Shown piece after piece: positions 1-64,000 of a DNA stretch of 64,000 bases. The notes beneath the pieces are model-generated. The model worked only from the letters and a program-made list of their open reading frames with translations. It was not told the origin of the DNA and searched no databases. Made by a program: the position numbers and the translations under genes. Position 1 is the stretch's first letter; each line of letters opens with the position of its first letter. This DNA comes from a virus (lineage: Duplodnaviria > Caudoviricetes): positions 37,616 through 101,615 of IMG/VR virus record IMGVR_UViG_3300009508_000001. The stretch is one strand, 5' to 3'.

Positions 1-27
1 CCCGCTATATATTTAGTGGGCTTTTTG
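1..27 (+). terminator. Probable intrinsic terminator (left arm at window edge)
   Basis: CCCGCTA-tatatt-TAGTGGG stem followed by CTTTTT. Confidence 0.6.
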
Positions 28-52
28 TTAGACTTTTCAAAAAAATGTAAAT

Positions 53-274
53 ATGAATTTAAAACACTTAAAATTAGATAATTCTAAAGAAATTTCTATT
101 TTAGAAAAAAAACAAAAAGTAATTCCTTTAAATGCTCATGTAGGAAGTGAAGATGATGATGCATTATATGATTATTATAATGAAGCATTTGGTTGTGGAT
201 ATTATCCAATGTCTCAACAATCATTTCCTCATTCTTTAGATAACGAGAATAATTCTAGACATCCTATTGACTAA
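53..274 (+). CDS. Small acidic hypothetical protein
   Basis: 73-aa ORF with A-rich leader, co-oriented with polB; no motif recognised. Confidence 0.55.
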   Translation: MNLKHLKLDNSKEISILEKKQKVIPLNAHVGSEDDDALYDYYNEAFGCGYYPMSQQSFPHSLDNENNSRHPID

Positions 275-295
275 TCTTCTAAAAAAAGAAGATAT

Positions 296-2437
296 GTGAA
301 TGAAATTAAAAAAACAAGAAATTTATATGTTTATGATTTAGAAACATATCCTAATTTCTTTTTAGCTACATTTAAGAATGTAGATAATAAAAACTTTTAT
401 AGATTTGAGATATCAGATAGGAAATCTGATATAACATCTTTATATGATTTTCTAAATCAAAAAGACCTATTATTAATAGGTTTTAATAACGTAAACTTTG
501 ATTATCCAGTATTACATAACACAATATTAAAATATAAGCGTAAATGGACTGCAAAAGCTATTTACAACGCTGTAGAAGAGATAATTCAAGCTGAGTATTC
601 ATCTATTCCTGATAAATGGACTAAAATACCTCAACTAGATTTATATCGTATATGGCATTATGATAATAAAAACAAAAGAACTAGTCTTAAATGGTTAGAA
701 TTTGCTATGAGATTAGAGAATGTTGAAGATTTACCTTATGAACCAGGTACTATACTTACATATTCTCAAATGGATCATATTATTGAATATTGTGATAATG
801 ATATTAATGCAACAGAAAAGTTTTATGAATTAAGTACTAAGCACATAGAAATTAGAAAATTTTATACTAAACTAGAAGGTATAAATCTTATTAATGCTTC
901 AGAGACAAAAATAGCTAAAGAAATATTTGCTAAATATCTATCTAAAGATATGAATGTAAGTGTATGGGATTTAAAACAAATGAGAACTAAACGTTCTTAT
1001 ATCCCTATCAAAGATATTATATTTCCTTATATTAAGTTTAAACATAAACAAAATATTAAAATGTTAGATTATTTTAAATCTATACATTGGAGATCTACTG
1101 AAGAAGGTTTTAGTACTAAAATAAGCCATTCTAATGAGTATTTAAATGTTAAACGTGAATATGGTGAAGGAGGTTTACATTCATTTGGTAAAGCTGGTAT
1201 ATATGAATCTAATGATGAATATATTGTATATGATGTAGATTTTGCATCATACTACCCTCATCTATCATTTGTTAATGGTTTACATCCTGAACATATTCCT
1301 GAAAAAATATTTAGTACAAAATATAAAGGTTTTTATACTGAAAGACAAAACTATCCTAAAAGTAATCCTATTAATTATGTATTAAAAATTATATTGAATA
1401 GTGCTTATGGTCTTAGTAAAGATAAATATGCTTATTTATATGATCCTAAATGGCAACTTGCTATTACTATTAATGGTCAGTTACTTTTAACAATGCTTAC
1501 AGAATGGATTGTAGATGCTACATCTTACTGTAAAATATGTTTTGAAAATACTGATGGTGCTTCTTATATTATTAAAAAGTCTGAAAAACATTTAGTTGAT
1601 AAAGTTCTTAAAGAAATGGAACAATTATCAGGTATAGGTTTAGAAGCTCAAACATATAAGAAACTTATAATGAGAGATGTAAATAATTATATGTCTATTG
1701 ATTTGCAAAATAAAGTTAAATTTAAAGGTGCTTTTGAAATAGATAGAGATTTTCATAAAAATCATTCTAAAAGAATAGTAGCTATTGCAGTAGCTAATTA
1801 TTTTATTAACAATATTAGTCCTGAAATGACAATTAAGAATCATCTTAAAGGTTGGGATTATGATTTTGCTAAGAACTATGGTATCTATGATTTTTGTATA
1901 GGCGCTAAAATGACTGGTAAAAATAAACTTTATAAAAGAAACTGGATAAAAAAAATACCACATTATAATGATGATTTTAAAATAAATTATATTATAAATA
2001 AAGGTTATTCCAGATATTATAATAATACGTATTTACCTCCTAATAGAGAAGGTATGTATGCGATGAGTTTAAATCAAGCTTTCAATAGAGAGTTTAGATT
2101 TAAACCATATATAAAAGATATTAAACTTTATAAAGTTACAAGATATTATGTATCTAATAATGGTTCAGAGTTGATTAAAAAGCTCCCACCGCTGGAAAAG
2201 AATTATCTTACTAATACAGAAAAGATAAAACAATCAACTCCTAATCAAACAGATATATTTGATATTATAGAAGATATTAAAGTAGATCCTAAACATAGAG
2301 AAACTAATATTGAAGCAGGATGGTTATGTACAGTATTTAACAAATACGTTGCAAAAAAAGAAGAATCTTATGATATTAATTATAAATATTATATAAAAGA
2401 AGTTTATAAAATTATTAATAAAATACAATATGAGTAA
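296..2437 (+). CDS. polB: Family B DNA polymerase (crAss-like)
   Basis: Exo I YDLETY, Exo II GFNNVNFD, Exo III YCDND; polymerase motifs DVDFASYYP, KIILNSAYG, NTDG. Confidence 0.93.
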   Translation: MNEIKKTRNLYVYDLETYPNFFLATFKNVDNKNFYRFEISDRKSDITSLYDFLNQKDLLLIGFNNVNFDYPVLHNTILKYKRKWTAKAIYNAVEEIIQAEYSSIPDKWTKIPQLDLYRIWHYDNKNKRTSLKWLEFAMRLENVEDLPYEPGTILTYSQMDHIIEYCDNDINATEKFYELSTKHIEIRKFYTKLEGINLINASETKIAKEIFAKYLSKDMNVSVWDLKQMRTKRSYIPIKDIIFPYIKFKHKQNIKMLDYFKSIHWRSTEEGFSTKISHSNEYLNVKREYGEGGLHSFGKAGIYESNDEYIVYDVDFASYYPHLSFVNGLHPEHIPEKIFSTKYKGFYTERQNYPKSNPINYVLKIILNSAYGLSKDKYAYLYDPKWQLAITINGQLLLTMLTEWIVDATSYCKICFENTDGASYIIKKSEKHLVDKVLKEMEQLSGIGLEAQTYKKLIMRDVNNYMSIDLQNKVKFKGAFEIDRDFHKNHSKRIVAIAVANYFINNISPEMTIKNHLKGWDYDFAKNYGIYDFCIGAKMTGKNKLYKRNWIKKIPHYNDDFKINYIINKGYSRYYNNTYLPPNREGMYAMSLNQAFNREFRFKPYIKDIKLYKVTRYYVSNNGSELIKKLPPLEKNYLTNTEKIKQSTPNQTDIFDIIEDIKVDPKHRETNIEAGWLCTVFNKYVAKKEESYDINYKYYIKEVYKIINKIQYE

Positions 2438-2585
2438 ATCACACTGTCCTATTTGCCTTGGTGCAAAAACTGAAATGAAAGAAGTTAAAGGACGTTTAAA
2501 ATATGTAGAGTGTAATGTATGTGATGAAAATGGAGAAGTAGAAGACTCTATGTTTGAACATTATGATGATGAAGAATTAGTATAA
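2430..2585 (+). CDS. 51-aa zinc-finger protein (DnaJ-type CxxCxG...CxxCxxxG), not in ORF track
   Basis: ATG 2430 overlaps the end of polB; MSKSHCPICLGAK...ECNVCDENGEV...EELV*. Confidence 0.7.
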   Translation: MSKSHCPICLGAKTEMKEVKGRLKYVECNVCDENGEVEDSMFEHYDDEELV

Positions 2586-2595
2586 AAAATTAAAT

Positions 2596-3234
2596 ATGAT
2601 AATTAAGAAGAGTATAATTATAGACATTAAATGTTTAACTATTACTCCACTAAATTTAAATCATATATTAACTCTATTAAAAGTACAATTTTATTTAGAT
2701 AAAGATTTGTTAAACTACGAAGTTAGACAAGAAGATCTAGATTATTTAACATTAAATAAATATATATTATTATTTGATGAGAAAATTAAAGGACAAAAAT
2801 ATTATTTACGTGAAAAAGGAAAAGTTACACTAAATAAAATTGTACAAATAGAGAGTAAAGATTACGATGAAAATAAGTTAGTTCTTAAAGATAAATCTAA
2901 TAAAGATAAGATAGAAGATTATGAAGCATTTGTAAATAAATTTAGAAGTTTATTTAAAGACTTAAGAATAGGTTCTATGGGTAATTTAAAAGCTGTAAAA
3001 GATAAGCTTAAAAGATGGATGAAAGATAATCCTGAGATTACTAAAAAAGAAATACTTAATGCTACAAATAGTTATATCGAATCTTTAAAAGGAGATTATA
3101 GATTTCTTCAAAGAGCAGATTACTTCATATATAAACAAAATCAAAGAAAAGAAGAGAGTTCTAGATTAAGTTTATTTATAGAAGAAGAACAAAAAGAAGT
3201 TGTTAATTCAGATTGGACAACTTCATTAACATAA
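2596..3234 (+). CDS. Hypothetical protein directly upstream of dnaB (possible replication initiator or loader)
   Basis: 212-aa ORF; function inferred from position only. Confidence 0.6.
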   Translation: MIIKKSIIIDIKCLTITPLNLNHILTLLKVQFYLDKDLLNYEVRQEDLDYLTLNKYILLFDEKIKGQKYYLREKGKVTLNKIVQIESKDYDENKLVLKDKSNKDKIEDYEAFVNKFRSLFKDLRIGSMGNLKAVKDKLKRWMKDNPEITKKEILNATNSYIESLKGDYRFLQRADYFIYKQNQRKEESSRLSLFIEEEQKEVVNSDWTTSLT

Positions 3235-3248
3235 AAAAATAAAAATAA

Positions 3249-3422
3249 ATGAGTAACGATAATTTATTTGATAGAGTACGTAGAGACTTATTAAAAAGAA
3301 GAGAGAGATCCCTTTCAGGTAAATTAAATTGTATACCATTCAAATTACCAAGATTCAGTAATGAACTTCCTGGTATTGAACAGGGTACATATAGTATAGT
3401 TACAGCAAACAGTAAAGTTGGT
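3249..3422 (+). CDS. dnaB: DnaB-like replicative helicase, exon 1 (58 codons)
   Basis: ATG 3249: MSNDNLFDRVRR...GKLNCIPFKLPRFSNELPGIEQGTYSIVTANSKVG; ends inside Walker A at GGT; missed by ORF track. Confidence 0.88.
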
Positions 3423-3491
3423 AAATGATTTGCCCCTCTATATAGTAATATATAGTTGAATTCCGAATTATTTAGTTTAAAAATAAAGTTG

Positions 3492-4265
3492 ATGAGAATA
3501 TATAGATACCAATTATCAAAAGATGGTAAAAAAAGCAATAGTGAAAGTTATAATGTAAATAAAAGAACATTAGATTGTGCAGATTATTTTACACAATATA
3601 CTAATAATAGTATTAAATTTAATACATTAGAAGTTGATGATACAGAATTTTTTATTAAAAATCCTAAGTTAAAAGATATAATAGAAAAATTACAAGGTAC
3701 TTTTATAAATGATTATATAGTACAATTTGATGCTAAATATAAAGCAATATTTGCTTTTAGAATAATTAGACTTTCAAATAGTAATTTAAAAAAAAGATTA
3801 GAATTATTATATGACATAATTGAAAGATCTAATTTAGGTATATTTCAAGCTATTCAGTTATCTGAAGTTCTTAGTAAAATTAGAAGATTTAATTGTAATT
3901 ATTCATTAATGAGTAATTATTCAAAATTAATTAATGTAAGTAATAATATATATGATGCTACTAAAAGAAGAACTATTCAAAATATAAAAGATTATAATAG
4001 ACCTTATCAACAAGCAAATTATAAAGCTATATTTTCTTCTGAAAAAGAATATTTGGATAAATATAATAAAGGTTTTATATATTGTAATAGTTCTGGTTCA
4101 AATAGCCTTTATTCATTAAAACTAAAAACTTCAAAATTAAAAAATGAACAAGAAGTTAATGAATATTTTGATAATAAAATTTTAAGAGCTAAAAAACAAT
4201 TAAAAATATCTAAATTTAAGAGATATGGTACAATGTATAATGCTCTAGCAAAATTAGAAGAATAA
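3492..4265 (+). CDS. Intron-nested hypothetical protein (about 257 aa) between P3 and P4 of the dnaB intron
   Basis: Long ORF, likely ATG 3492; no GIY-YIG, HNH or LAGLIDADG motif seen. Confidence 0.75.
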   Translation: MRIYRYQLSKDGKKSNSESYNVNKRTLDCADYFTQYTNNSIKFNTLEVDDTEFFIKNPKLKDIIEKLQGTFINDYIVQFDAKYKAIFAFRIIRLSNSNLKKRLELLYDIIERSNLGIFQAIQLSEVLSKIRRFNCNYSLMSNYSKLINVSNNIYDATKRRTIQNIKDYNRPYQQANYKAIFSSEKEYLDKYNKGFIYCNSSGSNSLYSLKLKTSKLKNEQEVNEYFDNKILRAKKQLKISKFKRYGTMYNALAKLEE

Positions 4266-4348
4266 TAACTAAAATAAACTAAATATGATAATATACATAA
4301 AAAATAATAGTATATTATTAAACGGGGAAACCCATTAAAATAAGAATT

Positions 4349-4558
4349 ATGTGTAAATGTAATAATGGCAATCCCGTGCCGTCACTTGATAGTATTAAAA
4401 ATGAATCTATAAATTATATAAAAAATAAGAATCTTGAAAGAAAAGACGCTTTAATAATTACAGATTTTATTAAACATATATTACAAAACGGTGTAGAGAC
4501 TAACAAGGAATATCCTGAACTAACTGTGTCTGGAAAAAGACGTGAATTAGTAGGATAA
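4349..4558 (+). CDS. Possible 69-aa ORF overlapping the catalytic core of the dnaB intron
   Basis: ATG in L5 after leader TAAGAATT; frame open through Q, P6, R and P8; stop at J8/7. Confidence 0.35.
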   Translation: MCKCNNGNPVPSLDSIKNESINYIKNKNLERKDALIITDFIKHILQNGVETNKEYPELTVSGKRRELVG

Positions 4559-4618
4559 TGAGATAGTCCGAACTATAAAAATAAAATAATTAAAAATTAA
4601 ATTAAAACTAAATTAAAG

Positions 4619-5293
4619 ATGAAACAAGTAGTATGTATTAATCCAAAGAGATATAGACTAACACAAGGTGGTGAATACACAGTTGCTAATAACCCTGTAA
4701 GAGGTTTTTACAACGTAGAAAATGATAATGGTAGTATAAGACGTTATTCAGCAGAACTATTCAGAGATGTACCTAATGAAGATACAGCAGATGTAGCTTT
4801 AAATACATTAAGAATAACTAGAACTGAAGCTGGAGTTATATCAATTAGCATTACAGTTGACAATCAAAATTATTCAACACAAACTTCAGAAACATTAGGT
4901 AGAATTACTTGTAGTTGTGGTATTCATAGTATAAATGCTATAACAACAATGTTAAATTTCGTACAAACTTTACCTGATAGACAAGATCTTAGGGTTAGAG
5001 TATTAGCTAGATTTATTCAATATTGTACTCAAGTAAGAGATATTGGAGCTATGTTAATTAGTACAAATATTAATTGTGCTAACTATGCTTATTTACCTCA
5101 AGCTGTTGCTCATTTAAGACAAAATGGTTTTATTATAAATGAAACTTTTGTAGATAATCCTAATTCAGGTAATACAATAGTAATTTATACAGTAGTTGTA
5201 ACACCTGTAGAAGGTGTAGATTATGATGAGTTAGAAGAAGAAGACGATGTTGAAGATATTGTTGATTTAGCTCAATTGGAAGAAGACCACTAA
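4619..5293 (+). CDS. Intron-nested hypothetical protein (224 aa) in the P9 loop of the dnaB intron
   Basis: A-rich leader; N-terminal VVCIN..LT.G.EY.V..Y.V.ND.G small beta domain; TCSCG; acidic tail; no homing-nuclease motif. Confidence 0.8.
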   Translation: MKQVVCINPKRYRLTQGGEYTVANNPVRGFYNVENDNGSIRRYSAELFRDVPNEDTADVALNTLRITRTEAGVISISITVDNQNYSTQTSETLGRITCSCGIHSINAITTMLNFVQTLPDRQDLRVRVLARFIQYCTQVRDIGAMLISTNINCANYAYLPQAVAHLRQNGFIINETFVDNPNSGNTIVIYTVVVTPVEGVDYDELEEEDDVEDIVDLAQLEEDH

Positions 5294-5368
5294 TTTTTTA
5301 ATTATATTAAATTATAGAGTATAGCAGAAATGACTATACCGCCAGATAAAACTGGTAGTAACAAATAG

Positions 5369-6322
5369 AAATCACAAGCTTGCGATTGGTTGTATATGTA
5401 CAATCCAATTGACTATATTATAAACAATAAAACTAATATTAAACTTAAAATATTTTATTTCTCATTAGAGATGTCTAAAGAACAAAAACTTAGACAATCT
5501 ATATGTAATTATTTATATGTAAAATCTAAAGGTAAATATAAAATAGATCCAAAAAATCTAAGGAGTGTAAAAAATCCTGTAAGTGAAGAAATACTAAATG
5601 AAGTAGAAGGTTCTAAAGAACATTTTGATAAGTTTCAAGAAGTGGTAACATTTATTGATAATATTAAAAATCCTACTGGTATTTACAAATTTATGCGTAA
5701 CTACGCTAGAGCAAATGGTACTATTCATATGACCACTAAGACTTTTAAAGATAATAAGACTGGTGAAAAATATGAAAATGAAATATTTAATTATTATGAA
5801 CCTAATGACCCTGATGAATATGTTATAATGATCATTGATCACGTATCATTATTGCATCAGGAACAAGGTATGACATTACATCAAACTATAACTAAGTTAT
5901 CTTCTAATTATTTAGTAGAACTTAGAAATAGATATAATTTTATACCTGTAGTAATACAACAACAATCAGCAGCTCAAGAATCAGTTGAAAATATGAAAGC
6001 TAATCGTCTTAAACCTAGTTTAGATGGTCTTGCAGATAATAAATTAACTGCTAGAGATGCTGATGTTGTATTAGGTTTATTTAGCCCTTATAGACATAAA
6101 ATAAAAACATATCCTGAAAAGGATGGCTATAACATAATGTATTTTAAAGATAATATTAGGTTTTTAGAAGTATTAGCTTCACGTGAAGGAGGAGGAAATA
6201 GTATATGTCCATTATATTTTGATGGCGCTGTAAACTTTTTTAAAGAACTTCCTTTACCTACTAATATTCCTGAAATGAATAAGATTAAAAATTTTATAAA
6301 AAATGAAAGAGAAAGAACCTAA
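5369..6322 (+). CDS. dnaB: DnaB-like replicative helicase, exon 2 (spliced product about 375 aa)
   Basis: KSQACDWLY after the terminal G; FYFSLEM, Walker B IMIIDHVSLL, VIQQQ, RDADVVLGLFSP, ASREG motifs. Confidence 0.92.
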   Translation, partial: KSQACDWLYMYNPIDYIINNKTNIKLKIFYFSLEMSKEQKLRQSICNYLYVKSKGKYKIDPKNLRSVKNPVSEEILNEVEGSKEHFDKFQEVVTFIDNIKNPTGIYKFMRNYARANGTIHMTTKTFKDNKTGEKYENEIFNYYEPNDPDEYVIMIIDHVSLLHQEQGMTLHQTITKLSSNYLVELRNRYNFIPVVIQQQSAAQESVENMKANRLKPSLDGLADNKLTARDADVVLGLFSPYRHKIKTYPEKDGYNIMYFKDNIRFLEVLASREGGGNSICPLYFDGAVNFFKELPLPTNIPEMNKIKNFIKNERERT

Positions 6323-7064
6323 AAATATAGGCAATTTAAAAGATATTTTAAATAAAAATATCAATAAAGAACTTTTTGAAAGAGAAGATCATGATGAATT
6401 AATTAATGATTATAATGATGAAGGTACAGATGGTGTATATTCACCAATTTTAGAAATTATAAATAATGTTTTTGAAAATTTTGTAAAAAAATCTAGAGAA
6501 CAAAAGTATTTTTTTAAAATGAATAGAAATTCAAATGGTCATAATGTAGCTGGTCATATGTTTTCTATAGATAAACTAGACAAAAGAGATAGATGGACTT
6601 TTGAAGTGTTTATTAACGATTCTGGTAAATTAGAAATAGCACTTATGTCTAATAGTGATTATAACACTGTTAATTTCACATATAGTAGACTTCAAGTAGA
6701 TAATAAATCAGGTTTGTATTCTAGAATGTTAATGACAGCTAGAAAAAGTAATTCTGTTAGAATTGATGATATTAGCTTATATAAAGTAATAGGTGAAAAT
6801 ATTATCGAAATAGAAGTGCTTTCTGAAAAAAAGAAAGAATTAGATCAAATTTTGAAAGATCAACTTGAGGAATTAAATAACATAAAAGAATTAATTGGAA
6901 ATGTAGTTTATATGATTGATTTTATGGAAAAATCTAAAACTACTATTGATACATTATCTAATATTAAAAGTAATATGATCCTTGAATCAATGAATGAATC
7001 TAAAGAAGATTCTACAGTAGATTTGAAAACTACAATTAATGAAATAATTAACTTAGAACTATAA
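6303..7064 (+). CDS. Hypothetical protein
   Basis: 253-aa ORF overlapping dnaB end. Confidence 0.7.
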   Translation: MKEKEPKNIGNLKDILNKNINKELFEREDHDELINDYNDEGTDGVYSPILEIINNVFENFVKKSREQKYFFKMNRNSNGHNVAGHMFSIDKLDKRDRWTFEVFINDSGKLEIALMSNSDYNTVNFTYSRLQVDNKSGLYSRMLMTARKSNSVRIDDISLYKVIGENIIEIEVLSEKKKELDQILKDQLEELNNIKELIGNVVYMIDFMEKSKTTIDTLSNIKSNMILESMNESKEDSTVDLKTTINEIINLEL

Positions 7065-7066
7065 TT

Positions 7067-7462
7067 ATGTTTAAGAATCTCTTAAAAGAATTAAAACCTG
7101 TTATACCAAGATTAGAAAGTAATCTTTTTGACAAAGATACTGTTTTTAATAATGAAGAAATACTTAATAGAGGTATATATAAAGAATCTTTACAGGAAGA
7201 TTTAGATGGTATTGTATTAACAAAAGAATTTATATCTTCAGATAAAACTTTTAGTAAAATTCAAATTACTAAAATGGATAAATCTTCTTTTTTTATTCAA
7301 GTAAATCATGATTTAATTAATTTACCTGAAGCTAGGAAAGAAATTGCATGTATTAAATCTAAAATAAATGATTTAGTAGAAGAAAATAAATTTGAAGAAT
7401 GTACTATTTTAAGAGATAAAATGTATATTTTAAATAAAATAGTAGAAATAAAAACAACATAA
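7067..7462 (+). CDS. Hypothetical protein with C-terminal UvrB/UvrC-like (UVR) motif
   Basis: LVEENKFEECTILRDKM resembles the UVR coiled motif. Confidence 0.55.
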   Translation: MFKNLLKELKPVIPRLESNLFDKDTVFNNEEILNRGIYKESLQEDLDGIVLTKEFISSDKTFSKIQITKMDKSSFFIQVNHDLINLPEARKEIACIKSKINDLVEENKFEECTILRDKMYILNKIVEIKTT

Positions 7463-8290
7463 ATGGCAAAAATAGATTATGAATATAAAAAATTATTACA
7501 ACACATCTTAGATGAAGGATATAGATATGAAGATCCTAATCGTAAAGGTGTATATAGGCGTCAAATATCAGATTATAAGATTGTACACGATTTTAGAGAT
7601 GGTTTTCCTGCGCTAACTACTAAAAAGTTAGCGTGGAAATCTGTTGTAGGAGAGTTATTGTGGATTTTAAGAGGAGATACTAATATTAAATATCTTGTAG
7701 ATAATGATATTAATATTTGGAATAAAGATACTTATAATTATTATTTAAGTAAAGGTGAAGGTAAATTTGGAATTAAACCTTATGATGAGTTTATTAAAAA
7801 AATAGGTGTAGAAAGAAATATTTCAAATAATAAAAACTATAATTTTGGAGATATAGGTAGAGGTTATGGTGCTCAATTGAGAAATTGGAGAGGTTCTAGT
7901 GAAGTAGATAATGGTCCAGAGTTTAATACTATAGACCAATTTGCAGAACTTATAAACATTCTTAAAACTAATCCAATGGCTACTAAGAAGACAGTAACAT
8001 TCTGGAATCCAGCAGAGAAAGATCAATGTGCTTTAACACCTTGTCATTGGAGTTTTGAAGTATTGGTTGAACCTATTGAATTTGATTATGTTGCTGATTA
8101 TACAGGACTTAAAGAAAATGATTGGTTTGAAAAAGCTTGTAAAAATTTAGAACATAAAGATGTTATAAAATGTGAAAATAAATATTATCAAATATTTTTT
8201 GGACCAGAACATGATTCTTGTGAAGAGTTTATACCTAAATATCAATTCACTTTAAAATGGCATCAACATAGTGTGGATACATTCCTCGGT
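7463..8290 (+). CDS. thyA: Thymidylate synthase, exon 1
   Basis: GFPALTTKKLAWKSVVGELLW, YGAQLRNW, catalytic LTPCH, SVDTFLG. Confidence 0.93.
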
Positions 8291-8410
8291 AGGTAGTAAG
8301 CTGAGGTTAAAACTAGTTAAACGGGGAAACTCCTAATATTAAGTTAAGGACAATCCCGTGCTAAATTTTTTTATATAATAAATATTATTATAAAATAATG
8401 AGTAAATAAC

Positions 8411-8441
8411 TTGCAATATAGGTAACTATTTTGTATATTTG
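8411..8441 (+). promoter_or_regulatory. Bacteroidota sigma70-type promoter for the intron endonuclease
   Basis: TTG-N20-TATATTTG matches the -33/-7 TAnnTTTG consensus. Confidence 0.7.
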
Positions 8442-8456
8442 TAGAAATACAAATTT

Positions 8457-9140
8457 ATGAAAGGTTATATTTACAAAATTACAAATTTAAATACCAATAA
8501 ATATTATATTGGTAGTACAGTTGATTTTAAAACAAGAAAAAAACAACATTTATGGCATTTAAGAGCTAATAAACATGTAAATAAACATTTACAGAGTTCT
8601 TATAATAAACATGGTGAAGAATTTTTTGAATTTAAAATAATAGCTGAAGTTAATAATATTAAAGAAACTGAACAAGAGTTTCTAGATAATTTAGATTTTA
8701 CAAAATCTTATAATATATCACCAAATTCTGTTGGTGGAGATATAATAAAAACATTTCCATTAAAAAGACAAAAAGAAGTTTATAAAAAAATATCAGAAAG
8801 TAGAAAAGGTAGTTTACCTGGAAATGCTATTTCTGTTAATATAAATGGTGAAATATTTAATTCTTTTAATAAAGCCTCAATTGCTTTAAATTTACCAGTT
8901 ACAACTATTAGATATAGATGTAAATCATTAAATAGTAAATTTAGAAATTGGAACATTATAGGAGAAGAAAAAGATGAAAATAAACTGTATAAAGAAGGTA
9001 TTAATCAAGGTCATATAATTATATGTGAACAAAAAGAATTTCCTTCTTATGCAGAAGCAGCAAGATATTATAATATGTCTATAACTGCTATTCAAAATAG
9101 AGTAAAATCCAAAAATTATCCACAATTTTATAAAAAATAA
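8457..9140 (+). CDS. GIY-YIG homing endonuclease in the P6 loop of the thyA intron
   Basis: GYIYKITN...YYIGST...RKKQH...H.N..LQ.SYNKHG; two C-terminal NUMOD/HTH-like repeats. Confidence 0.9.
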   Translation: MKGYIYKITNLNTNKYYIGSTVDFKTRKKQHLWHLRANKHVNKHLQSSYNKHGEEFFEFKIIAEVNNIKETEQEFLDNLDFTKSYNISPNSVGGDIIKTFPLKRQKEVYKKISESRKGSLPGNAISVNINGEIFNSFNKASIALNLPVTTIRYRCKSLNSKFRNWNIIGEEKDENKLYKEGINQGHIIICEQKEFPSYAEAARYYNMSITAIQNRVKSKNYPQFYKK

Positions 9141-9270
9141 ATGCCGAACGACTATCCCTTATGGGAGTACAATCAAGTGATTGGAAACGCTAGTCCTCAG
9201 AAATGAGTGAAGATATAGTCTAATCTGCATAGTAATATGCAGCAGTTTAATTAATAAAAAATAAAAAATT

Positions 9271-9507
9271 ATGCAAAATTTATATTATGTAGTAGAAAAA
9301 CATCTACAGCAAATTGATTTAGAAGAAAATATAGAAGAAACTACAGGTTGGAAAACAATAACAGTTTATGATATAGATACTCAAGCTATGAATTTAATAG
9401 AAGTGTGTCAAATAGAAGCTAAAACTGAAACTAATTCTGAAGAGGAAATTTATATTTATTTAGAAAACAACAATGATGAAAATGAGTATAATTTAATAGA
9501 ATTATAA
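9271..9507 (+). CDS. Intron-nested 78-aa highly acidic protein in the P9.1 loop of the thyA intron
   Basis: A-rich leader; 19 D/E versus 3 K and 0 R; flanked by GTTTAATTA/TAATTAAAC stem. Confidence 0.75.
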   Translation: MQNLYYVVEKHLQQIDLEENIEETTGWKTITVYDIDTQAMNLIEVCQIEAKTETNSEEEIYIYLENNNDENEYNLIEL

Positions 9508-9548
9508 TTAAACGCATAAAGTAGTTACGCACTTTATGGAATAAAATG

Positions 9549-9890
9549 TTACCCTTTAACATTGCTTCTTATGGACTTTTAGCACAGATTATAGGTAAGA
9601 TGACTAATATGATACCAAAAGGTATTATAGGTGATTTAAGCAACGTACATATTTATGAACCTCATTTAGATGCTGTTAAAGAGCAGTTAAGTAGGGATGT
9701 TGATAAGTATGGTGATAGTGAATTAATGATTAGTACATTAACTCAAACTAATTTAAATAATGATAATTTTAAAAATAATGATATTATGAGGCATATTGAT
9801 AATGGTAATATTGATATTAAAGATTTTACATTATTTGATTATAAATCATACCCAAGAATACCAGCAGAAATGTTGGCTTATAGTAATTAA
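9549..9890 (+). CDS. thyA: Thymidylate synthase, exon 2 (spliced product about 389 aa)
   Basis: LPFNIASY, NVHIYEPH, C-terminal YPRIPAEMLA. Confidence 0.93.
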   Translation, partial: LPFNIASYGLLAQIIGKMTNMIPKGIIGDLSNVHIYEPHLDAVKEQLSRDVDKYGDSELMISTLTQTNLNNDNFKNNDIMRHIDNGNIDIKDFTLFDYKSYPRIPAEMLAYSN

Positions 9891-9903
9891 AAACTAATTA
9901 AAA

Positions 9904-10506
9904 ATGAGAAATAATTATTCTTGTTATTATGGTATAAAAATAGAAGATAAAATATATGATAATATAAGTTCTTCAAGTAAAGTTAAATTTGAACATTTTC
10001 ATTTAGGAACTGCTTGTTGGTCAGGTTTACAAAGATTACCTTTAAAAACTAAATATATTTATATTTATAAATTTAATAATACTAAAGATTTACCACGATT
10101 AGTTCAATTAATAAATAATATAACGTCTTGTAAAATTGTTAAAATAAATAACAAGAAATATATTAGATATAAATTAATTGATTGGGATAAAGATAGAGTA
10201 AAAAATAGAGCTTGTTTTTTTTATTCTAAAAATCTTTTATTATTAAATATTATTAGATTAAATTGGTATAGAGCTAGTCAGTTTAATATTGATCAATTTA
10301 AAAAAGATATATTTAATAATTGTAGAGGAACTGATTCTTTATATTTTTTACTTAAATGTATAAAAGATAATGTAATAGATAAATCTCAAGGAAGAGGTAT
10401 TAATTTTGGAGATCATAGTCCTATATATAAAAATATAATCCTTAAAAAGAAAAAAGATTTATTTAAATATAAAGGTAATAGTATGCAAATATTTTTAACA
10501 AAATAA
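9904..10506 (+). CDS. Hypothetical protein
   Basis: 200-aa basic ORF with A-rich leader. Confidence 0.7.
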   Translation: MRNNYSCYYGIKIEDKIYDNISSSSKVKFEHFHLGTACWSGLQRLPLKTKYIYIYKFNNTKDLPRLVQLINNITSCKIVKINNKKYIRYKLIDWDKDRVKNRACFFYSKNLLLLNIIRLNWYRASQFNIDQFKKDIFNNCRGTDSLYFLLKCIKDNVIDKSQGRGINFGDHSPIYKNIILKKKKDLFKYKGNSMQIFLTK

Positions 10507-10573
10507 CAGCTCATTTTTTATTTATATAGTTGATGAAAATAATCTAAACAATTATTAACTATAAAATAAATTA

Positions 10574-11032
10574 ATGGGACAATTAGTATTTATTGTTGGG
10601 AAATCAGGAATGGGTAAATCAACTAGTGCAAGAAATTTAGATCCAGATAAAACTGTGATTATAAATTCTGATCAAAAAGATTTACCATTTCCTAAATTTC
10701 GTAGCAAATACAGTGAAGAAAAAGGAAATTACTTACAAACAAGTAATGTAGATGAAGTAATAACAAAATTAAAAGAAGTACAAAGTAATGATAATGTAAA
10801 TACAGTTATAATTGATACTTGGAGTAGGATGATGACTGATGGAGTAATGGCGCCTAGCTTTGTAAAAAATAAAGGTTTTGAAAAATGGGGTAATTTCTCA
10901 TTTAGTCATTATAAACTTATTAATATTATCAACGAAAAGTTGAGAGATGATTTAGTAGTATATTTATTTTGTCATCCTGAAATAGTATATGATGAATCAG
11001 GCTTTCCTAGAATGGAAATAGCTGTGCAGGGT
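10574..11032 (+). CDS. Sak4-like/AAA_24 P-loop ATPase, exon 1
   Basis: Walker A GKSGMGKS, Walker B VIIDT, LFCH. Confidence 0.85.
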
Positions 11033-11269
11033 TGATTAATGTTTGCCCTGATTAAACCTATTTAATTGCTGGAACGTCTTTAAGCTTATATAACTACAAC
11101 GTAATCATAAATGATAAGCGTGAATGTTTAAAAATATATAAGATTAGATAATCAGCAGCGAAGCTCTTTTAAAATAGAGAACGTTCACAGACTATCCCGT
11201 GAGGGAGTAAGTATAAATTATTAGTATAAAATTTATATTGAAAAAGTAGGTATTCACGAATTTTTGTTG

Positions 11270-11277
11270 TATCTTTG
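11270..11277 (+). promoter_or_regulatory. -7 element of a probable leaderless promoter for the intron endonuclease
   Basis: TATCTTTG lies 4 nt before ATG 11282; -33 element not clear. Confidence 0.5.
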
Positions 11278-11281
11278 TATT

Positions 11282-12055
11282 ATGAAGAAACAACTATTAA
11301 AATTTGTAAATATAGAAGAACTTAGTTCTACTGGTATTTACAACATAACTTTTAAAGGAACTAATAAAATATATATTGGTTCTACTATAGCAGGTTTAAA
11401 GTCTAATAAAATTTCTGATAAAGGATTTTATTGTAGATGGTCTAAACATTTAAGATTATTAAAACAAAATATTCATCCTAATAATTATTTGCAAAATGCA
11501 TTTAATAAATATGGTAATGATAATATTGAATTTAATATAATTAAAATATGTATAGATAAAAATAAAATAATAGAATTAGAACAATATTATTTAGATAAAT
11601 TAAAACCTTATAATAGAAAAAATGGATATAATATTCAAAAAAAAGCAGATAGAGTTGAACTATATAATTTAAATTTAAATAAAAAGAAAATAGTTCAGTA
11701 TGATATTAATGGTAACTTTGAAAAAATACATAATAGTTCTTTAGAAGCCTCTAAAGAATTAAATGTAACTTCAAGTTCTATATATCATTGTTTGCAATCT
11801 GATAATAGAATATGTAAAAATAAACAATTTGTATATTTTACTAAAAATTATCCTAAAAAAATAAAACCTTATATTAAAAAAGTTAAAACTAGAAAAAAAG
11901 TATATCAATATACTAAAGATAAAAAATACATTACTAATTATAATTCTGTTAAAAAAGCAGCAGAATCTGTAAATGGAAGTAGTGGTACATTATCTTATTA
12001 TATACGTAAAACTGGTTTTTTCAAAGGTTATTATTGGAGTTATGAACGTGAATAA
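11282..12055 (+). CDS. GIY-YIG homing endonuclease in the P8 loop, with NUMOD1-like repeats
   Basis: TGIYNI...IYIGST...RWSKH...LQNAFNKYG, GYNI; repeats IVQYD..G...S..EAS and VYQY......YNSVKKAA. Confidence 0.9.
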   Translation: MKKQLLKFVNIEELSSTGIYNITFKGTNKIYIGSTIAGLKSNKISDKGFYCRWSKHLRLLKQNIHPNNYLQNAFNKYGNDNIEFNIIKICIDKNKIIELEQYYLDKLKPYNRKNGYNIQKKADRVELYNLNLNKKKIVQYDINGNFEKIHNSSLEASKELNVTSSSIYHCLQSDNRICKNKQFVYFTKNYPKKIKPYIKKVKTRKKVYQYTKDKKYITNYNSVKKAAESVNGSSGTLSYYIRKTGFFKGYYWSYERE

Positions 12056-12097
12056 AGATATAGTCGGTATATATATGAAAATGTATATGTAAAAATG

Positions 12098-12310
12098 AAA
12101 CAAATTAAGAAATTCTTCCCAGAAAGTTTTTCAAGTATAGTACTTTATGCAGAAGCTGTTAAAAGTCCAGGAAATCCTGTTCAATACGTATTTAGAACAG
12201 TTACAGGAGGAGATGACACATGTAAGACACCAATGGGTATGTTTGAAGAAGAAAACATAGACAATGATCTTATAATAGTCAATAACGCTATAACAGAATA
12301 TTATTCTTAA
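12098..12310 (+). CDS. Sak4-like ATPase, exon 2 (spliced product about 223 aa)
   Basis: PESFSSIVLY...TCKTPMGMF...IDNDL is the usual C-terminus of this family. Confidence 0.85.
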   Translation, partial: KQIKKFFPESFSSIVLYAEAVKSPGNPVQYVFRTVTGGDDTCKTPMGMFEEENIDNDLIIVNNAITEYYS

Positions 12311-12373
12311 AATTTATATAAGTCGATGAAATATAGTCAATAATTATTAACTATAAACTTATAATAAAATTTT

Positions 12374-12985
12374 ATGATAAATTTAAATGAAATTTCACAA
12401 CAAAATAATAACAATGATGAAGATAGAAAACCTATCTTTAATGAAGGAATTGCTGGTAGAGTAAAAGACGTAAGAGTACGTGTTGCTAAAAGAACAGCAG
12501 AAGAGAAAGAAAATGCACCACCATATAAAATATTCTATGTAGATAATAATGGAGGTGAAGTAAATGATGGTATTTACTATCCAGATGATAGTGGAAAAGG
12601 TAATCCTAAATTTGCATTGTCAAGATTAGTAAATTTACTACATGCTATTAACCCTTCTTTAATAGGTAAAGAACTTCCTGAATTTGAAGATTATAAACCA
12701 GCTGTTGATTTCTTAATGAAACAAATTGCTGAAGCTTCTAAAACAGGTAAAGTAAATGTATTTGTTAATTATGGTACAAAAGGTTATCCTAGTCAGTATC
12801 TTAATGTTAGAAAAATTAATTTTGTTGAAGCTGTAGATTCTTCAGATGAATTTACAAAACTTAAAGTTGCTGTAAATTCAAACTCTGATAAATCTCAGTA
12901 TGATGACTTAATGTCAAGAGTGGAAGAAACTTCTTTTGAAGAGACTTCAGCTGATCTACCATCAAGTGATGAAATAGATTGGTAA
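12374..12985 (+). CDS. Putative single-stranded DNA-binding protein
   Basis: Lies between Sak4-like ATPase and primase; acidic C-terminal tail ending DEIDW. Confidence 0.55.
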   Translation: MINLNEISQQNNNNDEDRKPIFNEGIAGRVKDVRVRVAKRTAEEKENAPPYKIFYVDNNGGEVNDGIYYPDDSGKGNPKFALSRLVNLLHAINPSLIGKELPEFEDYKPAVDFLMKQIAEASKTGKVNVFVNYGTKGYPSQYLNVRKINFVEAVDSSDEFTKLKVAVNSNSDKSQYDDLMSRVEETSFEETSADLPSSDEIDW

Positions 12986-12993
12986 TATAATAG

Positions 12994-13019
12994 AAGGGAG
13001 TGTAAAAGCTCCCTTTTTT
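12994..13019 (+). terminator. Intrinsic terminator
   Basis: AAGGGAGT-gtaaaa-GCTCCCTT followed by a T run. Confidence 0.8.
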
Positions 13020-13032
13020 ACTTTAACTAAAA

Positions 13033-14115
13033 ATGAAAATAAACTTGAATAAATTACCTTATGTAAATAAACCAATTATAAGTAGAGAAGTAATATTAAA
13101 AAATATAACTGAATGGGATATATTCAAAAAATATATTAACAATGATATTAAATTAAAAGAACCTTTTTCATCTCCTTTTAGAAAAGATAATACACCTAGT
13201 TTTGCATTATTTAGAAATTCTACTGGAGATATATTATATAATGATTTTGTATTGGGAGGAGGAGATGCTTTTCAATTTGTAAAATATTATTTTGGATATA
13301 ATAGTTGGTTTGATGTATATAGTAGAATAGCTGTAGATTTTTGGCTAGATAATATATATCATTGTAAAAATTCTATTAAAAATGAATATAAAAAGTATAA
13401 GCCTGAAACAGGTGCTAAACCTGTAAAAATAAATGATAAAGTAAAAATAGGTGTTACAGTAAGACCTTGGAAAGATTATGATATAAAATATTGGAATTCT
13501 TTTGGTATAGACCATATTACACTTTTAAAATATAATGTTTTTCCAGTTGACTATATTATATTTAAATCTAATAGTAAAGAAAAAACAGTAAAAGCTGATA
13601 AATATTCTTATGCTTATTATGAATTCAAAGATGGTGAAGCCACTTTTAAAATATATCAACCTTTTAGTAAATATAAATGGTTTAGTGATGTAAATACTTC
13701 TATATGGCAAGGATGGAGAGAATTACCTGTGTCTGATGAAATATTAATTTGGACCAAATCTCTTAAAGATGTAATGTCTATAAATGAAACTTGTAGATTA
13801 GCATCGGTATCTTTACAAAATGAAAAAATAAAACCTAAAATAAATGTAGTTAATGAATTAAAAAGAAGATTTGAAACTATATTTATATTATATGATAATG
13901 ATTTTGATAAAGAGTCTAATTATGGTCAGATATTTGCATCAGAATTATGTGATGAATTTAATATTATAAATATTAAAATACCTGATAAATATAAAACTAA
14001 AGACTTTAGTGATTTAGTAAAAAATTTTGGGAAAGAAAAAGCAAAAAAGATATTAACTGATTTAATTTCAGAAAAATTAAAAAAATTAAAAATTAACGAC
14101 AATTTACCTTATTAA
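13033..14115 (+). CDS. DNA primase (Toprim)
   Basis: SPFRKDNTPSF N-terminal motif, TKSLKDVM, Toprim LYDND, KDFSD. Confidence 0.85.
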   Translation: MKINLNKLPYVNKPIISREVILKNITEWDIFKKYINNDIKLKEPFSSPFRKDNTPSFALFRNSTGDILYNDFVLGGGDAFQFVKYYFGYNSWFDVYSRIAVDFWLDNIYHCKNSIKNEYKKYKPETGAKPVKINDKVKIGVTVRPWKDYDIKYWNSFGIDHITLLKYNVFPVDYIIFKSNSKEKTVKADKYSYAYYEFKDGEATFKIYQPFSKYKWFSDVNTSIWQGWRELPVSDEILIWTKSLKDVMSINETCRLASVSLQNEKIKPKINVVNELKRRFETIFILYDNDFDKESNYGQIFASELCDEFNIINIKIPDKYKTKDFSDLVKNFGKEKAKKILTDLISEKLKKLKINDNLPY

Positions 14116-14117
14116 AT

Positions 14118-14513
14118 ATGAATAAAAATATAAAAATAGCAGTTTACGGAACATTAAGAGAAGGTTATGGAAATCACGGAGTATTAGGTAATTCAAAACT
14201 TATTGATTCTGGATGGACTAAAGATAAATATAAATTAACAGCAAGTGGGATACCTTTTGTAAATTCAAAAGAACCTATTAGCAAGATTAAAGTTGAAGTG
14301 TATGATGTTACTCCTGAACAATTACCTATAGTAGATGGTCTTGAAGGTTATAGACCTGGAGATACCTCTAAAACAGGTTACTATAGAGAACCTGTACCTG
14401 TAGAACTTGATGGTGGTGAAGAAATAGAAGCTTCATTATATTTTCACGATGGAGCTAGTAATGCAACTTTAATTGAATCAGGTGATTATACTGATTATAG
14501 AAACAAATATTAA
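14118..14513 (+). CDS. Gamma-glutamylcyclotransferase (AIG2-like)
   Basis: AVYGTLREGYGNH, EVY, DGLEGY. Confidence 0.88.
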   Translation: MNKNIKIAVYGTLREGYGNHGVLGNSKLIDSGWTKDKYKLTASGIPFVNSKEPISKIKVEVYDVTPEQLPIVDGLEGYRPGDTSKTGYYREPVPVELDGGEEIEASLYFHDGASNATLIESGDYTDYRNKY

Positions 14514-14518
14514 AATAA

Positions 14519-14965
14519 ATGAAATTATATGTAAAAATAGAAAAAAAACCTAGATATATAAAAGATTTTATAAAATGGTTTTTTGAAAGTAGAAGATATG
14601 GATGTCAATATACTTATAAAAATTATGAGTGTAATCAACCTCATTGTATTTCTCTTCAAAGATCTATAATTGATTTATATAATGTTTGTAAAACTTATTA
14701 TTCTTCATTAACTAAAAAAAGATTTTTTACTATTCTTAAAAAATATCTTTTAAGTTCTAATGTAACAGGTAGATATTGTGGAGATAGACAAGGTTTTGTT
14801 TTTTATAATTCTGTTATAAGATTGGAATCACACGGTAGAGATATTAAATATCCTTTTTTAATAAAATTAAATTCTGTACCTCATAATAATTTAAATAAAA
14901 TGAAGGTAAAAGGTTTTAGAGAACCAGAATATAATTTAGAAAACTTAACAAAATTATTAAAATGA
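14519..14965 (+). CDS. Hypothetical basic protein in the amidoligase cluster
   Basis: 148-aa ORF; ATGA overlap with the ATP-grasp gene. Confidence 0.65.
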   Translation: MKLYVKIEKKPRYIKDFIKWFFESRRYGCQYTYKNYECNQPHCISLQRSIIDLYNVCKTYYSSLTKKRFFTILKKYLLSSNVTGRYCGDRQGFVFYNSVIRLESHGRDIKYPFLIKLNSVPHNNLNKMKVKGFREPEYNLENLTKLLK

Positions 14966-15864
14966 CTATAATTAAAAAGAAAAATTACACTAAGTTTAGA
15001 CCTATGGTTAGATCTAGACATCCTTCTCATTCAATATTAAGGTTAAAAAATAGAACTCTACCACTTTTACCATTTAAATCTATTATTAGATTAGGATCTA
15101 CTACAGATCAATCTGATACAGTATCTAATGGAGGTGATAGAATTGAACTTAATACTATTGATGCTATTAGAAATAGTAGTAGTAAGTTAAGAATGAAACG
15201 TTGTTTTGTTAAAGGAAAAGTTAAGACAGCTGTAGGTTACCTATGGTCTGAAAAACTTAACTTTATATTAATGGATTCAAATGAAGATTTAATATTATCT
15301 ATTAATGATCTTCAATATCCTATTATTTCTAAATCATTATTTGGTAGTAGAGGTAAAGGTAATACAAAACATAATACTCCTGAAGAATTGCAAGCTTGGA
15401 TGAAAGGTAAGAATTGTAAATCTTATATTTTTGAAAAGTATTATAATTACTCTAGAGAATATAGACTTCATGTAAATAGTGAAGGTTGCTTCTATACTTG
15501 TAGAAAAATGCTTAAAAGAGAAACTGAAGATGAAAAAAAATGGTATAGAAACGATGATAACTGCGTTTGGATTATGGAAAACTCAGAAACTGGGTTGTTT
15601 GATAAACCAGTTAATTGGGACGATGTTGTATTACATAGTGTTAAAGCCCTTAATGCTGTTGGACTCGATTTTGGAGCTGTAGATTTAAGAATTCAATCTT
15701 CTACTGATTCTAAAAATAGAAAAAGAGATTATTCTGAATTTATAGTTGTTGAAATAAACTCTGCACCTAGTTTTGGAGATAATCAAGAAGAATTAACTTT
15801 TGTTACTAAACAGTATATAGAAGAAATTCCTAAAATGTTAAAACTTAAATATGACAGAGCCTAA
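14962..15864 (+). CDS. ATP-grasp ligase (RimK/glutathione synthetase-like)
   Basis: GSRGKG, EYRLHV, GLDFGAVD, EINSAP. Confidence 0.87.
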   Translation: MTIIKKKNYTKFRPMVRSRHPSHSILRLKNRTLPLLPFKSIIRLGSTTDQSDTVSNGGDRIELNTIDAIRNSSSKLRMKRCFVKGKVKTAVGYLWSEKLNFILMDSNEDLILSINDLQYPIISKSLFGSRGKGNTKHNTPEELQAWMKGKNCKSYIFEKYYNYSREYRLHVNSEGCFYTCRKMLKRETEDEKKWYRNDDNCVWIMENSETGLFDKPVNWDDVVLHSVKALNAVGLDFGAVDLRIQSSTDSKNRKRDYSEFIVVEINSAPSFGDNQEELTFVTKQYIEEIPKMLKLKYDRA

Positions 15865-16531
15865 AAAAAATTTAGTAATACTAACAAATAAAAAATATTT
15901 ATCAATAGATGTTCAAAGATTTTTTCAAGATAAATATAATTGTACATTTTTAGATAGACCTAATAAAAAATATCCTTTGGCTAGAATTGATTTAATATTA
16001 TTTACTGGAGGTAAAGATGTGAATCCTTATATCTATAAAGAAGATAAGATTCATCATATGACTAGAGTTAATAATAGAAGAGATATTACTGAATCAGTAA
16101 TGTTTAATAAATATCCTGTTACAATACCTAAAATGGGTATTTGTAGGGGTGCTCAATTATTAACAGCTCTATCAGGAGGTAAAGTTATACAACATGTAAC
16201 AAATCATCTTTCAAGTCATAATATTATTACATCTGAAGGTAAAACTATTAATGTAATATCTACTCATCATCAAATGATGTATCCTAATAATATAGATTCT
16301 AAACATTACAAATTATTAGGAACTACATTAAAAAAGATATCTACTAGATATGAATCAGGTGAAGGAAAAGATTTCCCAGTGCCTAAAGATTTTAAAGAGC
16401 CAGAAATAGTATATTACAAAAATACTAGATCTTTAGCTATTCAAGGTCATCCTGAAAGAAGTTATTCAAGTAAAGGTTTTAAAGAATATAGTTATGAATT
16501 ATTAAACAAATTATTATTAAATGAGTTATAG
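15851..16531 (+). CDS. Class I glutamine amidotransferase / peptidase C26-like
   Basis: FTGGKDVNP, GICRGAQ, STHHQ, QGHPE. Confidence 0.9.
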   Translation: MTEPKKNLVILTNKKYLSIDVQRFFQDKYNCTFLDRPNKKYPLARIDLILFTGGKDVNPYIYKEDKIHHMTRVNNRRDITESVMFNKYPVTIPKMGICRGAQLLTALSGGKVIQHVTNHLSSHNIITSEGKTINVISTHHQMMYPNNIDSKHYKLLGTTLKKISTRYESGEGKDFPVPKDFKEPEIVYYKNTRSLAIQGHPERSYSSKGFKEYSYELLNKLLLNEL

Positions 16532-17339
16532 TATAAAAAATGTACTTATAGGATCAGATCCTGAAATTTTTATTAAAGACAAATCAGGTGAATTATCATC
16601 TGCAATTAATCTTTTTAAAGGTACGAAAGATAATCCTATAGATATAGGTAAAGGTTGTTTTGTTCAAGAAGATAATATTCTTGTTGAATTTAATACTCCA
16701 CCTACTAACAATTTAGAAGTGTTCTTAAAATCAGTAGACCATTCTAAAAATTATATAGAAACAATTTTAGCTCCTTTAGATAAGGAATTATATTATTCTA
16801 GTAGTGAAATAGCTACTAAAAAGATATTAGAAGATGAGAAAGCAAATATATTTGGTTGCTCACCATCTTATAATGTTTTAGATGAACAATCAGTTGAACT
16901 CAACATTGAATTATTATCAGAAGAAGATAGAAATTTAAGATCTGCTGGGATGCATATTCATATAGGTTATGAATATCCTGAGGAAGAAACTAACGATAGA
17001 TTAGTACTTTGTTTTGAACTGTTTGTTACTTTACCTTTAATTAATCAAGATTTAGATGTGCATAATCGTAGATTATTGTATGGAAAAATTGGTGATTCTA
17101 GAGATAAAGATTATGGAGTAGAATGTAGATCTCTAGGAGGTTATTTTCTACGTAATGAAGAATCTATTACTGATGTATGGAATAGAACCTTAAAAGCAAT
17201 TGAATTTGCAAATAATAGTAAGAAAACTAATAAAGAATTAAAAGAATTAGTAGAATCATGTTTAAACAGTGACAAAACTGTTAACTTAAAGAACTTAGAT
17301 AAAGTTCTTAATAACTTAAATGATAAACAATTAGCTTAA
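16521..17339 (+). CDS. phiEco32-like COOH-NH2 ligase (type 2)
   Basis: IGSDPEIF, EDNILVEFN, FGCSP, LRSAGMHIHIG, RRLLYG, YGVECRSL. Confidence 0.88.
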   Translation: MSYSIKNVLIGSDPEIFIKDKSGELSSAINLFKGTKDNPIDIGKGCFVQEDNILVEFNTPPTNNLEVFLKSVDHSKNYIETILAPLDKELYYSSSEIATKKILEDEKANIFGCSPSYNVLDEQSVELNIELLSEEDRNLRSAGMHIHIGYEYPEEETNDRLVLCFELFVTLPLINQDLDVHNRRLLYGKIGDSRDKDYGVECRSLGGYFLRNEESITDVWNRTLKAIEFANNSKKTNKELKELVESCLNSDKTVNLKNLDKVLNNLNDKQLA

Positions 17340-17349
17340 AATAAATTAA

Positions 17350-19188
17350 ATGAAAACAATCTTAATATTAATATTAATACATTATGTATTATTACTCGTA
17401 AGAAAGAATAAAAATTCATCAGTTTTATCTTGTGGTTTATTTGGATGGGTAGGAAGTAGCTCAGATAAATTTTCTAAAGATAAATTTGATAAATTAGGTA
17501 TGTATAATGTAGAGAGAGGTAAACACTCTTGTGGAGTTGCTGTAAATGGTGAGTTATACAAAGGTATTGGAGTGATATCTGAATATCAAGATTATATAAT
17601 CAAAAATACAACTCCTCATCCAAAAGAATCTACAGTAGTTATAGGTCATACTAGACATGCTACAGTAGGTAAACATACTATTTCTGCTGCTCACCCTTTT
17701 AAATTTGATTATGGTGAAGAAGGTTATTTTATAGGTGCTCATAATGGAACACTTAAAAATTATCATCAAATAGCTAGAGAATATGGAATTGATGCTACTG
17801 GTAAAATTGATAGTCAAATATTATTAGAAATTATATCCAAAGATGATGCTAATATTAAAGTTTTAGAACAGTATTATGGTGCTGCTGCATTATTAATGCA
17901 TAGTTCTGAAAACCCTGATACTATGTATTTATTTAGAGGTAAATCTAAACAAGATACTTTTACTAATACTTATGAAAGGGACGAAAGACCTTTATATTAT
18001 TGGCAAGAGAATGATGGTAGCATGTATATTTCATCTTTAAAAGATTCATTATTAGCAATAATTAATGTTGAAGAGGATAAAAAAAATATATTTGAAGTTG
18101 CTCCTAATAGAATCTATGAGATAAAAGCTGGTAAAATAGTTAAAAAATGTGTTATAGATAGAAGTAATGTTATTGACTATTATGAAACTAAAAAGAAAGA
18201 GTTTGCTAATACTACTAAACCAAAATCTACTACAAATAGTAGAATAGGTTATAATAGAACATTAGATTCAAATTCTAATGATGATATGAATACTAATGAT
18301 CACGCTATAAATAATTTATTTTATGAAAAGAAATATATTAAAAATACGTATCAAGAAATCAACTTTAACAAACTAAGATGGTTTGATTCTGAAAATAAAA
18401 GAGTTAGTGGTATTCACATATTTATAGATCAAATTGGTTATGTTAAAATTGGAGATGATATTAATAAACTTAAAAGTAAATTATCAGATTTTAGTTTTTT
18501 AGATTCTTCTTTAACCCAGCCTGAAAATATCAATTTTGGAAATATCGAAGATGCAGATTTATTTTATTTTCATAATGGAGTTCTTTTAGAAACAGAAGAA
18601 GACTATATGTTTTGTCTTAATCCTTCATTAGCTAGAAAAAAAGAACCTACATTTGAAGATTATTCTGACATGTCTGTTCATCCTATTATTGATTTAGATA
18701 GGATAAAAAAAGAGGATGTTATAACAAGAGCTAAACAAGCTATTACTAAAGATAGTAAAATGTTTAGTGGTCAAATAATAATGGCTGGAAGTTATGTTGT
18801 TTATACTGTCCATAATGGTATATTAACCAAAGCATCCTTAAAAGATGAAATGATAGAATATGACAGTGCTAATTTTAATACTCTTGATATTTTTGAAAAC
18901 GCCTCTATAACTTCTTCTAAACTTGAAGATGAAGAAGAGGATGATGTAGAAGATTCTACTTTTGAAGAAGAAATTAATTCTATGATGGAATTAGGTAGTA
19001 TAGATGAAATAGATACTGTATTTGAAGTAATGTCTAATTTTGACGCAGCTATAGAAAGCGTACAAGAATTAAAAGAGTATAAGTCAAATAGTAAATTAAC
19101 TAATATGATTATAGAGTTTACAGAAACTTTAGAAAATGGCTTAAAACCAATTTCAGAAGCAGTAAATTCTATTAATCAAAATGTGTAA
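17350..19188 (+). CDS. Class II (Ntn) glutamine amidotransferase with 27-aa N-terminal leader and long acidic C-terminal region
   Basis: CGLFG, RGKHSCG, IGHTRHATVG, AHPF, HNGTL, IDSQ, ERPL. Confidence 0.88.
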   Translation: MKTILILILIHYVLLLVRKNKNSSVLSCGLFGWVGSSSDKFSKDKFDKLGMYNVERGKHSCGVAVNGELYKGIGVISEYQDYIIKNTTPHPKESTVVIGHTRHATVGKHTISAAHPFKFDYGEEGYFIGAHNGTLKNYHQIAREYGIDATGKIDSQILLEIISKDDANIKVLEQYYGAAALLMHSSENPDTMYLFRGKSKQDTFTNTYERDERPLYYWQENDGSMYISSLKDSLLAIINVEEDKKNIFEVAPNRIYEIKAGKIVKKCVIDRSNVIDYYETKKKEFANTTKPKSTTNSRIGYNRTLDSNSNDDMNTNDHAINNLFYEKKYIKNTYQEINFNKLRWFDSENKRVSGIHIFIDQIGYVKIGDDINKLKSKLSDFSFLDSSLTQPENINFGNIEDADLFYFHNGVLLETEEDYMFCLNPSLARKKEPTFEDYSDMSVHPIIDLDRIKKEDVITRAKQAITKDSKMFSGQIIMAGSYVVYTVHNGILTKASLKDEMIEYDSANFNTLDIFENASITSSKLEDEEEDDVEDSTFEEEINSMMELGSIDEIDTVFEVMSNFDAAIESVQELKEYKSNSKLTNMIIEFTETLENGLKPISEAVNSINQNV

Positions 19189-19196
19189 TAATAACA

Positions 19197-20741
19197 ATGG
19201 ATAAAAACAGAATTATTAAAACTTTTACAGGTAAAAAAGCAAAAAGATCAGACTGTAAAAGAATAAGAGGTCAATATTATTTAGTTGGTGATGTTTCAAT
19301 AAAAGATAGTGGTGAATGCTATAAAATTGAAGATCAATATCATAGATTTAATAATGGTCTTATAGAATATGATCATAATGTAAAAAAATATGTTTTAATT
19401 CATAAAAATCATTTAAAATCAGGTATTGTAGATATTAATAATGAAGAACCTATTATAGGTTTTTATACACCTAATTTAGTTGAAAATGTTGTTCTACGTG
19501 ATGATCCTAATAAAGTATCTAAAGATTTACATTGTATATCTGAAGAAATAGCTTTAAAATTAGGATATAAAGAACGTTTAGGAGATGGTATTTTTTATAG
19601 TACTAAACATTCATCTATTACAGCAAAGTTTCTTAATGAAATTAGTAATAAAATTATTAATAAATCAAGATTACCTTATGATAGTAGATTTTCTCAAGGG
19701 ATAACTAAAAATATATTTAATTCTCATTTTAAACCAGATTACTCTAATAATCAGTTAAATGTTTTAGGTGATTGGTTAGAAGATAATGGAATTACTTTTG
19801 GTGTAGAATTTGAAACTTCTACAGGTTATGTTGCTGAAAGATTATGTTATAAATATGGTGTTTTAGCTTTAAGAGATGGTAGTATTGACGGTTTAGAATA
19901 TGTTACTATACCTTTATCTGGTAAAAAAGGTTTATATGCTTTAAAAGGTATTTGTGAAGAACTTAAAAAGCGTACTAAATTTGATATAAAATGTGCATTG
20001 CATATTCACGTAGGAGGTCTTAAAAGAGAAGAAAATTCTATATTAGCTTCTTATAATTTAGGATATCTTTTACAAGATGAATTATTTGAAATGCAACCTT
20101 TTTACAAAAGAGGTAATACAGGTTATCATAATAATCCTAGAGAAAAAGATTATTCTAAAAAAATTGCTAAATCTGTTCATGATAATATTAATGAACCTAA
20201 AACTTTAAAAGAAAAGTTTGCTAGATTATTTTATATGGCTTCTGACAGTAGAAGTTATGATAATTATAATAATGATCTTAAAAAAGTTAAAAAGCATCCT
20301 AGTGATCCTAAAGGTACATCTAAATGGAATATTCATTCTAGATATACTTGGTTAAATTTAGTACCTATAATTTTTGGTAATAAGAAAACTTTAGAATTTA
20401 GACAACATTCACCAACGTTTGAATTTGAAAAAGTAGTTAATTTTTTAATATTCTGTTCTACATTTGTTAAATTTGTAAATATTAATTCTGATAAACTAGC
20501 TGATAATACTTCAGATTTGTATAAAGAATTAAAATCTTCAAGTAATAAATTAGAATATGTTATTAAGAAATCATTACCTCTTCTTAAATTTAAGGATATT
20601 ATTGAAAGATATGTATCTTATAATTCTTTAAGAACTAAAATAATGGAAACTCTTAAAGCTAAAAAAGATTATTTAGGTAAAAATGAAGCTAAATTTGATT
20701 CTATGTATGGAGCTTTAACTAAAGATAATTTTTGGAATTAA
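19197..20741 (+). CDS. Putative amidoligase (Amidoligase_2-like COOH-NH2 ligase)
   Basis: TFGVEFET, RDGSI, EYVT, CALHIHVG, RYTWLN, TLEFRQH. Confidence 0.85.
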   Translation: MDKNRIIKTFTGKKAKRSDCKRIRGQYYLVGDVSIKDSGECYKIEDQYHRFNNGLIEYDHNVKKYVLIHKNHLKSGIVDINNEEPIIGFYTPNLVENVVLRDDPNKVSKDLHCISEEIALKLGYKERLGDGIFYSTKHSSITAKFLNEISNKIINKSRLPYDSRFSQGITKNIFNSHFKPDYSNNQLNVLGDWLEDNGITFGVEFETSTGYVAERLCYKYGVLALRDGSIDGLEYVTIPLSGKKGLYALKGICEELKKRTKFDIKCALHIHVGGLKREENSILASYNLGYLLQDELFEMQPFYKRGNTGYHNNPREKDYSKKIAKSVHDNINEPKTLKEKFARLFYMASDSRSYDNYNNDLKKVKKHPSDPKGTSKWNIHSRYTWLNLVPIIFGNKKTLEFRQHSPTFEFEKVVNFLIFCSTFVKFVNINSDKLADNTSDLYKELKSSSNKLEYVIKKSLPLLKFKDIIERYVSYNSLRTKIMETLKAKKDYLGKNEAKFDSMYGALTKDNFWN

Positions 20742-21430
20742 TGAATTGGACTAAACACTTAGGTGAATGGTATAAGATCCCTGAAGTAAGGGATCTTGTA
20801 TCTTCTCCTTATATGAAAAAAGTATTACAATATCTACAGAATGAATATGATAAAAAGATAATATACCCTGATAAAAAAGATGTATTTAAAGCTTTTAAAT
20901 TATGTAATCCTAAGAAGATAAAAGTTGTAATATTAGGACAAGATCCTTACTTTGATGGTAATGCTACAGGTTTAGCTTTTGCTAATAAAGACTATATATT
21001 AAAAACAAGTCCTTCATTAACAAAAATTATTGAATCTGTAGAAAGAGAAGTATATAAGGAATTTAATCTTGATTTTGACCCAACATTAGAAGATTGGGCA
21101 GATCAAGGTGTTTTATTACTTAATACAGCTTTAACTGTAACTCGTAATAAACCTACTTCTCATTTTAAAGTATGGGATAGATTTACTAAACAAATTTTAA
21201 AAATTATTAGTGAAAATAATCCAGGTTTAATAGTTATGCTATGGGGTAATAATGCTCAAAAATATGAAACTACTGATGTTTATGATTTAAGTAAACAATG
21301 TTATGTATTAAAAGCAATACATCCAGCAGCTTCAGCTCATAATAAAACAGATTGGAAATGTGATAACTTTGTAAAAGCTAATGATATAATAAGAGAAAAT
21401 AATGGAGAAGAATTTTGTATTAAATGGTAA
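20741..21430 (+). CDS. ung: Family 1 uracil-DNA glycosylase
   Basis: KVVILGQDPY, ATGLAF, SPSL, QGVLLLNTALTV, MLWG, HPAA; ATG 20741 overlaps the upstream TAA. Confidence 0.93.
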   Translation: MNWTKHLGEWYKIPEVRDLVSSPYMKKVLQYLQNEYDKKIIYPDKKDVFKAFKLCNPKKIKVVILGQDPYFDGNATGLAFANKDYILKTSPSLTKIIESVEREVYKEFNLDFDPTLEDWADQGVLLLNTALTVTRNKPTSHFKVWDRFTKQILKIISENNPGLIVMLWGNNAQKYETTDVYDLSKQCYVLKAIHPAASAHNKTDWKCDNFVKANDIIRENNGEEFCIKW

Positions 21431-21773
21431 TAAACTTATTAGAAAGTTTGAATTAAAAATTGATGATAATAAGTTTTTTATTGATAAATATGATTTAAAA
21501 TATCATAAATCATGGGATTGGTTAATGCAAATTGTTGAAAAGATTGAATATTTATATGAAGATGAATCAACTTTACCTAAAATAAATATAAATTCTCATT
21601 ATTGTGAATTTAGTTTATATTTAGAACAAAAAGATACTTTTAGAGCTATAGCAGGATGCATTCCTGAAAGTCCTGAAAAAGTAATTATGAAATCTAAATT
21701 AGAAGCAGTTTATTATGTAGTAATTAAATTTATAGAATGGTATAATGAAAACAACAAAAGTAACAAGAGTTGA
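21402..21773 (+). CDS. Hypothetical protein
   Basis: YHKSWDWLMQIVEKIE...EAVYYVVIKFIEWYN, a motif seen in small phage proteins. Confidence 0.7.
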   Translation: MEKNFVLNGNKLIRKFELKIDDNKFFIDKYDLKYHKSWDWLMQIVEKIEYLYEDESTLPKININSHYCEFSLYLEQKDTFRAIAGCIPESPEKVIMKSKLEAVYYVVIKFIEWYNENNKSNKS

Positions 21774-21897
21774 AATTATTAAAGAAGGTATAGGAAGACA
21801 ATTTGTAGATATGAATTGTGAAATTGATGAAATTCAATTACAAGATGATAATAAAACTATGAAAATATTTCTTAAAAATGGTAAAAAAAAGAAATAA
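21745..21897 (+). CDS. 50-aa hypothetical protein, not in ORF track
   Basis: MKTTKVTRVEIIKEGIGRQFV...LQDDNKTMKIFLK; overlaps neighbours in operon fashion. Confidence 0.6.
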   Translation: MKTTKVTRVEIIKEGIGRQFVDMNCEIDEIQLQDDNKTMKIFLKNGKKKK

Positions 21898-22018
21898 AGC
21901 TTATATGATTGAATTGTGTACCCAAATGATTGAATTATATAGGAATGGTAAATCTAGATGGGCAGAACCTAATAAAAAAATATGGGAGAAAAAATTAGAA
22001 ATATGGAAAAACAAATAA
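21878..22018 (+). CDS. 46-aa hypothetical protein, not in ORF track
   Basis: MVKKRNKAYMIELCTQMIELYRNGKSRW...; fills the gap before the resolvase. Confidence 0.45.
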   Translation: MVKKRNKAYMIELCTQMIELYRNGKSRWAEPNKKIWEKKLEIWKNK

Positions 22019-22036
22019 AAAAAGAATAAAAAATAT

Positions 22037-22414
22037 ATGACATTATTTTGTGAGGGCAACGTCCCTTCTTCTAAAAATGGTCGTCGTTGGACTGGTAAAC
22101 ATTTTATACCTTCTAAGGCGACTGTTAAATGGAGAAAGAATACAAAATGGTGGTGGGAGAAAAATAAAGATTTATTTAAAGAGTTAATTAATAACAAAGA
22201 AAAACCACTTAAAATTGGATTTCACTTTGTTAGAGGTACTCGTCACAAATATGATTGGGTTAATCCTTTACAAACTATACAAGATGAAATGACTGAGATG
22301 GGATGGATAGATGATGATAATGTAGAAGAAATAGTTCCATTTCCTTTTAAAGTTAAAAAATCTTATACTAGTTATAATAAAGAAAAACCAGGATTTTATA
22401 TAAAAGTGTATTAA
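22037..22414 (+). CDS. RusA-like Holliday junction resolvase
   Basis: GNVPSSKN, HKYDWVNPLQTIQDEM..GWIDDDN. Confidence 0.75.
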   Translation: MTLFCEGNVPSSKNGRRWTGKHFIPSKATVKWRKNTKWWWEKNKDLFKELINNKEKPLKIGFHFVRGTRHKYDWVNPLQTIQDEMTEMGWIDDDNVEEIVPFPFKVKKSYTSYNKEKPGFYIKVY

Positions 22415-23695
22415 ATGAGTATGACAGAAAAAGAATACAGGCAATTACCTTATAGTGAATATTTTAGTGCTAGTTTTATTAAAATGTTTGATAAAGAAGG
22501 TCCTAAATGCCTTATAGAAAAAATTGTTTATGATAACAAAGAATTATTAAAAGGTTCAATTATTGATTCTTTAGCATTTGATAAAAACAATTTTGAAAAT
22601 ATATACTATGTTTCAAGTAGTATAAAAGAACCTACAGTAACTGAAAAAACATTATTAGATAGTTTTAAAGCTACTATAGAATTAAAAGATATTGAGTCTC
22701 CACTTTATATTAAAGAGGGTTTAAATCTTATCAAAAATTTAAAATTGTGGAAAAACATAAAAAAAGAAGATATCTTAATTGAAAAATTAAATAACCCCGA
22801 ATTTAAAAAACATTTAAAAGATTTATTTCTTTCTGAAGGTAAAATTGTTATATCAGGTAATGATTATATGAATTCTTTAGATACAGTTAAAAATCTTAAA
22901 AATAATAAATTTACTAAAGAGTATTTTGAATCTAAAGATATTAAAAAAAAACAAGCATTATTTCAAATTCCTATAATATTTAATATTCAAGATGATAAAT
23001 TTAAATGTTTACTTGATATATTATTAATAGATCATACAAATAAACAGATTAGAGCTGTAGATTTAAAAACAGGTTTTGATACTAATTCATCATTTAAATA
23101 TTCTATTTTAAAATGGAGATATGATATACAAGCTGCTTTATATACTAAAGCTCTTGAGAATTATATTATAGAAAATGATTTAAAAGATTATAGTATAGAA
23201 AATCCTATATTTATTTATACTCAAGTTTCTCAACCAGATAGACCATTATGTTTTGAATTTAATCATCAAGTAGTTAAAGCAGCTTTTAGAGGTTTTAAAT
23301 TATCTAATGGTTATAAGTATAAAGGTATATTTGAATTAGTAGAAGAAATTAATTGGCATAGAGAAAATGAAATATATAATTATTCTAAAGAAGAATATGA
23401 AAATAATGGTAAAGTAGATTTAACATTATCTTCTATGAATATAGATGATTATACGAATGATATGCCAAACAATTTTTTTAATAATTATAATAGACAAGAA
23501 CCTTTACCTTTTTACACAGGAACAGAAGGAGGTATATCTGCTAGTCAAAGAATTATTTTAGAAAGAGAACTGCGTGGTTTAAGAAATGGTACTTTTGGAC
23601 TTGGAAGAACTGTAGACCCTAATGAAATACCAAGACCAGAAAGAGTAGTAATACGTGATGAAGTAAGAGATAATAATGAAGAACAAGGATGGTAA
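22415..23695 (+). CDS. PD-(D/E)XK exonuclease (RecE/ExoVIII-like)
   Basis: KCLLDILLID...VDLKT...YDIQAALY. Confidence 0.82.
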   Translation: MSMTEKEYRQLPYSEYFSASFIKMFDKEGPKCLIEKIVYDNKELLKGSIIDSLAFDKNNFENIYYVSSSIKEPTVTEKTLLDSFKATIELKDIESPLYIKEGLNLIKNLKLWKNIKKEDILIEKLNNPEFKKHLKDLFLSEGKIVISGNDYMNSLDTVKNLKNNKFTKEYFESKDIKKKQALFQIPIIFNIQDDKFKCLLDILLIDHTNKQIRAVDLKTGFDTNSSFKYSILKWRYDIQAALYTKALENYIIENDLKDYSIENPIFIYTQVSQPDRPLCFEFNHQVVKAAFRGFKLSNGYKYKGIFELVEEINWHRENEIYNYSKEEYENNGKVDLTLSSMNIDDYTNDMPNNFFNNYNRQEPLPFYTGTEGGISASQRIILERELRGLRNGTFGLGRTVDPNEIPRPERVVIRDEVRDNNEEQGW

Positions 23696-24279
23696 AAAAT
23701 TATAGTTATACATATCTTTTACCTTTATTATCAGAATTAGTTTATTTAAATAAAGAAATACATAAATGTATAAGAAATACTTATGTTTTTAGTAATAAAA
23801 ATGGAGAAATAGGTAAATTCTATATATTATGTTCTTATAATTATAAAGATCCTAAATATTCTATTTATGAAGAAAAATTAACAAGTAATGAATTATATGT
23901 AACATCATATGATATTAAAGAAATGGTGTTATATGAATTTAACTTTCCTAAAGTTTATACTTTTGAACAAGTAAAATTTATAAATGGGGAATATTCATTA
24001 TTTAAAAAAGATGCTAAAAAATTAATATTAACTTTTTGGACTGAATTATATGGTCATATACCAAGTTTTGTAACAGGTAGTCTGTTAAAGATAAAACAAA
24101 TATTATATAAGGAAGAAAAATTAAAATTAAAATTAGAAGAAGAATTAGGAGAAACTATTGAAGATCATCAAGAACTTGGTCAAAAAATAGAAGTAAAAGA
24201 TGAAACATTTATATTTGATGAAAAAAATGAAAAAATAAAATTAACAGATTTAAAAAAATTATTTAAAAAAGATGAGTAG
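23689..24279 (+). CDS. Hypothetical protein
   Basis: 196-aa ORF overlapping both neighbours. Confidence 0.7.
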   Translation: MVKNYSYTYLLPLLSELVYLNKEIHKCIRNTYVFSNKNGEIGKFYILCSYNYKDPKYSIYEEKLTSNELYVTSYDIKEMVLYEFNFPKVYTFEQVKFINGEYSLFKKDAKKLILTFWTELYGHIPSFVTGSLLKIKQILYKEEKLKLKLEEELGETIEDHQELGQKIEVKDETFIFDEKNEKIKLTDLKKLFKKDE

Positions 24280-24580
24280 AGACATTGGAAAAATAATAAA
24301 TAATATTACAGATTGGGGTAGAGATAAAGGTCTACTCGAAAATGATAAAAAATTAGCTCAATTAGGTAAACTTTTTGAAGAAGGAGGAGAACTTGCAGGA
24401 GCTATATTAAAAGATAATAAGGAAATTCAAAAAGATTCAATTGGTGATTGTGTAGTAGTGCTTACATTATTAGCAGAACAACTAGGTTTTACAATTGGAG
24501 AGTGTACTGAATATGCTTACAACGAAATTAAAGACAGAACTGGTAAAGTTAGTTCTGACGGAAGTTTTATAAAAGATTAA
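24272..24580 (+). CDS. MazG-like NTP pyrophosphohydrolase
   Basis: KLFEEGGELA...DSIGD, AYNEIKDRTGK. Confidence 0.85.
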   Translation: MSRDIGKIINNITDWGRDKGLLENDKKLAQLGKLFEEGGELAGAILKDNKEIQKDSIGDCVVVLTLLAEQLGFTIGECTEYAYNEIKDRTGKVSSDGSFIKD

Positions 24581-24583
24581 TAT

Positions 24584-25558
24584 ATGGATATATTTGAAAA
24601 GAGAGCAAATGTACTTCCATATGAATATCCACAATTGATGAAATATAAGGATGCTATTAGACATTCTTATTGGATTCACACAGAGTACAATTTTACACAA
24701 GATATAAGTGATTTTAAAACTAAGTTAACAGATGTTGAACGAGACATAATAACTAAAACAATGCTTGCTATTGCACAAATAGAAGTAAATGTTAAGAGTT
24801 TTTGGGGAGACTTATATAAAAGATTACCAAAATATGAAATTCAAGCTGTAGGTTCTACCTTTTCTGAAAGTGAAACAAGGCATTTTGATGCTTATCAGTT
24901 TCTTTTAGAGAAATTAGGGTTGCAAAAACAATTTGAAACAATAGTAGAAGTACCAGCTATTAAAGATAGAATTTCATATCTTACCAAATATTTGGATGGA
25001 ACACGTAGTAAGAGCGATAAGATGTATACTAAATCAGTATTACTCTTTAGCTTGTTTATTGAACATGTCTCTTTATTTAGTCAGTTCTTAATAATGATGT
25101 CTTTTAACAAGGAGAAAAATCTATTTAAAGGAATAGATAACGTAGTACAGGCAACAAGTAAAGAAGAAGATATACATGGTAATTTTGGTAGTGAGTTAAT
25201 CAATATAATAAAACAAGAAAACCCTGAATGGTTTGATGAAGAATTTGAAAAGTTAATATATTCTGCATGCGCTAAAGCGTATGAAGCAGAATGTAAAATT
25301 CTTGACTGGGTATTTGAAAAGGGGGAATTGACATTCCTTCCTAAGAATGTTATTAAAGAATTCATTAAGAAACGATTTAATGACTCTTTGCAGAGAATTG
25401 GTATGGACGCATACTTTAAAACTGATTCAGCTTTATTAGAGCCTACAATGTGGTTTGATGTAGAAATTAAATCTACTAAAGAAGGGGATTTCTTTTATAA
25501 GAAACAAATTGATTATAACAAAAAGAGTGAAAGTGTAACAAGTGATGACTTATTTTAA
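24584..25558 (+). CDS. nrdB: Class I ribonucleotide reductase small subunit
   Basis: PYEYP, SYWIHTE, ETRHFDAY, EHVSLFSQF, KEEDIH, DFF. Confidence 0.93.
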   Translation: MDIFEKRANVLPYEYPQLMKYKDAIRHSYWIHTEYNFTQDISDFKTKLTDVERDIITKTMLAIAQIEVNVKSFWGDLYKRLPKYEIQAVGSTFSESETRHFDAYQFLLEKLGLQKQFETIVEVPAIKDRISYLTKYLDGTRSKSDKMYTKSVLLFSLFIEHVSLFSQFLIMMSFNKEKNLFKGIDNVVQATSKEEDIHGNFGSELINIIKQENPEWFDEEFEKLIYSACAKAYEAECKILDWVFEKGELTFLPKNVIKEFIKKRFNDSLQRIGMDAYFKTDSALLEPTMWFDVEIKSTKEGDFFYKKQIDYNKKSESVTSDDLF

Positions 25559-25568
25559 ATTATAATAC

Positions 25569-25608
25569 CTATTGGTATTGTAGTTTATTTAAGTTAGAAT
25601 ACCAATAG
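25569..25608. repeat. Inverted repeat between nrdB and nrdA
   Basis: CTATTGGTATT ... AATACCAATAG, 11-bp perfect arms. Confidence 0.6.
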
Positions 25609-25645
25609 TATATGATTTATTTATGAGTAGAGACATAAATAAAAT

Positions 25646-27289
25646 ATGAAAGAAGAGAAATACAAGAAATATTATTGGTTAAATGAAGAAAGCCGCAAGT
25701 TTTTATCTAGAGGATATCTAGCAGAAGGAATATCACCTGAGCAGAGAATCAAAGATATAGCTAATTATGCGGAGAAAATACTTGGTGTAAAAGATTTTGC
25801 ACACAAGTTCGAGACATATATGAGTAAAGGGTATTATTCCCTTTCAACACCTGTATGGGTTAATTTTGGTAAAGAAAAAGCTTTACCTATCAGCTGTTAC
25901 GGATCATATGTAGATGATACTATGGATAGCATTTTAAATGGTGCTAGAGAGATTGGAATGATGTCTAAATATGGAGGAGGTACTTCAATGTACTTAGGAA
26001 ATATTAGACCAAGAGGAACTAGTATATCATCTGGCGGTATGGCTGATGGTCCTGTTCATTATGCTAAGATTTATGATAGTGTAATTGACAGATGTAAACA
26101 AGCAGAAGCACGAAGAGGTGCATGTGCATTATATTTACCAGTTGAACATGCAGATATTATGGAATTTTTGGATATTGGTAGTGAAGGAAATGATATTCAA
26201 AACTTACAATTTGGAGTTACTGTAGGAGATGACTGGATGAAGGAGATGATTAGCAATGCTGAATCACCAAATAGAAAAATTTGGGCTAAAATCATAGAAA
26301 AGAGACGTGATTTTGGATTCCCCTATTTGATGTTTAAAGATAACTCTAATAAAAACACACCATACAAAGAACTTGGATTAGACATTGTAGCTAGTAATTT
26401 ATGTAGTGAAATACAATTGCCTTCAGATTCTTATAATTCATTTGTATGTTGTTTAGGTAGTATTAACTTATTACATTGGGAAGAAATTCAAGAAACTGAT
26501 GCTGTAGAAATATATACAATGTTTCTAAATGCTGTGATGGAAGACTTCATAAAAAAATCTGAACACCTTCCTGGTATGAAGCGTGCTTGGAGATTTGCAA
26601 AAGATCACAGAGCAATTGGTTTAGGTGTATTAGGTTATCATTCATTCTTACAATCTAAGCTATTAGAAGTCGATAGTTTAAAGGCTAAGTATTGGAATAG
26701 TACAATATTTAAAACGATCAGAGAACGAGCTGATAAAGCAAGTAAATATTGTAATGAATTTTTAGGGTATAAATGCATCCGCGAAGGATATGCTAATACA
26801 ACGGTAATGGCAGTAGCACCTACTAAAAGTTCAAGCTATATATTAGGACAAGTATCAATGGGAATTGAACCTATTAAGTCAAATTACTTTATCAAGGATT
26901 TGGCTAAAACAAAGGAAGTGTATAAAAATGAAATGCTAGCCATTGAGCTAGAAAAATATGATATGAACACTGCGGAAGTATGGCAATCAATACTTGATAA
27001 TGATGGTTCATGTCAACACTTAGATTTTCCAACTAAAGAGGTATTTAAATCTTATATAGAAATAAGTCCAAAAGAATTAATACTACAAGCTGCACAAAGA
27101 CAAGAATTTATTGATCAGAGTCAAAGTTTAAATCTTATGATTCACCCCAGTATTCCTATTAAGGAAATAAATAAGTTATATATTTATGCGTGGGAAGAAG
27201 GTGTAAAAACCCTCTATTATCAATTTAGTCAAAGTGCTGCCCAATCATTTTCTCGCGATATTAACTCGTGCAGTTCATGTGAAGGATAA
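25646..27289 (+). CDS. nrdA: Class I ribonucleotide reductase large subunit (short, no ATP cone)
   Basis: LPISC, GGGTS, SNLCSEI, RAIGLG, APTKSSS, KTLYY, C-terminal CSSCEG. Confidence 0.94.
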   Translation: MKEEKYKKYYWLNEESRKFLSRGYLAEGISPEQRIKDIANYAEKILGVKDFAHKFETYMSKGYYSLSTPVWVNFGKEKALPISCYGSYVDDTMDSILNGAREIGMMSKYGGGTSMYLGNIRPRGTSISSGGMADGPVHYAKIYDSVIDRCKQAEARRGACALYLPVEHADIMEFLDIGSEGNDIQNLQFGVTVGDDWMKEMISNAESPNRKIWAKIIEKRRDFGFPYLMFKDNSNKNTPYKELGLDIVASNLCSEIQLPSDSYNSFVCCLGSINLLHWEEIQETDAVEIYTMFLNAVMEDFIKKSEHLPGMKRAWRFAKDHRAIGLGVLGYHSFLQSKLLEVDSLKAKYWNSTIFKTIRERADKASKYCNEFLGYKCIREGYANTTVMAVAPTKSSSYILGQVSMGIEPIKSNYFIKDLAKTKEVYKNEMLAIELEKYDMNTAEVWQSILDNDGSCQHLDFPTKEVFKSYIEISPKELILQAAQRQEFIDQSQSLNLMIHPSIPIKEINKLYIYAWEEGVKTLYYQFSQSAAQSFSRDINSCSSCEG

Positions 27290-27322
27290 ATAAAAGTTGG
27301 GCGGGAGGGAGGATCATTATAT

Positions 27323-28540
27323 ATGATCAATAATAATAAACGAAATGAAATACAAAATGAAGCTTTACAACACTGGATAAAAGCAGGAAAGATAGGTACA
27401 GTTGAAATTGCAACAGGCGTGGGGAAGACATTTGTTTTTCTTCACGCTTTGCATACTATGCCTAAAAATAAAGAAAAAATACATCTTTATTTAGCAGAAA
27501 CAAATCAAAGAGAAAGAGATCTTGAAAAGACTATAACTTTATTTGATAAAATATTTAAAAAACAAACTAAAAAGGATTATATAATCCAATTTAATTGTTA
27601 TCAGAGTGCTTATAAATGGGAAAATAAAAGATTTGGTTTAGTGTGTGGAGATGAAATACATGATTCTTTAACACCTACATATTCTTTATTTTATCAAAAT
27701 AATGAGTATGAAGCTTTAATAGGTTTAAGTGCTAAAATAGATGTTAAAACAAGATATGATGTAACAAGAGGTCTTATAACAACCACATTGACAAAAGGAT
27801 TTTATCTTAATAAATATTGTCCTGTAATTTATAAATACTCTTTAGATGATGCTAGAGATGACAATCTTAACAGAGATTTAGATATACACGTTATATTTAA
27901 TAAGCTTGATGATAAAATTAAAAACGTTGCAGCTGGTAGTGCAAAAAAAAGATTTTATCAAACAGAACAACAAGCTTATGATTTTTGGAGTAAAAGATTA
28001 GCTCAAGCATTAGATGAAGAATCTGGTAAAAGTAATAAGCTGTTTGCTAGAATATCTGCATTAAGAAGGTCTGTAATATTATATAGTCTGCCTTCTAAAA
28101 TAGAAGCTACTAAAAAATTAGTAAAACATTTAAAAAGAACTTTAATTTTTGGTAATCATATTGATTCATTACTAAAAATTACTCCAAATGTAATATCATC
28201 TAAAAATAAAGATGATAAAAATGAAAAAATTAGAAATGATTTTGAATCTAATAAAATAGATTTAATAGGATCATTTAAGATGTTAAAACAAGGTGCTAAT
28301 ATTAAAGGATTAGATAACTTAGTTATAATGTCTTATTATAGTTCTGAAAAAGATGTAATACAAAGATTAGGTAGAGCTAGAAAAGATGGTAATAGAAAAG
28401 GTAAAGTTTTTATATTTGTAACAGAAAATACTCAAGAAGAAAAATGGTATTTAAGAATGTTTGAAAATATAAATGCTTATAATGTTATAAGCCATAAAAA
28501 TGTAGATGAATGTATAACTTATATTAATGAGAAGGCATAA
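27323..28540 (+). CDS. Superfamily 2 (DExH) helicase
   Basis: ATGVGKT, DEIH, LSA, QRLGRARK. Confidence 0.88.
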   Translation: MINNNKRNEIQNEALQHWIKAGKIGTVEIATGVGKTFVFLHALHTMPKNKEKIHLYLAETNQRERDLEKTITLFDKIFKKQTKKDYIIQFNCYQSAYKWENKRFGLVCGDEIHDSLTPTYSLFYQNNEYEALIGLSAKIDVKTRYDVTRGLITTTLTKGFYLNKYCPVIYKYSLDDARDDNLNRDLDIHVIFNKLDDKIKNVAAGSAKKRFYQTEQQAYDFWSKRLAQALDEESGKSNKLFARISALRRSVILYSLPSKIEATKKLVKHLKRTLIFGNHIDSLLKITPNVISSKNKDDKNEKIRNDFESNKIDLIGSFKMLKQGANIKGLDNLVIMSYYSSEKDVIQRLGRARKDGNRKGKVFIFVTENTQEEKWYLRMFENINAYNVISHKNVDECITYINEKA

Positions 28541-28847
28541 AAAAATAAGAGAAGAGTTTACTTGGGGTCAAAATTATGATAAAAATAATGAAAGATTGCC
28601 AAAAACTATTCGTAGAAAATTAAAAGATATATCTAATTCTCATTTAGAAGGAATTATTAAATATTTTCAAATAAAGATTTATAATTTAGAATGTAATAGA
28701 CCTACAATATTAGGATTTATTACAAGACTAATGAATCGTACTATTGATAATAAAATAATTAATTCTAGAAAAATGATTAAATTATTTAAAACAGAATCTA
28801 GATATAGAATTATTAATAATATAACTGTTAACGATTATGGCAACTAG
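28527..28847 (+). CDS. Hypothetical protein
   Basis: WGQNYDK...LKDISNSHLEGI. Confidence 0.6.
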   Translation: MRRHKKIREEFTWGQNYDKNNERLPKTIRRKLKDISNSHLEGIIKYFQIKIYNLECNRPTILGFITRLMNRTIDNKIINSRKMIKLFKTESRYRIINNITVNDYGN

Positions 28848-28888
28848 AAGACAACATTACTTACATCAAAATGATGAAAAAAGAGTAA

Positions 28889-29101
28889 ATGAGAGAAGAA
28901 AAAGTAAAAGAAGATTTAATAGTAAAAGAAGTAAGAAATGATCTTTTAAGACGTTCTAAGGTAGGTATAAAAAAATATGGAGTCACATTAGATGAAGCTG
29001 ATTTAAAGCTTTCTGAGTGGCTCCAACATGCCTATGAAGAATGTTTAGATCAAGCAAACTATCTTAAATCAGCAATATTAAAGTTAAATGATAAAAACTA
29101 A
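28889..29101 (+). CDS. Small all-alpha NTP-pyrophosphohydrolase-like protein
   Basis: RSKVGIKKYGVTL...WLQHAYEECLDQANYLK. Confidence 0.6.
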   Translation: MREEKVKEDLIVKEVRNDLLRRSKVGIKKYGVTLDEADLKLSEWLQHAYEECLDQANYLKSAILKLNDKN

Positions 29102-29384
29102 CGAATTATTGTCTAAAACATTATCAGAACAAAATAATGGTAAATATAATCATAATAAATGTGCTGAAGAATTATTAGAATTAGCTACTAATTTAGTGCA
29201 ACGTGTTAATAAACCTTCTAAAGTATCTAATAAAAAGATAATTGAAGAAATTGGTGATGTAAGAGTAAGATTAGCAATACTTGAAGAAGTCTATAGTAAA
29301 AAAAAGATACAAAAACGTGTTGATAAAAAATCTAATCAATTATTGAAATATCTTAAATTAAAAAAGTATAAAAATAAAGTATAA
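29088..29384 (+). CDS. MazG-like protein
   Basis: KCAEELLELA...IEEIGDV (ExxE...ExxD). Confidence 0.65.
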   Translation: MIKTNELLSKTLSEQNNGKYNHNKCAEELLELATNLVQRVNKPSKVSNKKIIEEIGDVRVRLAILEEVYSKKKIQKRVDKKSNQLLKYLKLKKYKNKV

Positions 29385-29506
29385 TGGGATATATAATATT
29401 CCTAATAGTTTGTATAATATCTAGTATATGGATATCATACGATTATTTTAAAGAAAAAATAAAAAATAATGACAAAAAGAATAGCAAGAACAACAGCAGT
29501 AAATAA
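29384..29506 (+). CDS. Possible 40-aa single-pass membrane peptide, not in ORF track
   Basis: TAATG overlap; MGYIIFLIVCIISSIWISYDYFKEKIK... Confidence 0.4.
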   Translation: MGYIIFLIVCIISSIWISYDYFKEKIKNNDKKNSKNNSSK

Positions 29507-29720
29507 AATTAGAGAGAGTAAAGGTAAATTCTTTACAGCAACTTGGGAAACTAAAGCTGGTAATGAACGTACAATGAATTGCAATGTAAAATCTGATTGT
29601 ATTACACGATTAGGTTATATTAGAGCATATTCTCCTAAAGATAAAGGTTATAGAAGCATCGATCCTAGAACTCTTAGAGAGATTAAAATGGAAGGTGTAA
29701 CTTATAGAATTAGAAGTTAA
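29469..29720 (+). CDS. Small basic SH3/WYL-like beta-barrel protein
   Basis: GKFFTATW..K.G..RTMNC...GYRSID..TL..I. Confidence 0.6.
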   Translation: MTKRIARTTAVNKIRESKGKFFTATWETKAGNERTMNCNVKSDCITRLGYIRAYSPKDKGYRSIDPRTLREIKMEGVTYRIRS

Positions 29721-29734
29721 TTAAATTAAATTAA

Positions 29735-30037
29735 ATGACAAAAACTTTAACAAAGAAACGTAATATAGCAGATGCTAAAGATGTATCTTGGTTAGAGATA
29801 ATGAAGCACTCACTAGTAAATTTCACTTTTGGATTTACTAGTAGTGTTGTCATTATATCTTTAACTTTAGGTTATTGGTATATAATACTAGTAGCTTATT
29901 TTATACACAAAAAATTTGAAAGTACTATATTAAATAGAAATAAATATATAAGTAAATTAGGTAAAAATATAATTTTTCCTATACCAAGTACTATAGGTTT
30001 CTTTTTAGGATGGTGGCTTTCTCAATTAATAAATTAA
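29735..30037 (+). CDS. Membrane protein
   Basis: Two to three hydrophobic segments. Confidence 0.6.
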   Translation: MTKTLTKKRNIADAKDVSWLEIMKHSLVNFTFGFTSSVVIISLTLGYWYIILVAYFIHKKFESTILNRNKYISKLGKNIIFPIPSTIGFFLGWWLSQLIN

Positions 30038-30043
30038 ACAAAT

Positions 30044-30550
30044 ATGCCTAAATTAATAGAACATAAAGGACTTAGTGAAACACATTCTAGTAACCCTAAT
30101 TTTGATATTAGAAATTTAAGTACTAGAAGAGGTATGATATGGGTATGTAATTATCCCACATTAAATTGTCAAATGTTTTCTATAGGGAATGCTCAGTTTT
30201 TAGTAAATTTACCAGAAAATTCTACTGTAAAACTTGAAGATTTACTTTTAACTTTTAAAAGAATTGTAGGTGGTAAATCACTTATGTTTGTTGATATAAA
30301 ACAGAATATTTTAGATGATTTTAAAGAAAGTATTAAAGAATATACTGAGAAAACTATAGATACACCTTATATTAGTACTAATAATAGTAAAATGGTTACA
30401 GTATTAGTTTATTTTAATGAAAAATATAAACTTTTAGAAGAAACTAAAGAAATTAATAAAACTAAAGTAACTTCAAGAAAAAATCCATTGGAATTAACAA
30501 CTCCTGGTGCTAGAATGAGAGGTATATTAGATAATGATAGAAGTTGGTAA
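30044..30550 (+). CDS. Hypothetical protein, paralogue of 31250-31744
   Basis: PTLNCQMFSI, LMFVDI, YISTNNSKMVTVLV. Confidence 0.7.
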   Translation: MPKLIEHKGLSETHSSNPNFDIRNLSTRRGMIWVCNYPTLNCQMFSIGNAQFLVNLPENSTVKLEDLLLTFKRIVGGKSLMFVDIKQNILDDFKESIKEYTEKTIDTPYISTNNSKMVTVLVYFNEKYKLLEETKEINKTKVTSRKNPLELTTPGARMRGILDNDRSW

Positions 30551-30571
30551 TATTATTTTAAAATAAAAAAT

Positions 30572-30775
30572 ATGGAAATATATAAAGATTTATTAGATAT
30601 ATTTATGAAATTAACCTTTTGGATAGGTACTTCAATAATAATATTAAAAATGTTAATTTTAATAATTCAATTAGTAAGTAAAACTTATGAATACAAAGAA
30701 TCCAAGTATGATTCATTTATATCGAATATAATATATTATACATCTATATATTATATGTTTAGTTATATATTTTAA
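30572..30775 (+). CDS. Small membrane protein
   Basis: Two hydrophobic segments. Confidence 0.5.
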   Translation: MEIYKDLLDIFMKLTFWIGTSIIILKMLILIIQLVSKTYEYKESKYDSFISNIIYYTSIYYMFSYIF

Positions 30776-30777
30776 TT

Positions 30778-31278
30778 ATGAGTGGTATAATAAGATTTTG
30801 TAGTGATCCTCATTTTGGTCATAGAAATATGGCTCTTAAAAGAAATTTTAATGATGAGTATCATATGAATGAACATATAATAGATCACTGGAATAGAATT
30901 GTTAGAAAAGGTGATACTACTTGGATTCTAGGTGATATTACTATGGAAAAAAGAGATTATGAAATACTTAATAGACTTAATGGTTTTAAAAGAGTAATAT
31001 TAGGTAATCATGATATGGGTAATCATTCTAAAACATTATCAGAATATGTTAATAGTATTCATGGTATGGTTAAAATAAGACATAAAAAATATGGTACTAT
31101 ATTTTTAACACATTGTCCTGTTCACCCTAGTGAATTTGATTATAGAATACATTATAATATACATGGTCATGTTCATGAAAATACTTTAGATGATAAAAGA
31201 TATATAAATGTATGTATGGAAAATATTAATTATAAACCTAAAACATTAGATGAGTTATTTCAAGAAAAAAATACATAA
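30778..31278 (+). CDS. Calcineurin-like metallophosphoesterase
   Basis: SDPHFGH, LGD, GNHD, THCP, HGHVH. Confidence 0.9.
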   Translation: MSGIIRFCSDPHFGHRNMALKRNFNDEYHMNEHIIDHWNRIVRKGDTTWILGDITMEKRDYEILNRLNGFKRVILGNHDMGNHSKTLSEYVNSIHGMVKIRHKKYGTIFLTHCPVHPSEFDYRIHYNIHGHVHENTLDDKRYINVCMENINYKPKTLDELFQEKNT

Positions 31279-31744
31279 AATAATAAAATGGTTAATTAAA
31301 AAATCAGATTATCAATTTAAAATAAAACACTTAGAATTTAATACAAGATCTGGATGTGCTACCGTAATAAATAGCCCTACTGGTAATTGTCAAATGTATA
31401 CTATTAAAAAGTTTGATAGGTTATTACATTTACCAGATATTAAATTTAAGAACTATATAGAAGAATCTTTATATTTTACAGGTAAAAAAATTCTATTTCT
31501 AGATATAAACTATTATAATTTAAAAACTACTTTAGATAAACTTAATTATTGTTTTGATGTAATTGAAAAAGTTAATTATAAAAGTACTAATTTGAGTTCT
31601 ATGGTTTTAGTTTTATTAAAATATAATCCTACTAAAAAAATTAAAGATTTAGAAAAACAAATTGATGATTATAATTCTATATTAACTAGAGAACCTGGTG
31701 AATCAAGAATAACTTTTTTTCATAGACATTCAAGACATCTTTGA
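31250..31744 (+). CDS. Hypothetical protein, paralogue of 30044-30550
   Basis: PTGNCQMYTI, ILFLDI, YKSTNLSSMVLVLL. Confidence 0.7.
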   Translation: MSYFKKKIHKIIKWLIKKSDYQFKIKHLEFNTRSGCATVINSPTGNCQMYTIKKFDRLLHLPDIKFKNYIEESLYFTGKKILFLDINYYNLKTTLDKLNYCFDVIEKVNYKSTNLSSMVLVLLKYNPTKKIKDLEKQIDDYNSILTREPGESRITFFHRHSRHL

Positions 31745-31746
31745 TT

Positions 31747-31944
31747 ATGATAACAGCTGATGGACATTACTATAAATCAGGAGATAGATTATTTGAAGTA
31801 GGTCAGTATTCTAATAAAGAATGGTATATAATACCTCATATAGTAAATAAAAATAATCATATGTTTTCTTCTAGTAAATATTTTGCAATGCATCATAAAG
31901 GAAGACAATATATTAAAAATAAAAAAGCCTCTACAATTAAGTAA
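31747..31944 (+). CDS. Small hypothetical protein
   Basis: ATG 31747 after the upstream TGA; last gene of the plus-strand module. Confidence 0.45.
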   Translation: MITADGHYYKSGDRLFEVGQYSNKEWYIIPHIVNKNNHMFSSSKYFAMHHKGRQYIKNKKASTIK

Positions 31945-31956
31945 AGGCTTTTTTTT
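31921..31956. terminator. Bidirectional terminator at the convergence of the replication and virion modules
   Basis: AAAAAAGCCT...AGGCTTTTTTT. Confidence 0.8.
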
Positions 31957-31970
31957 AGACTCTTCAACTA

Positions 31971-34900
31971 TTAGTTTGACAAAGTTTTTAAGAAATTTAG
32001 AGATTGTTCTGCACTTCTTTCTCCTTGTGCTACATAAGGTACTAGTTTTTTAAACTTAACCCATGATTTTAATTCTCCTTTTCTATCACCAGTTTTATAT
32101 TCTTCAATAGGATCACCTACTAATTGATACAATAATTTACCAGTTTTTTCTAAAGTATTCATAGCTGCAAATGGAGATCTCATTGTTCTCATAAGTTCTA
32201 AAGGATTTGCATACTGACTTAATTCAGATACTTGTCTTCTAAAATTAAAAGCTAATAAATAATATAATTCTTCATTTTCTTCATCATCTTCAGCTAAACC
32301 TTGCATAAGTGCATACCCTGCATACATTAAAGCTATCATTGCTGCTTCTCTTGTAGTTTTATAAATATTAGCACGTTCTTTATCATTAAGATTTTCCCAA
32401 TTAGTTGTCATTATTTCCATATTAAAATTCTTAATTGACTCATAAACTCCTAATTTCATAAATCTTAAGAAACTTGTATATGTACCTTCATCATATTCTT
32501 GTAAAGAATAATCATATTGTTTTTGTTCTTCTGTAAGATTTTCATAATCTTTTTTCCAATGAGCTACACCTTTAAATCTACGTGAGTAAGATGATAACAT
32601 CCATTTTCTAAACATAAATAATAATTTACCATACCAATGTCTTTGTATATGGGATTGTATTTTATTATCATATTGACCATGAAGATCTATAACTTTCTTT
32701 TTAATTAAGTTTTGATGTTGTATCATACCCAAGTCATTAAACTCTGACTCACTAAAACTACTTTTTTTAGCTTTAGAATTAAGTTCTAGTGTAGCTGTAC
32801 TAGTTTTATCATTAGTTTTAACATCAAAAGCTTCATACATAGTCATAGCTTCTTCTTTAGCTACTACTTTACCTTCAGAATTAATATATTGACCTTTAGC
32901 ATTCTTAATTTTAACACTATTAAGTATAGCAAGCATAAGAGTTGATTGAGCATAATGCTCAGACATACTATTCAAACTATGCATAGTACCTTTTTTCATT
33001 AAGGCTCTAAATTTAGTGTTATCTTCTATAAGATTTTTAACTACATTGAAATCACCCATTAAATCAAAATGTTCAATAAGTAAATTAATCTTATTAGTAT
33101 TTTTTAATGCACCAATATCATTTAAACCACCATTAGCAGTCATTTGCTTCCAATACTCTTTTTCAGCAAATCTAAGATCAGCTCTAGTATATGTACCTAT
33201 ACCAACACCTTCTATAAAGTTTTGAACTTTAGCTTGTGTTAAGTTAGGTATTGCAGATAAATAGTTAAGACCAAGAGTTAAATCAGCTGTATAACCTGAT
33301 ATAGAGCTTGATATTGCATTTAAATCCATACCTGCTATCTTATTAGCTGATACTTCTGTAATACCATATAATCTATTCTCAATTATAGATTTAAGTTTCT
33401 TATAAACATTACTTTGATCTCCAGGTGCTATAATTTGATCATGGTCTTTTTTATTAAAACCTGCCCAAGCAGATATTTTTTTAATACCCGATACAATATC
33501 ATATTGTTTTACATCAGCTTCACCTACTACTTCTTGTAACATTATTAAATCAGCTTCTAATTTAGATTTAACTTCAAAATTAGTAGCCATAGTTTCATTC
33601 AATAAAAATATAGTACCTAAATCAAGAGATTGATCTTTAGGTTGAAGAGGAGATCTGTAATGAACAGGTAAAGTATTTTTAGTTTCACCATCCATACTAG
33701 ACATTACTTTAATACCATTATTTAAATCTTGCTCAGTAAGTTGACCATATTCAGTATCATCTTCACGTTTTTTACCTAAATCACCTGTTTTATCTTTAAC
33801 TAATTGTTTAATATTACCAGATAATATCATATCTATATCTGTACGTCTTACAGATGGTAATTTAATAATAACTAAATCATCATTATTTTTTAAAGGTCTA
33901 TTAATTATTGAGTTGATACCTTTAGTTTTTTCATCAGCTCTTATTGCAGATTCTTCTAAAGTTTTTAAATAAGATTTATCTTTGTCATTAAGTTGTTTAT
34001 ATTTAGGATTCAACCATTTACTAATAGGTTTTTGACCTATAATAACTCCAGGAAAACCATTTACTTCACCTTTTATAACAGTTATATTATCAGCTTTCCA
34101 AGTTTTATATTTATTTCTAGCTGCATTATGTTCATCACTATTTTCACCAAATTCTCTAGAAGCTTCATTTATAGCTTTTTTAACTTTATCAAATTCTTCT
34201 ATAAATTCAGGTTTATATTCAGATATTAAATAATAATTACCAGCTTTATCTTGTGATAATAATTTAGAATACCTTGCTTTATTAGTACTACCAGAAGCAT
34301 CATATTCTTTAGTAGCATTAACTATAGTATTTCTAAGATTAATAGAAGCATTTCTAATCTCTGCATCAGCTTTATCTAAAGACAATGAAGATAAATGGAT
34401 AAGTAAATTTGAGATATTTTTCTCATTATCTAGCATAAATTTATAACTAGATATATCTTGAGGTATAATTTCAAGTTGTTCTCTAACTTGATCATATTGT
34501 TGTTGATTAATAATATCAATTTCCTCATCTAATCGTTCTTGAGTATACTGATCTAAAGTTTTATTTACTGGTCTATCTTTCTTATATTCTTTTTTATATT
34601 TATTTTTAGCTTGAGTAATTGGATTAGTATTATAACTAGCAAACTTTTGAGCTAACAAATCTTTACTTAAGTTAGAACTATCATTAATATATCTTTTATA
34701 TCTACCATTTACTTTATCTAATGAATCAGTTATAACATTATATTCATCTCTAGTTAAATTACCTGATTGTTTCATTCTAGATACTATTTTACCAATATCA
34801 TCTACATAATTAAACACAGAAGCATATTGTCTAGATCTGTTTATATAATCATTAGTAAGAGTTTCAGCTTTTAAAGACTCATCTAAACCAAATATAAGAC

Positions 34901-37811
34901 TATCTAATTCTTGTTCTGCAAAGTTTAAATATTCAAGTACAGCATCTTTAGCTTGTTCTTTTTGTAATTTATCTAAAAGTTTCTGTATTTTTTGGTATTT
35001 AGTTTGAGTTTTCTTATCATAACCTTTACTAGATATAGATTTCTTTTTAACAGCTTCTATAGATGAAAGTATTTTATTAATAACATCTTTAACATCTAAT
35101 AATTTATCTTGTAATTCTTTACTAGGTTTATTTTTTTTAGACTTTTCAACTCTTTTTTCTAATATAATACCTTTTTGTAAAGGTGATGTATATCCATTAG
35201 ATTCTTGTTCTATAACTTCTGTGATAGACTCAATAATATCTGTAATATTAGGTGTAGTATTTAAACCTAACATTGATTTAATAAAGTTAATTATTTTAGT
35301 AAAGAAATTACCATTATCTATATTTTTAAGTTCTTCTCTAAATTCATTATTAGTCATTATTTCAGCTATAAATTCAGCTTCATTAGTAAAACCATATAAA
35401 TCACTATCGGTTTTACTTCTATAATAACGTAATGTACTAATGATATTCTCTCTAAATTGACGTTGATTATCATTTTTAGGAGCTTCTAATGCACGAACAG
35501 TCATATCATGAGTTATCTCATGTAATATAGATTCTAATGCATAGTAAACGTTACCTGTACTTAATATATCTTCATTTACACTAATAACTTTAGTATCACT
35601 ATCATATTGAGCATAAGTATCTTCACCAGACTTTAATTTATCTTTAGATACAAACTTAATAGTAGACCTAGTAGTTAATAATGACTTCATAAAAGCTTTA
35701 CCTTCATCATTAATGTCAAGATTAGGGTTATTATAAGCATTTCTTAAAAATAAATTAGATTTTACAGTATCTATAGTACCATTAAATAATATATTTATAA
35801 TATCATCATTATCTTGAGTTGTTTCTTCAATACTTTTATTAATATCTCTTTTAGATATTTTCTTAGGGTTAAATAAAAAACTTTTAACTTCTGGTTTGGA
35901 ATCTTGTCTATTTTGTAATTGAAGTATAAAATTAGTGTTAGCGTCTTCAAGTTTTAATTCAACTTCATTCCATTTATTACCATGTTCATCAGTTACTTCT
36001 TTAACTCTACCTTTATACTTTTTATTTAATATATTAGTGACATTATTTTCATAAAAACCAGCAATACTACTTAATTGAGTTTGACCAGATTCTACATCAG
36101 CAAGTTCTTGTTTAAGAGTTTTAATTTCATTGTTAACTTTTTCTAGTTTATCTTTACCAGAAGTTTGTTCATCATTAGTAACTTGTCTAATAGGTTCAGA
36201 CCAAGTATCTGGATATTCATCTTTGTTTATGTAATCTAAAGCTTCTTGAGATGAGCCAAAAATAAGTTTTTCTTCGCTAGGAGCATAAGGATCTATATTT
36301 TTTATAACCCATTGTTCATTAGTATTACTTATTTTTTCTTTTTGAGATTCTAAATTAGAAATTCTACTTAACTTTTCTCTTTTAAATTCTTCTAAAGTTT
36401 GATGTCCTTCAATCTTAGCAGCAGTATCTCCTTTAGGAAATAATACTTTTTCATAACCTTTTTTAGCGCTATCTTGTATAATAGATTCTATAAAGAAATT
36501 AACCCAGTTATTCTTTTTGTTTAAAAGTTGTAAAAATTTATTATCGTTTTGATTTATATTTAAAGAATCTTTACTATATTCAGGATAACCATCTTCATTT
36601 TGAGTATTTGTTCTAGTATAACCTTGATTCAGTAAGTCAGTTTCTTCATCTTGATCTTCTGCTATTTTTATGGTATATCCTTTTTCAGATGTTAAGCTTT
36701 TTTTATCCCTACCTTTCTGAAATAAATCAGATTGTACTTCTAGTATTCTTCTAGTTTTAGAAGTATCTAAATTTAATCCTTTTTTTCTAACAGCATTAGA
36801 AAATTCATCTAAAGAGGATTCTACACTTTCAGATTGTTTGTTTTTTGGAAATTTTGTAAATTTATTACTAACAGGATTATAAAAATATGTAATATCATCA
36901 ACTGTTATATAACTATGTTGACCTGCTCTATATTCTTTAGGTAGACTAATATCTTTATCATCACTTCTAAACCAACCTATACCATTATCTGTACTAAATT
37001 GAGCGTGTCCTTTAATATTAGGTATGATATCAGGTGTGGTTATTTCATTTTCTGTATAATTAATACCTCCTGGAACTGTTAATCCTTTATAATATTGAGA
37101 TGGGTTTCTTTTAGATTCTTTAAAACTGCTTAAAAAATAATCTTTTGAAATAAAATTACCATTTTTAAAATAATCTTCACTATAATCAGCATTTAATTTT
37201 CTAATATAAATATCATTATTTAATTTAAATTCAAAATGATTATTAGTTGGTATTTGGTCTTTAATATCTACAAAATTTTGAGAAGCAGTATTAACCTCAA
37301 CAACAAAACTATTTTCAGCTAATAAAGATGTAATAATTTCTTCTCTATCCGTAATATTCTTATCTAATATAATTTGCTTTTGAGCTTTAGGTACTTGAAG
37401 TTCTGTTAGAATTTTATTTAAATCCCAATTATTCTTTTTACCTTTAGTAAATACTTGTTTAGCTTTATCACTATTAAGTATATCTACAGCTTTTAATTGA
37501 TAACCTATATTCTTTTCTAAAATATTAGGATTGTTATCATTAAATTCCTGAATAGCTTGAAAAGCTTTTGTATTAGGTATAGCTCTATTAATAAATTGAG
37601 TAGATCGTTTACCTTTTCTTTCTTTAGTATTATCTTCTACATTAAAAAGTGGACCCATATCAACACCTTTAGAATCCTTTGCGTATTTAGTCAAGGATTC
37701 ATTTTCAGTGTTAAAAGCTTCTAATTTTTCAGTAGGTATATTTCTATTTTCTACTATAAGACCTTTCTTTTTGAAATGATCTAATGTTTTCTTTTGTATA
37801 TTACAACTCAT
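31971..37811 (-). CDS. Giant virion/ejected protein with zincin metallopeptidase domain
   Basis: ILHEITH...EFIAE zincin motif; PGGINY/EVQSDLFQKGR domain; adjacent to the virion RNAP as in crAss-like phages. Confidence 0.8.
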   Translation of the reverse strand: MSCNIQKKTLDHFKKKGLIVENRNIPTEKLEAFNTENESLTKYAKDSKGVDMGPLFNVEDNTKERKGKRSTQFINRAIPNTKAFQAIQEFNDNNPNILEKNIGYQLKAVDILNSDKAKQVFTKGKKNNWDLNKILTELQVPKAQKQIILDKNITDREEIITSLLAENSFVVEVNTASQNFVDIKDQIPTNNHFEFKLNNDIYIRKLNADYSEDYFKNGNFISKDYFLSSFKESKRNPSQYYKGLTVPGGINYTENEITTPDIIPNIKGHAQFSTDNGIGWFRSDDKDISLPKEYRAGQHSYITVDDITYFYNPVSNKFTKFPKNKQSESVESSLDEFSNAVRKKGLNLDTSKTRRILEVQSDLFQKGRDKKSLTSEKGYTIKIAEDQDEETDLLNQGYTRTNTQNEDGYPEYSKDSLNINQNDNKFLQLLNKKNNWVNFFIESIIQDSAKKGYEKVLFPKGDTAAKIEGHQTLEEFKREKLSRISNLESQKEKISNTNEQWVIKNIDPYAPSEEKLIFGSSQEALDYINKDEYPDTWSEPIRQVTNDEQTSGKDKLEKVNNEIKTLKQELADVESGQTQLSSIAGFYENNVTNILNKKYKGRVKEVTDEHGNKWNEVELKLEDANTNFILQLQNRQDSKPEVKSFLFNPKKISKRDINKSIEETTQDNDDIINILFNGTIDTVKSNLFLRNAYNNPNLDINDEGKAFMKSLLTTRSTIKFVSKDKLKSGEDTYAQYDSDTKVISVNEDILSTGNVYYALESILHEITHDMTVRALEAPKNDNQRQFRENIISTLRYYRSKTDSDLYGFTNEAEFIAEIMTNNEFREELKNIDNGNFFTKIINFIKSMLGLNTTPNITDIIESITEVIEQESNGYTSPLQKGIILEKRVEKSKKNKPSKELQDKLLDVKDVINKILSSIEAVKKKSISSKGYDKKTQTKYQKIQKLLDKLQKEQAKDAVLEYLNFAEQELDSLIFGLDESLKAETLTNDYINRSRQYASVFNYVDDIGKIVSRMKQSGNLTRDEYNVITDSLDKVNGRYKRYINDSSNLSKDLLAQKFASYNTNPITQAKNKYKKEYKKDRPVNKTLDQYTQERLDEEIDIINQQQYDQVREQLEIIPQDISSYKFMLDNEKNISNLLIHLSSLSLDKADAEIRNASINLRNTIVNATKEYDASGSTNKARYSKLLSQDKAGNYYLISEYKPEFIEEFDKVKKAINEASREFGENSDEHNAARNKYKTWKADNITVIKGEVNGFPGVIIGQKPISKWLNPKYKQLNDKDKSYLKTLEESAIRADEKTKGINSIINRPLKNNDDLVIIKLPSVRRTDIDMILSGNIKQLVKDKTGDLGKKREDDTEYGQLTEQDLNNGIKVMSSMDGETKNTLPVHYRSPLQPKDQSLDLGTIFLLNETMATNFEVKSKLEADLIMLQEVVGEADVKQYDIVSGIKKISAWAGFNKKDHDQIIAPGDQSNVYKKLKSIIENRLYGITEVSANKIAGMDLNAISSSISGYTADLTLGLNYLSAIPNLTQAKVQNFIEGVGIGTYTRADLRFAEKEYWKQMTANGGLNDIGALKNTNKINLLIEHFDLMGDFNVVKNLIEDNTKFRALMKKGTMHSLNSMSEHYAQSTLMLAILNSVKIKNAKGQYINSEGKVVAKEEAMTMYEAFDVKTNDKTSTATLELNSKAKKSSFSESEFNDLGMIQHQNLIKKKVIDLHGQYDNKIQSHIQRHWYGKLLFMFRKWMLSSYSRRFKGVAHWKKDYENLTEEQKQYDYSLQEYDEGTYTSFLRFMKLGVYESIKNFNMEIMTTNWENLNDKERANIYKTTREAAMIALMYAGYALMQGLAEDDEENEELYYLLAFNFRRQVSELSQYANPLELMRTMRSPFAAMNTLEKTGKLLYQLVGDPIEEYKTGDRKGELKSWVKFKKLVPYVAQGERSAEQSLNFLKTLSN

Positions 37812-37812
37812 A

Positions 37813-40800
37813 TTATTTACAGTCTAATGGTGATTCTTCGTTATTATTATTTACTTCAAGTTCTTTTATATATGTATCTGTACCTATTCTTGGAAATTCA
37901 CTCTTTCCATAAAATAATTCTACGTTACCATCTATAACAGATATTTCAACATCATAAATTTTACCAGATTTTATATTTTCTAATTTTAAAGAATAATCAA
38001 AATTAGCATCTTTACTAACTTCTAAAATTTTAACTTTTGAATCTACAATATCATTCTTTATAGTAAATGATAATGTTACTTCATTACCTACTTTTAAAAT
38101 AGTTTTAGCTTTTTCAACCTGTTTATTTAATAAATCATTATTATCTTCTTGCAAAGATACAACATTTTCTTGAGGTAACAAAATATCTTCAAGATTTTTT
38201 ATATAAATTTTTGGTATTTGATGTTGGTTAAATAAATCTTTATTTATAAATTGTGGTGATTTACTTAAACCATTATATCTTTTATTAGCTAATTTAATAG
38301 CTTGTGGTATATCATTTTGAAATTCACTATTATTTACATCATATTCTCTAATATTTAAGTGAGATTTTTTATTCTTATAACCTGACTTTTCTATAAGTTT
38401 ATATTGAGGATCATTATTAATGTATCCTTGTAACTCATATAACATATTATTTTGACTCTTAAGAAAATTAGGAAACATTGTTTCTTCGTTATTATTATTA
38501 CCTATACCATAAGATCTTACATTAAGTTCATCTTTAGAATTTATTGAAAAACCTGTAACAACACTTAAATTATTTATTACTTCTCTTTGTGGTTTAATTC
38601 TTTTACTAGAAATAACAGGAACTATTTTATTATTCTCATAATTGTTTTTAATAAACTTTGATATAAAATCATCTGAATATTCACCATTTCTAAGTCTAGT
38701 ACTTTGTTCTTTTAAGAAGTTTCTAAAATCATTTTTAATAAAAAACTCATGAGGTATAAAATCTCTAAAATCAATTAAGTTACTATTAAATCCATTCATG
38801 TGATAAGCAGATTTTATAATTTTATTACCTAAAGTTTGGTTTTCCATATATAAGTCTCTAAAAGATCTATATAATTGATCTTTAATATCTTTAGACATAT
38901 TACCAAAGTTAATACCAAAAGACTCTTCATAAAATACTAATGAATCTATAAAGAAATTTCTTTCATCTACATCTTCACTTTGATTAGATTTATAATCAAT
39001 TACATCATTTAGTGTATTAGTAATATATTCTAACTTAGATCCTTCTACTTGTAAAGCAGGAAACCTAGATAGCATATATGTATACATTTCATTTGATACT
39101 AATTTACCTATCTCTTCATCTTTAATAAGACCCATAGAACCTCCAGAAGATGCTGAAGTATTCATAGTAATCTCATTCATTATATCAATTACAGGCTCTG
39201 AAGATAATAAAAATAAATCATCATTATTATCTATAATACCTTTAGAATAACCTAATGTATTTAATAATTGAGTACCTAAAGATGTTAATTTACCATCTCT
39301 AACATATTTACGTAAATGATTATTAATTTCACCATCTTCATTTTCTTTATTAAGAAGTTCTTTAATTTTATTAATAGTTATATTCATATCAATAAAATTC
39401 TTTCCAGCTCCTTCTGTATCAAATCTAGATAAAGATACTGAATCATTTAATTTCTTAGCTTGATCTGAATATTCATCAAATTTAGTTAAAATTCTTAGTT
39501 GATCTATTAAGAAGTCACCATCTCTATCCACTTCAGGATTTAAGATATTACTTTCTAATTGATCATAACTAAATACAGTACCTGTTTTAAATCTAGCTAA
39601 AAATTGACTTACTTCTTTATCTGTAGCATTGTCATTTAATATTCTTCTAGCATAAGATTCTTTAAATACTCTTTTAGATGATTTCCAAGCTTCTTCTTTA
39701 GTAGTAGATTTAGATTCATAATCTTTTACAAACTGAGCTAATTCTTTAATTATAGGTTGCCCTACAAAAGAATTAATATAATAAGGATGTACACCAGCTC
39801 TTACCATCATAAATGCAACACCTGATGTATAAGTATTAAAGTTACCATCATTAATATAAGGATCTTTAGCATTATCTACAAAGGCATTAAGAAATGCTGA
39901 TATAGTATCAGATATTTTAAATTGAGTACCATTAAACTTTTTATTAACAGACTTTAAAGGTTCTGATAAGTTATCACCATTCATAGTATCAAATACTGTC
40001 TCTCCATTAACAATATAACCTACTCCTAAATTATAATTATTAAATTTAAGATTAACTACATGTTTAGATCTGTTATGATCTACTAATTGAGTTGCAGTAA
40101 TACCTACACCAGACTTACCTCCAGCATATATATGTTTAAGTTTAAGTTGAAATATAGGGTTATAAAACTTTAAATTTTCACCACTTTGTTGTGACTTATC
40201 ACCATGTAAATATTTTACATGATTTTTAAGATAATCAAAGTCAATTGGTGTTATTAAATCAGCATAAGTTTTTTCATTTGTTAATACTGACCAATATAAT
40301 TCAAATAGTTCATTTTCTATACCTGCTTGTGTATCATCAGAAGGTTGTACATATTCTAATTTACCATCAACTTCTTTAGAGTTAGGTATCATTACATACA
40401 TCTTATCAATATCAAAGTCACTACCTGTCTTAGTAGGTATTTCAGTGTAACCTACAATAGTATCTCCCATTGTTGGAGGTAATATACCTACTACTTGTAA
40501 AGGATCGTTAGAACTCATCCCTTGATTAGGTATTCTATATCCAATAACTTGTAATAATTTAGGATCTATTCTATCATTAATTTCCTGCATTGTCATTTTT
40601 TCATAACCAGGAATAGCTTTTGCTATAACAGAATGACTTATAAATATTTGACCAGGTTGTACTATACTCTTATTTTCAGCATCTTTGTAAATAAAAGGTG
40701 GTTTTAATGTATCAGGTTCTACTAACCATTTTACACCAACTTCATCAGCAACTATTTGATCTAATCCAAAGTTAGACATTTGTATAAATGATCCACCTGG

Positions 40801-43800
40801 AGATTTAACTTTAACAGCAGCTTTTCTTACTTTAGAAAAGAACATATTATTAAGTTTATCTTTAAGACCAGGTAAAGCTTCTAAAGGCATACCTTTTTGT
40901 ACAGCTTTAATAGTATTTATACTATAATTACCATCTAATACTTCATCTTCAAGAATAGCATAAAATTTATCTTTATCTATAGTATTATTATCATCAAGAC
41001 CTAATTCTATACTTAATTTTTCAATACCTTTATTAGACATTTTAGATAAACTATCATTAAGCCTATCTATCATTTCTAAACCATTTATAACTTCATCTCC
41101 TATAGTATAAGCCCCATTAGGATCTATACTAGAGAATATATTCTTTTGTATCTGAGAACCTATTAATGTAGGTTTCATAAGTTTAGTAGGTAAATCTTGT
41201 TGTAACTTCCATTCATTATTATTTAAAGTAATAGCTTCAAGTTTAGTTTTAACAAGTTTACCATCGTCATTAGTAACTTTATTAGGTGTTTTAGCACCTA
41301 CTTTAATTCCATCAAGTGTAATTGATTCTTGTATGTTTGAACTAATCATAGAATCATACATATTCTGTAAATCACTACCTTTTACTAAAGATGGAAAAAT
41401 AACAGCTTGTGAGTATTTAAGATATGTAGGTGTACCATTTACTACACCAAAATATACACCTTTAAGTGGTTGTGCAGCATATTTAAAATCTTCATAAGAC
41501 AAAGCTTCTTTAGATTTACCTATCATTTTATTATATACACGTTCTCTATTATCATTCCATTTACCAGTACGTTCCATTATAAATTTCCAACGATCTGGAG
41601 TAATCCAAGCTTGAGCATCTGTAGAATTAACATCACCATTATAAAGATTAGTTATTTCAGATATTTCCTTATCAGTTTTACCCACTAATTTAAGAGAACT
41701 CTTAATCTTATCTAAATAAGGTGAAGTAACAACTTGATTTTCAATTACAGCTATATTAAAATGCTTATCACCAGGAGTCATACCTAATCTTAAAGGTAAA
41801 CCATCTGTATATGTAGCGGGAACCCTTTTAAAGAAGTCTACCATATTTTTATACATAGCAGGATCTCCTGTAAATAATTTAGTGTATTCTACATTAGCTA
41901 CAGCTGAATTAAGAGTGTAACTAGAAACTAAGTTGATTACACCTGATTGAGTAAGAGTTCCATCTTTATAAACTCCATATTCATTTAGTACTCTACTATC
42001 AATTCCTGATGGAGCATAAAATACTTGACCTTGTTCATTAATACCTTTTACTAATATTCTTTTAGATACTAATTCATTTATGTTATCTCTAAGCATATTG
42101 TTAAATATCTTAGATATTTCTCTTTTAATTATTTCCTCTTGAGCTTTACTAAAAGAATTAGAATCTAATAGTCTAGGTAATCCTTCATTGTTGTATAAGT
42201 TTAATTCTTTATTTAATTCAGCAGTTATAGTATCTGATGATAATTCTGGAAATAACTGAGATTTAAAAGCATTACCTAAATATTTACCTTCATCATTTGT
42301 AAGTTTACCTTTAGATGTATGATAATGAACAATATAATCTTTTTCTTCTAAAGATTGTAGTTTATTAGCTTCATTACGCATTCTATTATATTCATCTAAA
42401 AAGTAGTTTTTATAAGTAGTTAATACTTCGTCACTATAAATAGCTTCTATTTTACCTTGATTATTAGAACTAACTACTACATCATCCATATACATATTAG
42501 TGGATATTTCATGTCTTGTAGGTTTATCAGCAGGAGTAGAAGTTGAATAAACAGCTTGATAACCTATTTTATTACCTTGCTTATTCTTAATACCTGCTTT
42601 TTCAACTTTATTAATTTCATCAATAAGTTGATCTGTTTCTGATATATCTTTATTAGAAACACCTTCACCAGCTTTACCTTCTTCTTGAAAAGATGTAAAT
42701 AATTGTAATTCAAAAGCTTCTAAGTTTTTATTAGACTCAATAGCTCTTTGATTTTCATCATATTTATAATCACCATTTAAATCTTTTTCTTCACCTAATA
42801 AATGATCTATCCATTTACTATTAGCATTTATAACTTGCTTACGTAAGTTTCTTAAATTATCAGTATTTTGTTTATACTTATTTACAGTATTAGATATATA
42901 AGATGGATTAGAAAAAGCCCAATACATTTTATTATTAGCTAATACATTAGTATCAGTTAAATCTTCGTTATAAAAAGCTTCAGCTTTAGCTAACTCACCA
43001 AAAATAGCACTTTTGTAATTAGTTATTAAATTAAATTTTTTAGTATTAAATCTACTAGTTTTAAGTTTATTTACAGCTAATCTAAGAGAGTTAATAGTAC
43101 TAATTACTGTTTCTATATACTCTGTTTTATTACCATCTAAAGATTGATTATTAAGATTAGATATATAGTACCTAAAAGCATTTTCACTAATATTAACTCC
43201 TATACTATCTAAAATGTTTTCTAAAATTATAGATGTATCAGTAAATTTCTCTGCAAATTCTTCTATTGTTATATTGTTAATATCAAAACTTTTATTTGAT
43301 TTATAAAATTCATCTGCTAATTTCTTTATATCAGTGTCTAGTTTGTCAATAAGATTTTTATCAAAAGCTTTTCTAGTAGTTTCTACTATTTTATTAGCAA
43401 TATTGTTATTCTCATCTAAATATGTAGAATTAACCTCACTAGTTTCTTCAGTTATAAATTTATTATAAAAAGCTTTAGACCAATTATTAAGTATTTGAGT
43501 ATCTACAGTATTTTGATTAGATGAATTAATTACCTTATAAGTTTTAGTACTACTATCCCAAGAACTAACAATAAAGTTATTAAATTTATGAGAAAATGCC
43601 ACTACAAATTCATTAATTTTTGATTCATCTAAACCTTCTAGTAGTTCTAGTAAATCATTATAATAAGGTTTAGATACAGCTAGTTTAACTAACTTATTTT
43701 TCATTAAATCATAAATATCTTCAATACCTGTTAAAGTTTCTTCAGGTACTAAATCAGTAAATTCTTTAAGAAGTTCTTGATGAATAGAATCCATATTCAT

Positions 43801-44616
43801 AAAAGATTGCTCTCCTAATAAACTTCCGTATTTAAAATCATAATCACCTTCTTCTATGTTATATTCATATTTAGGTAAAAATGATAATAATAGTTTAGTA
43901 TTAGCAGTAGCTTTATCTTTAGTATTATTTTCAAATGACTGCTTTATATCACCACCAGTTAAACCTTCTTCTAGAGCTTCTTGTGTTTCATCATCTACTA
44001 TTTCATCATTAATAAGAAGATTCTTACTCTTAAAATAATTAGTAAGTTCTACTACAAATTCATCTGAATGAGTTTTAACATTATTAAGTTGAGAAGTTAT
44101 TAAATCTAAACCTTCAATATCTTCTTGATCTTCAGCTACAGATTTAAGTTCTTCATTTTCTTTAATTTTCTCATCTACAAAATTAAGTATTTCTTGTTCA
44201 AGATTAATACCACCTAATGCTGATAAATCATTAAAGTTTTCTTTTATATGTTTATTAAATACATAATTACCTAGTTGTTGAGTAATCTCACCAATAACAT
44301 TAGTTAAATTATGTGTAGCAAATGATGAGAATTCATTAGTTATTAAATCTAGTTTATTTTCATATTTATCTAAAAAGAAATAATTTTTAGCATTATTTCT
44401 ACCTACTCTTTCAATAAGTAAAGGTTCTCCTAAAGCATTAGTTCTACCTTCAATATCTTCATTTCTCCAATCACCAAATTTTTCAATAAAAGATGAGTGT
44501 GATAATTTAGAATAAACATCAGATGCTTTATCTATATCTTTATATATTTCAATAAGTTTTTTACCTAAAGGAGATTCAACACCTTCAGCTCTTTTACTTT
44601 CTATAATACAACTCAT
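37813..44616 (-). CDS. Virion-associated RNA polymerase (phi14:2 gp66-like)
   Basis: GYRIPNQGMSS, catalytic TGSDFDIDK, VDNAKDP; likely ATG 44616 overlapping the upstream TAA. Confidence 0.93.
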   Translation of the reverse strand: MSCIIESKRAEGVESPLGKKLIEIYKDIDKASDVYSKLSHSSFIEKFGDWRNEDIEGRTNALGEPLLIERVGRNNAKNYFFLDKYENKLDLITNEFSSFATHNLTNVIGEITQQLGNYVFNKHIKENFNDLSALGGINLEQEILNFVDEKIKENEELKSVAEDQEDIEGLDLITSQLNNVKTHSDEFVVELTNYFKSKNLLINDEIVDDETQEALEEGLTGGDIKQSFENNTKDKATANTKLLLSFLPKYEYNIEEGDYDFKYGSLLGEQSFMNMDSIHQELLKEFTDLVPEETLTGIEDIYDLMKNKLVKLAVSKPYYNDLLELLEGLDESKINEFVVAFSHKFNNFIVSSWDSSTKTYKVINSSNQNTVDTQILNNWSKAFYNKFITEETSEVNSTYLDENNNIANKIVETTRKAFDKNLIDKLDTDIKKLADEFYKSNKSFDINNITIEEFAEKFTDTSIILENILDSIGVNISENAFRYYISNLNNQSLDGNKTEYIETVISTINSLRLAVNKLKTSRFNTKKFNLITNYKSAIFGELAKAEAFYNEDLTDTNVLANNKMYWAFSNPSYISNTVNKYKQNTDNLRNLRKQVINANSKWIDHLLGEEKDLNGDYKYDENQRAIESNKNLEAFELQLFTSFQEEGKAGEGVSNKDISETDQLIDEINKVEKAGIKNKQGNKIGYQAVYSTSTPADKPTRHEISTNMYMDDVVVSSNNQGKIEAIYSDEVLTTYKNYFLDEYNRMRNEANKLQSLEEKDYIVHYHTSKGKLTNDEGKYLGNAFKSQLFPELSSDTITAELNKELNLYNNEGLPRLLDSNSFSKAQEEIIKREISKIFNNMLRDNINELVSKRILVKGINEQGQVFYAPSGIDSRVLNEYGVYKDGTLTQSGVINLVSSYTLNSAVANVEYTKLFTGDPAMYKNMVDFFKRVPATYTDGLPLRLGMTPGDKHFNIAVIENQVVTSPYLDKIKSSLKLVGKTDKEISEITNLYNGDVNSTDAQAWITPDRWKFIMERTGKWNDNRERVYNKMIGKSKEALSYEDFKYAAQPLKGVYFGVVNGTPTYLKYSQAVIFPSLVKGSDLQNMYDSMISSNIQESITLDGIKVGAKTPNKVTNDDGKLVKTKLEAITLNNNEWKLQQDLPTKLMKPTLIGSQIQKNIFSSIDPNGAYTIGDEVINGLEMIDRLNDSLSKMSNKGIEKLSIELGLDDNNTIDKDKFYAILEDEVLDGNYSINTIKAVQKGMPLEALPGLKDKLNNMFFSKVRKAAVKVKSPGGSFIQMSNFGLDQIVADEVGVKWLVEPDTLKPPFIYKDAENKSIVQPGQIFISHSVIAKAIPGYEKMTMQEINDRIDPKLLQVIGYRIPNQGMSSNDPLQVVGILPPTMGDTIVGYTEIPTKTGSDFDIDKMYVMIPNSKEVDGKLEYVQPSDDTQAGIENELFELYWSVLTNEKTYADLITPIDFDYLKNHVKYLHGDKSQQSGENLKFYNPIFQLKLKHIYAGGKSGVGITATQLVDHNRSKHVVNLKFNNYNLGVGYIVNGETVFDTMNGDNLSEPLKSVNKKFNGTQFKISDTISAFLNAFVDNAKDPYINDGNFNTYTSGVAFMMVRAGVHPYYINSFVGQPIIKELAQFVKDYESKSTTKEEAWKSSKRVFKESYARRILNDNATDKEVSQFLARFKTGTVFSYDQLESNILNPEVDRDGDFLIDQLRILTKFDEYSDQAKKLNDSVSLSRFDTEGAGKNFIDMNITINKIKELLNKENEDGEINNHLRKYVRDGKLTSLGTQLLNTLGYSKGIIDNNDDLFLLSSEPVIDIMNEITMNTSASSGGSMGLIKDEEIGKLVSNEMYTYMLSRFPALQVEGSKLEYITNTLNDVIDYKSNQSEDVDERNFFIDSLVFYEESFGINFGNMSKDIKDQLYRSFRDLYMENQTLGNKIIKSAYHMNGFNSNLIDFRDFIPHEFFIKNDFRNFLKEQSTRLRNGEYSDDFISKFIKNNYENNKIVPVISSKRIKPQREVINNLSVVTGFSINSKDELNVRSYGIGNNNNEETMFPNFLKSQNNMLYELQGYINNDPQYKLIEKSGYKNKKSHLNIREYDVNNSEFQNDIPQAIKLANKRYNGLSKSPQFINKDLFNQHQIPKIYIKNLEDILLPQENVVSLQEDNNDLLNKQVEKAKTILKVGNEVTLSFTIKNDIVDSKVKILEVSKDANFDYSLKLENIKSGKIYDVEISVIDGNVELFYGKSEFPRIGTDTYIKELEVNNNNEESPLDCK
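38152..38182 (-). promoter_or_regulatory. Internal Bacteroidota-type promoter near the RNAP 3' end
   Basis: Minus strand TTTG-N19-TATCTTTG. Confidence 0.6.
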
Positions 44617-47600
44617 TAACATTTTTTATTTTTATCATCTGTAGATGGTATGTCATTTACATTTGAATTATTATTATTCTTTTTAGCTCTTAATTTAGCT
44701 TTTAATCCACCTTTAATTTTACCTTTAGCTTTTTTTCTAGCTACAGGATTAGGTATTGATTCTATACTTTTTGGTTTAGGAATACTTTTTGTAGGGGTTA
44801 CAGAATCATCTACAGGAGTACTAGCTAATAAATTATCAAAGTCTGAAGCTTTACCACTAGCTATACCTTTATCATCATCTATTATAATTTCTGAAGTGAT
44901 AGGTAAATCATTATTTTTATTTTCAGTATTATCAACTTTAGTATCAATATAAATTTTAGTATTACCACCAAATATATGTTCTCCTAACTTAGCATCAGTA
45001 CTTAATACATTTTTAGTAATATATTCTTTATAAGCTTTTTCTTTAAGATTAGCTTTTTTAACATTTCTATTCTTATTATTAATTAACCAATTCTTAATTA
45101 TACCTTTAGAACTTTCAAAATCTTGAAAACTAATAATGTTATTACCATAAGTTAAATTAACACCAGATATTTTAAATTTATTTTTATCTGAAGTACCTTC
45201 ATAAACTAAAGAACTTATTAAATCAATGATAGTTAAATTTTTCACTGATTTACCTAATATTTTAGCTTCTTGTTTAAGTAATTCTAATTGTTCTTCACTA
45301 AGAACTATTTCATCTTGTTTATTACCTATTACATCTTTAAATTTAAGCTTCTTAGAAGGGTTTAATAAAGCTTCTGTTAGAACTAATAGTAAATCACTTT
45401 CTAGTTCATTAACACGTCTTATATTAACTTTTAAAGGGAAGTCTTTACCATTTGCAGTTTTAACTTTTACGAATATATTTCCTGGAAAGCTAGACCTTCC
45501 AAAACTAGCATTAGGTTTATTATCTAATGATAAAATATTACCATTACTATCTGATATAAAATATTCTACATTAGATATATTATTATTTATAAATTCTAAA
45601 TCTAATATATTATTACTTGCTGGTTTACCATCTACAACATCTTGTTTAACTATACCAGGATATTGAAATTTAACTTTAGATGTAATACCATCAAAAGATT
45701 GATTTAATAATATTTGAGTTATAAGATTAGTTTTAACTTCTAGTTCTGCATCAGTTAATGACGTACTAGACATTTCTGATTCAAAAGGTAAATGTGTAAA
45801 AGTATCTTCATTAAAATTAACTTTAATAGGTATTTGTCTAATAAGTTTTTTTAAATCTTTATCAGATATTTTTATACTACCTTCCATTAAAGATTGTAAT
45901 AAAGATAAAGCATCTTTAGCTGTAACGCTATTTTCAGGATAACCTAAACTAAATTTAACTTCTTCTCCTACTTTATTTCTAGGATTTTCAGAAAACTCTT
46001 TATAATTAGATGAAGAAAATTGTGGATCTTGAGACACTACTAAACTAGCATCTTTAGCTTTATTTAATTTTACTTCTTCTTGTTCACTAAATGTTTTAGA
46101 TATAATAGGATTATCTGATAAATCTAATTGATTATCATTATTGTTAGCATATTCTTGACTATCTACAACATCATTACTAGAAGTGTCTTCTTCTACTATA
46201 TTATACTCTTCAACTATAAAGTTTTGAGTAGTTCCATCAGAATTTTGTATAGATACTTCCAAACCTTCTCTAGTTTGTTGTATAATAATAGGTGTGTTAG
46301 CATCTACATTTTCAAAACCTTTTATATTACTTAATAATTCCAAATGTAAATCAGAACCACCTTTAAATATTACTCCAGGTGAATTAGGTATAGGTTCAAA
46401 ATTATATGTATCTGAATCATCTATTAAGTTATTTAATGCTGTAAAAGCATTATTAGATTCTCTTTTAGCTGCTTTAACATCATCAGCTTCTTCTTTTTCA
46501 TTCTTAATAGCTTCCTTAGTTACTTCAGTAGCTTCTTCATTAGCAATATCATCTTGCTCTTTATTATAAGCTTCTTCTACATTATCTGAAACCTCATCTA
46601 ATTCTTCTTCAACTTCTTGAGCATTAGATTCTTCTTGTTTTTGTTTATAATTTTTCTTATATTTAGAAGAATTTATTACTTTATATTGTTCATTAAGAAA
46701 ACTTATTATTTCTGAATCATTATCTATACTTTCTTGTATATCTCTAATTTCACTACGTAGTGGATTAATACTACGCATATAAAGTCTATGCTTCTTTCTA
46801 GTATCTTCATCAGTAGTATAATCTTCAAGTCTAGATTCTTGCTTAGCAAGTTCTGCTTTTTTATTATTAAGAATAACTACTTTTCTATCCATTTCATTTT
46901 CATAATTATCTACTAGAGATCTATTATGATATAACTGGTTAGAGTTTACTTCATTTGATACTTGATTATATATGTTTTCTAAAGATTCTATTCTTTCCAC
47001 AGCTTTTCTAGCTGTTTGAGCATAGTCTTTATCCATACCTTTCTTTTGAGGACCATTTGCAAGGTCTTCATAAAGTTTTATTAAAGGTTCTGTAGTACCT
47101 GATTTAAAAGCATTTAAAGCTTGAGTATCTAATGATAATTTTTGTAATACTTTTACTTTATCATCATTACCATCTTTTATAGCTTTTTCTAATTCTTGAT
47201 TAATAATAGCTTGCTTTTCTACAGAGTTATATATATCTGTAAAACTTTTTACATCTTCACTATTAGCAGCTTGTTCTAATTCATCAAGTTGTTCTTTTTG
47301 TCTTTTATATGCAAGTTTATTATAAGCTCTTACTGATATTTTATCACCAGTTTCAGGGTCTACTGTTTTATTAATTCTATTAACACCTTCTTTGGTTATT
47401 ATAGTTTGACCTAAACCTCCCATAAAACCTAAGAGAGCTGCTTCTTTAGATTGATCAGATATAATATCAAAGTATATATCTTTCATTCCATATTCCTTGT
47501 CATTACCAAAAGCTTTACCTCTCTGACTAGCAATATAGTTTATAACTTCTTCAGCTGATTCTTGACCACCTTCTAATAAACCATAACCTAAGTTCTTAGC

Positions 47601-48515
47601 AGTAGTTTGTCTTTTAAGTAAATTTCTTGTTAATCTAGGTGCAGCTGTAAATAAACTAGCTGATGTTATGTTAAGTAATATATTAAGCCTATTTGTTTCT
47701 ACAGTAATAGACGCTGCATCAGCAGCTTTTTGTCTAGCTTTAGCTTCTGCTTCTTCTTTAGATAATGAACCATCAATTTGAAACTCAGTTAATTTTTTCT
47801 CATATATTTCTTTATATACTTCACTAGCTTCTAATATAGCCTCTGCTTGATTTAAACCTACTGCTGTACCTAATGTCTGAGCTACTTGCCCTGCTTTATT
47901 AGTAACATTAGCTCCAGCCATAGCTGTACCAATCTTTTGTAATTTAGCTAATTTACTAAGTCCTTGTAACCCTTTAGCTACAGCTCCTCCTGTAATAGCA
48001 AATCCACCAATAGATTGAACTAAAGATGAACCATTTTCAAACCACCATCCAGAATCACCAAAATCCATTGGTTTATCTCTATCAGTTCTATATATAGGTA
48101 AAGCTTCATTAGTAGATTCTTTCCATTCATTAGTAAGATCTGTTAACCAGTTACCTACTTCATCATTAGAATTAAAGTAATCTTCAAAGTCTAATACAGC
48201 AGCCATACCACCTATAGCTTCAGGTATAATGTTAGTAAGTCTTCCTAATGCATTACCAAACTTATCTATTTTAGGTTGTAATAAAGCTCTATTTTGTTCA
48301 AGAGACTTATTAAATAACTCATTAAGTTCTAATTGAGCATCAATTTTAATATCTTTATCATACTGAGAATCACCAAAACCTGGAAGGTTATAAGCTTTAC
48401 TAGCAGCAGATGAATCTAATACATCTCCAGAATTACTAAATAATTCATTTAATTCTTGTTGAGGATCAACTGCTTGAGGTGATTCTGCTTGAATTACTTC
48501 ATTTTCATCTTCCAT
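44616..48515 (-). CDS. Giant virion/ejected protein (first of the RNAP triad)
   Basis: 1299 aa; Gly/Ala-rich amphipathic N-terminal region, acidic linker; position upstream of RNAP. Confidence 0.75.
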   Translation of the reverse strand: MEDENEVIQAESPQAVDPQQELNELFSNSGDVLDSSAASKAYNLPGFGDSQYDKDIKIDAQLELNELFNKSLEQNRALLQPKIDKFGNALGRLTNIIPEAIGGMAAVLDFEDYFNSNDEVGNWLTDLTNEWKESTNEALPIYRTDRDKPMDFGDSGWWFENGSSLVQSIGGFAITGGAVAKGLQGLSKLAKLQKIGTAMAGANVTNKAGQVAQTLGTAVGLNQAEAILEASEVYKEIYEKKLTEFQIDGSLSKEEAEAKARQKAADAASITVETNRLNILLNITSASLFTAAPRLTRNLLKRQTTAKNLGYGLLEGGQESAEEVINYIASQRGKAFGNDKEYGMKDIYFDIISDQSKEAALLGFMGGLGQTIITKEGVNRINKTVDPETGDKISVRAYNKLAYKRQKEQLDELEQAANSEDVKSFTDIYNSVEKQAIINQELEKAIKDGNDDKVKVLQKLSLDTQALNAFKSGTTEPLIKLYEDLANGPQKKGMDKDYAQTARKAVERIESLENIYNQVSNEVNSNQLYHNRSLVDNYENEMDRKVVILNNKKAELAKQESRLEDYTTDEDTRKKHRLYMRSINPLRSEIRDIQESIDNDSEIISFLNEQYKVINSSKYKKNYKQKQEESNAQEVEEELDEVSDNVEEAYNKEQDDIANEEATEVTKEAIKNEKEEADDVKAAKRESNNAFTALNNLIDDSDTYNFEPIPNSPGVIFKGGSDLHLELLSNIKGFENVDANTPIIIQQTREGLEVSIQNSDGTTQNFIVEEYNIVEEDTSSNDVVDSQEYANNNDNQLDLSDNPIISKTFSEQEEVKLNKAKDASLVVSQDPQFSSSNYKEFSENPRNKVGEEVKFSLGYPENSVTAKDALSLLQSLMEGSIKISDKDLKKLIRQIPIKVNFNEDTFTHLPFESEMSSTSLTDAELEVKTNLITQILLNQSFDGITSKVKFQYPGIVKQDVVDGKPASNNILDLEFINNNISNVEYFISDSNGNILSLDNKPNASFGRSSFPGNIFVKVKTANGKDFPLKVNIRRVNELESDLLLVLTEALLNPSKKLKFKDVIGNKQDEIVLSEEQLELLKQEAKILGKSVKNLTIIDLISSLVYEGTSDKNKFKISGVNLTYGNNIISFQDFESSKGIIKNWLINNKNRNVKKANLKEKAYKEYITKNVLSTDAKLGEHIFGGNTKIYIDTKVDNTENKNNDLPITSEIIIDDDKGIASGKASDFDNLLASTPVDDSVTPTKSIPKPKSIESIPNPVARKKAKGKIKGGLKAKLRAKKNNNNSNVNDIPSTDDKNKKC

Positions 48516-48517
48516 AC

Positions 48518-50413
48518 TTAATCATTATTTTTGTTTATACCATACATTTTGTATATAAATTCCTGTAATTTAGAACTTGTTGTAGTTGATATAGAACCAT
48601 CTTTATTTTTTGGAGTAATAGTTTCTATTGAACCATCTGGTAATATTTTATCCATTGATATAGTATATAAAGAAGTGTCTGGATCAAACATATAATTTAT
48701 ATTCTTATAAGCTCTAGTATTTTGTAATTCTCTAGGTAATTCTAAAGTATTTTGTAAACCTAAATTTTCTACCATTCCTACTTTAATATTTTTTATTAGT
48801 TTAGCAGCTTGAAATTCAGGTGTGTCCATATCTGAAGTAGGTCTTGATACATAATATTGTCCTACTTTTTTACCATCTTTATAAGCTAATATTTCTCCAG
48901 GAGAAGTCATAGTAGCTTCATTAGCACCTTTTAAACCAGATATTAAATTATCAGGAGAATAATAACCTGTAAATTTAATTTTATCAAATTTATTTATATC
49001 ATTTTCATCTAATAAGTCACCACTTTCTTGATCATAAACTTTAATACCTCCTGCATCTATTTCAGTTTTAATATATTCATTACTTTGACTTAACAAAGTA
49101 GAATTAGTTTTAGGTAAAGAATTTAATTCACCAGGAGAACTATTAGCATTTATAACATTTTGTGTAAATTGTAATTGTTGAAATTTAGATATATAATTAG
49201 AAACTTTTTTAATTGTAACTGGATCATTTAAATCATTATTAGTTAAACCTAATTTTTGCTTAATAGCTTCATTATTAAACATTTTATCTGTATAAGATTG
49301 AAGTTTAGTTATTTCTTCTGGTCTTAAACCTACATTATTAATAGTTCTTAATTTTTTTTCACCAGAACCATACATTGATCTTAAACCATCTGATAATTTA
49401 GAATTTTTATCTTCATATTGAGATCCTTTTATAGCTGAATCAGATACTTCACCAGCTAAACTTGATGTAGTACCTATTTTAGATAAAGATTTTAATGTAC
49501 TATCTTTAAATACATTAGGGCTTACATTAGTTCTAGAATTATATACTACATTTTTAGATTTGTTTTTATTATCAGCAGAATAACCTTTATTACCTGTTAT
49601 TTTAGGATCTAGTGAATTACTATTTATAGAAAGATCTCTTTCCATAGTTAAAGCTAAATCTGCAAGAATATCTTTTCTAGTTCTACCTCCAAATAAACCT
49701 AGTTCTGCTCTTTGTTCAAGATCAGCCATTATATTTGAATTATTACCTAATCCTCTCATTACTATATCTGCAATAGCACCAGGTTTTGTAAATTTTTGAC
49801 CTGAAGTACCATGCACCCAAGTAGATCCATCAGGACTTAATTGATATCCATTCTCCATTAAGTAATTTTCTCTTTCTTGAGTAGGTACAGATTTTGCAAG
49901 TTCTAAAGCTTCTGCTATATAATCTGTATCTGCTGTAGCATTAAAAGAATCATATCTATCATTTTCAGCAACACCTTTATAATTATTTAAAGCTTGTTGC
50001 AAACCTAATTGATGTTTATCAGCTGATATAGTTCCTTTCTCAAACATTTTATCTAGTTGAGTTTTATTAGCTACATAAGCATCATAATTAGCTTTAATAT
50101 CCTTACCTTGACCTTGAGTCATCCATTTCTGCCTATCTCTTGCTAGAGACTTAATACGACCTAATGATTGATTAGTTATACCACTCTGGTTTATAGAATC
50201 AACTTCACCATCTATTTTAGATGTATAATCATTAATATATCCTTCAGCTAAGTCATTATCTTTTTGTAGTCTTTGTAAATCAAACAAACCTAATTCATCT
50301 AAAGCTGCTTGTGCTTGGTCATGTTTTGCTTGTTTAGCTAAAGGTACAGTAAATACCTCTTCCATTGTAAAAGGATTAAACTGACTTTGACTAAAATTAC
50401 TATATCTGTTCAT
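48518..50413 (-). CDS. Putative internal virion (cargo) protein
   Basis: N-terminal NRY...FNPFTMEE motif typical of crAss-like cargo proteins; synteny. Confidence 0.6.
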   Translation of the reverse strand: MNRYSNFSQSQFNPFTMEEVFTVPLAKQAKHDQAQAALDELGLFDLQRLQKDNDLAEGYINDYTSKIDGEVDSINQSGITNQSLGRIKSLARDRQKWMTQGQGKDIKANYDAYVANKTQLDKMFEKGTISADKHQLGLQQALNNYKGVAENDRYDSFNATADTDYIAEALELAKSVPTQERENYLMENGYQLSPDGSTWVHGTSGQKFTKPGAIADIVMRGLGNNSNIMADLEQRAELGLFGGRTRKDILADLALTMERDLSINSNSLDPKITGNKGYSADNKNKSKNVVYNSRTNVSPNVFKDSTLKSLSKIGTTSSLAGEVSDSAIKGSQYEDKNSKLSDGLRSMYGSGEKKLRTINNVGLRPEEITKLQSYTDKMFNNEAIKQKLGLTNNDLNDPVTIKKVSNYISKFQQLQFTQNVINANSSPGELNSLPKTNSTLLSQSNEYIKTEIDAGGIKVYDQESGDLLDENDINKFDKIKFTGYYSPDNLISGLKGANEATMTSPGEILAYKDGKKVGQYYVSRPTSDMDTPEFQAAKLIKNIKVGMVENLGLQNTLELPRELQNTRAYKNINYMFDPDTSLYTISMDKILPDGSIETITPKNKDGSISTTTSSKLQEFIYKMYGINKNND

Positions 50414-50414
50414 A

Positions 50415-52247
50415 TTATTTATTTTTTAAGTAATCTAAATAAGATGTAAACATTGAATTAGAATTTATCATTCCACCTTTAGCATTCTCATTAGTTTCTG
50501 ATTTAACTTCTTTTACTTGCTCTTCAGTAAGTCTTTGACTACTACCACAAATATAAGCTCCTGATGTGTCATAACATAATCCAGAATCTTTAACCATTTG
50601 CTTAAAAGATTGTTCTCTACCTATATTACCTAAATCATTACCTATTTGACTTATCATTTTAGATTTTTGAGTATCATAGTTACCTTCATTTCTAGCATTA
50701 ATATCATTTTCTTGATTAGCTTGATTTAAGTTTTGTCTATCAACTCCTAAATTAAATTGTTGAGCTGTAGTATTTTCTTGTCTATTTACTTGTTCACCTC
50801 TTTGAAAACCTTCTGAGACAGCTCTAGTTTTATTTAATTCAGCAGCAGCACTATTAGCTGCAAAAGATCCTAAAGATCCACCAGAACTCTCTTTAACATA
50901 GTTTTTGTTATAATTAGAGTTAACATTATTAATTAAAGATTGCTCATCAAACATATCTTTTTGATATCTATTATCCAATCTATCTAATCTTTCATAATCA
51001 GGTTTATCTAAATTAGCTAATTGTAAAGCATTACCTATTAATGGAGCATATCTTAAAGCTTCTACTCCAGCTCCTTGAGGAAAAGAAGTTTTATTATTTG
51101 ATGAATTATTACCTGTATTATTATCTCTATTTGTATTATTAATTAATTCTTGACTACCTTTTAATGCACTTTCTTGTAATCCTGGCATCATGGGTTCAAA
51201 ACCTTTTCTTTCTAATCCAGAATTAGCTAGTATAGTTGATTGTGGTATTCTTTGAGTATTAGGTGGAGCACCAATACTATAATCTATTTCATCATTGCCT
51301 TGAGGATTATTCTTTATATATTCAGCTAAATTAGTAAAATCTGGAAATCCTCCACCAGCATAATCATTACTCATTTTACCACCTTTAGCATAAGTATTTC
51401 TACTTGGTGCTATATTAGCATTAGGATTTCTTTCTTGTAAATATTTCATATTCTCCTTATGCTTAACATAATTATAAGGATTTTTATCTGTACGATTTAC
51501 ATTATATTCATTACCATTCATTTTAACATCATAAAATCCTAAATCAGCATACTTACCTAAATCTAATTGTGGTGGTGCTGGATTAGCTGCAAAATCATTT
51601 AAAGGATTAATACCTGTAAATTGTATATCTTGAGCATTATTTAAAGATTTTACATCTTTCTTTTCTTTATCTGTTAAAGTAGGCTCTGTAGGGTCTGTAT
51701 AACCACCCATTGCAAATACTGAATTAAATTGAGCATTTTGCATTAAAGCATTATTCATATTAGCTTCTGCTAAATCTTTCTTTTTCTTTCCACCACCTAT
51801 TAAACCAGCAGCTCCTCCTACAACACCACCTACAGCTACACCCCAAGGTCCAAATTGCATACCAGCTTGTGCTCCTTGTAGAGCTCCTGTTGCTGCCATA
51901 CCACCTTGATTAGCTTTCACACCAGTCATATCAGTGTTGCCTGAAGTGTCTACACTAGAATTACCAAAAGCCATTTGACCTAGATTCATTGCTGTTCCAG
52001 CTGCTTCTAAAGGATTACCTCCCATTTTCATTTCATTAGTTTCTGAAGAAGGATTTAATTCTTGCTCTTGCATTTTAGTATACTCTTGAGCTTCAGAAAG
52101 TCTTTTCATGAAAGTCTCTTTAGTATCATTAGAAAATTTATCTGATTTACCTTCAAATTTCTTTTCTATAGCTTTAGAAGCTTCTGCGAATGATTTACCT
52201 TTTATATAAGAAGGTAAATTAAACATTTTTATTATATTATTTTTCAT
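50415..52247 (-). CDS. Putative internal virion (cargo) protein with Gly-rich TM-like segment
   Basis: FGPWGVAVGGVVGGAAGLIG, LRYAP, repeated N-x-[FYM]-A-x-G-G. Confidence 0.65.
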   Translation of the reverse strand: MKNNIIKMFNLPSYIKGKSFAEASKAIEKKFEGKSDKFSNDTKETFMKRLSEAQEYTKMQEQELNPSSETNEMKMGGNPLEAAGTAMNLGQMAFGNSSVDTSGNTDMTGVKANQGGMAATGALQGAQAGMQFGPWGVAVGGVVGGAAGLIGGGKKKKDLAEANMNNALMQNAQFNSVFAMGGYTDPTEPTLTDKEKKDVKSLNNAQDIQFTGINPLNDFAANPAPPQLDLGKYADLGFYDVKMNGNEYNVNRTDKNPYNYVKHKENMKYLQERNPNANIAPSRNTYAKGGKMSNDYAGGGFPDFTNLAEYIKNNPQGNDEIDYSIGAPPNTQRIPQSTILANSGLERKGFEPMMPGLQESALKGSQELINNTNRDNNTGNNSSNNKTSFPQGAGVEALRYAPLIGNALQLANLDKPDYERLDRLDNRYQKDMFDEQSLINNVNSNYNKNYVKESSGGSLGSFAANSAAAELNKTRAVSEGFQRGEQVNRQENTTAQQFNLGVDRQNLNQANQENDINARNEGNYDTQKSKMISQIGNDLGNIGREQSFKQMVKDSGLCYDTSGAYICGSSQRLTEEQVKEVKSETNENAKGGMINSNSMFTSYLDYLKNK

Positions 52248-52257
52248 CTTTAGTATA

Positions 52258-53805
52258 TTATATTTTACTACCTTTTACAAAGCCACTTATTCTTTTAATT
52301 TTATCTTTTTGTTTTTTAATCTTTTTTAATTTTTCTAATTTTACTTTTTCAGAATAAGTAGACCAATCTTTTTCATATATTCTATCATAGAAAGGAATCT
52401 TGTTATCAGTATTAAATCCATTCCAGTCATAAGTGTCTACAAATGATATATATCTACCTTTTTCATCTTCACCTGCATCTGTTCTATATCTCCCTAAGTT
52501 AAATTCTCCTTTAAAGCTACCATGACCTTTATTGTACTGTCCTTTATATCCTGCTTTATTTTTAGGAAAAGCTTGATCTGCGTTGTGCTTTCTATCTTCA
52601 CCATTACTTTTTAGACCTTTAAATATATCATTAAAACTTCCATCATGATTGTAGTCTTTTTTAACTCTATCCGAAGTTAAATCATTATAAACATCTTCTC
52701 TCATGCCAGGTCTAGTATAATATTTAGGTTCTTTGTCTCCAGGATTTACATATGATTTTATAGTAGGTTTATAAGGACTTTCTTTTAAGTCTTCATCTTT
52801 CATACCAAAAAAATATTGACCTACATTTCCAAACATATTACCCCATGTATTTGCAGTTTTTCCAGTTTCCATTAGTCTTTCTTTACAAGGAGGTTGACCT
52901 TCTCCACCACAGTTAGGATTTAAATTACCACCTAAAGCAAATTCATTGTTTTTAGTTGGTTTTAATTTAGTATCTTTTTGATTTATAAATACTCTATCTG
53001 AGAATATAAATTTACCTTCTGGAAAGTCATAACTAGATTCTCCTTGTTCTACAGTATTAGGTTTACCATTACCACCCATACCTTGTGGAATACCTCCTAG
53101 AGGATTTTGTTCATGTCTACCACCTGTATTAAATGAATTAAGTTTACTATCCTCTTGGTTAATAAACTTTCTATTCATATATTTAGATAAATCTAAATTA
53201 TCTTGTTTAGGTGCAGCCATCATTCTTTCATCAGGTACTTTCATACCTGAAACATTTATTTTAACAGGTTCTTGTGGTGTATTAAACTTTTTTTTAAATT
53301 TATTAAGTGAATTATTAAAAGATTTAATATGCCCAGCTCTTTTCTCTTTACTTCCAGCCCACCAATGATCTGCCCATAAATCTTGAATAGATAAATCACC
53401 AGTAACATAATCTTTTAAATCAACACCACCTTTCATTCTTAGATCACCTAAAAATAATACATCTTGTTGAGCACTAGTTAAAGTACTAGCATCACCAGTA
53501 CCATTCTTTATAATTTTACTTATATAGTCTGGTACAGCATGACCTTTACTTCTTAAATATTTTTTAGTTCTATTAGCAGCACTAAGTATTCTATTACTAC
53601 CACCTTGACCTTCAAATTGATATTTACCTCTACCAGGACCTCCACCATACTGATGTATAGTAGGATCTAATGTTCCAGCAGATTCATGGTAAGCTATACC
53701 ATTCATAAGTCTTTTATAATCAGCTTCGGTACCACCTTTATCTTCAATGATATCTTTTAATATCTTATCAAAGTAAGGATCTTTGTTGTTTAAATTATCA
53801 TTCAT
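52258..53805 (-). CDS. Virion protein with N-terminal lysozyme-like domain
   Basis: GIAYHES...GPGRGKYQFE; GGRHEQNPLGGI...VEQGE...IFSDR motif; likely ATG 53805. Confidence 0.6.
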   Translation of the reverse strand: MNDNLNNKDPYFDKILKDIIEDKGGTEADYKRLMNGIAYHESAGTLDPTIHQYGGGPGRGKYQFEGQGGSNRILSAANRTKKYLRSKGHAVPDYISKIIKNGTGDASTLTSAQQDVLFLGDLRMKGGVDLKDYVTGDLSIQDLWADHWWAGSKEKRAGHIKSFNNSLNKFKKKFNTPQEPVKINVSGMKVPDERMMAAPKQDNLDLSKYMNRKFINQEDSKLNSFNTGGRHEQNPLGGIPQGMGGNGKPNTVEQGESSYDFPEGKFIFSDRVFINQKDTKLKPTKNNEFALGGNLNPNCGGEGQPPCKERLMETGKTANTWGNMFGNVGQYFFGMKDEDLKESPYKPTIKSYVNPGDKEPKYYTRPGMREDVYNDLTSDRVKKDYNHDGSFNDIFKGLKSNGEDRKHNADQAFPKNKAGYKGQYNKGHGSFKGEFNLGRYRTDAGEDEKGRYISFVDTYDWNGFNTDNKIPFYDRIYEKDWSTYSEKVKLEKLKKIKKQKDKIKRISGFVKGSKI

Positions 53806-53811
53806 AATATG

Positions 53812-53842
53812 CAAAGATAAGAAAAATAAATTATAAAAGCAA
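53812..53842 (-). promoter_or_regulatory. Bacteroidota-type promoter (near-leaderless transcript)
   Basis: TTG-N20-TATCTTTG, 6 nt before ATG 53805. Confidence 0.7.
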
Positions 53843-53893
53843 GTAAAAACACATATATTTTATATATGTAATTACCTGCTTATATATAAATTG

Positions 53894-56800
53894 TTAATAT
53901 GTTGAGTAAAATACTATAATATCATGTAGTATCATTTTATAGTTATCTTCATTGTCTAGTTCTAATTTAAGAAACATCCAAGGATTTCTAATTCTATCTC
54001 TACCATCTTTAGGTATATTAGCTTTCCAATCTCTAAACTTACGTCTTAAATTTAAGTTTCTAGATAATTTAAGAGGTATTAAACCAGTATCTTGATATTC
54101 ATTATAAGCTTGTATACCTGTAAGAGTCTTTTTAGGTTGATCTACGTTTCTTAAATATAACTCTGATTTATACATTATATTATTAAATACACAATCTTTA
54201 TTAGCTTCTGGGTTAACCATTAAAGTTATATAACTAGGCTCATATTTATCAAAGAATTTATTATATTCACCTTTATATTGTTCATATAATTTATTATTAT
54301 CTGGATTAGTTAATATAAGTTTCTCTCCTTGATTAATATAATGTGATGGTATATAACCAGGTTTTAAATCTATAAACTCTTCTTTAAGCTCATTATAACA
54401 CCAAGTAAATGATTTATCATCTTTTCTAATGCCATCATTATTATTTAAATGTAAAGTAAAATAAACATCATTATTATAGTTATCATAACCAAATACAACA
54501 CCTTTTTTAATTAAAGGATTATCAGTTTTTAACAAATTATAATTATAATTATTATTAAAGAATGAATGTTGACCTTTTATATCAGATAAAAAAGTATTAG
54601 TTGCATCAGGTATTCTACCAATTGCTTTATTTAGTAAATCATAGTAATATATTCCTTTCTTAGTTTCTAATATAGACCATTTATTAATACTACCTGATTG
54701 AGTAGTAATATAATCATAATCATATAATACAGAACCTCTACCTAATTCTATTGCTACACCATCATTAGCTTGCACTTGTATTCTAGGATTTACAGATATA
54801 TTAGAGATAGCTTTATCTTGAAATGATATAAGCCTATCTTTAAATACTTTAATGTTGTTAATAGGTCCATATACACCTTCTAAATCAATAACTTCATTTA
54901 CTAATATATCAGTCCAACTATCTATAGTTTCATTAGGAATTTTAAGCTTAGTAGCTTGTATTCTAGTATCAAAACTTTCTACTTTTCTAAAGTTATCAGG
55001 TTTAGCTGTAGATTTAATTAATGTAGGTTGTTGAGAATATACTCTATTATATTTATGATATTCTTCATCTTTAGGTTGAAATCTATTATCCCAATTAAAT
55101 AAAGATAAATCATTTCTATTTTTTAAGTCTACTGTAGTTTCTACAGGAAATGATACTATCTCACTTATTTGAGGTATTCTAGTATTAAGAACTTCTGTAT
55201 CAGTTTTACCTATTCTAAGAAATTGATAATTCTGAACATAAGTATCACCTGGAGATAATATAGTTATTTCATTACTAGTTATAGTTTTATATTCTCCAAT
55301 ATCAATATATACAGATCTTGTTTTAGCTTCATAAGTATTACCTCCATATATATTATTAAGATAAACATTATTAGCAGGTATTTTAATATCTACAGATAAT
55401 ATACCATTAGTAGGTAAATCTCCTGCATCATTAAATATATCTTCTATTCCAGATCTATTACCAGTAGGTATAGATTCATCTCCTAACATTAGTGTTATAT
55501 TTTTAGTAGACCAAGAGTTCATACTAACTAAAGCTGGACAATCATTACAATTATCTTCTCCATCAGATATAAAACTTTCTAAACTATTAGCATAAGCATA
55601 TTTAGCATTACCATTATAATTCTTTCTACCTTGACCTCTTTCTGCTATTTCAGGAGAACCATATATATCATATACTCTATCCGTAGAAGAACTTACATAA
55701 TCATTATAAGCCCTATACAATTGATAAAAATCTGTAGTATCAATATCTCCAGAAGGTCCTATATATCTTGGATTAGAGGTGCTATTAGGAGTGTCAAAAG
55801 TATCTTTCATATTATTATTCTCAAGAAATTGTCTTGTAGGAAAAAATTGAAATTTACCACCAAATTTTTCTAATGAACTATTTAATATAACTTCTTTTGA
55901 TTGTATATATTCTTCAGTCATTTGAGCTAATCCATTAACTTTCAATTGTAAATCACTTCTAATAGAAGTAAATTCAAATTGAACATCTGGACTATGTAAT
56001 TGCATCATTTTACTAAATTGAAATGTTTGAGATACTTTACCTGAGTTTTGCTCATTAGAATGTATTTCAACAGCATTTAATCTACTACCATGTAAACTTC
56101 TTACTATTTCTCCTCTACCTGAATTTACAGGTATTTGGTATAATTCTGGAAATAACTTACCACTATTTTCAAAATTTCTAATAAAATAACTAGGTATTTT
56201 TAACTCTTGATCTTGAATATCAGTTATATCAATTGGAAAATTATCTGTTTTAGCTTCTTCACCTTTTAATTGAAAAATCATTGATGATAATACACCTTGA
56301 TACATTATAGTTCTGTCACTTAATGTTCTATCAGCTCTTATAATTTTATATCCTATAGGCTTATCATCTTCTGATTCAAAGTTAGAAGAAGTATTTAACC
56401 ACACATAAAATTCAGGTTTTAAAGTTACTTTAAGTATATTATATAAACCATTAAGATTTGCTTTAGGTGCTTTAATATCAGCTATCCATTTAGGAAAAGA
56501 TGATTGACCCAATCTATTATAAAACTTAATACCTGTTCTATATATTTCTTCTGACTTAAAAAATGTATTTTCTTCAGCTTGAGAATCTGTTAATTCAGTA
56601 GGTGTAAGTTCATATTTTAAAAATCTACCTTCTCCTCCTAATATAGTAGTACCAGGTTGATACTTATTAATTTCATAATCAATATTTACAGAATCATGTT
56701 TTTCAGGTACATTACTATAAGTAATTATACTAACAGGATATCTATCTCCAGTTATATTACCATTAACTTCTTTTACATTATCATAAACTTCTGTAATATT

Positions 56801-57916
56801 ACTAATTGATGGAAAACTATAAGCTCTAGTATCAATATCTACATCAAAATTAATTTCTTTAATGTTAGATAATAATAACCTATTATCTTTAGCTTCTATA
56901 TGTTTAGGTATAATAGGTGATCCTCCCAAGAATAAAAATTCTTCTAATGATAAATTATTTATAACAGTTCCATCATCATAATATGTAATAGAATTATTAT
57001 CTATATTAGTTTCTAGTATTAAAGATATTTGTGGTATTTCATTAAAAGATGTATATTTTATAGCATATAATTTAAGATTAGTATATGTTGTATCTATATC
57101 GTCTATTTGTACAACAGGTATGCTACCTACTATTTCATTAACTTCTCCTCCACCTTGATTGTTACCTTTATCTAAAGATATTAGTTCACTTAATGGTGAA
57201 ATTACTGTTTGGGAAGAATTAAGTTTAAATAAATTATAAGCATATTGTATTTTACCTGATGTATGAATACCTCCTGAATTAATATCAGTAATTATAGGTT
57301 GGTTTAAATTAAAATTACCTACAAAATTAATAGTAGTTAATGGAAGATTTATTAACTCTTCTTTATCTCCATTATCAATAGAATGTTGAGTATTTATAAA
57401 CCTTACTTGTTTGCTACCATCTACCCAATATACTTTTTGTATGTTATCATTCTCATAGTTAAATAAAGCTTGTATAGGTTTATTTATATTAAAATCTAAA
57501 TTTCTAACATATAATAATTTAAGTTCATAAGAATTATTTAATACATTATCAACTAACCAAATACAATCAAAACCTTTATTATTAGTAGTAAATAAAATAA
57601 TACCTTCTCTAGTTTCAGAATGACCTATTATAACTTGATCTTCAGACACTAAATCTTCTATATTTTCTATTTCAGTATTAATATAAGGTAATTGTTTATC
57701 ATTATAATAAATTATTTTATTTACTTTATTTATAGTTACTTTAGGGATAGATAATACTAATTCATTACCTTTCTCATTAGTAAGAGAAGATGTAGATTGA
57801 CTATCAGTAGCTAGTAATTTTATATGACCAGCTTCAAAATAATATTGAGGTAAATGTTTACTTTTACTTAAATCTTGATTAGCTCCACCAAAAGTATAGA
57901 TTGCATTCTTAATCAT
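53894..57916 (-). CDS. Tail muzzle/stabilisation protein (crAss-like)
   Basis: 1340 aa; FGGANQDLSK, KVYWVDG, PGDTY, YGPIN, RIRNPW motifs; synteny. Confidence 0.8.
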   Translation of the reverse strand: MIKNAIYTFGGANQDLSKSKHLPQYYFEAGHIKLLATDSQSTSSLTNEKGNELVLSIPKVTINKVNKIIYYNDKQLPYINTEIENIEDLVSEDQVIIGHSETREGIILFTTNNKGFDCIWLVDNVLNNSYELKLLYVRNLDFNINKPIQALFNYENDNIQKVYWVDGSKQVRFINTQHSIDNGDKEELINLPLTTINFVGNFNLNQPIITDINSGGIHTSGKIQYAYNLFKLNSSQTVISPLSELISLDKGNNQGGGEVNEIVGSIPVVQIDDIDTTYTNLKLYAIKYTSFNEIPQISLILETNIDNNSITYYDDGTVINNLSLEEFLFLGGSPIIPKHIEAKDNRLLLSNIKEINFDVDIDTRAYSFPSISNITEVYDNVKEVNGNITGDRYPVSIITYSNVPEKHDSVNIDYEINKYQPGTTILGGEGRFLKYELTPTELTDSQAEENTFFKSEEIYRTGIKFYNRLGQSSFPKWIADIKAPKANLNGLYNILKVTLKPEFYVWLNTSSNFESEDDKPIGYKIIRADRTLSDRTIMYQGVLSSMIFQLKGEEAKTDNFPIDITDIQDQELKIPSYFIRNFENSGKLFPELYQIPVNSGRGEIVRSLHGSRLNAVEIHSNEQNSGKVSQTFQFSKMMQLHSPDVQFEFTSIRSDLQLKVNGLAQMTEEYIQSKEVILNSSLEKFGGKFQFFPTRQFLENNNMKDTFDTPNSTSNPRYIGPSGDIDTTDFYQLYRAYNDYVSSSTDRVYDIYGSPEIAERGQGRKNYNGNAKYAYANSLESFISDGEDNCNDCPALVSMNSWSTKNITLMLGDESIPTGNRSGIEDIFNDAGDLPTNGILSVDIKIPANNVYLNNIYGGNTYEAKTRSVYIDIGEYKTITSNEITILSPGDTYVQNYQFLRIGKTDTEVLNTRIPQISEIVSFPVETTVDLKNRNDLSLFNWDNRFQPKDEEYHKYNRVYSQQPTLIKSTAKPDNFRKVESFDTRIQATKLKIPNETIDSWTDILVNEVIDLEGVYGPINNIKVFKDRLISFQDKAISNISVNPRIQVQANDGVAIELGRGSVLYDYDYITTQSGSINKWSILETKKGIYYYDLLNKAIGRIPDATNTFLSDIKGQHSFFNNNYNYNLLKTDNPLIKKGVVFGYDNYNNDVYFTLHLNNNDGIRKDDKSFTWCYNELKEEFIDLKPGYIPSHYINQGEKLILTNPDNNKLYEQYKGEYNKFFDKYEPSYITLMVNPEANKDCVFNNIMYKSELYLRNVDQPKKTLTGIQAYNEYQDTGLIPLKLSRNLNLRRKFRDWKANIPKDGRDRIRNPWMFLKLELDNEDNYKMILHDIIVFYSTY

Positions 57917-57918
57917 AA

Positions 57919-58716
57919 TTAATATTTTCTAATTTGTTCTTTAGTATGTAAATTTTTAAAACCATCATCAGCTTGATTATGATCATGTATTAATCTTCTA
58001 ATACCATTCATGGAAGATTCCCAATGATCCATACCAGCTAATTTAAGGTTGTTTTGAGCTTGTCCTACAGCCCAAGAGTATTCTTGTTCAAGTTTGTTAT
58101 AAAACCTCTCAGAAACCTTCCCTGTAGCTAATAGACCAAATAAATGTTCTTTAAGTATGTAATAATACAAAGCATCTTGAAAAGACTGATCATCTGGTAT
58201 CATAGGATAACCTTCTTCATCTGTTAATAAAGATCTATATGATATTTGAATAACACCTTCTTGTTCAGATAAATTAGCATAGTTGTTATTTAAAGTATAT
58301 GTTATATCACAAGCTTTATCATCAGGATAAGATTGACCATTACAATGATAATCTGAATTATATATATAACCAGTATATTTAGCTGGTAACCAATTTGGAT
58401 ACTGATTAAAATATCCTACTAAATTTTCATCTGTAATAAAACTAGGTGTTGTATCAAGTCTTAAATTATCAGGTATATCATTATTAGTTATAAATCTTAT
58501 ACCTCTAATAAATATTAAATCTTTAGGTAAAGAAGCTTTATAATTATTTACTGTAGAATATTCTACTGATTCTCCAAAAGAAAAACCTATTTGTAACCTT
58601 CTAATTAATTCTAAAGCATAATCAGCAGCTTGTTCTTCAGATAAATCTGATACAAACGTTTGATTCATAGCTCTCCATAGAACTGTTTTAAAAGATACGT
58701 GCTTACCATTATACAT
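57919..58716 (-). CDS. Tail ring/tubular protein
   Basis: TDEEGYPMIPD motif; synteny. Confidence 0.7.
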   Translation of the reverse strand: MYNGKHVSFKTVLWRAMNQTFVSDLSEEQAADYALELIRRLQIGFSFGESVEYSTVNNYKASLPKDLIFIRGIRFITNNDIPDNLRLDTTPSFITDENLVGYFNQYPNWLPAKYTGYIYNSDYHCNGQSYPDDKACDITYTLNNNYANLSEQEGVIQISYRSLLTDEEGYPMIPDDQSFQDALYYYILKEHLFGLLATGKVSERFYNKLEQEYSWAVGQAQNNLKLAGMDHWESSMNGIRRLIHDHNQADDGFKNLHTKEQIRKY

Positions 58717-58722
58717 GTTATA

Positions 58723-59235
58723 TTATTTTTTTACGAAAGTGTCATACTTTCTTTTAGAATAATCTTTTATTCTTTTAGTTATATTTCTTTTTATTGTTCT
58801 TATGGGAGCAAATGAATAAACTGTTTTATTTTTATAATTTGCAATTTTTTTATTATAAAATATTTTAAATACATATCCATTAGTATGTTTATTTTCATGT
58901 CTAATCAATATTTTATTTTCTTTAGCTTTTTCATTGTTAGCCCAAAGATTATTAGTTGCTTTCCAGTCTATAGGTTTATTATTTATAATAACACCTTCAT
59001 CATTCATATAAACTTTTCTTTTCTCTTTTAATATTTCTAACACTCCCATTCTAACTGGTAGAGTTAAAGTAAGCTCGTCTATAAGAAGATCTCCCATAGC
59101 TTCATTATATTCACTTATTATTTTATTAAAAGTAACTTTATCTATATCTATATCTTTATATATAGTACAGAAAAATTTATAGTAATCATTCATACCATAA
59201 TGAGCAGGTATTTTTTTAGATTTTCTTTTAATCAT
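58723..59235 (-). CDS. IHF/HU-like protein (crAss-like)
   Basis: LPVRMGVLEI, IDWKAT..LW, N.HTNGY. Confidence 0.7.
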   Translation of the reverse strand: MIKRKSKKIPAHYGMNDYYKFFCTIYKDIDIDKVTFNKIISEYNEAMGDLLIDELTLTLPVRMGVLEILKEKRKVYMNDEGVIINNKPIDWKATNNLWANNEKAKENKILIRHENKHTNGYVFKIFYNKKIANYKNKTVYSFAPIRTIKRNITKRIKDYSKRKYDTFVKK

Positions 59236-59905
59236 TTGAATTATTTAGTTTATCTTCTGGTATTTGTTTAGTTCTTAAAAGATCTTTAATTATATCTTCT
59301 CTTATTATATCAATAAGTTCTATTTGAATAGGATATTCTATAGTATCAATATCTATACATTGAGTAGAATCTTCACAATTACAACAGTTTTTATATTCTT
59401 GTAAATCTAAAGGATTTTCAAACACTCCTGTTATACTCACACATTCTAAAAATATATCATCACCACCTATAAAATATAAATAACCATCATTGTGAAGATA
59501 TGTTTTTATTTTATTAGGATGATAAGAACTATTTAAGTAAGAAGCTTTTTCTCTAGGTATAACATTAAACTTTTTAGACAACCTATTAGAAGGTGATATT
59601 CTTTCAATAGCATCCTTATCAGAAAGTTGTAAAAACTGAGGTAATGTTTTATTAGTTCTTAATATAGTATCACATTCTAAATCTAATCCACATTCATTTA
59701 TAGATACTTCTTCAGTACCTAAACAAAATGTTTGAAGTATTCTAGTATTAAACTTTCTACCTAATTGATCTAAACGTTGTTTTAGATATTTAGCACGTTT
59801 AATATTTATTAAATAATGTATATATCTATCATCTATTTCTGAGTCATCTGTATACTCTTTAATAGCTTCTCTTATGTCATATGTAATTTCTGCTAATGTA
59901 GCCAT
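59228..59905 (-). CDS. Tail ring/adaptor protein
   Basis: TLAEITYDI...DDS, GVFENP, YPI; synteny. Confidence 0.65.
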   Translation of the reverse strand: MATLAEITYDIREAIKEYTDDSEIDDRYIHYLINIKRAKYLKQRLDQLGRKFNTRILQTFCLGTEEVSINECGLDLECDTILRTNKTLPQFLQLSDKDAIERISPSNRLSKKFNVIPREKASYLNSSYHPNKIKTYLHNDGYLYFIGGDDIFLECVSITGVFENPLDLQEYKNCCNCEDSTQCIDIDTIEYPIQIELIDIIREDIIKDLLRTKQIPEDKLNNSND

Positions 59906-59918
59906 ATTATTTTAAATT

Positions 59919-59947
59919 GAAAACCCCCTCTAATCTAGAGAGGGTTA
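59919..59947 (-). terminator. Intrinsic terminator after the exonuclease gene
   Basis: Minus strand AACCCTCTCT-agatt-AGAGGGGGTT followed by TTC. Confidence 0.7.
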
Positions 59948-59994
59948 TTTGATAACTTGTTCAGATCATCTAGTACATCCTGTTATCAATATTA

Positions 59995-60942
59995 TTAACT
60001 ATTATATTTTAAATGTTTCTTGTAGTTAGTATCTGACATTTCAAATAATCTATCAGTATCTAAATCTTTCATTATATGTTTAATTGTACCTCTATTTGTA
60101 GCTACAGTTTTAACATGTTCTATATTTGTTGTACCGCTTATAGGTGAAGTTAATTTATCTTTACCTTGCAATACTCCTAAGTGTGTCTTAGGTTTCTCCC
60201 AATTAACAAGTACATCATATACTTTCTCTAATTGTCTAACATCTTCATCACAATAATCTAACATTTCTTGCAATGCTTTAGGGCATTTATCTTGAATAAC
60301 TCTATCCCAAAGTTGATAATCTGTTGGTAATTTACCTTCTGCTCCTAAAAACTGAGATATATAATCTAGTTTATTAGAATTAAAGTAGAATTTTTTCTTA
60401 GCTACTTTAAGTGTATCAAATTGAGGATAATCTATAAGCATTGGTAATCTATGAAATAATGCTCTAGTTTTAATCCATTTAAGATCAAATCTATCTCCAT
60501 TATGAGCTACAAGTAAATCTGCTTCATTCATAACTTCAATAAATTGTTCAAGAAGAAATTTATCATCTTGATTTTTATCCCAAGTTAAATTATATACTTG
60601 ATCTTCTCCAGCCCATTTATAACTTACACAAATAATAGCTCTTTCTTTAATTACAGCATAATGAGGAATATTAATTTTAAATCCTGCACGCCATGTACTT
60701 ACTATATTATAAGATGTCTCTATATCGTATATAAGCACTTTTAAAGGTCTATTTTTTATTTCTTCTGGTGAAGATACAGTTAAAGCTTTAAGTTCATTCT
60801 TAACTTCTTTAATTGCAACTGTACATTCACCCTTACTTGCAATATAACCTTGACTAAGTAATATTCTACTTAAACTTCTACCTGATTTTTTTAAATAACC
60901 AGGTTTATTTCTTAAAAAATTCTTAATATCTAATAATTTCAT
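59995..60942 (-). CDS. RNase H-like DEDD 3'-5' exonuclease
   Basis: IYDIET, AHNGDRFD, SNKLDY, YCDEDV. Confidence 0.85.
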   Translation of the reverse strand: MKLLDIKNFLRNKPGYLKKSGRSLSRILLSQGYIASKGECTVAIKEVKNELKALTVSSPEEIKNRPLKVLIYDIETSYNIVSTWRAGFKINIPHYAVIKERAIICVSYKWAGEDQVYNLTWDKNQDDKFLLEQFIEVMNEADLLVAHNGDRFDLKWIKTRALFHRLPMLIDYPQFDTLKVAKKKFYFNSNKLDYISQFLGAEGKLPTDYQLWDRVIQDKCPKALQEMLDYCDEDVRQLEKVYDVLVNWEKPKTHLGVLQGKDKLTSPISGTTNIEHVKTVATNRGTIKHIMKDLDTDRLFEMSDTNYKKHLKYNS

Positions 60943-60967
60943 ATTTTAATTTTAGTTAATAATAATG

Positions 60968-60998
60968 CAAAGGTACAACTTATATATTTAATATACAA
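60968..60998 (-). promoter_or_regulatory. Bacteroidota-type promoter for the exonuclease
   Basis: TTG-N20-TACCTTTG. Confidence 0.7.
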
Positions 60999-61021
60999 GA
61001 CTTTTAACATTTATTTTATAA

Positions 61022-61663
61022 TTAAAATTTATATGCTATACCTACCCAAGCTCTTTTCTCAGTATCAAATGAACCTGAATATATAAACTTTTTAGTATCT
61101 ATAAAAAAATTAGCTTTAGCTACAAAATCTTGCTCTATAACTACAGAACCTTGAGGTGTGTTATAAATATCTTTAACTCCTTGTAAAGGTATTCCAAATT
61201 CACCTCCTAATGCAAATTTAGTTTTATAAGGTATCTTAATATCAGTTTCTATAACTGTATCTATAGCTATTGTACGAGGTTTAGTTTTATAAGATACTTG
61301 TTGCTTATTAAGAGTCCCTGTTACATTAGAATATACTTCTATAGTTTGTATAGAGTCATCAAATTTTTCTTTATACTCTCTTATAGTTAATGCATCTTTT
61401 ACTATTTTATTTTTAACAATAGAATCTTTTAAAGCTAAATATTTATTATAAATACTAGAATCTATTTCAGTTTCTTTAATAACTTTAATAGGTTGAGGTA
61501 GATATATAGTATCAAATTCAGTTTCTACAACTGGTACAGGTACATCTATTTTAACTGGTACTTCCACAGTGATAGTTTCTTTCTCATCACAAGCTTTAAA
61601 ACTTAATAATATTACAGCTATACTTAAAACTATAAGACTTATATTTTTTATTTTATTTACCAT
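61022..61663 (-). CDS. Membrane-anchored lysis-associated protein (spanin candidate)
   Basis: N-terminal hydrophobic signal ending FKAC; C-terminal WVGIAYKF; follows the amidase. Confidence 0.5.
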   Translation of the reverse strand: MVNKIKNISLIVLSIAVILLSFKACDEKETITVEVPVKIDVPVPVVETEFDTIYLPQPIKVIKETEIDSSIYNKYLALKDSIVKNKIVKDALTIREYKEKFDDSIQTIEVYSNVTGTLNKQQVSYKTKPRTIAIDTVIETDIKIPYKTKFALGGEFGIPLQGVKDIYNTPQGSVVIEQDFVAKANFFIDTKKFIYSGSFDTEKRAWVGIAYKF

Positions 61664-62279
61664 TTTCTTTGTTTATAAATTCTATTATTCCAGTATATAT
61701 AAATGATCCAAGATGTGCTTGGAATATAGGATCTTTTAATTTATCAAAGTCTTTTCTGCTATCAAAGAATCCACATTCTAAAAGAACTGCTGGACACTTA
61801 GTTTTTCTAAGTACATAAAAATCTACTTCTTTATCTTTATCAGAATCAGAGAAATCATATCTTAGTTTCATATCATACTGTTTAAAAGTATGTTCCATAT
61901 TATTAGCTAGACTTTCAGCTAAATCATCACTTTTAGTTTTACCTTTAGTTGTGTATAATTCAAAACCTTGACCTCCACCTGCATTATTATGTATAGATAT
62001 AAATATAGTTTCTTTAGGATTAAACTTATTGGCTACTCTAACTCTCCATCCTAATGATAAATCTCTAGGATCTGTTTCAGCTACTGTAGTAACCACATTT
62101 AAATCTAAATGACTTCTAAGACATGTAACTACATGACCACCTATTTGTCTGTTTAAAACACCCTCATAAGCTATCTCACCATTAGGAAATTTAAACATTT
62201 TAGCTGGAGCAGTAGTATAATTACCATTAGCATCTATACCACCATGTCCAAAATCTAATATTACATTTTTAATTTTCAT
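61653..62279 (-). CDS. N-acetylmuramoyl-L-alanine amidase (Amidase_3 endolysin)
   Basis: ILDFGHGG, E, FISIHNNA, PAVLLECGF. Confidence 0.92.
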   Translation of the reverse strand: MKIKNVILDFGHGGIDANGNYTTAPAKMFKFPNGEIAYEGVLNRQIGGHVVTCLRSHLDLNVVTTVAETDPRDLSLGWRVRVANKFNPKETIFISIHNNAGGGQGFELYTTKGKTKSDDLAESLANNMEHTFKQYDMKLRYDFSDSDKDKEVDFYVLRKTKCPAVLLECGFFDSRKDFDKLKDPIFQAHLGSFIYTGIIEFINKENGK

Positions 62280-62700
62280 TTTCGTATTCTTCTAATCTAC
62301 CTTTAAGGTTTATTATTTCATTTACAAATTTCTTAGTCTTAACTTCAAGCTCATAATTTAAATTTCTAGATTCAATTAAAGCTTGTTCTAACTCAGATAT
62401 TATTTGTTTTAATTCTTTTATTATTTGTTCTAATTCTTCTTTTTCTTTATCTGATTTAAATATTCTTTCTTCATATCTTTTTTCTATATCATCTAACATT
62501 CTTTGATATAACTCAAGATTTTTAGATACTATTTCTGACTGATTTGATTCTGTATTTACATCTCTATCTTTTAAATCTTTTTCTTGATAACGTTTTTTAC
62601 TAACAAACCAAATCACCACTCCAGATAAAGAAGGGTAAATTATCATTGCAAAAACATTACTTTCCAATATAGACCAAAGATCTATTATTGCTAATGTCAT
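62269..62700 (-). CDS. Holin-like/TM coiled-coil protein
   Basis: N-terminal TM segment followed by long coiled coil, directly upstream of the endolysin. Confidence 0.5.
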   Translation of the reverse strand: MTLAIIDLWSILESNVFAMIIYPSLSGVVIWFVSKKRYQEKDLKDRDVNTESNQSEIVSKNLELYQRMLDDIEKRYEERIFKSDKEKEELEQIIKELKQIISELEQALIESRNLNYELEVKTKKFVNEIINLKGRLEEYENEN

Positions 62701-62702
62701 AT

Positions 62703-63077
62703 TTATTGGGGATTTTTAAATTCTACGTAAAATATGCTATCTTCTGTTGCATATATCTCATGTATTAACTTTGCACTCATTTCTAATATACCACCTCTTT
62801 TTATTGAAGTATTATTTAAATTACCTTGTAATGCTCCTTTCCATACTATTAATGTTTCAGTACAATCATGGTGGTGAGCTTCCCATTTAGTTCCTCTTTT
62901 CATTATTACTCTAAAACTTAATCCATCATCTCTGTCAGAAATTTTAGTACATAATATTGTTCCATCTTGATTGGGAGAATAATCTATTTCTTTATCAAGT
63001 GGAATCTCTTTTAATTCCACATACTTTATCATTACATTAGGTATTGATTTTAATTTTGTTATTGCGACTGTTTCCAT
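62703..63077 (-). CDS. Cupin-domain protein
   Basis: HHHDCTETLIVWKG ... GG...M...LIHEI cupin motifs. Confidence 0.65.
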   Translation of the reverse strand: METVAITKLKSIPNVMIKYVELKEIPLDKEIDYSPNQDGTILCTKISDRDDGLSFRVIMKRGTKWEAHHHDCTETLIVWKGALQGNLNNTSIKRGGILEMSAKLIHEIYATEDSIFYVEFKNPQ

Positions 63078-63087
63078 TAACTTATTA

Positions 63088-63999
63088 TTATGTAAAACTT
63101 ACTGTTCTCCAAGCGGTTCCATCATAGAACTTTAGTTTGTTAGTATCTGCACTATCAATTATCATCATTCCTACAGTAGGATTAGTAATACTAGCTTCTG
63201 TTACTGGATGTAATTGAACTGCACCGTTTTTATAGATAGTGAATGCATTTGATGAAGTACCATTCGGTATACCATTTCCTACATTAAATATTCTATCTGT
63301 AGCTACCCAAGAATCTGTAGAAGAAGGTGTATAATCTATTCCTTCTATACCGATTGAAAATTCACCAAAAGACCTAGAATTATTATCAAAACCTGATACA
63401 AAAGAGTATCTACCTTGAGCTATGTTATTAGCACCAAAAGCAGCTCCATAACTATTAGTCTGCACTGTGTTACTTCCTCCTGCTATAAATCCAAAATTTG
63501 CGCCAGGTTGTATAGAATTTCCTACACCACCAGCTATAAAAGAATTTTGAGCACTTATATTATTTTGACTTCCTCCTGCTATGAAACTACCATATCCATT
63601 AGCACTTAATGCTATAGTGTTTCTGTATCCAGATACAAAAGAGTTCCTACCCCCCGCTGAATTTTGAGCGTTTACAGCAAAGGAATCTTCTCCAACAGCA
63701 CCTCCGTTAGTAGTAAAAGCTTCACTATTAGAAAAATCAACCGCCCCTAATCCTATATTAGAAAACTTAGTATCATCTCTTCCTATAAGTCTCCACCCAA
63801 TACCGCTACCTTCATCAATAGCTTCTAAACCAGTAGATGCAGTTCCCCCTGAATTAGCATCAAGATATTGTTTAGTGATTAAAGATTGATTTCCTCCAGA
63901 ATCTATTAAAGCATTAGTCAAGGAAGGTGCTGTAATACTTCTATCTGAATTTAGTAGTAGAACATCATCTTGTTGGTTTAAATTAGGTGTAGCACTTTG
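63088..63999 (-). CDS. Tail fibre / YadA-like repeat protein, 5' end truncated by the window
   Basis: Frame stays open to the window edge (QSATPNLNQQ...APSLTNALID); repeated SF[IV]AGG..N/SFVSG..N units; FNVGNG...NAFTIYKNG. Confidence 0.7.
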   Translation of the reverse strand, partial: QSATPNLNQQDDVLLLNSDRSITAPSLTNALIDSGGNQSLITKQYLDANSGGTASTGLEAIDEGSGIGWRLIGRDDTKFSNIGLGAVDFSNSEAFTTNGGAVGEDSFAVNAQNSAGGRNSFVSGYRNTIALSANGYGSFIAGGSQNNISAQNSFIAGGVGNSIQPGANFGFIAGGSNTVQTNSYGAAFGANNIAQGRYSFVSGFDNNSRSFGEFSIGIEGIDYTPSSTDSWVATDRIFNVGNGIPNGTSSNAFTIYKNGAVQLHPVTEASITNPTVGMMIIDSADTNKLKFYDGTAWRTVSFT

Positions 64000-64000
64000 A

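Follow-up and report, generated by a model that had tools for sequence, protein, structure and literature searches.

A conserved non-nuclease gene in the P9.1 loop of the td-type group I intron that interrupts thyA in a marine crAss-like phage

The split thyA gene and its intron

The window analysed here is a stretch of 64,000 nucleotides from the genome of a marine crAss-like phage; among cultured phages, Cellulophaga phage phi14:2 came nearest. The exons and intron parts described below lie on the plus strand of the window. Its thyA gene consists of two exons (7463..8290 and 9549..9890) that match the Pfam profile Thymidylat_synt at profile positions 2-154 (E 3.8e-42) and 176-265 (E 3.9e-16), respectively, and that are separated by 1258 nt (8291..9548). 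Exon 1 ends with ...TFLG and exon 2 continues with LPFNIASY...; joined, they correspond to the uninterrupted ThyA of a relative (L008), whose intact gene reads ...HSVDTFLGLPFNIASY... across the junction, and the reading frame is restored exactly when the insert is removed. Judged by these exon junctions and by homology to td introns, the insert in thyA is a group I intron of the td type: blastn with the intron matched 646 phage records, and the top-ranked ones are annotated td introns. Several of its pairings can be made out by inspection. The internal guide GCTGAGG (8301-8307) pairs with CCTCGGT of the exon (8284-8290) to form P1, P7 consists of GACTAT (9150-9155) and ATAGTC (9215-9220), and P8 lies at 9196-9207. 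T 8290, the last base of exon 1, is the U of the 5' splice site's U-G pair, and the terminal base of the intron is G 9548. Rfam searches gave no match, neither for positions 7000-11000 at E <= 1 nor for the whole window at the gathering score, probably because of the two large inserts (684 nt and 260 nt) that the intron carries.

Contigs from two public sequencing runs join position 8284 to 9549 with six bases in between, which is the intron-less form. The joined form is evidence of an intron-less allele rather than of splicing, because a DNA run contains it as well. Together with the intact thyA of L008, the joined contigs place the 3' splice site at 9548, as the preliminary description of this DNA had assumed, so that the small gene described below is inside the intron. 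The public runs were compared as contigs, and the runs from RNA libraries (X19, X20, X22) hold relatives only. In X22 the depth is 58 for the intron contig and 6 for the joined exon contig, values that carry no weight in our conclusions; a contig of X20 has 255 unaligned bases at the place of the small gene, and stretches of 9307-9507 that no contig covers are not read as absence.

The larger of the two inserts is a gene for a GIY-YIG homing endonuclease of 227 aa (8457..9140). It was already named as such from the sequence, and this is confirmed by matches to Pfam (GIY-YIG, 2.8e-07; I-TevI_DNA-bd, 2.5e-08) and to PHROG 314 'homing endonuclease' (7.2e-28), and by its position, which is that of the I-TevI-like genes in annotated td introns. 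A promoter-like TAnnTTTG motif (8434..8441), the consensus of the Bacteroidota -7 box, is found 23 nt 5' of the nuclease gene start, in a stretch that is conserved across four intron copies. The preliminary description had presented the thyA intron as a putative independent second case of intron cargo in this genome. The sole other td-like intron found within the 64-kb window interrupts an AAA_24 ATPase gene (10574..12310), and its cargo is a GIY-YIG gene only.

In blastn, known td introns resemble this one up to the end of P9 (window position 9243) and no further. P9 itself is the hairpin CTGCATA / TATGCAG (9225..9242), in which a related intron (L009) has both partners replaced at two base pairs. 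It is followed by P9.1, whose 5' arm GTTTAATTA (9245..9253) and 3' arm TAATTAAAC (9505..9513) enclose the second insert, and by P9.2 (CATAAAGT / ACTTTATG, 9515..9538), in which both partners are replaced at three base pairs in L009. All three hairpins appear in the minimum-free-energy fold of 9220-9548, and a search finds the two 9-nt arms of P9.1 so arranged once in the window and in none of 100 shuffles. The 5' arm of P9.1 is identical in L008 and L009. The proposal that an open reading frame of 78 codons fills the loop closed by GTTTAATTA/TAATTAAAC is thus borne out by the fold and by the shuffles; its stop codon is formed by the opening three bases of the 3' arm.

ORF78 and the protein that it encodes

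This reading frame (9271..9507), here called ORF78, is a genuine protein-coding gene under purifying selection, as indicated by homologues, dN/dS values, shuffling and structure prediction of its 78-aa acidic product. When the 254-nt loop was shuffled 20,000 times, ATG-to-stop ORFs of at least 50 codons arose 81 times and ORFs of at least 78 codons never. dN/dS ranges from 0.076 to 0.173 in ten of ten pairs of five copies and from 0.11 to 0.17 among the three pairs of intron-borne copies, and all three intron-borne copies are full length; with homologues and dN/dS values of 0.08-0.17, conservation of ORF78 at the protein level holds. The leader (9254..9270) is A-rich, as described before: 70% of the 20 nt upstream of the ATG are A, the same as for thyA, at a mean of 53% over 42 plus-strand ORFs of the window. 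It contains neither a Shine-Dalgarno sequence nor a promoter-like motif; genes of this genome are generally without Shine-Dalgarno sequences and have A-rich leaders, as ORF78 does.

Searches of Pfam, PHROGs and NCBIfam returned sub-threshold matches only (Alpha_adaptin_C, 0.032; phrog_38676, 0.17; NifX, 0.011). A second or decayed homing endonuclease was considered and rejected: there is no match to GIY-YIG, HNH, LAGLIDADG or His-Cys families at E <= 1 in these databases, and full-length homologues have a length of about 75 aa throughout. The preliminary description had proposed a second, non-nuclease gene within the excised part of the thyA intron, and this stands. By sequence comparison, ORF78 has the features of a passenger gene: it appears to be a gene without a function in mobility that is excised with the intron and kept under selection.

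The strong acidity noted from the sequence was confirmed: ORF78 has 19 D/E against 3 K and no R, a pI of 4.05 and a net charge of -16 per chain, and it is the most acidic among 53 plus-strand ORFs of the window. Acidity is a property of the family too, with a net charge of -4 or lower in 66 of 68 members and 13 alignment columns that are at least 60% D/E. AlphaFold2 predicts a beta-beta-beta-alpha-beta topology (pLDDT 93.9, pTM 0.79). A homodimer is predicted with a score of 0.73 (best control: 0.01). Among proteins of solved structure, 20 of 30 that are pairs of one chain and 1 of 23 that are single chains attain this mark; contact agreement between the runs was 100%, with a partner pLDDT of at least 89. 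The predicted interface includes the conserved residues Y5, V7, K10, L12, E22-T24, G26, Y33, I35 and L78, and 11 of the 13 acidic columns are outside it.

Relatives of known structure did not emerge. The family profile matched no PDB chain at E <= 1 and, up to E = 10, three unrelated chains at E 1.7-3.5. Foldseek found nothing at E <= 1e-3 in the PDB and BFVD, its top rows being halves of RNase-H-like folds with TM values of 0.4-0.5. The best match of a wide VIA-align search was a de novo binder with Z 5.0, under the stated background, and probably reflects the common beta-beta-beta-alpha-beta arrangement rather than homology; the background also takes in T7 Gp1.2 (Z 3.7) and, at Z 3.5-3.8, two AcrIF entries. 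A superficial likeness of the N-terminus to Ugi had been pointed out at the outset and is not supported: there is no PDB chain at E <= 1, in a collection that includes Ugi complexes, and Ugi is absent from three structure searches, although its absence from the matches listed by Foldseek and VIA-align would still be compatible with a Ugi fold. The composition (19 D/E in 78 residues) supplies the surface carboxylates that are expected of DNA mimics, and the conserved acidity and the predicted dimer would be compatible with a decoy or a DNA mimic. Acidity by itself says little about a decoy role, because many small phage proteins are acidic.

A family of free-standing genes and a module shared between introns

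ORF78 is the only copy of its family in the window's genome. Searches elsewhere identified 60 cluster representatives at E <= 1e-3 among 1.84 billion, and 26 homologues of the same length (73-80 aa), whose identities in the search listing range from 46 to 93%. A tblastn search of 50,697 phage records was without a match at E <= 1, and nothing usable came from the ESM Atlas. The longer, apparently fused homologues were set aside: in P0027 (138 aa) the N-terminus is DUF4381, which suggests a chimeric call, and P0038, P0067 and P0072 have N-terminal extensions without a Pfam match.

At 16 of 18 fetched loci the gene is free-standing, in gene arrays or intergenic settings without intron flanks (at one of these, L001, only the downstream side is visible). 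Free-standing copies are surrounded by small genes, among which no conserved neighbour was found. Downstream of each of the three nearest free-standing copies (L005, L007 and L001) lies a conserved structured RNA, about 110 nt long and with six covarying pairs, so that close family members repeatedly adjoin structured RNA. The window's genome has no synteny with the phages that hold the closest free-standing copy: the 125-aa neighbour of that copy is without a match in it, and the RNA element downstream of the copy gives only a 20-nt match (E 0.04).

At the two remaining loci the gene is intron-borne, in the same hairpin of other introns. In L009 the intron is at a different site of thyA, near residue 72, and has a GIY-YIG gene. 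In L008 the intron splits an AAA_24 ATPase gene and has an EndoVII/HNH-type ORF; thyA is uninterrupted there. In the 70 nt upstream of the 3' strand of P7, the window and L008 are 57% identical; past that strand, identity is 95% from the core to the leader, 95% in the ORF and 93% from the stop codon to the 3' splice site. The three introns thus have a 3' module in common (3' strand of P7, P9, P9.1 with the gene, and P9.2), while they differ in their insertion sites and, in the case of L008, also in the class of the nuclease.

Introns of other relatives, near-identical ones among them, lack the gene. A sister intron at the td site (L067) has P9 and P9.2 as in the window, with 33 of 35 bases identical from P9.2 to the 3' splice site, and a P9.1 of 103 nt that is non-coding. 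Introns without an insert (L063, L093, L128) have a short hairpin with an identical outer stem. A 1034-nt contig of X22 aligns with positions 8309-9247 at about 92% identity (75 bases differ), after which it continues into a compact P9.1. A family member is encoded in none of 117 loci (116 collected by an 18-mer of the intron, and in addition L137, which is part of the window's own genome), and a rough regular expression detects the compact 3' end in about 104 of 115 readable rows. The preliminary description had suggested looking for variable P9.1 inserts in thyA introns, and gene-bearing, compact and non-coding forms do occur among the relatives.

Because the gene is free-standing elsewhere, shares its module with other introns and is missing from sister introns, ORF78 is probably an optional passenger, acquired by capture, that would be copied along with the intron. 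When a tree is constructed from 78 alignment columns and rooted at the midpoint, the three intron-borne copies form one clade, nested among the free-standing ones, with moderate support (91/86). This nesting on a midpoint-rooted tree, and the greater number of free-standing copies, suggest transfer from the free-standing to the intron-borne state.

Interpretation and comparison with known systems

Taken as a whole, we consider the following account likely: ORF78 is a real gene under selection, it belongs to a free-standing family, it was captured once into a P9.1 loop and it is now an intron-borne passenger. After the capture of a free-standing gene into one such loop, the 3' module would have spread between introns via recombination in the conserved core; with only three intron-borne copies seen, this spread is viewed through a small sample. 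With the nuclease gene on one side and the 3' exon on the other, ORF78 would be co-converted whenever the intron homes, and its P9.1 position inside the excised thyA intron agrees with the earlier proposal that the gene would be copied with the intron. ORF78 lacks its own promoter-like motif and is therefore probably translated from one of three transcripts: the thyA pre-mRNA, the excised intron or a transcript from the promoter-like site of the nuclease gene. We infer that the protein is neither a nuclease nor a splicing factor; most likely it would act in trans early in infection, modulating a host or phage protein as a dimeric polyanionic binder or decoy. A bolder version is tentative and on balance doubtful: a host-takeover or counter-defence gene may have the homing intron as its gene drive, in that a small acidic dimeric decoy, taken from the pool of free-standing accessory genes into a ribozyme loop with room for inserts, is spread between co-infecting phages by the nuclease and between introns by core recombination, and in turn favours retention of the intron.

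The earlier suggestion was more specific, namely that the protein is a DNA mimic of the type of Ocr, Ugi or some anti-CRISPRs, which blocks a host DNA-binding defence or repair enzyme, with the intron spreading counter-defence. We regard this as unlikely. It is consistent with the charge of -16 per chain and its conservation as a negative charge (-4 or lower in 66 of 68 members), with the position of 11 of 13 D/E-rich columns away from the predicted dimer interface, and with the predicted homodimer itself (0.73, best control 0.01), several known DNA mimics being dimers; small genes of unknown function flanking the free-standing copies would also fit. However, no solved mimic or inhibitor was matched by sequence (PDB profile, E <= 10), no structural match stands out, T7 Gp1.2 and the AcrIF entries being lost in the background, and small phage proteins are often acidic in any case.

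A service to the intron itself, as splicing helper, RNA chaperone or regulator or partner of the nuclease, would explain why the gene is intact and under purifying selection in three different introns, and the structured RNA that follows the copies of L005, L007 and L001 could be seen in the same light. Yet 16 of 18 loci are free-standing with no intron nearby, the partner nuclease varies (GIY-YIG in two introns, EndoVII/HNH type in one), sister introns manage without the gene, and RNA binding is unlikely at a net charge of -16, which together make such a role highly improbable. We give next to no credence to ORF78 as an untranslated relic or a chance open frame in an enlarged P9.1 loop: shuffling reached its length in 0 of 20,000 cases, dN/dS is 0.08-0.17 with the intron-borne copies included, three of three intron-borne copies are full length and the fold is predicted with confidence. 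Its lack of a promoter-like motif and of a Shine-Dalgarno sequence could be taken as signs of a relic, but A-rich leaders without Shine-Dalgarno sequences are usual in this genome.

Phage group I introns are treated as a ribozyme plus a homing nuclease, and none with a non-nuclease passenger was found in searches of the literature, as far as its freely accessible main texts go. A passenger that is conserved, under selection and no nuclease would mean that phage introns can also ferry accessory genes between phages. A passenger that is common to three introns with different sites and nucleases and missing from their sisters would link selfish introns to the accessory-gene pool of phages, and it opens the questions of whether passengers gain from nuclease-driven co-conversion and whether a useful passenger guards the intron against loss. 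Which ribozyme loops accept cargo also bears on engineered tools based on td introns. The family has approximately 60 clusters and no annotation; with its confident fold and predicted dimer, it offers functional studies of Flavobacteriia phages a defined target.

The small acidic inhibitors and DNA mimics of phages include Ocr, Ugi, p56, Arn and some Acrs. ORF78 resembles this class in being small, strongly negative and a predicted dimer, and differs from it in having no detected sequence similarity and no clear structural one. In the nrdD/sunY intron of T4, the gene for the nuclease I-TevII follows P9, and GIY-YIG-like ORFs (assigned by eye from translations) also lie downstream of P9 in L085 and L022. 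Such introns show, as here, that 3' peripheral hairpins tolerate a whole gene; however, post-P9 ORFs of the nrdD/sunY type are the intron's own nuclease, whereas in the window the nuclease gene has another place in the intron, and no nuclease family is matched by the gene in P9.1.

A close known counterpart is the T4-type td intron with I-TevI, for example that of Salmonella phage Melville (NC_042044): it is in the same gene and at the same site (...LG / LPFN...), its core is alike, its GIY-YIG gene is equally placed and P9, P9.1 and P9.2 form its 3' end. In contrast to the known td introns compared here, which have a short P9.1 and a single ORF, the intron of the window has an extra 78-codon non-nuclease gene in the P9.1 loop.

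Genes that are unneeded for mobility have been described in fungal mitochondrial group I introns, which encode rps3, N-acetyltransferases and aminotransferases (PMC8393795). Those introns carry housekeeping or enzyme genes; here a phage intron that also has a nuclease gene carries, unlike them, a small accessory phage protein that is free-standing elsewhere and has probably moved between introns. IStrons are bacterial group I introns of class IA2 with an IS element at the 3' end (PMC4227781). They are of a similar structural class and, by the same source, have extended P9.0, P9.1 and P9.2 elements and foreign non-nuclease ORFs at a constant position. The load of an IStron, as described there, is a transposon that gives mobility, whereas the intron of the window carries a single small gene and leaves mobility to its nuclease.

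The passenger gene in the thyA intron

The thyA gene is split into exon 1 (7463-8290, + strand; positions 2-154 of the Pfam Thymidylat_synt profile) and exon 2 (9549-9890, + strand; positions 176-265). The 1258 nucleotides between them contain a GIY-YIG nuclease gene of the I-TevI type (8457-9140, + strand; identified by Pfam and PHROG) and a 78-codon ORF (ORF78; 9271-9507, + strand). Exon 1 ends with ...TFLG at T 8290, the last intron base is G 9548 and exon 2 starts with LPFNIASY; the intact thyA of L008, a related 100-kb contig, reads ...HSVDTFLGLPFNIASY... across the junction. In contigs from two public sequencing runs, 8284 and 9549 are linked by just six bases: because one of the two runs is DNA, these contigs represent an intron-less allele and not splicing, but they still fix the exon junction. 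From these sequence comparisons the intron junction is well fixed, with the 3' splice site at 9548 and not earlier, so that ORF78 lies inside the intron as the preliminary description had it. Within exon 1, about 160 nucleotides (8075-8237) are swapped for 76 or 134 bases, or skipped, in the contigs of relatives, which suggests a hypervariable insertion that keeps the ThyA frame.

Both core halves of the intron match td introns of T4-like phages (blastn, 646 records, the best-ranked being annotated td introns). Host gene and insertion site are the same as in td introns with I-TevI and the core sequence is similar; in a side-by-side reading with the annotated td intron of Salmonella phage Melville (NC_042044) the nuclease gene is at the same place, and P8, P9 and both strands of P7 can be made out. 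The similarity to known td introns ends at 9243, the end of P9. The arms GTTTAATTA (9245-9253) and TAATTAAAC (9505-9513) then pair to form P9.1, an arrangement unique in the window and found in 0 of 100 shuffles, followed by the P9.2 hairpin (9515-9538, + strand); P9, P9.1 and P9.2 are all present in the minimum-free-energy fold of 9220-9548. Exon junctions, stem pairing and fold place ORF78 inside the intron, in the P9.1 position. The Rfam group I intron model has no match in the window, which we attribute to the two large inserts; the core is recognised by td-intron homology, without confirmation by the model.

A second td-like group I intron splits an AAA_24 ATPase gene (10574-12310), with exon 1 reaching from 10574 to about 11033 and exon 2 ending at 12310. 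It has a GIY-YIG nuclease gene (about 11282-12055), followed by the P7 3' strand (12056-12065) and a compact 3' end, and is without a second ORF; by eye, its 5' part resembles that of the ATPase intron of L008. The motif TAnnTTTG, which we take to be a promoter-like consensus, lies 23 nucleotides upstream of the nuclease gene in the thyA intron and 12 nucleotides upstream of the one in the ATPase intron.

Conservation, expression and product of ORF78

No ORF of at least 78 codons arose in 20,000 shuffles of the P9.1 loop. ORF78 has 26 homologues of 73-80 amino acids (46-93% identity as listed) in a collection of 5.8 billion proteins, and 60 cluster representatives at E <= 1e-3, 16 of these at E <= 1e-10, in a library of 1.84 billion. 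L4, Y6, K10, G26, K28, Y33, I60 and L78 are invariant in the family alignment, and each of the ten pairs among five copies gives a Nei-Gojobori dN/dS within 0.076-0.173 (0.11-0.17 for the three pairs of intron-borne copies). AlphaFold2 with a 68-row alignment (pLDDT 93.9, pTM 0.79) predicts strands at 2-16, 21-36 and 41-51, a helix at 56-66 and a strand at 73-77. Homologues and dN/dS values establish conservation at the protein level, and on this comparative evidence ORF78 is a real gene. One database protein of 138 amino acids (P0027) joins a DUF4381 N-terminus to family residues 7-78 (81% identity) and is probably an assembly or gene-calling chimera.

TAnnTTTG is absent from the 60 nucleotides upstream of ORF78. 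Its leader consists of 70% A, like those of other genes of this genome, which on inspection are without Shine-Dalgarno sequences. Likely templates for translation would be the thyA pre-mRNA, the excised intron or a transcript from the promoter-like site of the nuclease gene. Of the ribozyme, the last of these would include just the 3' half, and its translation need not interfere with splicing. Ribosomes arriving at the ORF78 stop codon would open the P9.1 stem.

By sequence, ORF78 matches no family or solved structure in Pfam, PHROG, NCBIfam or the PDB chains, and nothing supports the likeness to Ugi that had been seen at its start. Foldseek and VIA-align searches with the model gave weak, mixed matches only (best Z 5.0). 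When two copies were folded together, the prediction held up against its controls (score 0.73 versus 0.01 for the best of three). Of 30 proteins whose solved structure is a pair of one chain, 20 reach this score, against 1 of 23 that were solved as single chains; these counts hold only roughly here because our own alignment was used for the dimer prediction. Contact agreement between runs was 100%, with a partner pLDDT of at least 89. The predicted interface is formed by the sheet's open face and holds most of the conserved residues (Y5, V7, K10, L12, E22-T24, G26, Y33, I35, L78), with the conserved K10 contacting E22 of the partner chain, which suggests that fold and dimer would largely account for the conservation.

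Of the window's 53 + strand ORFs, none is as acidic as ORF78 (-0.205 charge per residue; mean +0.019, SD 0.069), and 66 of 68 family members have a net charge of -4 or lower. Thirteen alignment columns are at least 60% D/E, 11 of them outside the predicted interface list: the predicted exposed surface varies in sequence and keeps its acidity. This would fit a polyanionic decoy or binding protein, DNA mimics being one kind of these. The narrower proposal of the preliminary description, a DNA mimic proper, appears unlikely to us, and we treat the DNA-mimic or anti-defence reading as a hypothesis.

Spread of the family and variation at P9.1

We fetched 18 other loci with family members, 3 viral and 15 metagenomic. 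The gene is free-standing in 16 of these: in L002, L003 and L010-L019 it is packed amid small genes (with genes of replication and nucleotide metabolism close by in L002 and L003, judged by eye from translations), and in L001 and L005-L007 a conserved non-coding stretch follows it (L001 being visible on the downstream side only). Directly 3' of the closest free-standing copies is a conserved structured RNA of ~110 nucleotides (L005:636-768, L007:981-1108, L001:214-345); of its 27 predicted pairs, 6 are changed on both sides when the three sequences are compared. Rfam gave no match to this RNA at E <= 1, and the window's genome lacks it.

The two remaining copies (L008, L009) are intron-borne, with exactly the same hairpin, leader and overlap of stop codon and stem as in the window. 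L009, a metagenome contig of 2653 nucleotides, has two group I introns in thyA, each with its own GIY-YIG gene; the first, near residue 72, carries the passenger and the second, at the td site, does not. Between window and L009, two base pairs in P9 and three in P9.2 are changed on both sides and the P9.1 stem is invariant. In L008, thyA is uninterrupted and an AAA_24 ATPase gene is split (exon 1 profile positions 2-86, exon 2 97-193), by an intron encoding an ORF with EndoVII and HNH PHROG matches and then the ORF78 homologue. Identity between window and L008 is 57% over the 70 nucleotides before the P7 3' strand; beyond this strand it is 95% as far as the leader, 95% within the ORF and 93% between stop codon and splice site.

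In a maximum-likelihood tree of 32 proteins (midpoint rooted, 16 of 29 inner branches unresolved), the three intron-borne copies group together as a single clade (support 91/86), nested within a shallow group that includes free-standing copies. The phages whose free-standing copies are closest (83-91% identical in amino acids) show no synteny with the window phage, and no second copy was found in the window's genome. We infer both the direction of capture and the recombination mechanism: a mobile accessory gene would have been captured once into the P9.1 loop, and the 3' module may then have been exchanged between introns via the conserved core.

Viral contigs were also scanned for related introns, the motif being 18 bases that span the P7 3' strand; this yielded at least 116 stretches and 118 rows in the fetched loci. 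Among the matches listed, the usual 3' end is P9, a 4-bp P9.1 with a 6-nucleotide loop, P9.2 and the splice site; a rough regular expression classed the 3' end as compact in 104 of 115 readable rows of these matches and as other in 11, three further rows being too short. In three contigs (L063, L093, L128) a tiny P9.1 has the same outer stem as the window's. Family members are encoded in none of 117 loci among the matches listed, namely the 116 of the scan and L137, which is a fragment of the window's genome (68 queries, E <= 1e-3). The thyA td-site intron of contig L067 has the same P9 as the window and 33 of 35 identical bases from P9.2 to the splice site, and its P9.1 is a 103-nucleotide hairpin in which stop codons interrupt each of the three frames. 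A 1034-nucleotide contig of run X22 aligns with 8309-9247, a stretch that contains the nuclease gene, at about 92% identity (75 differing bases) and continues past 9247 with a compact P9.1. These two sister introns without the ORF indicate that P9.1 is a variable payload site and ORF78 is optional. The original observation of a small acidic ORF in the P9.1 loop is both confirmed and extended by comparative evidence, and its reading as cargo that co-homes with the intron is well supported by the same comparisons.

The phage and comparison with known systems

The source virus record has 101,615 bp with direct terminal repeats, and the window covers its bases 37616-101615. Judged from its sequence, the phage is crAss-like, because it has a Crassvirus cargo protein 1 domain (52258-53814, - strand; domain match), minus-strand ORFs of 1,299 to 2,269 amino acids and the following primase matches: the enzyme shares 46% identity with its counterpart in Cellulophaga phage phi14:2, the nearest relative in culture among those seen, and the remaining matches are crAss-like and Flavobacterium phages. 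From this affiliation and the primase relatives, a Bacteroidota host is a reasonable inference. Seven large co-directed ORFs (518 to 2269 amino acids), among them the one with the Crassvirus cargo protein 1 domain, occupy 31971-57916 (- strand). At 17350-20741, a class-II glutamine amidotransferase-like gene (612 amino acids) adjoins an Amidoligase_2 gene (514 amino acids); an Amidoligase_2-like gene, judged by eye, is also near the free-standing homologue in L003.

The T4 nrdD intron has its nuclease gene after P9. Phage introns of this kind, seen here by eye in contigs L085 and L022, house a complete gene among the peripheral hairpins of the 3' side, as does the window intron. According to one study, crAss-like phages are rich in introns, and these were found via their nucleases (PMC7886860). 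Subscription journals and supplementary files aside, the literature searched yielded no phage intron carrying a passenger other than a nuclease. Outside phages, fungal mitochondrial group I introns encode rps3 or N-acetyltransferases (PMC8393795) and share with the window intron a non-mobility gene inside a group I intron. In IStrons, which are IA2-class introns, foreign ORFs keep to one constant place on the 3' side (PMC4227781), a feature in common with the window intron.
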